This document shows, in pieces, positions 1 to 64,000 of a stretch of DNA of 64,000 bases; position 1 is the stretch's first letter, and every line of letters begins with the position of its first letter. The position numbers and the translations under genes were made by a program. Location: the NCBI RefSeq assembly GCF_037042905.1, contig NC_087250.1, positions 22,074,001-22,138,000 of the forward strand, read 5' to 3'. The notes under the pieces were generated by a model. The model did no database searches. It worked only from the letters and a program-made list of their open reading frames with translations, and was not told the DNA's origin. This stretch comes from Lytechinus pictus. Its lineage: Eukaryota.

Positions 1-59
1 CAAGGATGTTGTTGACCACAATAAAAAACTAGACAAATTTGCAAATTAAAGATCCATTT

Positions 60-455
60 ATATTATAATAATATGTCCATTTATATAGCGCAGTTTCTAT
101 GTGCATATACTCAACTGTACCTCATAATATTCACGGTAACACACACGAGCACACCCGCGCACATCCATGTTTTCCCACACACACACGGTCTAAACTCCCC
201 GGGGGTCTAAACTTTGTCTTCACAGCGTATAAATGTCATGATCATGATAACGGCTGTAGCTAAGCCGCCATATTGATAGGCGCTAAAGCGTTCAAGATAT
301 AAATCCTACCGGGTACCCATTCACCTCAGCTGGGTCGAGTGCAGCACAGTGTGGATAAATTTCTTGCCGAAGGAAATTACGCCATGGCTGGGATACGAAC
401 CCACGACCCTCTATTTCAAAGTCCGGAGACTAATCCAATGGGCCACAGCGCTCCA
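60..455 (-). mobile_element. tRNA-derived SINE with Deu/Nin-like core (SURF1-like), interrupted near its tail
   Basis: Minus strand reads an A-box-like TGGCCCATTGG, B-box-like GGTTCGTATCCC, then TTCCTTCGGCAAGAAATTTATCCACACTGTGCTGCACTCGACCCAG...AATGGGTACC. Same family as 47879-48150. A-rich tail near 60-110. Confidence 0.7.
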
Positions 456-1210
456 CGCTTCTATGTTTTGTAAAGACAAAATATAGAAGCTGAAAAAAAG
501 TCGAAAAGTAGTACAACTTGATATACCTCATAATAGTCACCCTAACACACACAAGCATACCCAAGCAGGCACGCACATCCATGTTTTCCCACACACATGG
601 TCTAAACTTTGTCTTCAAAGCGTAGAAATGTCATAATCATGATTTATGGAATGATATATCTGATTGGGGGAAATACATGCGTGTAAAGGCAATGGATTCG
701 AAAAGTTTTATGCTGGTATCACCGGTTTAGGGTCTGTATGGTCTTCAAACGTTCATGACAATCATAACAAATGGAATAAACATATTTGGTACAAACACTT
801 GGTAGAAACATCAATTTGGGATTTCGGGTATGTTGTTTTAGTTGGTGACAACATTTGCTCATGCAGGCCGGTCTAAATATCTCAGACGGCATATGGTTAT
901 AGTTAGTATTGTAATACAGTTTTTAGTTCAGAAACCGTTATATGTTTATACATATCCTACCTTTACACACTGTCAAATAAAAAATTGGTTACCAACAGTT
1001 CATCAAATTGTCGCCCTACATGACTGTATAGACTAAGTGGTGCTGAAAAAGTGGGCTGGAGAGGGAATCTGAATTTCAAAAAGAAGAAATGTTGAGCTAG
1101 ATGGCAATATACCGAATGATTGGTGTATTAATTGTTCTGTAAAGAACTAGAATGCAACCGTCTGAGATGAGATCATAGTAGACCAAATGGGTGTGAAAAA
1201 ACACCTTCAT

Positions 1211-1520
1211 GGCCCGTATTCTGAAGTCGGGTTTAACTTAAACTCAGGTTTAAAGTTGTGGTTAAGTATGGACAGCCAATTGTTACATAATCACTAACAG
1301 TAGAGATATCATACTTTCAACTCATTCGGCTCTCAAATCATTCATAATTGTGTAGGAAGTATTAATAGATGATTGTCTTCACCATCGAATAATCAGGAAA
1401 GAGCACAGTAAACATATGAAACATACAACTTAATAAAAATTTTGATACTTTTGGCTTCCCATACTTCGACCACAACTTTAAACCTGAGTTTAAGTTAAAC
1501 CGGACTTCAGAATACGAGCC
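1211..1520. mobile_element. Palindromic MITE (~310 bp)
   Basis: Terminal inverted repeats GGCCCGTATTCTGAAGTCGGGTTTAACTTAAACTCAGGTTTAAAGTTGTGG / CCACAACTTTAAACCTGAGTTTAAGTTAAACCGGACTTCAGAATACGAGCC. Confidence 0.75.
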
Positions 1521-2212
1521 CATGGGTGCAGAATCCAAACAAAACGTACATCCAATACACAGTATACATAATAATAATAATAATAATACATCATTTATTA
1601 AAATATGAACTGTATCAAAGGTACTCGCTTTTGAGTTATGTGTATTGATGAGTTGCAAGATTTCTTTTTTGTACTTCTCATGAATACTAAAGAAAACAAA
1701 ATACTGCTCTAAAGTCATAATCATATATGAGATGATAATTATAATACTGATAATAATATCATGATATTAAAACTAATAATAACAAGTACATAAATAATTA
1801 CAATATAAAATCTCATTTATCTTTTCAAACCAAGAATGGCGGCTGCTTTTAGTACAACTTGGAATGAAGTTTTTTAATCTTATCTATTATCATACTTTTC
1901 TCGAACATTCCCCCGCCCCCCTGCGAGCAACTGCATCAAGAACATGTTATTCTTAAAGTTGCCATTGTAAAAACACGCGCACCCTGCCACAATGGAAATG
2001 AAATGAATGGCAATATAATCTCATAATTATATCTATTAATTAGGCTTGGACAATATTATTGATCATCCTGAACTCAACATTGTGGGTCCAACTATTACTT
2101 TAAATGAACGTCAAAGTGGTAGATTCAGGAGAGAAATAAATACACAATGTATAGAGACCCTACTTATGGATGTATAGGCTAAAATGATAATAAACAGAAA
2201 AGTATCAAGGTA

Positions 2213-2378
2213 CACTGTAAAAATGAAGTGCTAATTTAGCACTTAAAGTGCTTGTATAGTGACTGCACTACGAGTGCTGATTTTCTAGTTTAAATTTGAA
2301 CTAAAAAATCAGCACTCGTAGTGCAGTCACTATGCAAGCACTGTAAGTGCTAAATTAGCACTTCATTTTTTTACAGTG
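2213..2378. mobile_element. CACTG-terminated near-perfect hairpin MITE
   Basis: CACTGTAAAAA...TTTTTACAGTG flanked by TA; almost the whole element is one inverted repeat. Confidence 0.75.
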
Positions 2379-3573
2379 TATATGAGTGTAGCTGCACTGA
2401 ATCTACATTGACTCTTTGGTATATAAAGAAGGTGATACGTATATGATTATGCAAATGTAACAGATATTACAAAATTTTCGCATAAATCTAATGTAATGGA
2501 TAATGTCCAATGTAGGATCAGGCGTACTGTACTGCATAATTGCTTCACACCCATTTCCTTTTTTTTTTATCAATAACTTGGAATAATGTTACCCTGTTCT
2601 ATCAGAAGCAAGACGGGGGATGTGGAGGGCATAATAATCCAAGACAGTAAAGGCATACGTTAATATGGCGGGCTACAAACAAAAGTACTTAGCATATTAA
2701 GTGTCAATAGCATTGTGTTAGGATATATGAATAACAGATTTGCATTGGCAACTCTTTGTTTTCAGGAGCATGATCATCGAGATCCAACGATGTGAATTAC
2801 CCAGTGGAGCTTCACATGTTTTTTTTCATTGACTTTCACTGAGTGCTATCCGCCAATCAGATGGAAAGATTTACCGTAGTTTTTAACATTTGTCGACAAA
2901 AAACAAAAAACACCTCATGAAACGCCCCTTCCCCCTCCCCCCTTCCCAATATGAATATCAACTTTGGCCGAAAAATGCCTCAAAAAACCCTACAAATCAT
3001 CCGTCATGGCTCTGAGGGGTTTTCTAGCATCAACGAGGGTCGGACTTGGCCTTTCACCTTCAACAAACTTCATGGGTAGCTGTGTTGAATACCGAGAGAA
3101 AATCTTCGAAATCACTCTGATTACAATAGCAATGACCTATAAACATAAATAACACAATAGGCACCGTCAATAAAAGGCACATGGGCTAGAAAGTTCTTGT
3201 AGAATTTCATAAGAGTTATGCAATGAGCACTGACCCCCCTGTAAACGACAAATATGTAGAGTGTACACTGCAGCGTCTTACTAAACAGTCAAGTACATTT
3301 AACATGCCCGTTTAAACAAAAAACTGTGATTACTATGTGTAAGTGTCGCAACATCATTTTCACGTCTTCACTCCCCCCCCCCCCCCTTCACCAATTCCCT
3401 TTACGTTATCGGGCCTACTTATATAGACTATGAAACAATGAAAGGCTCTGGAATCATGGTATCAAGAAGTGTCTGTCTAGTTTCTCCTTAGTACAATACT
3501 TTGGCTTCCATCCTCTCAGTCAACACTGAAACAGTTCTGTTGTCTCATTTTATGTAAGCACCTTAAAATGTTT

Positions 3574-3852
<279 letters not shown>

Positions 3853-3983
3853 TCAGTAAAGGTTTCCCTGCAAATGATCAAACAAAGAATTTTACGGTCA
3901 AATTAGGAGTAACGAGGTGGTTGAGTTTACGGTGACCCGACTTTGCTCCTACATGTACAATTGCTCCGGGTTTAATTTCGTCT

Positions 3984-4403
3984 ATAAGACTACCACACAC
4001 CTTGCGACTGTTCGCGATTAGATTTTGGAACAAATCGCATTTTGCTCATTTTCTGAAAATGTGAATGGAACATATCATTTTATTTGAGGTTAAAATTAAT
4101 TGAAAGAATACTGATATTACTATTTTGAAAGATTGCAGGCCTTTATTTTGGAGTAAAGGCCAAATTAGTTTCAAATCGTAGCCAATCGTACGACTGCTAT
4201 GACGTCATTACGACTAAATATTAAATTTGCTTTTATTCTAAGAAGGATGATAGCAGAGTCACATATTTGAACATAGGTATTCGTACGATGATTTCGAACA
4301 TTACACAGTAAGATATTCCAAGTCTCAATATTAGCATCAAATTCTACCACGTTTTATTCCAAAATTGAGTGCAGACCAATCGGAAGGTGTGCAGTCGCCT
4401 TAA
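3984..4403. mobile_element. ~420-bp MITE; inverted copy at 50017-50436
   Basis: Ends ...CACACCTTGCGA / TCGGAAGGTGTGCAGTCGCCTTAA; the body is the reverse complement of 50017-50436. Confidence 0.75.
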
Positions 4404-5127
4404 GATGTAGGGTTAAGGTTGCAATAGGGTTTTGTGTTAGGTTATTAAAGAGTTAGGTTTAGGGTAGAGAAGACCGGGGACAATTTTAACACGGGGCAAA
4501 TGTAACAGAGGCTCCCATTGCAAGCAGAAACAAGCTACAAGGATAAGCATTTCACGTAGTACAGAGCATGCGCATTTCATCGCTCCACATGCTGTTCGAG
4601 TGTAAGCAACGGTTCGTGGAACTTCCTCATGTTTAGTAGGAAAGTAATATCTCGCATTACATGTTTTTCTTCTGGACAAATGTGTAATTGAGCTATAGCC
4701 GTCCAATTCATTATATAGAAAGTATGTTCTTATGCCGTCCGATTTGACTAACATTCCAACGAGGAACACCCATGCTAAGATAGAAACAAAAAATCTTTCC
4801 AAATTTGGCCACCCTCCTCAGGGGCAGATGTTACACCGTGCTACAATTGCCCCTGGCACTTTATGAAAGTGTTAAAAATAAAGCTCAGAAAAGAGAATTG
4901 CATAACTTGAAACCTATCTGGTCGCATTTCATAAGTTGGGTTTGCAAAATGGGTGGCGGATGAACAATTTTACACACGGTGCCATGGATAAATTGTTGCT
5001 ATATCACAGAATCTTGACCAAATTTGTTGAGTAAGATCTCATTTTGAAGCTAGAACTATAGGCTAAATATATTACTATAAATTGGATCAATACAATATTA
5101 TCAGGAACTAAAATTATAGCACATTAA

Positions 5128-5720
5128 AGGTCGAGTCCACCCCAGGAAAATGCTGACTTGAATAAATAGAGAAAAATCAAACTCGCATAGTGTTGAAAAT
5201 TGCATCAAAATCGGATGTAAAATAAGAAAGTTATGACATTTTAAATTTTCGCTTATTTTTCACAAAACGGTGATATGCACAACTAGGTGACTCAGTCGAT
5301 GATGTCCATCACTCACTATTTCTTTTGTTTTTTATTGTTTGAATGATACAATATTTCATTTTTTACAGATTTGAAAATAAGGACCTACTTGACTGAACCA
5401 TATAGTATTAAACAATGCTAATTCCACATGTTCAGGGAGGAATTAATCGTTGTATCACTTGACAATGTGGAGAAAATTAGAACATTTCATACATTTTATA
5501 TAACAAAATACAAAAGAAATAGTGAGTGGATGACGTCATAGTCTCCTCATTTGCATACCTGCCAGGATGTGCATATAACTGTTTTGTGAAATTAAGCGTA
5601 ACTTTAAAATGTCATAACTTTCTTATTTTACATCCGATTTTTATGAAATTTTCAGTGTTATGCTTGTTGGATTTTTCTCTTTTTATTGAAATCAACTTTT
5701 TGTTGGGGTGGACTTGTCCT
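5128..5720. mobile_element. ~590-bp TTAA-flanked MITE (Kolobok-like termini), family copy 1
   Basis: TTAA|AGGTCGAGTCCACCCC...GGGGTGGACTTGTCCT|TTAA with long imperfect TIRs. Related copies at 9317, 11145, 59428 and 61226. Superfamily is inferred from the TTAA TSD and purine termini. Confidence 0.8.
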
Positions 5721-7812
5721 TTAACTTTGAAGTAACGGGGTGGCAAGGCCGCTGGATGCGGTGAATGATAAAATGTTAATCAAACTTAATTAACAACTTA
5801 ATATAATATGTAATATGATTGTCAGCCTCATATTTCTAGGCAGTTACAAAGCAGGGAACAACTAAATGTTATAAAAAAATTGATAACTTTGAAAATATGC
5901 AGGAATTAAATACACGTCCGTCGGTTCTAAGCTGCGACATAATAAATTAGTAAACTGAATAAATTTGGTTAATAATTTAATTTGTAATCTTAATATTTAA
6001 CACAAATGTTGTGGATCATTGCAACAAACATTTCTACCCATGATGTAGTCATTTTAACAAGCATATAGACAGTGACAGGCATTTTGGGGGCAGAGATATG
6101 AAATTAAATATTGTTAATTATTGTAATATGCATACAATATAAACATATAATCATTCGATTTTTTTTTACAGATTTAATTATTGATGTTACAAGATTAAAA
6201 TTGCAAAATACTAGGGTGATCCAATGTTGCATTAACTTTTGACACCATTTTATGTGCACATTGTACAGCAGGTCCAGTTTGAGAACACATTTCAAAATTC
6301 ATATTTACATTGACGTCAATGTAATAACTAGCTGTTAATTAGTCATATTAAGGAAAAATAAAGGTACTTGAGACTCAAAACTTTTTTATTATTATTTACA
6401 GAATGTTGATACCTATCAAAATCAACAATTTGTGGGGGGATTTTTGTTTCCTGTTCGCGAAATTGGATCACCTTATGACATGCGACCATCTGTCAATCAT
6501 TTATTTTTTACAAGGAAATGATAGCCTTTAAGGCTATTATATACATGTATAAGTTTAGAAATTTTGGTCTGCATAGCTCGGGACATAACTGAACATAAAT
6601 CTGTAAAATTTGTTGTCACGATGCAAAATATGACTTTTGTCTAATAAAGTTTATGTTTGTGTTTAGTCGTATTCAAAACCTTCCGTGTTTTCGTGTTTTT
6701 TCTGTTTTTCATAATCAATATCACTTTGCTTGAAACGAATAAGTTAGAACACGAGGAGAGTGTACTATTACAGGTTCCTCTAATGTCAAAACTGTAAGTC
6801 TGAGTACAGGCTTAATTGAAATAAAAGCACACCACACGAGTAGCTTTGTCGATAAGCTAAAACATGATAACGTTTCTACTGTTTACAATGTAATTTTTTG
6901 TAATAAGTTCACACATGATGAATAATAACTTTGAACATAATAGATATGGATAACTTATATTTATCAATGAAATAAAATTCCCAGCCAAAGGCTGAATAAC
7001 ATGAATTTGTAAAGAGTAAAATTCGCTTCCATCATGGGCCCCATGTTTGGGTGAGATAGAGTTTCGAGAAACTAAACATAATTTTATACGCCTAATATTT
7101 GATCTTTCACGATTATAATTGCCCTTTGGAATTTCGGCGTTGATGAATAATATTTAATGCCACGCCCTATCATCATCGGTATAATTTAATAACAATATGC
7201 GTTATAATTAGATGATTCTTAAAGAAATGAAACAATCATAAAAAGGGGTTTTGGCGAAAATGTTTAAAGGATTACAACTTTATTCATCAATTTTTATATT
7301 TTGCAGTTTCAAGTTTATGACGTCATCGGCAATTACCTATCAATCATTTCAGAGGCAATGCTAAGTTGAATAACCCACGATTTAGATTCCTTGCACAGTT
7401 TGGAGTGGAGTTTTCCCACAAGACATGCAAAATTAACATGAAACTTAATAGTAAATCACACATTTTAGAAGATGAGGATAAATATATTAGAGAATAAGCT
7501 GGTGGTAAAAAGCGATGAAGGGCCTATTGCACATAGTTAATTGCACATGCCCCTTCCAAGCCATATGTCTGCTAAAACATCTATACAATGACCAGGAATG
7601 CGAACATACAGTCTAATTATTCCATATGATTACAATAATCGAATACACAAACATATGATCCCTGCCATGCCTGCGGCTGTGCGCCTAGTCCGAGTTTCGT
7701 CCGTCTTCATAATGATTTTGTGTGGGATTATATTTATATAGACATCACATAGTATTATAATTCTGAAACCTGTTAGTACGAGTAATTCTAGCCGAAAATG
7801 AACATTACTTAC

Positions 7813-7900
7813 AATTATCTGAAGAAATTGAAAATGATGGGTGCTCCTGATTTCCAAGCCTTTGCACGATGACTTGTCTTAGACCAAATAAGCTCTGCGG
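7813..7900 (-). other. Probable non-coding first exon of the LC8 gene (5' end uncertain)
   Basis: Strong donor GTAAGT on the minus strand at 7807-7812, downstream of the X-box/CCAAT cluster; would splice to the acceptor at 3868. Confidence 0.5.
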
Positions 7901-7974
7901 ACACTCAAAGGAAAAATCCCGCCAGTGGTATGCACTGATTTCCACACGATAGGGGTGACTGGCTCGCACACGAC

Positions 7975-8294
7975 GTCTGCCTAGCAACACTCTACCACAT
8001 TTACATCGCATAATCCTATTGGTCAACTCACCTCGCTGCCTGAGGCTTATAACAGTAGCTTATAACACATGTCTGGCGCGGGGATGTTGACATAGGACTT
8101 CGTTGGTCGACAATCCTCTTATTTAGAAACGTAGATCTACATAAAAAAGTTCGAGATTTCTTTGAACTACTGTCTTGCATAACTTGGATAACAGAAAAAT
8201 AACAAAACGCTCTGTAATAAAAGTAATTTTTATATTTCAACATCATAATGGATCCGAGTGGATGTCAGGTTCCTAAACTAGTTTCTATGGTAAC
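7975..8294 (-). promoter_or_regulatory. Putative LC8 promoter: two RFX X-boxes and a CCAAT box
   Basis: GTTTCTATGGTAAC (8281-8294) fits the X-box consensus GTHNYY-AT-RRNAAC. GTCTGCCTAGCAAC (7975-7988) is X-box-like. CCAAT on the minus strand at 8018-8022. Confidence 0.6.
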
Positions 8295-8704
8295 GGTTAC
8301 CGCATGATTTTGAAACGTGTATATAGCGAATCAGGAATTTAAATTTATATGTTTCTTAGTTACCATTCTATCGCGCTATTTTGAAGGGGAAGTTCACTCT
8401 GACAAATGGCTTACTGTAAAATTAGCAGGAAAAAATATATATTGGTGGTTTGCGGAGGGTACATCAAAGATTAAGAAAGTTGTTAGAAGTTTGAGTTTTT
8501 GATCTGTGACGTCATATACTAGCAGCTGCCCCGTATTTTATTCACCAAAATATATACTTTTCAACGTTTTAATCAGTGGTTCATGATTGCCAAAAAAATA
8601 TTTCAGGAGTGGATGTGAAATGATTTGTATGTTGATATACTTAGGGTACAATAAAAACCATTTTCATTTTTTTTTTAGAAAATGACATTTCATTTATATT
8701 TTTA

Positions 8705-8890
8705 TTGCCATTTTTACCTTTGCCATTGTTACCTGTGCCATTTTTACCTTTGCCGTTTTTACCTCTGCCATTTTTACCTCTGCCATTTTTACCTTTGCCA
8801 TTGTTACCTTTGCCATTTTTACCTCTGCCATTTTTACCCATGTTTACCTTTGCCATTTTTACCTGTGCCATTTTTACCTCTGCCATTTAC
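8705..8890. repeat. 15-bp minisatellite (TGCCATTTTTACCTY)n, about 12 copies
   Basis: Directly visible tandem array; source of the spurious GKNGK/LPLPF ORFs. Confidence 0.95.
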
Positions 8891-9182
8891 ACCGAGCCTA
8901 TATATCAACTAAATGGGAATACGTAGAAATTGCGGACTTTGCATAAAGCCTATAAAAGTCAATAGGCAGAGATATTTCTTGAAGGACGGGTTGCTATATA
9001 TAGGACTAAGCAAAGTGAGAGATAAAATAAGCGGAGAAAATGGATTTCTGAGTCTGCGGTCATACATACTTGTATTTCAATGGGAAGAATAAAATCACAA
9101 TCTGTGGTCCTCAGTCTCATCTCAATCTCATCTGATCCGCTCGTCCAGTAAAGCCAACACACAATAGTGAGGATACACACAG

Positions 9183-9315
<133 letters not shown>

Positions 9316-9316
9316 A

Positions 9317-9890
9317 AGGGCAAGTCCACCCAAGAAAAATGTTGATTTGAATGAATAGAGAAAAATCAAATTAGCATAACGGTGAAAATTTCATCAAATT
9401 CGGATGTAAAGTAAGGAAGTTATGACATTTTAAAGTTTCGCTTACTTTCACAAAACAGTGATACGCTCATCTCAGTGTCATACAAATGGGACGATGATGT
9501 CCGTCACTCACTATTTCTTTTTTTTTTTTTTTTTTTTTAATTATGCAATATTTCATTTTTTTACAGATTTGACAATAAGGGCCATCTTGACTGAACCATA
9601 TAGTATTAAACAATGGTAATTCCACATGTTCAGGGAGAAATTAACTGTTGTTGGAGGGGCAAATTAGAATATTTCATATAATAAAATACAAAAGAAATAG
9701 CTAGTGGATGACGTCATCCGTCTCTTCATTTGCATACTGACCAGGATGTGCATATAACGGTTTTGTGAAATTAAGCGAAACTTTAAAATGTCATAACTTT
9801 CTTATTTTACGTCCGATTTTGATTAAATTTTCAGTGTTATGCTTGTTGGATTTTTCTCCTTTTATTCAAATCAACTGTTTGTTGGGGTAG
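9317..9890. mobile_element. TTAA-flanked MITE family copy 2 (right end damaged)
   Basis: TTAA|AGGGCAAGTCCACCC start; body colinear with 5128-5720. Confidence 0.8.
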
Positions 9891-11144
9891 CCTATACGCT
9901 TGTTTGAATTTCCTGTTTTACTGAAATCGACGTTTTGATGGGGTAGACTTGACATTTTAAGATGACCACCAATAGATTATTGTGAAACATAATAGGCCTA
10001 TACATGTAGTCCTTCTTACAGCACGTATTATCGCTATGTATGTACAGTGAATAAGTTTCAGCGCATTGGTCGAGAGATGGCGGTATTGTGCAATAAATAT
10101 ATATCTGATTGAGCATGTTGAGTATTGTACATGTAGTTGAGCTTTGGGTTTTTTTTTTTGGGGGGGGGGGATATACCAGTGGCTGGTATATATTTATATA
10201 TGTATATATATGTGTGTGTGTGTGTGATAAATTTAGTCGACCCAAGAACACCTGGCGACAGACCGTTGAGGGCGCAATGTCTAATCTCCGACAGACCTGG
10301 GGGTATCACAGGCCTAATTCATTCCCCATAGACTCGTGTGTTAAATTGGCACTTTAAAAAATTCATAAAAAATAAGGATGAAATTCGGGGGTCGAATGTT
10401 TACTACCAGTGGATAGGATATATATCTGGCAATCCATATCTGACCAGAAAAGGGTCCCTCGACCGGCTCATTTTAAAAATAAATTGGCGTGTTTGAAGAC
10501 ATCGTCGGGGGGAGCAGATTCATCACCTCATTAAACAGCAAAATAGCCCTAATCCTTCCGCCAGTCAAAATATAGTCCAAAATTTGTGATATTTCTTCCC
10601 AATTTGGGAAAAGGAAGTTCAGTAATTACCAAAAATAGAATCAGTGTTAGATGGACAATCATATGCATACACTTTGTCAATCAGCCATATCAACAACAAA
10701 AAATAGCAATGGGTTGGCTCGAATGAATATCTATGGCCTGCCACGAGTGATTAGGACCGTGCAGCCTGGGGGCCGTCTTACAAAGATGAACAATCCATGA
10801 ATAGCACACAGATCTCACCGAAGCGCAACCTGAATTTTTTTTATTATTCTACACTGATAATCGATTGCAACTATGAAGAGGATGGGAAAAAAGAGGATGG
10901 ATGTATTAACCAAGCAATTGATGCTACCGCAAAGCACGAGCTGAATTTTTTTATTTCCGACAAGGAAACTCAACATTCTGAATCTCTTATTCAAATCAAC
11001 TAAAACTTTTCCATTAACTGATCTGAAAAGGAATTGTTTGCAGTGACTCATGATTAGGATACGTTTCTCACCAATAAAATGGACAGAGCGCGATGCAAGA
11101 GTGGATAAAATCATAAGATATTCGACCTGAACTGGACTGGTCAA

Positions 11145-11700
11145 AGGACAAGTCCACCTCAACAAAAAGTTGCTTGGAATTAAAAGAGAAAAATCCAACA
11201 AGCATAACACGGAAAATTTCATCAAAATCGGATGTAAAATAAGAAAGTTAGGAGGTTTGAAAGTTTCGCTTAATTTAATAAAACAGTTATATGCACATCC
11301 TTGTCGGTATGCAAATGAGGAGACAGATGACGTCATCCACTCACTGTTTCTTTTGTATTTTATCATATGAAATATGAAATATTTTAATTTTCTCATCTTT
11401 GTCAAGTGAATCAACGAATTCCTCCCTGAACATGTAGAATTAGCATTGTTTACAACTATATGGTTTATTCAAGTTGGTCCTCATTTTCAAATCTATTAAA
11501 AAATGAAATATTGTATAATTCAAACAATAAAAAAGAAAATAAATAGTGAGTGAGGGACCTCATCGACTGTCTAATTTGCATGTCACTGAGAGTTGCATAT
11601 CACTGTTTTGTGAAAAAAAGCGAAACTTTGAAATAACTTTCTATTTTACATCCGATTTTCAAAGAAAATTCCAGCATTATTTTTTTGGGGGGTGGATTAA
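11145..11700. mobile_element. TTAA-flanked MITE family copy 3 (opposite orientation, degenerate end)
   Basis: AGGACAAGTCCACC start; body colinear with 61226-61815. Confidence 0.75.
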
Positions 11701-12360
11701 TTGTACTGTTAATATTTATTAAAAAGTGGATTTAACTGAATATGTTTTCACAATGATTTGTTTACAACCACTTTCTGTTCTTCAGAGTTTGAGTGTTGTC
11801 AGTATAATGAGCATACGGCCACAACAAGAATTATTTGTTTGCGTGCTCCTTTTCAAACACAGTAATGTTAAAACGGCTTAATGGCAGAGGGAGCATTATG
11901 TGCACCATCGGGGGATGTTGGTACCGCTTCCTGAATGACTCCTCCATCGTCTCGCTCTTGGAAGGATGTGATTGCGGACCGTAGTGGCAATTAGCAGTAT
12001 TTTGAAGTGAAGATTCAGGTGCAAGGTTGATCCTAGTCTAGATCTAAAACCGGCCGCAAAGAAACGTTGTTAGCGCTAACAGAGCACTAACAGCACTATA
12101 TTAGCGAGGTTTTGCCCGCACAGAAGCACAATTAATAGCCCATGGATCCTATGGTTAGCCCAATCACTAGCTAGCGCTGTACAAGGTCGCGCAGAAGCTA
12201 ACACGTTTGAACTATTCACTAACCATGCTAACGGTGCCAAGGGCACCGATAGTGACAATGTTAGTGAATATCTCTTGCGGTCTTGCGTAAAAATTGTCTC
12301 CTTTGTTTATATCAAGTGCTTTAAAATAGACTTAGATCGAATTAAAAGGGTACTCCAGCC

Positions 12361-12597
12361 TATAGGGGCGGATCCCGTTTCTTCCAAAAGGGGGGCACAT
12401 TTTTCTGAGAAAAAGTTTGACAAGCAAAAAAAAATTAAATCTAAAATTTAAGGTATTATTGTCCCAACAAAAAGTGACAAGCAATGAAGCAAAGAAAAAA
12501 GGTCCTTAATTGCTTCCAAGGGGGGGGGGCACACTTTGGTAAAAATGGCCGGCATGTTTACATTAAAAATTTTGATTATAGCTTTGGATCCGCCAGT
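12361..12597. mobile_element. Short hAT-like non-autonomous element
   Basis: GGCGGATCC / GGATCCGCC termini; CTCCAGCC repeated on both flanks (8-bp TSD). Confidence 0.65.
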
Positions 12598-12867
12598 GCT
12601 CCAGCCCCCAATGCATATGAAAGAAAACATAATGAAATTAGATGAGAAGACTGTAATTTCAATCAACAGAATTTGTCAATGGAAAGTAATGAAGAAAGAT
12701 AAATAAGTGAACTGAATGAAGTGAACACTGTAGAGTATTTCTTTAAAACATTGATGCCTATCCATGCCACCATGAATACCCTAGAATGGAATTACCAACA
12801 TGCAATTACAAAGCCAAGTCCCATTTTTCCTTTCCATGATTGCTATTATTACCTTGTTTTCCCCATT

Positions 12868-13034
12868 ATACCTCGGTCACATTTGCTCTACAGCGGCCGT
12901 ACGGCGAGTCGATAACAATCGTTTTATGCATATTTATTCAAACCAGCTGGTACCAAAAAAAATGTTAAAACGGCTGTTTTCGACTCGCCGTACGGCCGCT
13001 GCGGCGCGCCGTAGAGCAAATGTGACCGAGGTAT
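12868..13034. mobile_element. Palindromic MITE (~165 bp)
   Basis: ATACCTCGGTCACATTTGCTCTAC...GTAGAGCAAATGTGACCGAGGTAT inverted arms. Confidence 0.75.
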
Positions 13035-13046
13035 ATACCAATCATA

Positions 13047-13361
13047 CAGTGGCGTACCTAGGATTTTCCACAGGGGGGGGGGGGGGGCAAATTCGTCCGC
13101 CAAAAAATTTGACAAGCAAAAAAAAAAAAGGTCTTCAACCACAAATAAAGGCTCTCTTCCGCCTTTGGCTTTACTGGACGAGCGGATCAGATGAGATTGA
13201 GATGAGACTGAGGACCACAGATTGTGATTTTATTCTTCCCATTGAAAAAAGTCTTCAAGACTCGTCAGGGGGGCAGGGATATGTCCCTTGCATGGGTTGT
13301 GACTCGTCAGGGGGGCAGTCTGCCCCCTCTGCCCCCCCCCCCCCCCGTAGGTACGCTAGTG
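13047..13361. mobile_element. hAT-like MITE carrying a captured 83-bp segment
   Basis: TIRs CAGTGGCGTACCTA / TAGGTACGCTAGTG; 8-bp TSD CAATCATA (13039-13046, 13362-13369); sister copy at 60128-60361. Confidence 0.85.
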
Positions 13362-13996
13362 CAATCATATGTACATGTTGTGATTATGTTGGTGATTGCA
13401 AAACCATTGAAGGTCCCGCCAGCGAAATTAAGCAAGTTCGTAGTTCCATTCTGCGCATGATCAGAAGATTCTGCGCATGATCAGAGAAAGGTCATTTGTA
13501 CTAAAGTGGCATGGTGGTTTAAAATTTAATGAGATAAGCACCCACTTTGGTGTCTTGATTATTCATATATTCTTTTCAATTGTGTTTTTCATTTGCATCC
13601 ACAAAGAACAAAAATGCGTCCACGACTGGTATTTCACTGCAGTTTGCTAAGTACATTATACAACATGCTATGATATGCATTCAAAGTAGAAATGCAACAA
13701 ATACCTTCATGGAGTCTTCAATGGTGTGCTATTCTAGTCACCTGGTATAATTCAATTTCTTCATCCTGCTATGTAAGGCATGCATATGTTATATCCTGCT
13801 TTGAAATCTGCCTATCATAATGAAATAAATGAAAGGTCATTTGACCAAAATTGTCCCTGATGTAACTCCGAACTGGTCAATTCTGGAAGCCAATATGAAT
13901 ATTCATGACTTGCGTCTTCGGAATAAGAGTACGCATGAGCGTGGACTTTTCAAATTAGCGTTCACGTTGCAACGAATGAATCGGCACTCTCAAATT

Positions 13997-16976
13997 TATG
14001 GTGGCCCTGAAGGGACATCGCAAATATAGACCAAATCGCGAATATTCACGACGAAATTCACGACGTCGTGAATTTCGTCGCCAATTTCGTCGTGAATTTG
14101 TTTTGCTTGCCTGGGCGGTATGCAGCGGGTTGAAACCAAATCGTCTGCTGCTTATTCCTCCACTGCAGGGTCGATCTACATTCATTTAGTCTAATGCAAT
14201 TCTGTCCATTAACTTTTTGCCTAACAACCATATGGTCCAATAAACATTTGGTCCAGTCATCACTTCGTCTAATCACCAGTTCGTCTATGACCATTTCGTC
14301 TCATAACTAGTTGGTCTAATATCAATTTTATTTTCCTTAATTTCGCCCAATTTTTTTAACAAAAAAGGAGGGAAAAGAGAGGAGAAAAAAAGAAGAGGAG
14401 GAAGACGAGTTAAAAAAATAAGATGAGGGGAGGACATGGAAATAAAAAGAATCTTTCATGTCACTATATAAAATTTTCGCTCGCGCTCGCATTGCCTGTC
14501 AGGTGTTCCAGGGGCGGATCCAGCCTTCGCCAATAGGGGGGGGGGCGGAATTATTTTTCAGCCATATTTTCCCCGATCGGCCGCTCGAAGATGATTTTGG
14601 TTTCTGTGAAGGGGTGGTCTTCTTAGCTTTATTCTTATAAATCAACATAAATATATAATATCATAATCCTTAATAATGTGAGCGCGAAGCGCGAGCTAAA
14701 TTTTTTTGGAAATCTTATGTATTTTTTCCTATACTTTGAACATTCTGGGCAATGTTTGTTTTCCTTAAAAAAAATGTGTATGCAAATAAATAATTACTAC
14801 GAACGCGAAGCGCGAGCACAAATGAACTGGTGAAATAGGTACCTGTTAGAGACTGCATGCAGTTAGTCATGAAGACGTTATATATTTTAAAAATCAAATA
14901 ATGCGAGCGCGATGCGCGAGCTGAATTTTTTTGACATTTCTACATAAAGAATGGAAAATTCTAATCAATTTTTGTAATCGTGAACAGGATAGCTATATAA
15001 CTAAACAATTGATGCGAGTGCGAAGCGCGAGCGGGAAAAAAATCGAGATTTAGACCTAAATACGGGACACTCTATTCATGTTTTGTAAATTTGGAAAAGA
15101 ATGAGTAATTCCTACATTAATGATGCAAGCACAAAGTGCGAGCAGAAAATTGTTTATTTTGTGATCTGAAACTGGATAATGATTTAAATAGAGAACAAGT
15201 TGAATATCTTAATAAACATGCGCGCGCGTGTTTCACATTTAGACCTAGAATATAGGCATTCTAAATACATCTTTTATCATGAAAATCAAAGCGAGCGCGA
15301 AGCGCGAGCTTAAACTATTTGATATTCCGATCTGAAAAAAGAGACAATTTCAGCTCTATATTTCAAGCACTTTGTATAAAGAAAATTGTAAAGTGAATAT
15401 GGATTGCACAGAGCTGATTTTTTTCATTATGATTACTTTGAGTTTTGACATAGGACCGGCACATCCTTAGGACATGTAGGACATGTCATCATATGAACAT
15501 GATGACTGTCTTCCTATTCCTCTTGCTAAGCGCGAGATGAAACAAAAGGGACAATTCAATTATTAAATTAATATCTTATTCATTAATGCCTAATGAGGGC
15601 GTGAAGTCTAATGATATTATGGCCTGAAAACTGGACATTTCAAGCACTTTTGTAATTATAAATAGGATGCATCAGTTAATATATTTTTAACAATTAATGC
15701 GAGCGCAAATTGCGAGCCTAAATCTTTGCATTGTCATGAAAAGGGGATTGTATAATCAATATTGAGACATACGATCAAAATGCGAGCGTGTAGCGCCAGC
15801 TGATACGTTTTGACAATCAGACCTGAAAAGGGATATTTTGAAAACTTTATGGAATACACGAAAATAATAGGTACCTGATAAATCGAAATTTGCGGGCGCG
15901 CAGCGCGAGCAGAAAATGTTAATATTCAGAACATAAAACTGTCATATTTACAGAGCACTTTTTAAAAATCAATTTGTAAATCACGCAAAATAATGAGTTT
16001 GATTTTCGAGATGAAATATGTTTTGTAAATTGACTTCCAAACTTGATATTTAAACTCCATATTGAACAAGATATGAAAATCACCTAACAGGCAATGTGAG
16101 CGCGAAGCGCGAACGAAAATTTTATATAGTGACATGAAATATTCTTTTTATTTCCATGTCTTCCCCTCATCTTACTTTATTCACTCGTCTCGATCCTCCT
16201 CTTCTTTTTCTACTCTCTTTTCCCTCCTTTTTTTTTTTCTTTCTTTCCCTTTTTCCTTTTTTTTGCTCCGCCAATAGGGGGGGGGGGGGCCCTCGGCCCC
16301 CTCCCCCTGGATCCGCCTATGCATATGGATAGCAGTGGACATCGTTCTGTCGTTTCAATGTTTTTTTTCAATTCGTCTAATGCCAACTCGTCTGCTTTCA
16401 TTTGGTCTACCATCAGTTCGTCCACTATCCACATGGTCTAACTGCCATTTTGTCTAATAACCAAGTTGGTCCAATTGCCATTTATTCCATATGCCATTTG
16501 GTCTAATTAAACTAAGTGTTAATTGGGCGAAATTAAGGAAAATAAAATTGATATTAGACCAACTAGTTGGGAGACGAAATGGTCATAGACGAACTGGTGA
16601 TTATAGACGAAGTGATGACTGGACCACATGGCAAAAAGTTAATGGACAGAATTGCATTAGACTAAATGAATGTAGATCGACCCTGCAGTGGAGGAATTAG
16701 CAGCAGACGAATTGGTTTCAACCCGCATACCGCCCAGGCAAGCAAAACAAATTCACGACGAAATTCACGACGTCGTGAATTTCGTCGTGAATAATTCGCG
16801 ACGAAATTGGCGACGAAATTTACAATGTCGTGAATTTCGTCGCCAATTTCGTCGTGAATATTCAAATTAACGACGAAATTCACGACGAAATTGGCGACGT
16901 CGTGAATTTCGTCGCCAATTTCGTCGTGAATATTCGCGATTTGGTCTATTTGTGATGTCCCTTCAGGGCCACCATA
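13997..16976. mobile_element. ~3-kb composite foldback element with 6-bp TSD
   Basis: Ends TATGGTGGCCCTGAAGGGACATC / GATGTCCCTTCAGGGCCACCATA; CAAATT duplicated (13991-13996, 16977-16982); arms contain 11-bp CGACGAAATTY repeats. Confidence 0.8.
14509..16321. mobile_element. 1.8-kb hAT-like non-autonomous element with internal ~100-bp periodic repeat
   Basis: CAGGGGCGGATCCAG / CTGGATCCGCCTATG termini; recurring GCGAGCGCGAAGCGCGAGC motif. Confidence 0.75.
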
Positions 16977-18014
16977 CAAATTACCTGTAGGCCTACCCTT
17001 ACATTAGTAACATAGGCCTTATAACAGTGTATAAGCTTAGATCTATATCTAGATCCAATTCTTAAAAACTGATCAAACATAATGACAAGACAAAATGCTA
17101 CACTATGGCTAGGCTAGTGCTAGCCTAGGCTAGCACATTAACTTTATGTCAAATCTGGACATGTCTTTGCCTAAAAAATGCCAAAAATGTGCCGACTAAT
17201 GCCATGATCAAATTCGAACTGGTTAATTTCGAACTTTACGTTAAATTAGGTTAGACCAATTAGCTTAGTAGTTTTTAGTAGGTCTAGTCCGTATACAGAA
17301 CTAGTCCTACATCTAAAACATCTAAATAGATTTATCTTAGATCTAGTCTAGTCTCTAGACCTTGATAGACTCTAATCTACGCTGTATCAGCATGGAACGT
17401 ATTCTAATGTCGGGCGCAGTGAGCAGAACATGCACGTAAACTGTCTAGATCTATGTTTAACCCACGGCTCTGCATACTATTGCAAATTTTGCTGCCCGTT
17501 TTTATGTTAGAGCCGATTTTACTTGACACATCACCCCCCCTCCCCCCCCCCCAAAAAAAAAAAAAAAAAACAGCGCACCGTACCGGGCATAATGTAAACA
17601 AAATGAAGGTTGATAACGCATGTATAAATGGCTACGTACCCCCTCTTCCAGAGATAAAGTTACGTGTAGAATCAGCCAAAACAATCCTCATAGTGATACA
17701 TTCGGGGTATCTTTTACTATTATTAAAGTATTTTTTTATTTAATGATCATTTTGATGCTATAAATGCTATAAAATTGTTTTTAGGATCTCATACACACTT
17801 TTAGGCATATGAGAAGCATTGTTTAGCGTAATTTGTCTTTTCACTGAAAGGTTTAATGTAGCCAATAAAAAAATGGTTTCAAGGTGACGTCATATTATCG
17901 GCTTTAAATTATGTCCAGTCGATTTTACGCCCAAAGTTACCCCTAAACAAAATGTTAAAGTAAAAATATAACACGGACTACAATTGTGGCGCACTTTCAA
18001 CTCATTCTGGCCCA

Positions 18015-19617
18015 CAGTGGCGTAACAGGCGGGGGCCAGGGGGGGGGGGCAAGCTGCCCCCCTGGCGGATTTCACCGGGGAAAAAAAACGGAAAAAAATT
18101 AAAAGGGAGGGAGAAAGAAAGGGAAAGGAGAAGGAAAGGGGGAAAGGAGGAAAAGGAAAGTGAAAAGTGAAAAGAAAACGAAGGAGAAAAAAATATTTTT
18201 AATGGAAAAGGAAGGAAAGCGGGAAAAGGAACGAAAGAACATTTGAGAAAGAACAAATCATTCCGAAATAGGCCTATGTAATGCAATAGCATGATGGGAA
18301 ATAAATCAAAAGATGACAAAATGGCAAACAATAGCGGGAAATGAAGGTAGAATGGAATTAGTCAAATGCTATTGGAAAACAAAGAAAAGGGACAAGAAAA
18401 AACCTTAATAACATGACCGGGCTGCCGAGGATAGAAAATAAAGAGCGGGAAGAAAGATGGACTGCATACAACATTGTGCTATAAGCTTGCTAAATTTCAT
18501 GCAAATAAGCTACCGGGGCTTTGCCCCAGACCCCACGCAGTAGGGGCTCTTCATCTATAACCGTCAAATGGCTCTATAACGCCCCCTGTAGGGACCCTTC
18601 CTACATTAAGCTTTACGTTCAATCATTGGCGTAGAGGCGCGTGGGGGGTCTTGGTTCCACACCCAAGAGGAAATAAAAGAAACAATAGGAGACAACGTAT
18701 AATGAAATGAATGGAAACAATGAATATGATGAAATGTGTTATTTGCTGAATATAATGGATATCTATCACATAATCAAAATTTAATTTCAATAGGCTTTTT
18801 TTTTTTAGCTCGCTTTGCTCGCTGGCGACTTTTTACAAATTTTCCCACATTGCTATGTTTTGCCCCCTCGAAATATTTGGTTCAACTGGGTTAAATAAAT
18901 GTGTTGTGTAAAAGCTATATTCTGTATATACCTGCGATTTGATTAAAAATAGCGGCAATCTGCGAGGTTTAAATGGCTTTCATATCAAAAAGTTCCAGGA
19001 GCTCCAGACGGGCCCCCAACCGCATAGCACTGCCGTATATGAGTATAGAAGGGTTGGGCAATGGTCCCAAAAAACTTCTACAAACAAGAAAAAAAGGAGG
19101 AATGAAAAGTAAAGGAGAAGTGTAGGATATGATTTTATTTACTGAATATAATGTCAAAAAATATCTCAAAGTTAAATTCTCATGAAAATGTGATTTTTAT
19201 TCTCGCTCGCTCGAGACTTATATTATGCAGCTTTTTAGCACATGCGCCATACTGCGCCTCTCGTTTTTTTACTCTTCACGCTACTGCCGCAAAGAATCAT
19301 GTTCACAGTGGCATACGTACACCACAAAAAAAGGAATGGAAAGAGAAAAGAGTGAAATATATAATTCTCTGGATATCATGTCAAAATCTATCACAAAATT
19401 TGATTTTTGTATTAAAATGTCAAAATTTTTTGCTCACTCGCTTCGCTCGCTCGCAACTTTTTTTTAAAGATAAATTCTGTCTGATACGCAATGTCTGGCC
19501 CTCTCAAAATCGTCGCCTCATTACGCCTATTCATACCATGATATGACTGGGAAATTTTTGGCTCTTGCCCCTCCCCCCCCCCTCCCCCCCTGGCCACCGA
19601 CCCCTGTTACGCCGCTG
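18015..19617. mobile_element. 1.6-kb hAT-like non-autonomous element, uninterrupted copy
   Basis: TIRs CAGTGGCGTAACAGG / CCTGTTACGCCGCTG; 8-bp TSD CTGGCCCA; homologous to 39106-43531. Confidence 0.9.
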
Positions 19618-20038
19618 CTGGCCCACTCTGCGACGTGGGGAGAATTTTAGTATTATTGTTAAAATATCTCATAAGGTAGGTTCTATAAAGAGAATCAAAC
19701 AATGCCTCCCGCCTAGGATTCTTAAGAATTTATATTTTGCCATGGTTTTACCTTGATTATTGTTTTACTTCTTGGGGAAGCTGCAAAAACCAGCAAAAAT
19801 ATACATTAACTGCAGAAGAAGTATGCCCGGATAATTTTATAATTTTCTACACTCAAATGGTAAACAGAGGATGAACGTATTAATTATCAATATTGTGTTC
19901 TTGCTTTCAAAATACAAAACGATTTAGTACCAGCCTATCTGGAACCACTTATCTGCAAACGTAATGTAACTTATAAAAAACACGATGCTCTGAACAATTC
20001 CCCCTTCAAATACCCTGCCCAAGGACGGATTATAAAAG

Positions 20039-21473
20039 ACAAGGCAAAAGCGATTTTGTGTCTCGCCCACTTATGAAAATAACCAGAAATATCGTGATTT
20101 GCGACGGCACGCAACAGAATTGTATCGAAACTTCATTGTGAAATGACTGGGATGGAATGACACTTGTCATAAGAGCTTTGCACGTAAACTTTAATGTTGA
20201 CCTGAAAATGACCTTTGACCTTATGTGACCTCCGACTGCAGCATAGCATGCAGGTCCCCCAAGTCCATCTACCATATAAGTTTGGTTGAAAAGCGACTTA
20301 TGGTTGCGGAGTTAGGCGTCATAAGAGAGTCTTGCATGTAAACTTTAAAGGGGAATCCAGCCTTGGCCATTAAATGTTGTGTTGGGAAGGAGAAAAATAA
20401 ATTAAAAGGAATGGTGAAAGTTTGAAAGAAATCGGACAAGCAATAAGAAAGTTATAGCTGCTTTGAAATTGAGATCACTAATACTATCTAGATTTCAAAT
20501 TGGCAACTGGGTAAGTAAATTATGACAAGGGGCAAGGACAACTTTATCATAGGCCATGTACTTTATTATCAGGGATTTGTGATTTTCTCCTAAGTACTCA
20601 TTCCCCTGGGGCAGTAATCTAAATATAACCCAGGTAGTATATTGTTTTATGTCCTCATGAAAGAAAAATATAACTTGAAATATAACCTTTGGAAAAATGA
20701 CATTTTAGCCATAATATCTATTGGAGTACGTGGAAGAGTAGTCCTTGCCTTACATCACTATGACATCCCATATGCGGCCAATTTGAAGTCTCCATGGGTA
20801 TAGTGATTACCAATATTTACAACTTTTAAAAATTCATAACTTTCTTGTTGTTTGTCCAATATTGTTCAAACTTTCACCTATCAACTTGTCTGAGTTTTCT
20901 TTTCCTTATAAAAACAAGTTTTTCTTTGGGTTGGATTCCCCTTTAACGTTGAAATGAAAATGACATTTTACCTTATCATGTGACCTCCGACTGTAGCATA
21001 ACATGCATGTCCCCTAAGTCCATCTACCATCCAAGTTTGGTTGAAAAGTGACTTACGGTTGCGGAGTTAGGTGTCATAAGAGAGTCTTGCATGTAAACTT
21101 TAACGTTGACCTGAAAATGACCTTTGACCTTACCATGTGACCTCCGACTGCAGCATAACATGCAGGTCCCCCAAGTCCATCTACCATCCAAGTTTGGTTG
21201 AAAAGTGACTTACGGTTGCGGAGTTAGGTGTCATAAGAGAGTCTTGCATGTAAACTTTAGCGTTGACCTGAAAATGACCTTTGACCTTACCATGTAACCT
21301 CCGACTGCAGCATAAGATGCAGGTTCCCCAAGTCCATCTACCATCCAAGTTTGGTTGAAAAGCGACTTACGGTTGTGGAGTTATGTGTCATTAGGTTTGT
21401 GACGGACGGACGACTGACGGACGACATTTGGATCCCTAAGTCTCGCCTTCACCTCCGGTGGGCGAGACAAAAA
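20039..21473. mobile_element. Helentron-associated (HINE/DINE-1/Tsp-like) element with ~157-bp internal tandem array
   Basis: Subterminal inverted repeats GTCTCGCCCAC (20060) / GTGGGCGAGAC (21458), terminal stem-loop, (GACG)n tract near 21400, about 4 units of ~157 bp. Confidence 0.7.
20349..20942. mobile_element. TTAA-flanked MITE nested in a satellite unit
   Basis: TTAA|AGGGGAATCCA...TGGATTCCCCT|TTAA; removing it restores the AAACTTTAACGTTGA of the repeat unit. Confidence 0.85.
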
Positions 21474-22346
21474 TCCTTTGAATATGTTGCTACCGTCTTA
21501 TTTAAATTCGCTCCCTTGTGATATACAAAATGCACGTCCCTCTGTACATTCAAAAACACTGTAAATCATTAAAATTATGATTGCCATACACTGAATAACT
21601 TGATGTAATGATTCCATGATACTTTTTGATTCACTCTATATGTAAATAATGTATTCTGCTTTTACTCTATTATTATGTTACATACATTGAATTGCTATTG
21701 ATGTCGAGTTATTTGTTATACTGCAGGGCGCCTTTGGAAAGCAGTTTTGAATAACTGAACAGGCTCACCCTGCAGTATAAAATAAATAAAACAACTAAAT
21801 AAATAAAATACCCATAGTGTATCTTTCCAAATACTAACGTGAATTTGATGTGTGATTTCCCCTTGGTCATTTTATGTAGTCTTTACATGTAATATAGCCC
21901 TATTCACTCTCTTTCCATTTTCTATTATTAGTTCTATTTTATATATTTTCTGTATGTGATATATTTATATCATTGTTTTGTGATTTGACATTTATGTTTG
22001 TTCTTACTTGGATATTGAAATAAATGAAAAAAAATGATCTAACCATTGATGCACATACATGTAGTACACGTGCTCATATGATAGCTTTATTTTTTTTTTA
22101 TAGCTAATGAGGAGATCTTCCGGAGGATGATGGGTTCCTGATCTGCACGTTTGTAGTTATTTGTGCGGAAAACACTACACTCGCCGCGCACAGCTACACA
22201 CAACCTCTCACACACCATCGCGAGGGTGAGTGTCTGTGGGGGGGTGTGTGTGTATGTGTGACTATACAGCTTATTCACACTCAACAGTGTCAATATAATT
22301 TCACACTGTGGATGCATCGATGATGTGGATGTTTGTGTGTGTGGGG

Positions 22347-22378
<32 letters not shown>

Positions 22379-24031
22379 TACAGAGTGTATTCATACATTA
22401 ATGATATTGGACTATGAGAAATAACTAATGAACACATTATCAGAATGTGAAGAAATATGCAGGTGCTCTGACAAAATTATGTTCACTGAATTCTCCGAAC
22501 ACACTTGTAAGATAAGAAAGTTTCCTAGATTGTTCACATAGTCGACTATGTGAAAACATTATTTACACTGTTAAAATGTGGACACCTCAACAGTGTGACT
22601 GTTCAGGGTGTTTACACGGTCGACTATGTGATTCACACGGCTGAAATGCTGAGAGTGATTTCACATTGTGATCACACTGTGATACATACTAGGGGACACT
22701 GTGTTCTTTCCAGTAAGGCTGGTGAGAAAGTAATTTGGTTATCTTACATCGCCACTTCTTCATATAGGCGTCCACATGAATGAGTTTAGTTAGGAATTGG
22801 AATGATTGCTGGAACCTCGTCTCATCACGATAGAAAGAGATCATTAGCGCCCCCTGTAAGACTTTGTGTGAAAGTCTCACTTCCTCTGTAATGAATAATG
22901 CGAGAAGAAAAAAATTCAAATGCCTTTACTTTCCATATCTTCTCTCTCTTCTTCTTCTTCTTCCTTCCTTTCATTGTTGTCTTTTTTCTCTTCCTTTCCT
23001 TCTCACTTCCTTTTTTCTCCCCCCCCCCCCCTCTCTCTCTCTCTCTCTCGTTTCAGTTCATGGTAAGTCTGGGTCCCGTACGTCTTACAGTTTGGATTAA
23101 TCCAATCAACCTCAACTATATGAACATCCATCAAAACTTTTCATACAGGAAATTTGCGCAACGTCCTTTTGTAAACAATAAAATAGTTTAACCAAACATG
23201 CATTTCAGATATTGACGTGGGTGACTTTCAGGGTTGTGGTTGATCGCGCCAATCACAACTCTTTGTAAGAAGGGCCCCTGACCAATGGATAATGTTCTTA
23301 CAATTGAGACAGTCGAAACCAACATGATCAATGAAAACACAATTTGCACACAATCTCATGTTTCGGGAATAGCATTAAATTCAAGTTTTCCAACGGTAAT
23401 TTTAATTCATTTGTTGAGTTTGAAAATATAATTAGTTTAATCAAATAAAATTATATCTTATTAAGATTGTTGTATAAATAAAATGTTGTATTGAAGGGAT
23501 CCCCGAGCTGCGGAGTAAATTTCACCAAGCAAAGCGTTGAAAAATTCATCAAAATCTTATTACAAATATAAAAGTCATTGACGTTTAAGTTAAACAGCAT
23601 TTTGTGAAAACAGTAAGTGCACACCGTCATGAATATTCATCATAAGTGGGCTGATGATATCATGCCCACCCTCCCTCTTATTCATGAAGACATGCACATA
23701 ACCATTTCACCGAAATAATGCGAAATTTTAGAATGTCATAACTTTGTTATTATTCCTCGTCCAATTTTGATATTTTTTCAATCTTTTGTTTATCTCATTT
23801 CTGATTTCATTATCACTAATACACGATCTAATGACACAGGGGCATCGTCATTTTAGATTGGTAGGGGGCGGGTCACGAAGAACACTTGTTTTACATAGAG
23901 TTATATATATAATCAAGCTTTCTTCTTTTTCAAATTTTTTCTTGAATTTCTTTTTCATTTTTTTTTATTGTTTATTAATTTTCTTTTATGTTATTTTTTT
24001 AATTGCGAACTGACAAATCAATGGCCGGGGA

Positions 24032-25199
24032 GCGAAATTATTTTTCCCATCGCTGTTCTAGACCAAAATATGAATATTCATGACTTGCGTCTTCGGAATA
24101 AGAGTACGCATTCGCTGAAGTCGTACGTTAGCGTTCACGTTGCCACGAATGAATCAGCACCCTCAAATTACCGGTACCCTTACATTAGTTTCATAGGCCT
24201 TATAGGCTTAGATCTATATCTAGATCCAATTCTTAAACACTTATCAAACTAACATTAATGACAAGACAAAATGCTAGGCTAGGGCTAGCTTAGGCTAGCG
24301 CATTAACTTTACCTCAAATCTGGAGCTGTCAATATATGCCTGCGGCTGACTTACATGTATGTCATGGTTAACTTCGAACTGGTTAATTCCGAACTTTACG
24401 TTTAATTAGGTTAGACCAATTAACTTTTTAAACTGGTTTAATAGGTAGTCCGTATACAGAACCAGTTATTCTAGATCTGAATAAATTTATCTTAGATCCA
24501 GTTTAGTCTCTAGATAGACTCTGATCTACGCTTTATCATCATGTAACGTATTCTAACGTCAGGCACAAATTAACGTCAGAGAGCAGAACATAGCCTAACA
24601 AAATAAACTGTCTAACGCACGCGGCTCTGCAATCGCAGAGTAAACTTTCGATCTTGATCCCCGTCTGGACTAACAATAGGTCGATCTGCATTTTCTTTAC
24701 CAGTTATTAAGCTTTTAATTTCCTGTGCTCCAAATCGGTAATTGTGTTACTAGTTCTATATATTGACTAGACCTATTAAACAAAGGCGACCATGTATCAT
24801 TGCCATGGTCTAACGTAAGTAAACGTAACGCTCGGAATTAACCAAAGCCGCAGGCATATAGACAGATCCAGATTAGAGATAAAGTTAATGCGCTAGCCTA
24901 GACTAGCCATAGCCTAGCATTTTTTCTTGTCATTAATGGCAGTTTGATAAGTGTTTAAGATTTAGATCTAGATATAGATCTAAGCGTATAAATAAGGCCT
25001 ATGAAACTAATGTAAGGGTACCTGTAATTTGAGGGTGCTGATTCATTCGTGGCAACGTGAACGCTAACATACGACTACAGACCGAGTGAATTAATTTTGT
25101 AATGATGAAGTCCACGCGCATGCGTACTCTCATTCCAAAGACGCAAGTCATCAATATTCATATTTTGGTCCAGAACTGCGGTGGGAAAAATAATTTCGC
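24032..25199. mobile_element. Mutator-like foldback element (1168 bp)
   Basis: Long (~350 bp) imperfect TIRs GCGAAATTATTTTTCCCA... / ...TGGGAAAAATAATTTCGC; 9-bp TSD GGCCGGGGA (24023-24031, 25200-25208). Confidence 0.85.
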
Positions 25200-25571
25200 G
25201 GCCGGGGAGGGGGCATGTGGGACATCCCCTGCCCTTCAATATTCCTGTATTGATCTTTATTATATTCATTCAGTTGAAGAATCCAGCCAGGGGCGGGGGC
25301 ACGTCCGGTCAACCCCCCCCCCCCGGCTTCTCTTGAGAACCATATTTTTTTATTAAAGTTTTGGTGGAAAATTTGCATAACGCATGTGATGACTTAAATT
25401 CATTTTCTTCTCTTGTAAAAATTTTGCGTTACGTAAATGCCCATCATTGTGAAGTTAGGACCTCATTTCAATTTATTCATTTATTATTTATATTATCATT
25501 TCATTGTTTCAACATTTTTCGAGACCAAAAAAGCCCCCCCCCCCCCTTAGGAAATCATGGATCCGCCCTGT

Positions 25572-25799
25572 TTAAACTGCAGGTGTTTTACACATAAAAG
25601 ATTTCCTTGTGCCGCAGTCGTAGTCGTTCCATTCCTGGCGGTCGACTTCGTTATTGCCTTCGTTACGAATAGCAGCGCAGTCCTCCCCTCTATCGTCGTT
25701 AGGTTCATTGTGTTGCCAATATTTGAACGCGGAATCAGTTCCATCGGTCCATTCCCAACTTTGTTCCTGAACTGTGTCATGGAACCCGATCCAATATCC
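25572..25799 (-). CDS. Secreted C-type lectin A (echinoidin-like), coding exon 2 of 2
   Basis: Acceptor tttccatgcAG, phase 0; GYWIGFHD...W.W.DG...EPN...EDC...WND..C....F.CK then stop. Confidence 0.93.
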   Translation of the reverse strand, partial: GYWIGFHDTVQEQSWEWTDGTDSAFKYWQHNEPNDDRGEDCAAIRNEGNNEVDRQEWNDYDCGTRKSFMCKTPAV

Positions 25800-27674
25800 C
25801 TGCATGGAAAGTATACACTGTTAAGACGCTGTTTAAAATACTGAACACTGTTTAAGCCCGTCACTCTAACGACTATTGTTTAATGTTTTGAATACGTTGT
25901 TTACAGACATTTTAAACAGTAGTTGAAATCTGAAACATCTTGTTAGCGTGACGGGCTTAAACCACAACGTGCTTAAAACTTGTACAGTAATACGTATAAA
26001 TGGAATTGTGTGTATATGTGATGCATCACACCGAAATGAGAGACAACGCCAGTATGAGTTATTTGTATTTATAGTATCACGTCTCTTGGAGTTCCATACA
26101 TGTCATATGTGTTGTGCACTTACGATGCTTTGTATTTTATGTTGAACGATGACTCGGTCACGATTAATCAAACTCATCCCAACCTATACTTGGATCGTCT
26201 GATGTTTCACCTTTTATGTTCTTGCGCAAGTTGGAATTCGTCAAATCCACTTTTATTAATGATCATTGTTTCCCGTTTCATTACCTTTAATATGATATAT
26301 AACTCGACCCGTAAAAATAAATACAAGTGGATATATAGGCCTTTGAATGCGAGAAGAATTGGGCTCTTGGAAATCAAAATCAAGAGAAAAACGCTTTTGA
26401 AGTTTGACTTCCGTTTTGATTTTGTCACCGCTATGCTAACCGAAATGCCCTAGCAACCGCTTGCCAAAAAGGTGAAACGATTGACCAATGAATCGCTATA
26501 CCTATTGCCTAATACACTGTAACAAAATATAATTTACTTTCGTATACTTATAATTAGATGACATACTTTTACAATTTTTTAAAGAGAAATTGCTTTTTTT
26601 GCTATCGATGAATTATTATCTTTTTAATAAATCATAAAGATAGTATATTGGATGATTTATTGAATCCATTTTTGTGGGTAGCTTCTGGTAATTTCGATCG
26701 ACCAAAAATACATAATATCGATTTCGCTATGCCTACATTCGGTGCAAAGTGGTAGATATGGGCCTATATACCCATGTGAATGCGATGACGTTCTTTATTG
26801 TTGTCATGTGTGAAAGGTTCCTTGCCAAATATGACCAACTATTTTTGACAATTATTATTTCAATGCAAGTGTGGATCTAGAATCATAGGCCTAAGAAAAT
26901 TACCTTTGTCCTCAAAATATAGCAAAAAAAAACCGTACCTGAAAAACAAAAACAAAATGTCATCGATCAGTTATACGGGGTGCGCAATCAATACATTTTA
27001 CATGTTGCTTTATAAGATTATGACAATGTACTGGGTGTGCCCACACTGTTAGAAAATTTATCCTTATAATAAAAAAAGTTCCTGCAGCAGAGTCTCGAGA
27101 ACACCTGTAATATTACCAGACTGTGTAATCTTACAGGAAATTGGTATTTGGTGTATGGAATCTTACAAATTTCCTTGAATAAAACACACTTTTCCCCTTT
27201 TTAAACAGACCTGTTCTGTTAAATTGCAGAAAAACTTGTTTTATGAATTTACAGAATGATTCTGTTATTGCTTTCTGCAAAATCTTCTCTTTTTTCTGTA
27301 ACATCACGGGGATTTTTAACAGTGCAGACCCCCCCCCCCACCCTCGATCCTCGCCTGACTATTTTCCAGTGACGGCTGAACAGGAAAGTACTTATCCTAA
27401 CAGAGCGCTAAGAGTAAGCCCAGTGACATCTTTTGGATTTTGAAGTCAAAACTATATTTCAATGTGTAAGTAATTCATTGTTGTAAGAAAAGGCATCGCT
27501 GCAACATATCGGTTATAACATGTTCTCCCTTAGCGCATTGTTAACACTATAAACGTTGGACGGTCGATGTATAAACTCTCTTTCCCAAAGCTAACATAGA
27601 GGGCCTCGTGACACTCAATCTCTAACTCAGTGCCAATCCCCTCATAGCCAGTGTGGACTAGACTATATACTCAC

Positions 27675-27941
27675 CCTATCTCTGTCATCAGCATAACTAG
27701 AATCCTCAAAGCTTGTCCACACATTATAGATCTCCTGACTCTCAGCCATGCTGTGGATACTGACCAGATGCGCGTTGAGTACCCTACAGGCAACGTCTGC
27801 GTCGAACCAGGTCTTCTTCTCAGAGTTGTAGTAGTAGCACCAGTCATCCACCTTCAAGAATCGATCTGGACAGCACGTGGTAGTACCCTCGGACCGGTAC
27901 GCCATGGCGGCGAGGAAACATAAAGCCAGCAAAAATCGCAT
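27675..27941 (-). CDS. Secreted C-type lectin A (echinoidin-like), coding exon 1 of 2
   Basis: Signal peptide MRFLLALCFLAAMA..., CCP...CYYY...W..A...C....AHLVSIHS; donor GTGAGT phase 0; upstream acceptor at 27962-27963; candidate 5'UTR-exon donor at 29537-29542. Confidence 0.93.
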
Positions 27942-29820
27942 TTTGTAGACTAGTCTTGCCGCTGTAGGGGTGAAAGATAAAAAGAATGAACAGTCGTTAA
28001 TGCTACAGTAGAGATTTTTCGCTAATGCAAATACAAGGACGGATTCAGAAACACAGTAAATGTAATGAAGATGTCAGTCAATAGCAATGAACAGCCGGGA
28101 GGCCTTCTTTGTGGAAGATCATTGACGGACCAGCACAGCAGTGCTGCAAATACAAGGACGGATTCAGAAACACAGTAAATGTAATGAAGATGTCAGTCAA
28201 TGAACAGCCGGGAGGCCTTCTCTGTGGAAGATCATTCTGTGCGGACCAGCACAGCAGTGCCATCCTGAGTTTTGGAGTTCGGAGCTGACGGAAAATTGCA
28301 AATATGACGAATCTGCTGTTTTGATTCACCAAATTTCGACAAAGATTTCTTGGTTGTGTGAAGAGCAATTGGCGATACATTTTCTACACTCGTGAAGATG
28401 TCGTGCTTAATGGAATCGGAAACTCCCTAGGGACACCAACCTATTCCTTTGAAAATCGACCGATAATATTCGGAATAACGCGATAGCTTTGATTGGTATG
28501 GGGGCTCGTGGCAGGATGAGTTGCAACCAAACGAAATTTTGAAAAAACACAACCAATTAAAAACAGGTATTAAAGACTTTTTTGTAATTGAATCGAGTTG
28601 AGCAATGAAACGCTTGTCTTTCTGCACACGGTACCTTGGACTCTGCTGTTTAGATGTGACTGAATAATTATTAGGGAGTTTTCGCATTCAACAACAAAGC
28701 AAATGTATTGAAAATATCCGTCAAATCACAATGAACAGCTGGCTGATCTTTGTCGAAAATTGTTGAACAGCAATTTCGTCAAAAGTTTCGTAAATTGCAA
28801 TACGTCGTTTATCCAGAGTCCGGGACGAAACTGCTGTTTTGACACACCAATTTTCGACAAAGACTTCTTGGTTTTTCTTTCTCATGAATGACATTTGACA
28901 GAACATTGTGTATGTTCTTGAAAGCGTTTTGCTTAGCGGTGCAAATACTATCTATACATGTCAGTGTTGACGAGGTTGTCGATGTAAACAAAGTGGGAAT
29001 ATATTTGTAAAGCACATTTTCACTATTAAGTTTTTTAATTTTAGTCCGATTAATGTATTTAAACTGGACCTTGTCATTACCATGTCGCAAAATAATTCGA
29101 ACACAATATTGCGATAACTATATCGCATACTGTACTACAGCTATAGAATGCGTTTCTAGTCCGTCTTTCTAACGGCAATTGAAACTTTGAAGACCCCGAC
29201 AGGACGCAAAATTGAAATCGATAAAACATCATTAAATCATTTCAAACGCTCTCAAGCGTATAAGCAAATATTCTTAAGCATAATTATATGCCTACTAATC
29301 TGGGAAGTGGCGGATATGCACAAAGCTTCTATTGATAGTAGTTGTTAAGCTTTCGATTGGCTTATGATTTACCGATTTCACTTTTTGGTCGGGGTTTTGG
29401 TCTTTAAACCCAAGCCAAACAAGTCGTGAATATGTATATTTCCCAATAGCACCTTAATTGGCAACTGAATGAAAAAAAAAAATACTATGATTTGAACATT
29501 ATATGACATATCGTCCTCTTTAGAAGCTAATTTCCAACTTACCAATATCCCTTGATGAGCGATTGGAATATCTTGTCAGTCTGCGATTAATCTTTTGACG
29601 AGTATAAATTTCTGGGAGTCGGGAGTGGATTAGCGTCATGTCAGTTGATTCATGGGAATCATTTCTGTCATTTCAGGTGAATAAATATTATTCAAAATTC
29701 AAATGGACTTATCTGGAATGTAATCAAGCACTTTATGATATAGCAAATAATAATATGATAATTGAAGCAGTCTTATCTTGTGCGCGTTAGACTGGGGGGC
29801 AAACGCACTCTGGGACCCGT

Positions 29821-31002
29821 CTAAAGCCCCTTTCACAATTGACGTACGACCATTTGCGACCTTTTGGTCGTGCGACAGGCTGCAACAGGCATCAATCGCC
29901 AGTCATCTCATAATATCGCACAGAGGCTTTCACAGTTGCAACAGCTGTCGTACAACAAAAACAACCAGTGAAACCCGTTGCACGAGTAAGTCGCTTATGA
30001 TCCTATTGTGCTCGTGCGATCACATGCGAGTGTTGCACGAGGGATTGCGAGGGGAACGGTCGCACACAACGGTAGTGCAATGTTGTAAGCCGTTGCGATC
30101 GGTCTTGCAACAGTCTTATGGCCCATCATATTATTGCACCCAGTCGCAAGACAGGTCTCTGTACATGTAGGTCGCTAGCACATGTGCAAGTGTTGTACGA
30201 CCTCCAGTCGAGTAAATGCGACTACTTAGTTGTGCCACCTCTCGCACCAAGTCGTGCAACGTTGAACAACACTCCCATGATGATCGCCCGACCGATGGTA
30301 CGACCCCGGATACGAGCTGATGCGAGTGAATCGGTCGTATTTGATCGCATTCGGATTTTGAACATGTTCAAAGTTCAGATGTGACCAGTCACGACCACCT
30401 CGAGTTCGTGCGACCGTCTACAACGACTGCGAGTGCTCGCAAGTCACCAAGAGATCGATCGTGCAACAGCAGGAAAAAACTGTTGCAGGTGGTCGTAAAC
30501 TGGTCGGATGTCAATTGTGAAAGGGGCTGTACGGTCGCATACATGCGAATGCGACGGTAGTGGAATGTTGTAAGCCGTAATTTTGATCGGTCTTGCAACA
30601 GTCTTATATTATCGCAACCAGTCGCAAGACTGGTCTCTGTAGGTATCTAGCGCATGTGCAAGTGTTGTACGACCTCCAGTCGACTAAATGCGACTATACG
30701 TAGTTGTGTCACCTCTCGCGCCAAGTCGTACAACGTTGAACAACACTCACACGATGATCGCCCGACCGATGGTACGACCTGATGCGAGTAAATCAATCGT
30801 ATTTGATCGCGTTTGGATTTTGAACATGTTCAAATTCAGATGCGACCAGTCACGACCACCTCCGACCACCTCAAATTCGTGCGTTCGTCTACAACCACTG
30901 CGAGTGCTCGCAAGACACCAAGAGATCGATCGTGCAACAACAAGAAAAAACCGTTGCAGGCGGTCGTAAACAGGCCGTACGTCAATTGTGAAAGGGGCTT
31001 TA
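29821..31002. mobile_element. Non-autonomous TIR element (Harbinger-like) with duplicated right half
   Basis: AAAGCCCCTTTCACAATTGACGTACG / CGTACGTCAATTGTGAAAGGGGCTTT; ~475-bp block present twice with a second right TIR near 30527. Confidence 0.75.
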
Positions 31003-31336
31003 GACACTCTTATTATTACGAAATATTTTTATTGTTACGAAACCTAAATCATACTCTTTTATTATTACGTAACGTACGTCATTAATGGTCTATTACCCAA
31101 AAGCGCGCACTATACATTCATAACAGCATTTTGCGCACCTAGCAGTGGTTACCCTAGTCCCGCTGAGATCGCGCACGCTTTAATAAAAACAACTGTCATT
31201 CAAACTTGTCACAATTCACGAATCTTCCCTGAAGAAGGTAGATGTCTACCGAAAATTTGGAGAGTGAATAAAAGAACTTAATTGTTGGCACTTCAAAAAC
31301 TGCATTACTCGTGAATTTGTTTCGCATTTCTGATGT

Positions 31337-31337
<1 letters not shown>

Positions 31338-31402
<65 letters not shown>
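31338..31402. repeat. (TA)n microsatellite
   Basis: Directly visible. Confidence 0.98.
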
Positions 31403-31404
<2 letters not shown>

Positions 31405-33265
31405 TAAAATAGAAATAGTCTGCTTTAGTCAAGCATTCAGCTTAGAGACTAGAAATTGCCGTCAAAATGTCCCATACGACTCGAATGGAATCGCCCAATC
31501 GATCTGTCAGATAGCGTTGAATCCATCTAAGCCATGCTGTATCACACAATAAATTATATTTCTTGGCAAAATGTTGAAATATTTTAATTTACATATGTCA
31601 GAACACAGAGGGAATAACGTGACACTACTGCCTTCGCCATTGTCACTAGTTTGCCTATCCAATTAACATGAATGCCATTTCTTGGCAGACTTATGAAAAT
31701 TAAAAATCCCCAATACCATTTACTGAATGTATATCCGAATTTAATGCCAGTATTATATAATTTTTTGTTTCTAAACTTTATAAAATAATACGTCTTCGGT
31801 TCAGATTTTGTCTTCAAAGGTTTATTTCAGGATAATAAACAATAATTATCAGCACAGATATAGGTCTGTATAGATCTTCAAAGGAGTGTTTTGTATGTGT
31901 GCCATAATGGAATGGAATGAGACGACTGAGTCTACTTGCAAGGAATGGTTGGAAGAATGAAAAGATGAGAGAGGGGTTGAGAGAGAAAAAAATATAAAGA
32001 CTATAGGCATATGTAAAAGAATGAAGGGGTTGAGAGTGAGTGAGTAAGAGAGAGAGAGAAAGAGTGAGAGAGAGAGAGGGAGAGGGGGGGGGGAGAGAAG
32101 AGAAAAGTAATGGGCGACATGATATATTATTAAGTACAAACTTTGGGGCCCCCCTCAGATTTAAAAGATATCATACATAACACACAAATCTGGATATCAT
32201 GAGAAAATGTATTGATACTGAATTGGCTGTGACAGTTCTATTACATCACACAACCATCTTTCCAACTGGTTTTGACTGCACGTCTGTGGGCACCAGTCGG
32301 TTTTCATAACGTATGAAACTTTATGCCTACATTTATGCATAAAATATTGATTTATTTGAAGCAAATGTTGATTTTGACAACCTGATAGTATGTCAAAGGC
32401 TTGTATGACATTGCAACAAATAATATATGCACATTCGATTCTTGCAGAAGGTGTTTGAAGGTTTGAATTGTGGCATAAGCAGCGGGCATAAGCAATCTAT
32501 GCTGCAGTGGTTTATACAGTACACCACAATTGCGCGATGAGCCCAAACTTTTGAGAGGACAAGATCTGGCGCATCACGCGAAAAAAAAAATTGCGATAGA
32601 TTTTGACATAATGATATTTCACCCTTCTCTCATTCCTTTTTCAATTTTTTTTGTTGGGGGGGGGGGAGGAAGAGCCCCACATCTTTACGTCAGTGGTACA
32701 CCATTATGTAAAGTCCTGGAAAGGACTGAGATAAAAGTGGATCAAGGTAGAAGAGTAATGAAGATTTGAGAAAGTGCATGGAGGTTAGAAAGTAAAGTAT
32801 GAGTATAGTCTAAGAGAGGACTGTAATCCAGAAAGGATGGAAAGCTTGAGTAGTATAGGCAAGATGAGAGGCTTGAGTGGAAGACTGATTGACTCGTAGC
32901 AGTAAGAGAAGATTTAGAATATGGGCATGATGGGAGAATGCTGACTTGAGTTGGCCAGTGGAGTACGTTGTAGAGCAGGAGCAGGAGAGAAGACCCAACG
33001 TTTCAGGCAGGTTGACTGTCCGATTGACTGTCAGCAGATTGACATTATTGTTATGTCAGACAAGCCTCTGGCAAGCTTTCAGGTTATCAAAAATCATCTA
33101 TTGTTTTAAATATATTCAAGTTTTAAGCATATCTTTTGTACAGTTTACAGCGTTGCATAACATTTTGAGGAAAATCACTCAATAGACGGATAGAAGCCAT
33201 CCAGCCCTCTCCATTGGGACAAGGGATGCGAGCTAAATTTTACCTAATTTTTTCCGCCCTTCTGC

Positions 33266-33585
33266 TGTTTCATAAAGCTGTTCGTAAATTAGTAGTGACT
33301 TTAAGAACGACTGGTTTTCCTTTCTTGTGGTAAATGATATTCATTGGTGGTTATTAAGCTTGTAAGAAAAGATCACCTGTAGTTCTTAAAATCGCTTTAT
33401 GAAACATCCGCCAGGTGTGTGTTTCATAAAGCTGTTCGACTTTACTATTAACAACTGATGGTCTTTTCTTGTGGTAAATTATGTATACCAAAATTTCCAT
33501 TTGATGTTGATTTAGCGCTAAAGAAAGGATCACCAGTCGTCCGTAAGGTCGGTCATAACCCACAAACAGTTTTATGAAACACTTG
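33266..33585. mobile_element. Two head-to-tail palindromic MITEs (GTTTCATAAAG...TTTATGAAAC)
   Basis: Each ~150-165 bp with inverted ends; related sequence begins at 59215. Confidence 0.65.
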
Positions 33586-34412
33586 CCTGATATAAACGGT
33601 TGTTGCAACTATTATACTTCGAATGCCTGTATTGTGTGATGGAAACAGAACTTAGCTTCAATTCCATTTTTTCTAATTTGAGAAGAGTTTTAATCAAACT
33701 TTTCACGTTTCTGCAGAACCTGTTGTAGTCACAATCATTGAAATTGCCCCATAAGGGTCATGACAAGGACCCCGTCTTACAGAGAATTACAAGTGATCAT
33801 ATCAACCTCAATTATATGGAAATCCATCGATGTCATAATTTTTTCAACAGACATTTTGCACAATGTCATGTGTTAATAAAGAAAAGCATACCAAATTTTC
33901 GAGAAAATTATGAATGTCTGAATATAAATCATTTCTAGAAAATATTGAACAAACATGCGTTTTCTGATGTTGACGTTGCTGGTATTCCATGGTTGTGGTT
34001 CATCGGTTCAATTTCAACTCATTGTAAAGCTCCTTTCACCATTGGTTGTGCGACTGCTACATCCGTTGCGATTGTGTGCAACATATATTGCAGGGGCCGC
34101 GGAACGGTTTTCAAAGTGGGGGGAGGGGTGGGCTGACCATGCAAAAATCACAATCATATGGTCATTTATACTTTTTTACACAGTTTTGGAAAAAAATGGG
34201 GGGGGGGGGTGGGCTGAAGTCCCCCTAGCCCCCCCCCCCCCCCCCGCTTCCGTGGCCCCTGTATTGGAATAAAAATGATCGCAAACGATCGCACGAGCAA
34301 AATTGTGAAAGCCCCTTAACTGAGACCGCGCACGCTGCACATTGCACAGAGAGATCATAATAAACAAGATAGCTGAATTAAGGAAATTAAGGCAAAGAGG
34401 AGAAAGATATGA

Positions 34413-34626
34413 TTATCTATAGAATGTGAATGCGTTGAGCCAAGACAGATCTTTGTTGAGGCCACTTTCAAACGTGCGGCTTTTGACGATATGTCTCAGC
34501 TCAGCCCATTTCCGTTCCTCTGCCGATCTGTACCCTCCGCCGAAGATGCAGACTTTGATATCTTTGACAGAGTGATTAGGGAGGTTGAAGTGGTCGGCCA
34601 CTGGAAAGTCCTTTTTGTTTTTGGTG
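34413..34626 (-). mobile_element. Penelope-like retroelement fragment (C-terminal part of GIY-YIG endonuclease)
   Basis: PVADHFNLPNHS...E...I....T...GLN matches the typical Penelope C-terminal pattern. Confidence 0.8.
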
Positions 34627-35404
34627 ATCAGATGTAGAATGATAAAGGTTACGAAATATTTTGTGTTGTTGTGACATAACAGTGGTTTGCGAGACAATAT
34701 ATATATATATATATACATTGTCAATGATAAAGTAATGGTGGGTGAAAAACTGATAACCAACGCAAAATGTTTATTATGATTTTAATGAAAGGTGAAAATG
34801 CTGTGTGTCGTATACGGGACTCAGAAATGTTCCTTACGACACGCAACATTTTTGTAACCTCTTATCACCAATTGACATTTTTTATTTAATTGTTTGTTTA
34901 CTTATTTATTTATTTTATTTCCCGGCAAAGAAAAACAAGAATGTGTACAAGAGGAAGAAATTACCACCGACTAGTGCCTGAGGATGACTAAAATAAAAAA
35001 TGGTTTCTGCTTTCTTTGTTGATATTTTACATGACTACCCATTTAATATTATCAGTCCAAAACAAATTGAAGTCCATCGTTTATTCAGACAGCAGATTGA
35101 AAAAATGTTGTGAAATTTACAGATTTTTCAAGCAAGGAATCGTTCAATTAATAGTAGTAACATCTTTTCCAAATCGAGATCGTCCACGCGTTCTCGCAAA
35201 CCACTGTTATGTCACAACAACACAAAATATTTCGTAACCTTTATCATTCTACATCTGATTTAAGTGAAATTTTCTATGGCATGCAATTTTGAATTTTCTC
35301 AATATTTGCTCATCAACATTACCAATATCCCAATAATATGCGGTTATTTTGACCGCGTTGTTTCCTTGCAGTCATCCCGGAAGATCGCGTGAGGCAATTA
35401 GTTA

Positions 35405-35632
35405 CTAAGACGAAATCGGAAATCGGCAAAAGTAAGGCTTCTTTTCGCTGCAGTCGTAATCATTCCAGAACTGCCTTTCCGCGTTGGACCCGTGGTTCCG
35501 AGGAGCGACGCAGTCCTCATTGCCATTGTTGTTCGGTTCGCCCGACTGCCAGAGTAGGTAGTTAACCTCCGTCCCGTCACTCCATTGATAGTAACCTTCG
35601 TATTGCAAGTCGTGTAACCCTATCCAATAGGA
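35405..35632 (-). CDS. Secreted C-type lectin B (echinoidin-like), coding exon 2 of 2
   Basis: Acceptor ccccttctAG, phase 0; SYWIGLHDLQYEGYYQWSDG...EPNNNGNEDC...WNDYDC...YFCR then stop. Confidence 0.93.
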   Translation of the reverse strand, partial: SYWIGLHDLQYEGYYQWSDGTEVNYLLWQSGEPNNNGNEDCVAPRNHGSNAERQFWNDYDCSEKKPYFCRFPISS

Positions 35633-36862
35633 CTAGAAGGGGTGAGAAAGAGAGTGGTATTTGTAATTCGCATCATTTATTTATTGTTTTTTAAGGATGG
35701 ATAGAGCTTTTACGTTCTCTTTTGAGGCCACAGGAAACACTCTTTTTGTAGTTTCTGCATTTTATTCAACAATTAATAATCAATTAACATGTTCACATAA
35801 TAGCAAACATATAATGAATACATGTTTAATGTGATTAGATATAAATGAAATTGACTAAGACTGATCATTAGATTATACATAAGCATGTGATATAGTAAGT
35901 TCAGTAAAATACAGGGGCCAGCTATTAGACTTATAATCACAAAGATGATTGAAGCAATAGCAGCCAGGAGAGGGTGCTACATGGAAACCATCATTTTGAT
36001 AAAATAATGTCACAAAATTTAAAATATTGAAAATTAGAAGCTCGGTTAGGAAGAATATAAAATCATGTATGGTAAAAAAAAGTGCAAGGGCGTGCATATT
36101 GGTGAGTGCAGGTGAATGAAATTATTTATACTAATAGGAAACTTTTTCAACGAAGCTTTAAAAAAAAAAAGATGCAGACTGTTCAAAATGATGTGGCAAT
36201 GCATTCCCAATATCTGCCATGGTGGCGTGTCGTCTTATAAGCGAGCAAGATCTTAGAAGTACTGGAAAGCACTCCAAATAGTGCACATAAAGTTCTACAC
36301 TGTTTCTCTCTCTCTCTCTTCCTTGATCTTGTGCGTGTTGTACCTCGTCGTGTTGGTGTGGCCCCATTAATTGTTTTTTGTGTGATGGAATCATATTCCT
36401 GTAACTTCAAGGTCGTGTGTGTGGCAGCATACGATGAGCTCTATCCATTTCTTTTATATCGATGGTGAGTTTCATGAGACATGTTCATTATCATGAGAGG
36501 TTCTTCGTCGACCAATATTTGCTAGCACGGTCCACGAGTAAGAATTGGAGAAAAAAAATAACTAAACGATGAAATGCCATGCAAGCGCGGGGAAGATCAC
36601 CACTTATCACTTAAACTATGTGATCCAGAGAAACCAGTTAGACCGAAGATCTGGCTCTCAAATGATTTATAAGGCCAATTTAGAAATAAAACAGCCTGGT
36701 AGAATTAAACAGCGTGGTATATAGTCACAAAGTGGCCAACAACATTATAGTCGCCATTATATACTACTCGGAATGGGTGGTGACATTTAGAAAGGGATAC
36801 CCACAAAGTCGCCATCATCAGATATAAGGATTGAGTGGGAACCTTAAGAATGATATACTCAC

Positions 36863-37129
36863 AAAGTCACCATCATCTGCTTTACCCTCGTCAAGAAGAC
36901 TCTGCCACAGACCATAGATTTCGTTGCTCTCGTCAGCTCCGTGGATGCTTACGAGTTCAGCACCGAGAGCTTTACATGCCAAGTTCGCTTGATTCCAATC
37001 TTTCTTGGCGGAGTTGTAGTGGTAGCACCAGTCGCCTTTTCGCATGAAGAAATTCGGGCAGCATGACCCCTCGCATAATGGCACCAATATGGTAAGGAGA
37101 AGCAGGCTGGCGGTGAAGACTAAAGCCAT
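36863..37129 (-). CDS. Secreted C-type lectin B (echinoidin-like), coding exon 1 of 2
   Basis: Signal peptide MALVFTASLLLLTILVPLCEG, CCP...CYHY...W..A...C..LGAELVSIH; donor GTGAGT phase 0; upstream acceptor at 37137-37138. Confidence 0.93.
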
Positions 37130-37539
37130 CGTAAATCTTCAGTAAAAAAAAAAAAAAAACGAAAAGGAAAAAAACGAACAGTTAAGGATAAGAGAGGAAG
37201 AATAAGAAAAGATAACAAATTGTATTTGATTAGACTTAAAATATTTTGTAATCTAGCTTGCTCAAGATACTAAAACAAAATAAAACATTCAGAAGAATTC
37301 TGGCTTAGATTATGAATGAGTATAATGAACTTTGCTAAAATGTGAAAATGTATGACAAACTGTTTAGTTTTGACGTTTTGGAAATAAGGGTTTAGAGGTC
37401 AGGGTTGAGGGTTGTCATGGAACCTACCTTCTTGGAAATGTCTTTACACCAATTAAAAAACAAATATTTAAGAGTGGACGTTTCCATAGAACATCTTTAA
37501 ATTCATGGTGATACTATTATCATGGTATTATTATTAGAA

Positions 37540-37582
37540 GTAATAGTAGTGGTAGTAGTAGTTGCAGTAGTAGTAGTAGTAT

Positions 37583-37647
<65 letters not shown>

Positions 37648-37670
37648 ATAGTAGCAGTAGTAGTAGCAGC

Positions 37671-37713
<43 letters not shown>

Positions 37714-37774
37714 ATAATAGTAGCAGTAGTAGTAGTAGTAATAGTAGTAGTAGTAATAGTAGTAGTAGTAGTAT

Positions 37775-37806
<32 letters not shown>

Positions 37807-37840
37807 GTAGTAGTAGTAGTAGTAGACGTAGTAGTAGTAA
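37540..37840. repeat. (GTA)n microsatellite
   Basis: Directly visible; lies in the presumed first intron of lectin B. Confidence 0.98.
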
Positions 37841-39787
37841 TATTATTAATGGTAATGATAATAATGATAACAACATTAATGACAGTTAAAATAGCCGAAT
37901 GATTACCCCAATCGTCATTCTTATTATCAAAATCATTCCCATGACAGTATTTTCTCTAGAAATTTAAAAAATAGTGATTCGAGCTCACCTTTTAACGCTC
38001 TGATGAAGAGTAGTGCTAGTAGAAGAATGCAATTTCACAAGACAAATGAAAGAACAGTATTTTCTGATGTATCCATCACAATCAGCTTTTAAGAAAATGC
38101 TCTATTCTGCAGCTGAATCAACAAACACGCTGAAACCATTATCATTGATATGATTATTATTAATAAACGTATCAGCTTATTATCTGTTGATAACAAAACT
38201 CTGTTCTATCGGCAGTAAACTGCTTATTGCATGGTCTAAGCCAAACGCGTTTTTTATGGTTGCATCTCATAAGATTTAAGGTACTTCTTCTGCCATGTAT
38301 ACATATTTACTGCTCTGTTTTCTTCATTTGTCAAACCTTTCGGTCATACTAGCTTTGATCGTGTCAGGACACCCCCCCCCCCTAAAAAAAGACATAGGCA
38401 ACATTAACTGTATAAGTGAAAAGGTAAAACTTTTCTTCTTTTTATTATTATCATCATTAGCATTATCATTGTTATTGTTATTATTATCATTTCTATTATT
38501 AAGTATATATGTACATATCTATCTGGTTATTTTTTAAATATAGTTTAAAACGCAATATGTTCGATTGCCATAATGAAAGAAGTACAGGTATGTACATGGT
38601 ACATTTATGTGGTCTTTTTTTTTAGAAGAGAACCCTGTAATGAATACATTAAATGATATCCGCCGAGAGGGGGCGGTATTGAAAAATGACTGTCCTTGCT
38701 TGCTGATAAATTATGGCGCCCTCATGACACCATATCGCAGAATAGCCGTCCGACTTACTGAGCGCGTGAAAAAAATCACCGTTTTTTAATGTTTATTGTC
38801 TAAATTAACACAAATATGGAACGACCAACAGACCCGTGTATTTTGCTCTGCATCGTATTAAAGAAAATAAAATGCCGCATAATTCAGACAATGATTGATC
38901 GAAATGAACACTACATAGATTAATCCATAGCTAAGGGAGGTTTTTAAGATAGAACAAATGAATGTATCCTTCATGGTGAAATGTCAGGCAGATCATTGTG
39001 GAATGCGATTCGTTAGGGATAATCCCTGGGGTGTATGGTTAAATAAGCGTCATGGAATCCCTATGTAATGCTTCTATCATCTATAAACATAGTGTGATCA
39101 GGGGCCAGTGGCGTAACAGGCGGGGGGGCAGGGGGGGCAAGTTGCCCCCCCTGGCGGATTTCACCGGGAAAATAAAAGAAAAACGGGAAAAAGAAAAAAA
39201 GGAGGGAGAAAGAAAGGGAAAGGGGAAGGAAAGGGGAAGGAAAGGGGAAAAGGAAAGGAGGAAAGGGAAAAGAAAACGAAGAAAAAACTTTTTTTAATGG
39301 GAAAGGAAGGAAAGCGGGAAAATGTACGAAAGAAGAACATTTGAGAAAGAACAAATCATTGAGAAATAGGCCTATATAATGCAATAGCACGGTGGGAAAT
39401 AAATTTAAAGATGGCAAAATGGCAAACAATAGCGGGAAACGAAGGTAGAATGTAATTATTCAAAAGCTAAATTGGAAAACAAAGAAAAGGGACAAGAAAA
39501 AAAAACAATAACACAACCGGGCTGCCAATGATTGAAATTAAAGAGCGGGAAGAAAGATGGACTGCATACAACATTGTGCTATAAGCTTGCTATTAAATGT
39601 TATGCAAATTAGCTACCGGGGCTTTGCCCCAGACCCCACGCAGTAGGGGGCTCTTCATCTATAACCTTCAAATGGCTCTATAACGCCCCCGTTCAATCAC
39701 GTTCAATCACTGGCATACAGGAGGGGGGGGGGTCGTGGTTCCACACCCAAGAGGAAATGAAAAAAATTATAGGATACAACGTATAAT

Positions 39788-40285
39788 TCAGATTCAGATT
39801 CAGATTCATTTATTTCACACCTCTTTAAAATACAAAAATACATAAATACAAATAAAAATCTTATACGACAGAACAGATATTGACAAGTATAAAGTATAAG
39901 TAGTCATAAACAGATAGTAAAACACAGTAAATATAAACAATGATTTCCGCTGTACGGCGGATGTGGGGGAAAGACAGAAAGCCATTGGCCTATCGAGGTC
40001 TATCCCCCTGATTACCGTACAACAGGAAAAACAAAACAAACACAATGCAAGAAAGGGGATAACAGAGGAATTAAAATCCTAACTAACGGGGGAGAGGGGG
40101 GGGGTGGCAGGCAAAGGAGGGGACACAAGTGTTAATTACTTAATATTGTATAATATTGTATTGTAATAAGTCATTATGGCGTATATACACATAAATATAC
40201 TGATACAGATGTATATATAACATTTAGAATTTCACTTAATTATTCTATATTTTATGATAAATATGAATTAAAAGAAGAAAAAAAA

Positions 40286-40316
<31 letters not shown>

Positions 40317-42632
40317 TTTGCACAAACATGCTGTATGACATAAGAGGCAGATTAAGCTATAGTACAGTATGTAAGAGAGCATGTTTGTATTTTCTCTTGA
40401 ATATGTTTAATGATTGACTATCTTTTAAATGATTTGGAAGGCTGTTCCAAATCTGGGGCCCTTGATAGCATATACTTGCTCTGGAAACATCATATTTAAG
40501 AAGTGGAATATATAGGTCTGTAGAATTTCTGCAGTTATATTTATTTACGTTATAGTTATAGAGGAAATATTCATTAATTGAGAGAGGAAGTAGATTATGT
40601 ATAATAGAATACATAAAGACTGCAACGTGAAACTTATAAAGGTCATTCAAAGGGATGATTTGTAGTTTTTTGAATAATGGTTCGGAGTGAGCATAATAAT
40701 TTGAGTTTGTTATAATACGGATAGACTGTTTTTGAAGTTGAAATAATCTTTGGAAAAGGTATCTATGACATTGTCCCCATACAGTTATACCATAAGAAAG
40801 ATGCGAGAAAATCATCGAATAATATAAATTTACAAGGACCCTCAGTGGGAGGAGGTCCCTTACTCTGTATAATGCTCCAGTAAATCTTGATATTTTCCCT
40901 GAAATATAGCCGACATGATCTTTCCAAGTTAATTGTGAGTCTATCCATATGCCAAGAAATTTCACAGTATTTTCTCGTTTTATTTCGATGTTATTTATCA
41001 TTAATTGCATATCACAGTTGATGGATCTGCCTTTCGTGTGGAATATAACATATGAAGTTTTTTTAGCATTGATTTGTAATTTGTTACATAAAAACCATTG
41101 CTCATAGATTCTCAACTCATTTTGTAAGTTATTTTTTATCAATTCAATATTATTGCCTGACAGGAAGAAACTAGTGTCATCAGCAAATTGTATCACTGAT
41201 GTATTAGTACTAATATTTTGAAGGTCGTTGATGTATATTAGGAATAACACTGGCCCTAGAATTGAACCCTGAGGGATCCCGGTAGTAATAATTTTCGGTG
41301 AAGATTTAATATTTCTAATTGCAACATATTGTTTTCGGTTTGATAAATAACTTTTAAACCAGTTAAGAACTAACCCTCTAATGCCATAAAAATATAATTT
41401 GTCAAATAGAATACGATGGTCCATGCAATCGAAAGCCTTCGACAGATCAAGGAATATCCCAACTGTTATCTTCCTCTGTTCAAAAGATTTCACTAATTTG
41501 TCAACAAGCTCAATGAAAGCTAAATTTGTATCATAGCCTTGTCTGAATCCATATTGTTTTGGAGATAAAATATCAGCTTTTCTTAAATACGACATTAATT
41601 TTTCACAAGCAATTTTTTCAAATATTTTGCTAAATACACTCAATACCGAAATGGGGCGATAATTATTCAAAATATCCGTGTCACCACTTTTATAAACGGG
41701 AGTAACTCTTGCAGTTTTAAGGCTATCAGGGAAGACACCCGATTCTAACGATTTTTTTATAATAACATGCAGGGGGCGAATAATAAAATGGATAGTTGAC
41801 TTTATAAGTTTAGTAGTAAAGCCGTCGTATCCGTGACTCTTCTTTAACTGTAGTTTTAATACAATCTTTAGAATATCATTTTCTGTAATATCAGTGAAAA
41901 ACATTGAGTTTACATAGTTACCTTTAAGGTATTGCGTGTGGTCATGTATACAATCGGTATTTTCAGCAATTTTATTGTGTATGGTACTGCCAATAGAAGT
42001 GAAAAACATATTAAAGGATTCAGCAATTGTATGAGCATCACTGGTATAATTTCCGTCACAGTTTATGTTCTTAATATTCTGACATTTTGGCTTTCTGTTT
42101 AGTATTTCATTGATGACTTTCCAAGTGGCTCTAGGATTATTTTTCAAATGCTGGAATTTTTCATCAAAGTATTTACGTTTTGCATATCTTATTTCACTGT
42201 TAACCTTATTTCTATGTGCTTTATAATTCATATGGTTAGTAACGGTAGGATTTATAACATATTTTTTAAAAAGTAAATGCTTCTTTTTGCACATTTTTTT
42301 CAATGATTTCGAAAGCCAAGGTTTATCTCTCTTAAAGTATTGTTTCTTTTTTACTTTTATAGGGAAACTATCATCATGGAGTTTTGAATACATGTGTATA
42401 AACATTTCAAATTGCTTATTTACATCTTTTTCATTTTCTAGAAATGACCAGTTAGTGGCTTGCAGTTTGTTACAGAATAGATATACATTTGCATCAGTGT
42501 ACTCTCGGGTTTCATGTTCTTGTACACAATCTAAACTATTATTAGAATTATTTCCGGGTATAATAATAAAAGGAGATAGGTGGTCACTGATATCTACAGT
42601 GAGTATACCCGACTTAATAACCTTTTCGGTTG
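39788..42632 (-). mobile_element. 5'-truncated non-LTR retrotransposon (L2/Crack/CR1 group)
   Basis: RT ORF plus ~570-bp 3'UTR ending AATAAA then (GAATCT)n; inserted within the hAT-like element with no clear TSD. Confidence 0.92.
40357..42630 (-). CDS. LINE ORF2 fragment: end of APE endonuclease plus complete reverse transcriptase
   Basis: The 682-aa ORF has NYRPIS, QYGFR, FLDLSKAFD, GIPQGSILGP, FADD and KFLG motifs. The frame continues upstream without stops through an ISDH endonuclease motif to the truncation point. Confidence 0.92.
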   Translation of the reverse strand, partial: TEKVIKSGILTVDISDHLSPFIIIPGNNSNNSLDCVQEHETREYTDANVYLFCNKLQATNWSFLENEKDVNKQFEMFIHMYSKLHDDSFPIKVKKKQYFKRDKPWLSKSLKKMCKKKHLLFKKYVINPTVTNHMNYKAHRNKVNSEIRYAKRKYFDEKFQHLKNNPRATWKVINEILNRKPKCQNIKNINCDGNYTSDAHTIAESFNMFFTSIGSTIHNKIAENTDCIHDHTQYLKGNYVNSMFFTDITENDILKIVLKLQLKKSHGYDGFTTKLIKSTIHFIIRPLHVIIKKSLESGVFPDSLKTARVTPVYKSGDTDILNNYRPISVLSVFSKIFEKIACEKLMSYLRKADILSPKQYGFRQGYDTNLAFIELVDKLVKSFEQRKITVGIFLDLSKAFDCMDHRILFDKLYFYGIRGLVLNWFKSYLSNRKQYVAIRNIKSSPKIITTGIPQGSILGPVLFLIYINDLQNISTNTSVIQFADDTSFFLSGNNIELIKNNLQNELRIYEQWFLCNKLQINAKKTSYVIFHTKGRSINCDMQLMINNIEIKRENTVKFLGIWIDSQLTWKDHVGYISGKISRFTGALYRVRDLLPLRVLVNLYYSMIFSHLSYGITVWGQCHRYLFQRLFQLQKQSIRIITNSNYYAHSEPLFKKLQIIPLNDLYKFHVAVFMYSIIHNLLPLSINEYFLYNYNVNKYNCRNSTDLYIPLLKYDVSRASICYQGPQIWNSLPNHLKDSQSLNIFKRKYKHALLHTVL

Positions 42633-43534
42633 GAATGAAAACAATGAAATGTGTTATTTGCTGAATAAAATGGAAAAATCTATCACATAATTAGAATTTA
42701 ATTTCAGTAGGCAATTTTTTCCAGCTCGCTTTGCACGCTGGCGACTTTTTACAAAATTTTCCCACATTGCTATGTTTTGCCCCCTCAAAATATTTGGTTC
42801 ATTATGCAACTGGGTTTAATAAATGTGTTGTGTAAAAGCTATATTCTGTATATGCCCGCGATTTGATTAAAATTGCGGAAATCTGCGAGGTTTAAATGGC
42901 TTTGATATCAAGAAGTTCCGGGGGCTCCGCCCCGGACCCCAAACGCGTATGGAAGGGTTGGGCCATGGCCCCAAAAAGTTCTACAGACAAGAACAACAAA
43001 AAAGGAGGAAAGAAAAGCAAAGGAAAATTGTAGGATATGATTTTAATTACTGAAAACAATGTCAAAAAATAGCTCAAAGTTAGATTCTCATGAAAAGTTG
43101 ATTTTTTTCTCGCTCGCTTCGCTCGCTCGGGACTTATATATAAAGCAGCTTTTTAGCACATGTGCTATACTGCGCCCCTCGTTGTTTTTTTGTTTTGTTT
43201 TGTTTTTTACTCTTCACGCTACTGCCGCAAAGAATCCTGTTCACAGTGGCGTACAGACCACCGTGACAAAAAAGGAATCTAAAGAGAGAAGAATTAAATA
43301 TATTATTCTTTGGATATTATGTCAAAATCTATCACAAAATTTGATTTTTGTATCAAAAAGGTGAAAAATTTTGCTCGCTCGCTTCGCTCGCTCGCAACCT
43401 TTTTTAAAGATATATTCTGGCCTTCTCAAAATAGTCGCCTCATTACACCATTACGCCTGTTCATACCATGATATGACCGGGAAATTTTTGGCTCTTGCCC
43501 CCCCTGGCCACCGACCCCTGTTACGCCGCTGTCA

Positions 43535-43690
43535 GGGGCGCATTTCATGAAAGACTTGTCGGACATTTTATCCGACAAAGTCCCATTTTATCGGACAGTT
43601 ACCATAGTAACACTGCTTCTCAACCAATCAAAATGAGGGAAAGATGTCAGATCTGACAACTTGTCGGACGAAAATGTTGATGAAACGCCC
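43535..43690. mobile_element. Short MITE containing X-box and CCAAT motifs
   Basis: GGGGCGCATTTCAT / ATGAAACGCCCC ends; GTTACCATAGTAAC at 43598-43611; CCAAT at 43624-43628. Confidence 0.65.
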
Positions 43691-44458
43691 CCCCCCCCTC
43701 CCTGATCTAAATAGTGTTTGCATTGATGAAAGCATGTTCCTATAGTTCGAGCATTATACACACGAATTAAATCCGTATGGTTTCGTGACCTAAGTTTGCA
43801 TATGTATGTAAATTGTCTGCCTAATATTCCATGTTACCCGATTTACCCCTGTGCCTATGTATCCTAGGTACAGCTTCCATTATGTTCTTTAAAGTTACAT
43901 TCCCTTGTCTGAAGCCACGTGAGTCAGTATCATTGCAGAAAACGCTCTTTATCCCCCTCCCGGGGGGTACCTAGTAAAAATGTATAATACGTATATGTGT
44001 CGCTGTTGAGACCCCGATTTACAGCCTAAATTTCCATTCTAGAGCATCACTATTTCAGAAAGCCATAGATATTCATATTTTTTCCAGTTTCGGAGACCCT
44101 TAATTCTTGATTTCTCGTTTCAATGCAGGGGCGGATCCAGCTTTCGCCAATAGGGGGGGGGGGGGGGGCGAACAAATATTTGACCCATTTTGTCCCCCGA
44201 TCGGCCGCTCAACAAAGTTGATTTTCAAAATTGGATGTAAAATAAGAAAGTTGTTAGTTTCTAAAGCCCCCTATTTTCGACTTTGGCGCGGCACATAGGT
44301 ACCATGTTACAATTTGAGTATTTACTTGTTGTTTAGTTAGCTTTTGCTTGCAAGGCCGTACGCTTCGTCAGACCTTCGTCGTAGGTGGCGCTGTTGCTGG
44401 AGCAGCACTGTTGATCAACATGATAAAGTCGTACTTTGCATCCTCTGGCAAAAGGCGC

Positions 44459-44466
44459 TATATAAA
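44459..44466 (+). promoter_or_regulatory. Putative TATA box of the SLC6 gene
   Basis: TATATAAA with GC-rich flanks, about 90 bp upstream of the ATG at 44551. Confidence 0.5.
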
Positions 44467-44550
44467 CCCAGCTACTGCAGAACACCTGTCAGACTGGACT
44501 TGCCGATGTGACCAAAGCTTTACCACTGCATATAAAAGTATTTTGGAAAA

Positions 44551-44758
44551 ATGGACCAGAACTCAGAGGAATTGGCCCCAGTGGCCAAGGAACTGAAGGA
44601 GAAAGAACTCCAAGAAGGCGAGATTGAGAATGAAACAGGAAGGAAAGATCGCGGGACCTGGACCAGCCAATTGGACTTTCTTCTGACCTTGATAGGAGCA
44701 TCTGTGGGACTTGGAAATGTTTGGCGATTCCCTTATTTGTGTTACAAGAACGGAGGAG
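44551..44758 (+). CDS. SLC6 Na+/Cl--dependent transporter (GABA/taurine/creatine-type), coding exon 1
   Basis: R.TW...LDF......[20 protein letters not shown] signature; donor G|GTAAAT, phase 1. Confidence 0.95.
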
Positions 44759-45848
44759 GTAAATATGTCTCGTAGCTGAGGCGTTCAGATGGGGGAGGGC
44801 TTAGGGAGCTCTTGCCCCCCCCCCCCCAAAAAAAAAAAAAAGAGAGAGAGAGAAACGGGTGTGTAATATAACATCATATTTTGAATATTATGTCAAAATC
44901 TATCTCAAAATTGGATTCTATTTTACCTGTCAGTTACGCTCGCTCGCAACTTTTTATTCATTTTACGCGATACGACATATTAAGCACCCTAATTTTGGGG
45001 CTCATTACGTCTCTTAAGTTGATTAATAACATTTGTCTTTCTTTGAAAACTTTAAAAGTATAATGATGACCACTACTTCATGATTTTTTATCATTTTGGT
45101 AACTTTCAGCTTTGTTTGAATAAGATCAATATCAAGCTATATTAGAATATTTTGTATTTTTTTAAATACATTTTATGAATAAATTCGATACTGTATTATC
45201 ATGTTTTACCTCAAGTGTACATTTTTTTTTTGTGTGTTTGTTTTACACAATTTATACATTATAGTTTTTTACAGTATTATTACCATAATAATAGCAATTA
45301 ACATCATCGTAACATTCATAATCACTATTGTCATTATTATCATCATTACTACTATTTGTACTATCGTATGCTGACTATTATTTGAGAGAAATTAAGTACT
45401 AATGTATGTATTTATATCAAAATTGAAGGTTCATAAAATTCACTCATATTATGTATATGATGTGTCACGACTAAAATTAACCTCCCCTTTAATATTAATA
45501 ATAGTAATAATAATAAATAAATGAATTAATAATATAACAAATTGAATAAGATAAAAAAAAAATAAGAAATGAAATGAAATACATAAATAATGAAAATAAA
45601 TAAGGACTAGGACAATCAGAAGGATTTTTATTTTGAGACTGAAGGAAATTTGGATTCGTCTTAACTTTGCAGTTTATTTTACTATACCACATATTTATTA
45701 CATAATGAGGTATGCACTGATGTGTTTCATATAAAGATATGCCAGTTCTGCTGTATCAATGTATTTAACAAATTTAAAGAGTATGAATCTTGGGTTGTCA
45801 TTTTTGTTTCAAGTAATCCGATTTTCCGCTTGAAAATCCTTCTCCTGC

Positions 45849-46002
45849 GTGTGTGTGTGTGTATTTGAGTTTTGTCAGACGTGTTCCAATCAGATATGAT
45901 TAATTACGTCTGGGACCGACCTTTAACGTCACCATCCGAAAGACGTGACCGGGTAACTTCCCCACAGCTTAATTGGATTACAGGCGCACGCCACAACGCC
46001 CA
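45849..46002 (-). mobile_element. SINE-like element with 7SL-like 5' end, internally deleted copy
   Basis: Reverse complement matches 55085-55263 except for the missing B-box segment; (CA)n tail. Confidence 0.7.
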
Positions 46003-46339
46003 TTTTTTTTAAAACAAACCTGCTAATTGTGGCTGGCGTAATACGTTGGTGGTGGATTATTTCTTTGCGTGTTTGTGTGTGTATGAGGAACGATGTTTTC
46101 AGTACACTTAATATATGATTCCTGCTAAAACAGTAAACAAATTCAATGTAAACACATCAAAATAGTAAACAAAACAATGTAAACAAAACTAAATTATACG
46201 AGTTTTATCAATGCAGAATGAATTAGTGCAGAATCAAATCAAATGATATCCACAAAGGGGTATCGTCTCAGACTTGCGATAGTCTATTCAAGTCCACTAA
46301 CAGCGTCGCATCGTTACTATATATTTTTTGTCCTTCTAG

Positions 46340-46471
46340 GAGCGTTCCTGATTCCTTATTTCATCTGTTTGATTCTCGGTGGGATTCCGCAGTTGATTCT
46401 TGAGGTCGGTCTTGGGCAATGGACCAATCAGGCTGCCGTCACTTCCTGGGACATCTGCCCGATCTTCAAAG
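46340..46471 (+). CDS. SLC6 transporter coding exon 2
   Basis: AG|GA GCG...: [27 protein letters not shown]...W.ICPIFKG; donor GTAAGC. Confidence 0.95.
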
Positions 46472-47878
46472 GTAAGCCAGTGGATTTCTTAAAGGGAGAG
46501 CGAACTAGCAATAATGTATAGCACCACCTCAAGTCCTCGTATCTGGCCAGGATCCTGGCCCATAATGCAATATTCTAAGCAGTGAAGTCTTGTAAAATAG
46601 GCCTACTTGAATGACCACACTGCCTGATCTTCAAAGGTTAGTGAATGGATTACTTAAAGGGGAAGTTCACCCCGACAAAAAGTATATTGTAAAAATAGCA
46701 GAAAAAATAATAAAAAATATATTGCCAAATGTCTGAGAAAAAAAAATCCATTAAAGAATATAAACGTTATTAGAATCAAAATTATTTGATCTGTGCCATC
46801 ATAATGCGAGCAGCATTCTCACATAGCGAAACCCTTGCACCGTTTATCTTTTTTTAAACAATGCTGTATACACCCATCGTACAGTAGTTGTACAAACAGT
46901 TTTTAAAAAAGTGTTTAAAATCTTGAACAACAAAGTTTAATTTATATTATTTAATTCTCTATGAAATAATTAAGCATGGTTGTTTTAAACAACTACTGTA
47001 CGATTCATATAGTAAACGGCGTTGTAAAAAAAAGAATAAAAGGCATTTATTTTTGTGATGGAGCAAGATACCGTACTGTTAGAAAATTTGTACTTGAAAA
47101 AAAAAATTCCTGCAGCAGAGTCTCGAAAACACATGTAATCTAACTGCATTGTGTAATCTTACATGCGTTTGTGTAAAATTACAGAAAATTGTTTTTTTGG
47201 TGTATGTTACCTTGTAAATTTATTGTACTAAAACATATTTCCCTTTTTTTTAACAGACTTGTTCTGTAAAATTGTAGAAAATATTTCCTGTTATAACAAT
47301 TTAGAGAATGATTTGGTTATTATTTTCTTTCTGTTAAAACTTTTTTTTTTCTTCTGTAAAATCTTCAGTTTTTTTCTAACAGTTTATTTTGTTTTAAAAA
47401 TGGAAAAGATCTTTAAACGTTTGAAAGCGATAGGAAACACAATACGAAAGCCATATATTATCGTTTGAATGTCGAGATCGCTAATGCTATGGAAATCGCC
47501 TCATTTGGCAATGCGACCAAGATGTATGATGTCAAGCGTAAACAACTCACCCCTTTTAATACTAGAAATATACCATCAAATATCTCTATCATGGTCATTC
47601 TTATGATACAAACTCTTTGTCCATGATATATTTGTGAAACCGTTATCACGTCAATCACAACAGCACATGTCTCCCCATGAAAGGAATACTTGGGTCCCGC
47701 TTCATTAAGACTAATTGTTTATAGTTAGAATGCATACATTTCTGTATCAAGATTACTACCAGCCAATCAAATCAATTGATTTCAGTAGCTTTTAACTATC
47801 ATAGAAAATGTGTTATAATACAAAGTTTTAAGAAGTGGGCCCTTGGGTCCCAATTCATAAACACTTGTTTTAATGTAG

Positions 47879-48150
47879 GTGCGTCGTGGTCTAGTGGTTC
47901 TGACTCTCGCCATTTAAATAGAGGGTCTTGGGTTCGAATCCTAGCCATGGTGTGTTTTCCTTCGGCAAGAAATTTATCCACACTGTGCTGCATTCGACCC
48001 AGGTGAGATAAATGGGTACCGGCAGGAAGTAATTCCTCAAAAAGCTGTGAGCACAAGAATCGGTAGACTAGCTAAGCCGGGGTAATATAGAAGCATTCTG
48101 AGCACCTAGCAAGGTGGATACCTGCAATATACAAATCGTACATATTATTT
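47879..48150 (+). mobile_element. tRNA-derived SINE with Deu/Nin-like core (SURF1-like)
   Basis: A box TGGTCTAGTGG, B box GGTTCGAATCC, core GACCCAGGTG...AAATGGGTACC. Confidence 0.8.
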
Positions 48151-49847
48151 TTCTTTAATAACGAATGCATAAATTTATATAACAAAATTATTATCAGCCA
48201 ATCAAATTGATTTCAGTAGTTTTAAACTATTATTACAAATTATATGGTAACAAGTTTTAGGAAATGGGTCCTTGGATCCCGTTTCAGAAACACTTGTTAC
48301 AATAACAAATTGACATTTTCTACAACAAATTCACTATCAGCCAATCAGATTGGATTATTTCAGTAGCTTTTAACTGTTATTGCATCTTTGTTTATTGTAA
48401 CAATTTTTATGAAATGGGTCCTTAATCTCTGCGGAAACACTTGTGATAATATGAGTAAAATACGTACAGATGCAACGGGGAGGAGCTACATGTATATTAC
48501 ACCACTTAACTTGGTTTTTTTATGATGAACATTGTATATTGGAGGATGTCTCTCATTCTATATATAGCAAGATCTCAACAATTAAATGCTCATAGTTGTC
48601 GCGAAACTTTGGGACTTAACATGACTTCCATTGATTTGGGATTATTTTTTTTTGTAAATGTGTTTTATTATTTCTCTATTGGTCTCAATAGCTTCATCCC
48701 CCTGAGCCGTAGACGATAATTACGTCTGATATTGATCAGAAATGTTGAACAAAATGTGGGCTTCACGGCTTTAAAAATCTACAACAAGACTTTAATCTAA
48801 GCAGGCTTTTGTGTAGGCAAAATAACAAAGGATATTAAGTTGTAAGAAATCGTAAAGATATGCAGCGGATCATATTGATCCACAAGTTCGCACAAAAGAA
48901 AATTACGAGTTGTTTTTAACCCTTTGACGGGACTTTATCCAGAACGGAATGCTGTGTAACAAAAATAACACAGAAGTCTCCGAGTAACATATTTATGCAT
49001 AAATGCAGGTAGAACATACGATATTGATTTGCAAGCTCGAACCAAATATAAATTACTAGAAGTTGATAAAGTGGTATAAGACTATAGGTGTCATCCGAAA
49101 CGGAATGAAAGTTTAAAGGTTTACAAACTGTAAAGAAATGAAGCAGATGATAGTAATCAGAAAAGGCAAAAGCAAAATGAGTAGAATTCTGAAACTGTAT
49201 TTCAGAACTCACTTTATGGTATTTGAAGAAAAAAAAATCAAAATTCTACAACTTGTAACGAACTATAAAGAAACTGCCAGTAGTAGTGTATTAATTAAAT
49301 AAGCAATTCCTTGGAACTTTTTTTGTCAGACAGATTTTCAACTGACTTACTGTCACCAGTACGTTCGCGTGGATCTGTGCATGTAGTATTATTTAAGATA
49401 AATACTAGACCTCCATGCATTGACGTTATTAGAGCATGGAGCTCCATGATAAGTGCATGGGAACCTTGCCATGCAATAACTACCAATGTAACTTTGCTTA
49501 AAGGCCCATACAAACATGATTCCATAAAGAGATACAATGCCTAGATAGTAAAGTATCCACATCATGATATATTACGATAATACACAGCACTGAAGGCTTT
49601 CGTAAGAATTAAACGAACGTTTACGGGGTACATTCGGAACACTTCTTACACACCTGACATGCCTGAGGCAAACTGGTCAATATAACTAGTTATTAGTACC
49701 AGTCATTGGCAACTTTTCCTTTGAGCTAAAAATCTGGTCACGCGATGTATTTCAACCAATCATTTGGTGATATGGATCTAAACAATACAACAAAAACTAA
49801 AAAAAAACAGTTAACAGATTATTGTCATTGAAAGAAGGCTAAACCAG

Positions 49848-50467
49848 GGGGGTGTTTCACACAGATTTAAGTGTGACTTAAAGTCGCACTTAAATGCCAA
49901 TAATTGCGTGCGGTATGAAAGGCTTAACCGCATTGGTCAGATCGTGCCATGAAAACGCGCACTACTGCATATCAATCAATAAGATCGCGCGATGCATATC
50001 TTGTACGCGTCGGCACTTTAAGACGACCGCACACCTTACGATTGGTCTGCGACCCGATTTCAGAATAAAATGTAGTAGAATTTGATGCTAATATTGAGAC
50101 TTGGAATATCTTACTGTGTAATGTTCTAAATCATCGTAAGAATTCTTATGTTCAAATCCGTGACTATGCTATCATCCTTATTAGAATAAAAGTGAATTTG
50201 ATATCTTGTCGTAATGTCATAGCAATCGTACGATTGGCTACGATTTGAAACTAATTTGGCATTTACTCCAAAATAAAGACTTGCAATCTTTAAAAAAAGT
50301 TTTTATTAGTATTCTTTCAATTAATTTTAACCTCAAATAAAATGAAATGTTCCATTCACATTTTCAGAAAATGAGCAAAATGCGATTTGTTCCAAAATCA
50401 GATCGCGAACAGTCGTAAGGTGTGCGGTGGCCTTAAGTCATACGTATGTCTTTGTGAAACATCCCCC
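49848..50467. mobile_element. MITE with a nested TTAA-flanked MITE (50017-50436)
   Basis: GGGGTGTTTCACA / TGTGAAACATCCCC ends; the nested element is the inverted copy of 3984-4403. Confidence 0.7.
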
Positions 50468-50497
50468 GGATCTATTTTGTCTTCTTTCTTTTTTTAG

Positions 50498-50795
50498 GTC
50501 TCGGCCCTGCTGGGATGTTTATCCAGTTCTTCTTCGACATCTACTACATTGTCATCATGGCGTGGGCCTGCTATTACATGTTCATGTCGTTCACATCCAA
50601 GCTACCATACTCCCACTGCGACAACGAGTGGAATACTCCTTGCTGCTTTGCAACGGGCGATATCGGCGTTGACAAGGCGAATGACACCACTGTGATGACG
50701 ACGGCCGCAATGTCATACGACCCGACCGGGGCACAGTCCACCAACGTCACCGAGCATTGCAATGAAACAGTTTCATCGACTGTTGAATTCTGGGA
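50498..50795 (+). CDS. SLC6 transporter coding exon 3 (TM3 and EL2)
   Basis: GLG...IYYIVIMAW..YY...SF...LP...C.N.WNT..C...EFW; N-glycosylation sequons NDT, NVT, NET; canonical AG/GT with consistent phase. Confidence 0.95.
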
Positions 50796-50925
50796 GTAAG
50801 TTACCAACTTCCGGTTCTCTAGTCGCGACAGTCCCATGAATAAACCTGACTCCAAACCGACCGATGGTATGTCATTGGTACAAATTAATAAGATTTGTTA
50901 GTCTGACATAGCCAATGTGACTCTA

Positions 50926-51182
50926 CACACTAAGAAATAAAGGTTCAAAATTGAACCCCAAAGGTTGATGCAAAATCAGCACCCTATGGGTTCAAAAATT
51001 GAACCCCTGATTGGGGTTCATTTTTGCACCCTGCGGGTTCAAAACTGCACCCCTAGGGGTTCAATTTGAAATTTAGGGGAGCAGTTTTGAACCCGCAGGG
51101 TGCAAAAATGAACCCCAACCAGGGGTTCAATTTTTTAACCCCAATCAGGGGTTCAATTTTGAACCTTTATTTTTTTAGTGTG
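50926..51182. mobile_element. CACTA-terminated palindromic MITE
   Basis: CACTAAGAAATAAAGGTTCAAAATTGAACCCC / GGGGTTCAATTTTGAACCTTTATTTTTTTAGTG. Confidence 0.7.
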
Positions 51183-51249
51183 TATACCCCTTCTAAACGT
51201 AGTAACTGTAAAATATTGTTTTATCATTTTTTTTTCATTCATAAAACAC

Positions 51250-51814
51250 TTAAAGGGATGGTCCGGGCTGAAAATATTTATATCTTAAGACATAGAGTAG
51301 AATTCACTGAGCAAAATGCCAAAAAAATCATCAAAATCGGATAACAAATAATAAAGTTATTGAAGTTTAAAGTTTAGCAATATTTTGTGAAAACAGTCAT
51401 CATGAATATTCATTAGGTGGGCTGCTGATGTCACATCTCCACTTTCCGTTTTCTTATGTTATTACATAAACTCATCATTTTTTCATTATTTCATACTTGT
51501 GTGAATAATATGTCTCCCTTATAATGAAATAAGTTGCAGCAATAAATATCTAACGCACTGAATCAGTTGTCAATCCAATTTTTCTAGTTCTTGGAGGAAA
51601 AAAATTTAATAAACCTAATTTCATATAACAAAATACAAAAGAACAAGTGGAGATGTGATTCATGACGACTGTTTTCACAACATATTGCTAAACTTTAAAA
51701 TTCAATAACTCTGTTATTTTTTATCCGATTTTGATGAAATTTTCGGAATTTTGCTCAGTGAATTCTACTCTATTTATTAATTTATACATACCCTCAGCCC
51801 GGACCATCGCTTTA
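51250..51814. mobile_element. TTAA-flanked MITE (related family)
   Basis: TTAAAGGGATGGTCCGGGCTG / CAGCCCGGACCATCGCTTTAA. Confidence 0.8.
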
Positions 51815-51861
51815 AAACACGAACCATTTTGATAAATTTGTTTTATCCTTTATCTATATAG

Positions 51862-52000
51862 TCGTAAGATTCTCCAGATACATTTATCAGATGGCATCCA
51901 TGACCTCGGTGGCATCAACTGGCAGCTCTTACTCTGCATGTTCCTCGCCTGGTTTATATGCTATCTATGCATTTGCAAAGGTGTCAAGACATCGGGAAAG
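51862..52000 (+). CDS. SLC6 transporter coding exon 4 (not in the ORF track)
   Basis: Manual translation RKILQIHLSDGIHDLGGINWQLLLCMFLAWFICYLCICKGVKTSGK; AG/GT boundaries, phase 2 to 0. Confidence 0.95.
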
Positions 52001-52554
52001 GTAAAATGGCTTTGTGTGTGCTTTGTGCGATGTTAGTGAGTTTTCGGAACGCTATGCAGACTCTTTCTGGAACAGAGATAATCTATTGTCAAAAGCCGTT
52101 CATGAAAAATTAGTCTTTGTCGAATTTCTGTGAATCAAAACAACAGTGCCGTCAGTGACTCTGGACAAACGAAATTTTTCGTTAGCTCAGAATCTTTTAG
52201 ACGATCAGCTCTCCCGGTTCACCAATTTTCGACAAAGACCTCTCAGCTGTTCATTGTGATTTGACGGGCATCTTCAATGAATTTACTATGTTCTAGAATC
52301 GGTCTCCATTGTAGTTGCAAAAACTTCCTAATGACACCGATGAACCCAACACCAGAGTCCCGTTTCATAAAGACCTTTATAATAACATAATTTGCTATCA
52401 GCCAATCAGATTGAAAGATTTCAGTAGCTTTTAACGGTTATTGCATTTTTTTATTATAACAGTTTTTTTAAACGGACTGCAGGCAGACCAAATCTATTTT
52501 ATATTTCTAAGGACTTTCTGTTGGTCGGTTCGAGTCGGCTTTGTTGGTGTGACT

Positions 52555-52760
52555 TTAACGAAAAACAGAACTCAAATTATTTCATATGATGAGGTCATTT
52601 CAGATTCCTTCAATGTTTCATTTGGAGTTCCTCAAGGATCGATCCTCGGTCCTTTGATTTTTCATTTTGTTTATTAATTATCTCCCAGGATGTTCTAAAA
52701 ACTTGAATTTCATTTTTTTTTACTGATGACAACAATACCGATGACACCAACAAAATGAAC
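52555..52760 (+). mobile_element. Degenerate LINE RT fragment
   Basis: NRTQ...GVPQGSILGPLIF followed by a frameshifted TDD-like motif. Confidence 0.7.
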
Positions 52761-53048
52761 TCGCCAACACTTCTCTTCATCTCCTTGTTTTCTCAAGTGC
52801 ATAGAGACTTATTTGTTATGCGCTATAAAAAAGCTGACCGTTATTATTATTATTAGATCTTAAATTCAACAGACAATAGTTTATCGTTGTCACCTGGTTC
52901 GAATTATGAATTATGAAAAGAATATAGATGTTTCAATGCCAATAAACGTACAATTGAAAAATCAAATATTATTTCTTACTTCGAAACATACAAAATGATA
53001 ACTCTTTGCAAAACTTGATAAATTGTATTTTACTAATGATATTAATAG

Positions 53049-53183
53049 GTGGTCTACTTCACAGCGCCATTCCCGTATATCCTTCTGACTATCCTGTTGG
53101 TTAGGGCTGTCACCCTACCCAATGCTCTGGAGGGCATTATATATTATCTTAAGCCAGACATCACAAGACTTAGCGACAGCCAG
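53049..53183 (+). CDS. SLC6 transporter coding exon 5
   Basis: [45 protein letters not shown]; donor GTAAGG. Confidence 0.95.
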
Positions 53184-55084
53184 GTAAGGTTCCACTCCCC
53201 CCCCCCCCCTCTCTCTCTCTTCTCTGCACCTACACTCCTACATTAAGATGGTATCAGGGGCTGCGGAATGGGGGTGCGGGGGCTCCTTGTTCCAAAACCG
53301 TGTAGAGAAACGTAAAATGACCATCTGATTATGATTTCCCTTTTTGCATGATCAGCCCGCCCCCTCCCCAGACTTTCAAAACCGTTTTACGACCCATGGT
53401 ATCATTGAATATAATTGTGAATTGTTTTACGGTGTTGCCACAAAGTCAAGCTAAGCTTCAACGTGGCAACGCCTGCAACCTTCTAAAATCGTCATGTTGT
53501 AGAAAATGCAACCTTGTTCATATTTATTCATGGTTAAATACTTTGTTGTACTAAGTATTTTCTTTGTTATTATGTATATGAAAGGTTGATGGAACAATAC
53601 ATGAGTGAATGAATGTAAATGCAATTAACGCATAGGGCTTACAAAACGTCAATGACAAATAAACGAATTCGGAGTTTCATGATAGTGTTAATGAATGAAA
53701 CCACGATGGTTATTAAACAAATATATCAGGCTTTGAGAAAGAATAGTGAATATACAAACTCTGCTTTTTGGAAACATGTAAGGAATAAACTGATTGTGTT
53801 GATTTATTAACTTATTCAATGGAAAAATTCATAGCTATTCGAAATAACAAAAATATTGTCCACGAACGCAGGTGGCGATACATGACCCAGTGCATGGTTA
53901 TCCACATATATTATGTTACTGTTATGTAATTTCTTATAATGTATCATTTGTATTATTTCAACTGTATTGAGTTGAATGTAGCTTGAGGTGACCAATATAA
54001 TATCATTCAAATTAGAAAGAAATAATAGAAAATGCAAACTATTCAGGAATATTGATTTTTCTCTGAATCAAGTCCCAGACAACCTCGCTCAAAACGAGCT
54101 TGATTGACTGGCAGAGTTTCTTTGTAATCTGTACAGCTATTTCAAAGGATTTGGTTCGAGCTAAAGAATGTCCCATCTTGAGTAGAGGGGTAGTAAAAAA
54201 ATATCCCCAGTAATTATCGATCAACACTCTTTAGCTCACCTGCATGTTATCAGAGAAGATTACTTCTTGTTGATAAAAAAACGGCGCCTATTCATCAATC
54301 ATCTTGACTATTGATCTGATATTACATCGAATGGGGACGTTTTAGAAATGGAGACATCACACTCTTTAACTATAGACACACGGTTTGCAGGGCCATGTGA
54401 ACGTTTAATTTTAACTTGGAGATGTAAATTTGACAAGGGGTTCATTACTAAAATCGTTATGAAGGTATTTTGGTCCCAAGAAATTCGACAAGCAAAAAAA
54501 AAAAAGGGGGGGGGTTCACTAAAAAAATTGGATGTATGTTATTATTTTCCCTAGAAATTTGACAAGCAAAAAAACTTTGAAATTTATAAATTTTGACAAG
54601 CAAAAAAAAAAGAAGTTTCACTTCCAAGTATAGGTCATTTTGCTTACAATTGTTATTTTTAATACCTTTCAGAATTCTAAGGGGTGCTGCCTCTGGAGAA
54701 TAATACACACAGTACCCCCAAGGAAAATCTTGTGGGTGCTTCAGCACCCCCGCTTTCCATATATTTTTCTGATTGTGCACGTGGGGAACGCTAAAAGACT
54801 TAACCGCCCTTTCACACGGTAAATAAAATCGTAATTTGAATGATGATTCCAGTGAAAAATAAGGCTAATGACGAAACCAAACTAGATTGTGATTAGAATC
54901 ACGCACGACTACAATCATCATTACAATGATGATTCAAGATTCACGAGTGAAAAGGCCCTTAGACCAGCATGTATCGTGAATGAAATGCATTGTAATGTAG
55001 AAGCAATCAAGAATATTGATTCTATAACTGCACTCATCATGCTCATAGTCTAGACCCAAACTGCCCCGTTGAAATATGTGAAAC

Positions 55085-55263
55085 TGGGCGTTGTGGCGTG
55101 CGCCTGTAATCCAAGCTGTGGGGAAGTTACAAATTGATGCAGAGGTTCGAGGTTCGAGCCCTGGTCACGTCTTTCGGATGGTGACGTTAAAGGTCGGTCC
55201 CAGACGTAAATAATCATATCTGATTGATACACGTCTGACAAAACTCAAATACACACACACACA
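55085..55263 (+). mobile_element. SINE-like element with 7SL (SRP Alu-domain)-like head, B box, V-domain-like core and (CA)n tail
   Basis: GGGCGTTGTGGCGTGCGCCTGTAATCCAAGCT; GGTTCGAGCCC; GTCTTTCGGATGGTGACGTTAAA; second copy at 45849-46002. Confidence 0.7.
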
Positions 55264-56479
55264 TGTGGGGCCTATAAGCTGGCCAAGTACTGGCTCACTT
55301 GCTTTGTAATATTTTCATCCTGGCTCGTTCAATGGGGGATTTGCTCAAAGATTGGCTTTGAAAAGGGGTACTACTAACTAAGGGCCTTTTCACACGAGAA
55401 TCTTGAATCACTCATTGTAATAATGATTGGAATTCGTCTTTAGAATCACCGGACCTTTCACACGAAAATTCGTACCGTAATTTGGTAAAACTTACTGGAA
55501 TTCACCTCCCGAGTAGAATTTGAATTCGTGATTGTGATTAGCGTTAGTGTTTCTAGTTTGGTTTCACACGTGCTAAAAATTCGTCTTTAGCCTTATTTCT
55601 CACTGGAATCATCTTGAAATTACGATTTTTTTTTATTGTGTGAAAGGGCGCTCAAAAGAACCCCGATAACTATCGATCAATGTTCCTTGCTTCAAAATGC
55701 TTTTGATAGCCCTGGATATCAACTTATTGTCCCTCTTGTAAAGCAGAAGCGAGACATGTCTTTGGTTACCCCCACAAAATGCACAACACCAAACGTATGA
55801 AAGTAAAACAGTTATATGATAAATCAAATACAAATATGTTTTATTCCATAACTTTGTGATTTTACATGAAAAAAATATTTCGATTTCGTACAAAATCGAA
55901 ATAAGATATCAACATTTGTATATTATGAAAACTCTTCCCAGGCATGAAATAAATAGGCCTACATTTTTAGGATAAATAGGCTGCTTATACAATTAAAATG
56001 TGTAATGAAACGTTTCGAGTTTAGAGTTTTTTTCTGAAATACACACATATAATATTTTATTTTTGTTACATGTAACATGCATGTAAATGACAAACGCATT
56101 GTATTTTTTTGTATTTACATGTATTTGTTTGGTATGGGATGTGACACAAATTGCTTTCATATTTTTATTGTTTGGTCGCGGTGTTCTCATTGAAAGTCTA
56201 GAATTTTCATTTGAAATCTACATAGTACATTAATATATTTTTTTTTAAGCACTTAAATGACACTCACATTCTCATTTTTATATTTACTTTGTGAGGTATA
56301 AATGGTCTCTGACATAGGCATTCTTATCATATTTTCTTTGTGACGGCGCTTTAGTGTTGAATATCTGATCTCTTTATCTGGAATTTATATACATAGAACA
56401 TTGATATAATTATTATGTGAATTTAAGTAATGTAAGTAACAATGTTATTCTCATTTATTTATTATATTTACTCTGTAAG

Positions 56480-56583
56480 GTATGGATGGATGCTGCGACA
56501 CAAATCTTCTTTTCATATTCCCTTGGACACGGAGTTCTTATTGCTCTGGGTAGCTACAACAGACACAAACATAACTTCATTAG
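56480..56583 (+). CDS. SLC6 transporter coding exon 6 (TM6; not in the ORF track)
   Basis: Manual translation [35 protein letters not shown]; 104 nt; AG/GT. Confidence 0.95.
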
Positions 56584-56857
56584 GTAGGTAACCAGCAACC
56601 GCTGGGGCGACACGACATTTTCTCCGGCGACGATTGCACGGAGCTTTATTTCCTCTAAGATATATATGTTAAGGTTTAGGGTTGCAATAGAGTTTTATGG
56701 TAGGTTAAGGGTATAGTGTTAAATCCAGGGTTGAAGTTGGTCATTCTATCAATGTGTGGAAATTACATCGGAGAAATTGTCGCCGGAGCAAATGTCATGG
56801 CACCCTCGGTGAAGGACTGCTGGAAGGAGCACAGTGTCACACAGTGTCACACAGTGT

Positions 56858-57112
56858 GAGCGTCTGTCTCACAACCGGGAGGTTGGGGGGTTCAAACCCT
56901 GGCCGCGTCAGACCAAAAGACGTTAAAAGATGGGAGTTGCTGCTACCCTGTTTGGCGTTCGACGATTAAAGGGATAGAGCCTCGTCGATCTGGCGCTGCA
57001 CAGCGGCTGCCGGGCCAACGATCAATTGGGCAAAGCAAATTTTCGGAGTATTTCATTTCATGTCTATTTCGAACAATAAATTATGGATTTATCATTATCA
57101 TTTATCATTTAT
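56858..57112 (+). mobile_element. 5'-clipped tRNA-derived SINE with Meta-like core
   Basis: B box GGTTCAAACCC; ACCAAAAGACGTTAAAAGATGG...TGCTACCCTG.TTGGCGTTC...ATTAAAGGG; (TTATCA)n tail. Confidence 0.6.
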
Positions 57113-58330
57113 CACAGTGTGTTCACAGTGTGGACGATGTGAAAATATTATTCACACTGTAAACATTGCTCAAATTCAACAGTGTGGAGATATTTTCACA
57201 CTGTGGAAACCTCGGCAGTGTGACTGCTCACAGTGTGTTCACATGGTCGACTGCGTGAAAATATTATTCCGAATGTTATCATTGCTCAAATTCAACAGTG
57301 TGGAGATATTTTCACACTGTGAACACCTCGCCAGTGTGACTGCTCACAGTGTGTTCACATGGTCGACTGCGTGAAAATATTATTCCGAATGTTAACATTG
57401 CTCAAATTCAACAGTGTGGAGATATTTTCACACTGTGGAATCCTCGACAGTGCGACTGCTCACAGTGTGTTCACATGGTCGACTGCGTGAAAATATTATT
57501 CAGAATGTTAACATTGCTCAAATTCAACAGTGTGGAGATATTTTCACATTGTGAACACCTCGGCAACGTGACTGCTCACAGTTTGTTCACATGGTCGACT
57601 GCGTGAAAATATTATTCCGAATGTTAACATTGCTCAAATTCAACAGTGTGGAAATCACACTGTGGAAACCTCGACAGTGTGACTGCTCACAGTGTGTTCA
57701 CATGGTCGACTGCGTGAAAATATTATTCCGAATGTTAACATTGCTCAAATTCAACAGTGTGGAGATATTTTCACACTGTGGAAACCTCGACAGTGTGACT
57801 GCTCACAGTGTGTTCACATGGTCGACTGCGTGAAAATATTATTCCGAATGTTATCATTGCTCAAATTCAACAGTGTGGAGATATTTTCACATTGTGAACA
57901 CCTCGCCAGTGTGACTGCTCACAGTGTGTTCACATGGTCGACTGCGTGAAAATATTATTCCGAATGTTAACATTGCTCAAATTCAACAGTGTGGAGATAT
58001 TTTCACACTGTGGAATCCTCGACAGTGCGACTGCTCACAGTGTGTTCACATGGTCGACTGCGTGAAAATATTATTCAGAATGTTAACATTGCTCAAATTC
58101 AACAGTGTGGAGATATTTTCACATTGTGAACACCTCGGCAACGTGACTGCTTACAATTTGTTCACATGGTCGACTGCGTGAAAATATTATTCCGAATGTT
58201 AACATTGCTCAAATTCAACAGTGTGGAGATCAAACTGTGGATACCTCGACAGTGTGACTGTGAACATCGTTTCACAATGTCAATAATTTCTATATGTGAT
58301 TTATCCTCATTCTGTAAAATGCTCAAATTT
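57113..58330. repeat. 116-bp tandem array (~10 units) inside a TIR-bounded element (~56813-58430)
   Basis: Unit CACAGTGTGTTCACATGGTCGACTGCGTGAAAATATT...; degenerate relative at ~22250-22720. Confidence 0.95.
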
Positions 58331-59083
58331 AACAGTGTGAAGATGAATTCACATTGTATTCCTCACTGTGAACACACTGTGACACACACTGTGGAACACA
58401 CTGTGGAAGACAGTGTTCTTTCAATTACGGTTGATACCAACAGTCAATGAATTTTTCACAAACTATTTGTTATAAACTACTAAAATGCCTACTTTTGATT
58501 GGCCAAGAACAAAAAAATTATAATAGACAATGCTGCCAGTAGAGTGAAATTGCAGGGGTTTCCTCCAGCTTGCGGCCTATATCATGTACATATACAGTAT
58601 ATTATATTAAAAGGAACTTAAAGGCAAAATGTGATTCATTCACTTAAATGATGATTATTTAGCAGCGCTTGAAACGCTCGCTCGTAATTATATAGATTAG
58701 AGATAGAGAAACAGATTTGACAAGTTCGCAAATATTGAAATGCTTTTTTTTTTGTTCCTTTCTTCGATTAGTATTGATGAAATATTTAATCCCCATTATT
58801 CTGTGCATGCTGTCAAGCTAGTGAACTATGACATGATTTTGATAAATAATAACAATTATACTTGCTTATATAGCCTTTAAACTTACTGTATCGGAAGTCT
58901 GTGAGTGCTCTACACTAATGCAACCTAATTACCATTTGCTTACGGGGAGAGTAGCTGTTGCGCGCACAAAAACATCAAAATGTAAGCCATGTTTTTTGTT
59001 TATATTGCCGTTAACCACGTTATGATTTATCTTTTAACACTGTTTAATCTTTTTTTTTCCTTTCTTTTTTTTTTGTCTTTCAG

Positions 59084-59208
59084 GGACTCCTTGATATTCA
59101 CTGCTGCTAATTCTGGAACCAGCCTCTATGCTGGGTTTGTCATTTTTGCAGTACTCGGATTCATGGCCGGCCAGCAGGGTGTCAATGTATCAGTGGTAGC
59201 AAAGTCAG
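59084..59208 (+). CDS. SLC6 transporter coding exon 7 (TM7); gene continues beyond the window
   Basis: RDSLIFTAANSGTSLYAGFVIFAVLGFMAGQQGVNVSVVAKSG; 125 nt; the expected next GPGLAF exon was not found before 64000. Confidence 0.95.
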
Positions 59209-59427
59209 GTCAGTGTTTCATAAAGCAGTTCGTAGGTTTAGAAAGACTTTAAGAAGGACTGGTGATCCTTTCTTGTGGTAAATGGTAGAATAAATTGGCG
59301 ACGGCTTAACGCGTAAGAAAGGATCACCAGCAGTAGCGTACCTAGAATTTTCCACAGGGGGGGGGGGTGTTACACCCACAAATGTAATAATCGCCCACAA
59401 ATGTAATAACGCCCACAAACAGGTTAA

Positions 59428-60033
59428 AAGACAAGTCTACCCCAACCATTAGTTAATTTGAATAAAAAGAGAAAAATCCAACAAGCATAACACTAACAAT
59501 TTTATCAAAATCGGATGTAAAATAAGAAAGTTATGACATTTTAAAGTTTTGCTTAATTTCACAAAACAGTTATATGTACATCCTGGGCGGTATGCAAATG
59601 AGGACACTGATGACATCATCCACTCACTATTTATCTTGTATTTCATTATATGAAATATGAAATATTCTAATTTTCTCCTCATCGTCAAGTGAAACAAAGA
59701 TTAATTCCTCCCTGAACATGTGGAATTTGCATTGTTTTAATACTATATGGTTCAGTCAAGTTGGTCCTTATTGTCAAATCTGTAAAAAAATGAAATATTG
59801 TATAATTTAAACAATAAAAAAACAAAACAAATAGTGAGTGATGGACATCATCGACTGTCTCATTTGCATGGCACTGAGATGTGCATATAACTGTTTTGTG
59901 AAAAATAAGCGAAACTTTAAAATGTCATAACTTTCTTATTTTACATCCGATTTTGATGAAATTTTTAACGTGTTTGCTCGTTGGATTTTTCTCTATTTAT
60001 TCAAATCATCATTTTCTGGGGTAGACTTGACCT
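59428..60033. mobile_element. TTAA-flanked MITE family copy 4
   Basis: TTAA|AAGACAAGTCTACCCC...GGGGTAGACTTGACCT|TTAA. Confidence 0.85.
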
Positions 60034-60127
60034 TTAAGAAAGACTTTAAGAAGGACTGGTGATCCTTTCTTGTAGTAAATGGTAGAATAAATTGGCGACG
60101 GCTTAACGCCTAAGAAAGGATCACCAG

Positions 60128-60361
60128 CAGTAGCGTACCTATAATTTTTCACAGGGGGGGGGGGCATAATCGTCCGCCAAAAAATTTGACAAGCAAAAAA
60201 AAAAAAAAAGGATCTTCTTCAACTTCAAAGGAGGGCACTGGTTGCTCGTCACGGATCAGTTATGACTCGTCAGGGAGGCAGGGATAGGTAGGTCCCTTGC
60301 ATGGGTTGTGACTCGTCAGGGGGGCAGTCTGCCCCCACCCCCCCCCCTAGGTACGCTAGTG
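60128..60361. mobile_element. hAT-like MITE, sister of 13047-13361
   Basis: CAGTAGCGTACCTA / TAGGTACGCTAGTG; 8-bp TSD ATCACCAG. Confidence 0.85.
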
Positions 60362-60736
60362 ATCACCAGTCGTTCTTATTCACAACCAAAAAAAAATCAA
60401 GAGAAAAAGAAATAGAGAACTGTGAAATGTTATTATATTAATGCCTGAATATCAGGTCACAATTTATCACAAAATTTGATTTTTTAATAATAATATCAAT
60501 TTTTTGGTGTGCTCGCTTCGTTCACGAGCAACCTTTTACAAATTTTTCCTGATAAGCCATATCTGCCCCCTCAATTATTTTGGCTCATTACGCCACTAGG
60601 ATCCCATATTGATACTTACACAAAGCCATCGTTTGACTTAAAGTCAATTGAAGTCTGCTAAAGACTCAGTCGATGTGACAAGGGGTGGATCCAGGATTTT
60701 GACAATTTGACAAGCCCCCCCCCCAAAAAAAAAAAA

Positions 60737-60768
<32 letters not shown>

Positions 60769-61225
60769 TAGTATTCGTTTAAAAATGGGGGCGGCACACT
60801 TCTCTTGTAACGGTATTTTTTAATTACTAATATTAATTGTGCATCCAAAAGGGGATCCAACAGGGCATTTGACTTATAATTGCAGAGTGTAATATTTACA
60901 TAGAGATATATCTTTATGAATGTCTATGACGAGGCTACACTAAACATACTTAATAGACTTAACATTTTAATATCAAAATTGGGTAATATTAACATATTTG
61001 TTTATTAAAAAACAAGTTGGAATATCATGATTGGGTCACGAATGTGACATGCAATATTGCAAATTAATGGAAGAGCTTTCGGCCATAGGTTTACGCAATA
61101 TGTCTTAACTTTATGTGCTGCACTCAACCCAGGTAAGGTAAATGGGTGTTCTCTAGAATTTGTATTGCCTAGCTTAGCAGGGGTAATAACAGCACCTTGA
61201 TCATTTAACAAGGTGGCTTTGTTAA

Positions 61226-61815
61226 AGGACAAGTCCACCCCCAACAAAAAGTTGATTTGAATAAAAGAGAAAAATCTAACAAGCATAACACTGAAAATTT
61301 CATCAAAATCGGATGTAAATAAGAAAGTTATGACATTTTAAAGTTTCGCTTAATTTCACAAAAAAGTTATGTGCACATCCTGGCTGGTATGCAAATAAGG
61401 ATACTATGACGTCATCCACTCACTATTTCTTTTGTATTTTATTATCTGAAATATGAAATATTCTTATTTTCTCCTCATTGTCAAGTGATACAACGATTAA
61501 TTCCTCCCTGAACATGTGGAATTAGCATTGTTTAATACTATATGGCTCAGTCAAGTTAGTCCTTATTGTCAAATCTATAAAAAATGAAATTTTGTATAAT
61601 TCAAACAATAAAGAACAAAAGAAATAGTGAGTGATGGACATCATCGACTGACTCACCTAGTTGTGCCTATCACCATTTTGTGAAAATTAGCGAAACCTTA
61701 AAATGTCATAACTTTTTTTATTTTACATCGAATTTTGACGAAATTTTCAGCATTATGCTACTTTGATTTGTATCTATTTATTCAAGTCAGCATTTTCCTG
61801 GGGTGAACTTGACCT
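61226..61815. mobile_element. TTAA-flanked MITE family copy 5
   Basis: TTAA|AGGACAAGTCCACCCC...GGGGTGAACTTGACCT|TTAA. Confidence 0.85.
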
Positions 61816-61829
61816 TTAAAAAACATCTA

Positions 61830-64000
61830 CATTGACATTATTATTACCATTGTTGTTGTTATAACTGTTATTATTTTTATTGTTGTTGTTGTTGCTGCTG
61901 CTTTTGTTATTTCATAGCAATGGAGTGCAGTGAACAAATATGTATTGCAATTCGCTTGAGTTGAAACTTTATGTAGTGTACTAGACATTCCTAGTTTCTT
62001 GTGGGTTATTAATGATAATAATGAGACATCACAAAAAAAGAAAGACAGAAATAAATATATAATTGATTATATAAAAAGACTGACCTTATGGATGCCAAAA
62101 AAAAACCATTAGCACTAATTTTACAAAGAAGTTTTAACGCAGCAGTTATTTTTTTTTTGAATATTTTTCTTATTAAAATTATCACTTGTTTCAAAGAAAC
62201 ATTGCCCTATTAAATATATGTTTGTTAAGATTGATGAACCGACATTTTGTAACTAGAATATAATTTAGAAACTAAATAAACGCGTCGTATTTCAGTCAAA
62301 CGTAAGAGATGAAGTCTGTTTTTAAAATTCTGACATAAATTCTGGCGGACCAGAATTAAAGTTTTACATGGTCCAATATTTTACTTATACACTCTATCCC
62401 TGGATTGCCACGAAGATCCATGATTTATAGATAACATCATTCTTGGTTCAAATATTACACATTACCATTCAATTCATAGCTTTGAAGTGAAAACAAATTG
62501 GAGAAAATAAAGAATATTCTTACACCGCTCGAGGAAACCTAAAAATGTTGCTTCATAAATTCAGATTACCCATGGTATTTCAACATCAGCAAACAAACTC
62601 TCTTTATGAATTAATGATCAATAATTCCACCCTCTCTCCACCTCTTCCTTCGCGCGATCTCTCTCTCTCTTTCACTCTTAGATAAGTTAAAAATTATTAT
62701 TTTATTATTATCATCGTTAATATCATTATTATCATCATTTGTTATCATTATTATTGTTACTATTATTATTTATTTATATTATTATTCATTATTATCATTG
62801 CTTGTTACTATTCATCATTATTATTATTATTATTTACTATCATCATTATTATAGTTGCTGTTGCTAATATTATTATTATTATATTCATTATTATTATTAT
62901 AACTGATATATTATTGTTTTTGTTATTCAATATCAATACATTCAGTGAAAAAATGTATGTATTTCAATTTGCTTGATTTGAAACTTTATTTAGTATACTA
63001 GACATGCCTAGTAACTTGTTGGTTATTTTTCATAATGAGACAACACAAAAAATAAAGACAGAAATAAGTATATAATCGATTATATAATCACCAACAGATC
63101 TAGATGCTAAAATACCTAATCACCAATTTCACAGAGTAGTTTTAAAGCATCGTTTTCTTCTTTTAATATCGTTTTTAATAGAAATATTACTTGTTTGAAA
63201 GAATATTGCCCGATTGAATATATATTTCAGTAAAGATCAATGGACCTAATTTTTTTTAACTAGAATATAATATAGAAATTAAATAAACGTATCGCATTTC
63301 GATGTAAACAGTTCAGCGGCTTTAGGTTGTATTATAAAAGCACTTTTGGCAGACCAGAAACAAAAGTTCACATGTTCCAATGTTGTACACTTATGTCCCC
63401 TCCGATCCCCTGGAATGATACGAGAATCCATGAGTTAAAGATAACATTAATCCTTGGTTCAAACACTACAAAATACCATTCAATTCATAGCTATGATGTG
63501 AACACCAACTGGAGAAAATAAGAAACATTGGTACTCCGTTCCAGGAAACCTGAAAATTGCTTCAGATCTCACCCACATTGTTTCAAAATCGCCTAAATAA
63601 ACTCTGTTTACGAATAATGATTCATATTTCCACCCTCTCCCCCTCTCTTATACAAGTTAAAGATCATTATTATTATTATTTTATTATCATTATTATTAGT
63701 AGGAGTAGTATTATAATTGTTATGATTTTCATTATTATTATTATTATTATTATCTATTACATTATTATTTTTATTTATTCATGTCATTATTCATTATTAC
63801 TATTACTTGATACTATTTATTATTATCGTCATTTATTATTATTAAAATAATTATTTGTTATTATTAGTATTATTATTGCTATTTTTATTGCTGCTGTTGT
63901 TGTTGCTGTTGTTATTTCATAGCAATGCATTGCAGTGAAGCTATGTATTGCAATTCGCTTGAGTTGAAGCAGTATGTAGTGTATGAGACATGCCTTGTTT
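61830..64000. repeat. Diverged ~1-kb tandem repeat (two full units plus start of a third) separated by (ATT)n tracts
   Basis: CAGTGAA...TATGTATT.CAATT.GCTTGA.TTGAA recurs at ~61928, ~62943 and ~63933; downstream blocks are colinear. Confidence 0.8.

What the first reader, a model, noticed from the sequence alone, without database searches (positions are those of the whole stretch)
55085..55263. Candidate Alu-like (7SL RNA-derived) SINE in an invertebrate: SRP Alu-domain head + B box + V-domain-like core + (CA)n tail
Seen: the element starts GGGCGTTGTGGCGTGCGCCTGTAATCCAAGCT, followed by GGTTCGAGCCC, then GTCTTTCGGATGGTGACGTTAAAGGTCGGTCCC and a (CA)n tail. A second copy lies 9 kb away on the other strand, so it is dispersed. 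Knowledge: by eye the head matches 26 of 32 positions of the human 7SL 5' end as I recall it (GGGCGCGGTGGCGCGTGCCTGTAGTCCCAGCT). It keeps the GGGCG/CGCCT helix and the UGUNR motif bound by SRP9/14. The TTTCGGATG..ACGTTAAA segment resembles the V-SINE core. To my knowledge 7SL-headed SINEs are reported mainly from primates, rodents and tree shrews, and from hagfish. Inference: an independently evolved chimeric 7SL/V SINE family that might exploit SRP9/14 ribosome targeting as Alu does.
Basis: partly seen in the sequence, partly recalled or inferred. Interest (0 to 1): 0.85.

Follow-up and report, generated by a model that had tools for sequence, protein, structure and literature searches.

The report
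Sea urchin mini-Alu jumping element
This is one copy of a young jumping element, with over a thousand copies in a sea urchin genome, that begins with the first 45 bases of the animal's own 7SL RNA (the piece that lets human Alu elements jump) and is likely copied by a host retrotransposon with a matching tail; the papers found report 7SL-headed elements only from some mammals and a hagfish.

Summary
Confirmed, with corrections. Window 55083-55263 is a full-length copy of a young ~175-nt SINE family of the sea urchin Lytechinus pictus: 665-1,162 exact motif matches, about 1,560 copies estimated, median 1.8% from consensus, short target duplications, 5' truncations, tandem copies. It starts at +1 of the host's own 7SL RNA. 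It keeps only nt 1-45/47, the 5' Alu domain, with a compensatory helix change shared with one 7SL paralog. No 3' part of 7SL is present, unlike all described 7SL SINEs. The head matches in extent the 46-nt domain shown to suffice for SRP9/14 binding and Alu retrotransposition in HeLa cells. SRP9/14 use and Pol III transcription here are inferred, not shown. Seven literature searches found no invertebrate 7SL SINE; Repbase, Dfam and SINEBase could not be checked. This scan noted the same family before, at four other places in this genome.

The parts
55083..55263 (+). Full-length SINE copy (181 nt; youngest variant, with short loop 4 and a 7-nt duplication at the B box), in sense orientation in an intron of an SLC6 transporter gene
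   Evidence: neighbouring exons 53049-53186 and 56477-56584
55083..55127 (+). 7SL-derived head = 5' Alu domain only (helices 2, 3, 4); holds the presumed A box
   Evidence: 42 identities, 2 mismatches, 2 gaps against nt 1-45 of 7SL paralog L037; 33 identities over nt 1-35 against each of the other six genes; helix pairs checked
55128..55143 (+). Spacer of unknown origin
   Evidence: no match to 7SL, no Rfam tRNA match, no parent element found
55144..55161 (+). tRNA-type B box (55151-55161) preceded by a 7-nt duplication of its start
   Evidence: sequence; 14 of 56 full-length copies have two B-box cores, 38 one, 4 none
55164..55201 (+). 5' fragment of the Deu (Nin) conserved SINE domain
   Evidence: by eye about 28 of 38 columns against AmnSINE1 in PMC7245038 Fig. 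S4; 30 of 39 columns against a Deu-like stretch in a LINE 3' UTR of this genome, score 36 against at most 29 in 500 shuffles
55201..55250 (+). LINE-related tail: two-stem hairpin (55201-55237) and A-rich linker
   Evidence: 41 of 51 columns identical to the 3' end of an RNase-H-bearing LINE family, same predicted fold
55251..55263 (+). (AC)n terminal microsatellite, 3-14 units among the 94 copies listed
55076..55080 (+). Possible 5-nt target-site duplication, repeated at 55263-55267; weak alone, since 6.5% of shuffled flank pairs reach 5 nt
   Evidence: row L001
45849..46004 (-). Second copy, B box deleted, antisense in another intron of the same SLC6 gene

Best explanation
It is a copy of a young SINE family whose first 45-47 bases are the 5' Alu domain of the sea urchin's own 7SL RNA, joined to a B box, a Deu fragment and a LINE-type tail; it is likely transcribed by RNA polymerase III, likely copied by an RNase-H-bearing (I-group) LINE that recognises the shared tail hairpin, and predicted to bind SRP9/14 as Alu does. 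Shown: composition, boundaries, copy number, youth, tail homology, shared target bias. Inferred steps: (1) Birth by a template switch from a B-box/Deu SINE RNA onto 7SL RNA, which replaced the old 5' half (about 0.75). (2) Pol III transcription from the 7SL A box plus the acquired B box about 45-55 nt downstream, ending at a T run in the flank, since the element has no run of four T (about 0.85). (3) Target-primed reverse transcription by the tail-sharing LINE lineage (about 0.8). (4) The head folds as the three-helix 5' domain, binds SRP9/14 and brings the RNA to ribosomes that are making the LINE protein (about 0.55).
For: Seven full 7SL genes exist, and the element begins at their +1 (94 of 116 copies that reach the tail start within the first 4 nt). 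The 7SL match ends where helix 2 closes. The C3-G42 pair of six 7SL genes is U3-A45 in the SINE and U3-A43 in paralog L037; 52 of 56 copies keep it. The five-pair loop-loop complement of the 7SL is kept in the consensus. Nt 48-175 score no better than shuffles against 7SL (17 against 16.7-16.8). Duplications of 6 nt or more flank 25 of 94 copies against 3% of 2,000 shuffled pairs. 4 of 30 core-selected copies are 5'-truncated and one is split by an insertion. Head-to-tail arrays occur (L008, L039, L041, L042). The tail alignment scores 56 against at most 42 for 40 shuffles over 69 loci and recurs at the 3' end of six copies of one LINE family. A 5-nt motif lies just upstream of 11 of 85 SINE insertions against 15 of 425 distant windows (p 0.001) and of 7 of 13 short LINE-tail insertions. 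SINE copy L062 and LINE tails L195 and L212 sit at the same point of one host repeat. In HeLa cells a 46-nt 5' Alu domain binds SRP9/14 and supports retrotransposition (PMC11760393).
Against: No transcript start, Pol III occupancy or SRP9/14 binding was observed. In the full-length RNA, ViennaRNA gives helix 3 only 0.17 (consensus) or 0.35 (window copy) against 1.0 in native 7SL; it reaches 0.9-0.99 only in nt 1-60 alone (no pseudoknot or protein is modelled). The youngest variant turns one loop-loop pair into a wobble. 50 of 94 copies show no duplication of 4 nt or more, and the 94 include tandem and duplicated copies. The best-matching LINE ends in (CAA)n, not (AC)n, and all three long copies examined are broken. 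No duplication was found around three LINE+SINE composites. The target motif was first seen by eye, and several hits lie in the same host repeats. No parent SINE was found. A search for SRP9 in the genome found nothing and is uninformative.
Confidence: 0.8

Rival explanations
1. Same SINE, but the 7SL head serves only as a Pol III A box and start site. SRP9/14 binding plays no part, because the LINE protein finds the RNA through the tail hairpin alone.
For: The tail is a LINE-type hairpin, which suffices for many tRNA SINEs (PMC7245038). The predicted Alu fold is weak in the full RNA. Loop 4 varies among subfamilies.
Against: The 7SL match runs some 25 nt past the A box to the exact close of the 5' domain. 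Helices 2 and 4 stay paired across insertions in loop 4. The family is too young to measure selection.
Confidence: 0.35
2. The copies are not a self-propagating unit but repeated chimeric retrocopies of 7SL fragments switched onto another SINE, or products of DNA duplication.
For: A few copies lie in duplicated DNA (L159/L162, L155/L156, L039-L042).
Against: One uniform junction and shared diagnostic changes in 56 aligned copies, with subfamilies; unrelated flanks on at least 17 contigs; no headless or tRNA-headed partner family among 30 core-selected and 20 tail-selected places.
Confidence: 0.03
3. It is a tRNA/V-type SINE, and only nt 1-35 come from 7SL; nt 34-48 are the start of a V domain.
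For: By eye, 13-15 nt at the end of the consensus head equal the start of the V domain in BivaV-SINE3 rows of PMC4824008 supplement 2. Six of seven 7SL genes match well only to nt 35-41.
Against: Paralog L037 explains the stretch to nt 45, including the compensatory pair. The rest of the V domain is absent.
Confidence: 0.1

Closest known systems
SINE1-1_EBu of the hagfish Eptatretus burgeri (PMC7245038; parts 1-3 of 4 and supplement passages read)
   Same: Young, low-thousands family; 7SL head that starts at +1; chimera with an older SINE; LINE-derived tail with a microsatellite end; non-L1 partner.
   Different: The hagfish element keeps 96 nt of 5' 7SL and the 3' end (whole Alu domain, 7SL's own B box), has a bipartite RTE tail and ~17-nt duplications. 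This one keeps 45-47 nt only, has a tRNA-type B box, a Deu fragment, an I-group-type tail and mostly 4-9-nt duplications.
Alu, B1, Tu and the shrew-mole Urop (PMC13023118, part 1 of 5 read)
   Same: 7SL-derived head with the 5' Alu domain.
   Different: Those arise by a central deletion that keeps both ends of 7SL, and they use L1 through a poly(A) tail. Here there is no 3' 7SL part and no poly(A).
SA46, the engineered 46-nt minimal Alu domain (PMC11760393; part 1 of 8 and passages read)
   Same: Same extent of 7SL, the 5' domain alone; shown there to bind SRP9/14 and to support one round of retrotransposition.
   Different: A laboratory construct with a CMV promoter, human L1 and poly(A). This is a natural family with another LINE; binding is untested.
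Deu-SINEs (AmnSINE1, EbuSINE1, BivaMD-SINE1, sea urchin SINE2-3_SP), including those with a 5S/tRNA hybrid head (PMC4824008)
   Same: 5' end of the Deu domain; a small-RNA 5' piece put in front of a partial tRNA-type promoter, explained there by template switching.
   Different: Only about 38 nt of Deu; the head is 7SL, not tRNA or 5S. The SINE2-3_SP sequence itself was not available for comparison.

Membership tests
SINE (general) | Short, non-coding, dispersed at high copy number with a fixed 5' end | tested here: met
SINE (general) | Retrotransposition marks: target duplications, 5' truncation, variable simple-repeat tail | tested here: met
   25 of 94 with 6 nt or more against 3% of controls, but 50 of 94 with none; 4 of 30 truncated
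SINE (general) | 3' tail shared with a LINE of the same genome | tested here: met
   41 of 51 columns, same hairpin; no intact copy among three long copies of that family
SINE (general) | Transcription by Pol III from internal A and B boxes | tested here: inconclusive
   B-box consensus present; A box assumed from its place in 7SL (PMC7245038); no read-level RNA data obtained
SINE1 (7SL-headed SINEs) | 5' head derived from the 7SL RNA | tested here: met
Alu/B1/Urop/SINE1-1_EBu type | Both 5' and 3' segments of 7SL joined across a central deletion (whole Alu domain) | tested here: not met
   nt 48-175 score like shuffles against 7SL
Alu/B1 type | Poly(A) tail and L1 partner | tested here: not met
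   (AC)n tail behind a LINE-type hairpin
Alu/B1 type | SRP9/14 binding needed for mobilisation | not testable with these tools
   pairing potential kept; predicted fold weak in the full RNA
V-SINE | V conserved domain in the body | tested here: not met
   by eye, the core does not align to BivaV-SINE1/2/3; only a 13-15-nt likeness at the end of the head, which 7SL also explains
Deu-SINE | Deu/Nin conserved domain in the body | tested here: inconclusive
   the first ~38 nt of the domain are clearly present; the other 70-330 nt are absent
Catalogued repeat family (Repbase, Dfam, SINEBase) | An existing entry | not testable with these tools
   databases not available; PMC10886601 (2024, passages) and PMC13023118 (2026) list no invertebrate 7SL SINE

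The most novel reading that the evidence does not exclude
A natural mini-Alu: the first 7SL-derived SINE in an invertebrate, and the only one built from the 5' Alu domain alone. It uses SRP9/14 to reach ribosomes that are making an I-group LINE protein, so the Alu trick pays off even with a LINE that also reads a tail hairpin. It had to borrow a B box because this urchin's 7SL genes keep their canonical B box outside the transcript.
Probability: 0.4. Interest if true: 0.78.

Novelty: new variant of a known kind. Interest (0 to 1): 0.63.

Why it matters
The papers read call 7SL-derived SINEs exceptional, with three reported origins (Euarchontoglires, hagfish, shrew mole), all in vertebrates and all keeping both ends of 7SL. 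This would be a fourth origin, in an echinoderm, with another design and another LINE partner. Its head has the extent of the 46-nt domain that deletion work defined as sufficient in human cells, so it is a natural test of whether SRP9/14 binding, and not just the promoter, is why 7SL heads succeed. The host is a laboratory model, and the family is young, so binding, transcription and mobilisation can be assayed; the insertions may also serve as population markers.

Tried and rejected
Parent or sister SINE with a tRNA head: L055 looked like one but is a copy split by an insertion; all 20 tail-only places were diverged or truncated copies of this family; a canonical-spacing Deu motif gave 1 match, an unrelated Deu fragment. 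LINE with the exact SINE tail: a pattern that excludes the SINE's upstream bases gave 21 matches, 16 of the related LINE tail and 5 SINE copies. B box taken from the 7SL downstream flank: only the box itself aligns. Duplication around LINE+SINE composites: none convincing in L228, L229, L230; L150/L229 had been picked because a SINE lay near it. SRP9 search: no match, control silent. ARAGORN: 0 tRNA genes in the window. Supplements of PMC11481361: 0 hits for three words; file 1 of the PMC4824008 supplement could not be searched. PMC9734144 was irrelevant. The helix 2 and 4 numbering for 7SL was off by one and is replaced; the plus-strand rows were misread and are replaced.

Full report
Observation. 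Rfam Metazoa_SRP matches the start of the element at 31.6 bits, E 2.5e-6, below its gathering score of 70. A second copy lies on the minus strand at about 46004-45849 and lacks 30 nt, including the B box. Both copies are in introns of an SLC6 transporter gene. The proteins nearest to an exon of that gene are named Lytechinus pictus at 97-99% identity, and the record's longest contig equals contig C6 in length, so the host is this sea urchin.

A young dispersed family. The 196-nt query had 1,714 candidates; of the 40 scored, 14 other places were listed at 100% identity over about 180 nt. Exact words gave 665 matches (head), 1,017 (core) and 1,162 (tail), with 0 in each reversed control. On contig C1, 50 of 67 core matches also have a tail match, which gives about 1,560 copies, probably an underestimate. 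Fifty-six full-length copies from the loci give a 175-nt consensus with a median divergence of 1.8%. Subfamilies differ by a 2-nt deletion in loop 4 and a 7-nt duplication at the B box; the window copy has both, and that group is the least diverged (8 copies, mean 0.6 mismatches against 3.5 for the 27 with neither). Of 116 copies that reach the tail, 94 start within the first 4 nt; 25 of these 94 have flanking duplications of 6 nt or more against 3% of 2,000 shuffled pairs, but 50 have none of 4 nt or more, and the set includes tandem and duplicated copies. Of 30 copies selected by the core alone, 25 carry the head, 4 are 5'-truncated, 1 is split by an insertion and none has a tRNA head. Head-to-tail arrays of 2-4 copies occur. 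These are the marks of a SINE.

The head. The genome holds seven full 7SL genes, 272-283 bits. The element begins at their +1. The consensus matches six of them at 34 of 36 columns or better over nt 1-36, and the window copy matches paralog L037 at 42 identities over nt 1-45. The rest of the element scores like shuffled sequence against 7SL, so the 3' strand of the Alu domain is absent. Helix 2 closes the head: the C3-G42 pair of six genes is U3-A45 in the consensus and U3-A43 in L037, and 52 of 56 copies keep it; helix 4 is also intact. The five-pair loop-loop complement is kept, with one more wobble in the short variant. L037 or its ancestor is therefore the likely donor, though conversion of L037 by the SINE is not excluded. 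Against a stable fold: in the full RNA helix 3 has a predicted probability of 0.17-0.35, against 1.0 in 7SL, and 0.9 or more only in nt 1-60 alone.

The body. A 16-nt spacer of unknown origin leads to a tRNA-type B box. The next 38 nt are the 5' end of the Deu domain: about 28 of 38 columns by eye against AmnSINE1 in Fig. S4 of PMC7245038, and a like match to BivaMD-SINE1. A 13-15-nt likeness between the end of the head and the start of BivaV-SINE3's V domain (by eye) is also explained by 7SL and is left open. No parent SINE was found. Six of the seven 7SL genes have a canonical B box 18-42 nt downstream of the gene end, and my pattern found no such box near nt 76-86 inside them. If that outer box is what drives them (untested; a non-canonical inner box is possible), a plain 7SL retrocopy would be silent here, and a 7SL SINE would need a borrowed B box, which is what this element has.

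The partner. A search for RNase H gave 150 matches, many in long LINE-type frames; about 80 overlapping loci were fetched, not all reaching a 3' end. One family ends in a hairpin that matches the SINE tail at 41 of 51 columns with the same two-stem fold; the score of 56 compares with at most 42 for 40 shuffles over 69 loci, and the match recurs in six copies. Sister families have the same geometry with other letters; one has an intact copy with a 364-aa ORF1 and a 1,239-aa endonuclease-RT-RNase H ORF2. Calling these I-group or Nimb-like rests on the domain layout and on my recall, not on a tree; bivalve SINEs with Nimb partners are described in PMC11481361 and PMC4758252 (passages). Target bias is shared: a 5-nt motif lies within 45 nt upstream of 11 of 85 SINE insertions against 15 of 425 distant windows (p 0.001), its 6-nt form was the top-ranked 6-mer, and it precedes 7 of 13 short LINE-tail insertions (3 long copies dropped from the 16 rows, since their upstream is LINE sequence). 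SINE copy L062 and LINE tails L195 and L212 occupy the same point of one repeat. Limits: the motif was first seen by eye; the short tails could be remains of another SINE; the best family ends in (CAA)n; its three long copies are broken. Three SINE copies stand within about 20 nt behind tails of sister LINE families, which fits template jumps or shared targets, but no duplication encloses the composites.

Mechanism. Most likely a reverse transcriptase switched from a B-box/Deu SINE RNA to 7SL RNA and so made the master copy, as proposed for 5S/tRNA hybrid heads (PMC4824008). Pol III would start at +1, using the 7SL A box and the borrowed B box, and stop in the flank, as the consensus has no run of four T. 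The LINE protein would bind the tail hairpin and prime at the target. The head would bind SRP9/14 and place the RNA at ribosomes. The last step is the least certain (about 0.55). It gains from PMC11760393, where nt 1-46 of the Alu domain bound SRP9/14 as well as an 86-nt form and supported retrotransposition in HeLa cells; the rival is that the head is only a promoter. No read-level RNA data were obtained, so transcription is open.

What is known. PMC7245038 (2020; parts 1-3 of 4 and supplement passages) calls the hagfish family the first evident SINE1 outside Euarchontoglires. PMC10886601 (2024; passages) lists primates, rodents and hagfishes. PMC13023118 (2026; part 1 of 5) adds the shrew mole and states that these SINEs all arose after a central deletion of 7SL. 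Also seen: PMC4824008 (passages, part 3 of 6, supplement file 2 whole; file 1 not searchable), PMC6887750 and PMC5786205 (part 1 of 5; passages of the latter), PMC9734144 (passages). Seven searches for an invertebrate or sea urchin 7SL SINE listed none; the library lacks most subscription papers and Repbase Reports, and Repbase, Dfam and SINEBase could not be searched, so a database entry remains possible (about 0.25). It is a SINE1 by the head criterion and not an Alu-type element by architecture or partner.

Earlier notes of this scan. Four unchecked AI notes describe the same family at other places in this genome, with a 44-45-nt 7SL head, a Deu-like body and 1,000-1,600 copies. I had reached that reading before looking; they agree and are not independent evidence.

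Verdict. A real 7SL-headed SINE family in a sea urchin, a new variant of a known kind, with the V label corrected to Deu and a partner LINE lineage identified by tail and target. Interest 0.63.

Noticed in passing
L031-L036, just downstream of the 7SL genes: Six of seven 7SL genes carry a canonical B-box motif 18-42 nt past the gene end, beyond the T-run terminator; L037 has none within 260 nt. One search on this listed nothing relevant.
   Followed up: partly
L031, L035, L036 (contig C10): Three clustered 7SL genes each have a copy of this SINE ending about 35 nt upstream of +1, in the same orientation, with no run of four T between; L031 has two such copies.
   Followed up: no
L139, L174-L178, L187; full ORF in L179:1205-4906: A young LINE family (1,233-aa endonuclease-RT-RNase H frame) whose 3' UTR holds, in all seven copies seen, a B-box-like motif, a CORE-like stretch (by eye) and a Deu-like stretch: a SINE body fixed in a LINE.
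   Followed up: partly
L195, L197, L198, L200, L201, L203-L205, L210-L214: Thirteen insertions of about 55-70 nt that consist only of the LINE's terminal hairpin and (CAA)n, all cut at the base of the hairpin.
   Followed up: partly
L008, L020/L082, L075, L088, bases just before +1: Four unrelated copies are preceded by the same few bases, complementary to the start of the head, like a fold-back of the cDNA end; TA or CA precedes +1 in 26 of 56 copies.
   Followed up: no
window 54800-54962 and 55378-55655: The SINE copy lies between the arms of a long inverted repeat (arms of 76 nt at 79% and 33 nt at 94%), MITE-like.
   Followed up: no
window 40357-42690 (-): 777-aa open frame with a reverse transcriptase domain (PF00078, E 1e-31), a LINE fragment.
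   Followed up: partly
window 3574-3843 (-): Intronless 89-aa frame that reads like dynein light chain LC8 (recalled, not scanned).
   Followed up: no
window 27663-28073 (-) and 36818-37138 (-): Two related first exons that read like secreted C-type lectin-like proteins (by eye; no Pfam match).
   Followed up: partly
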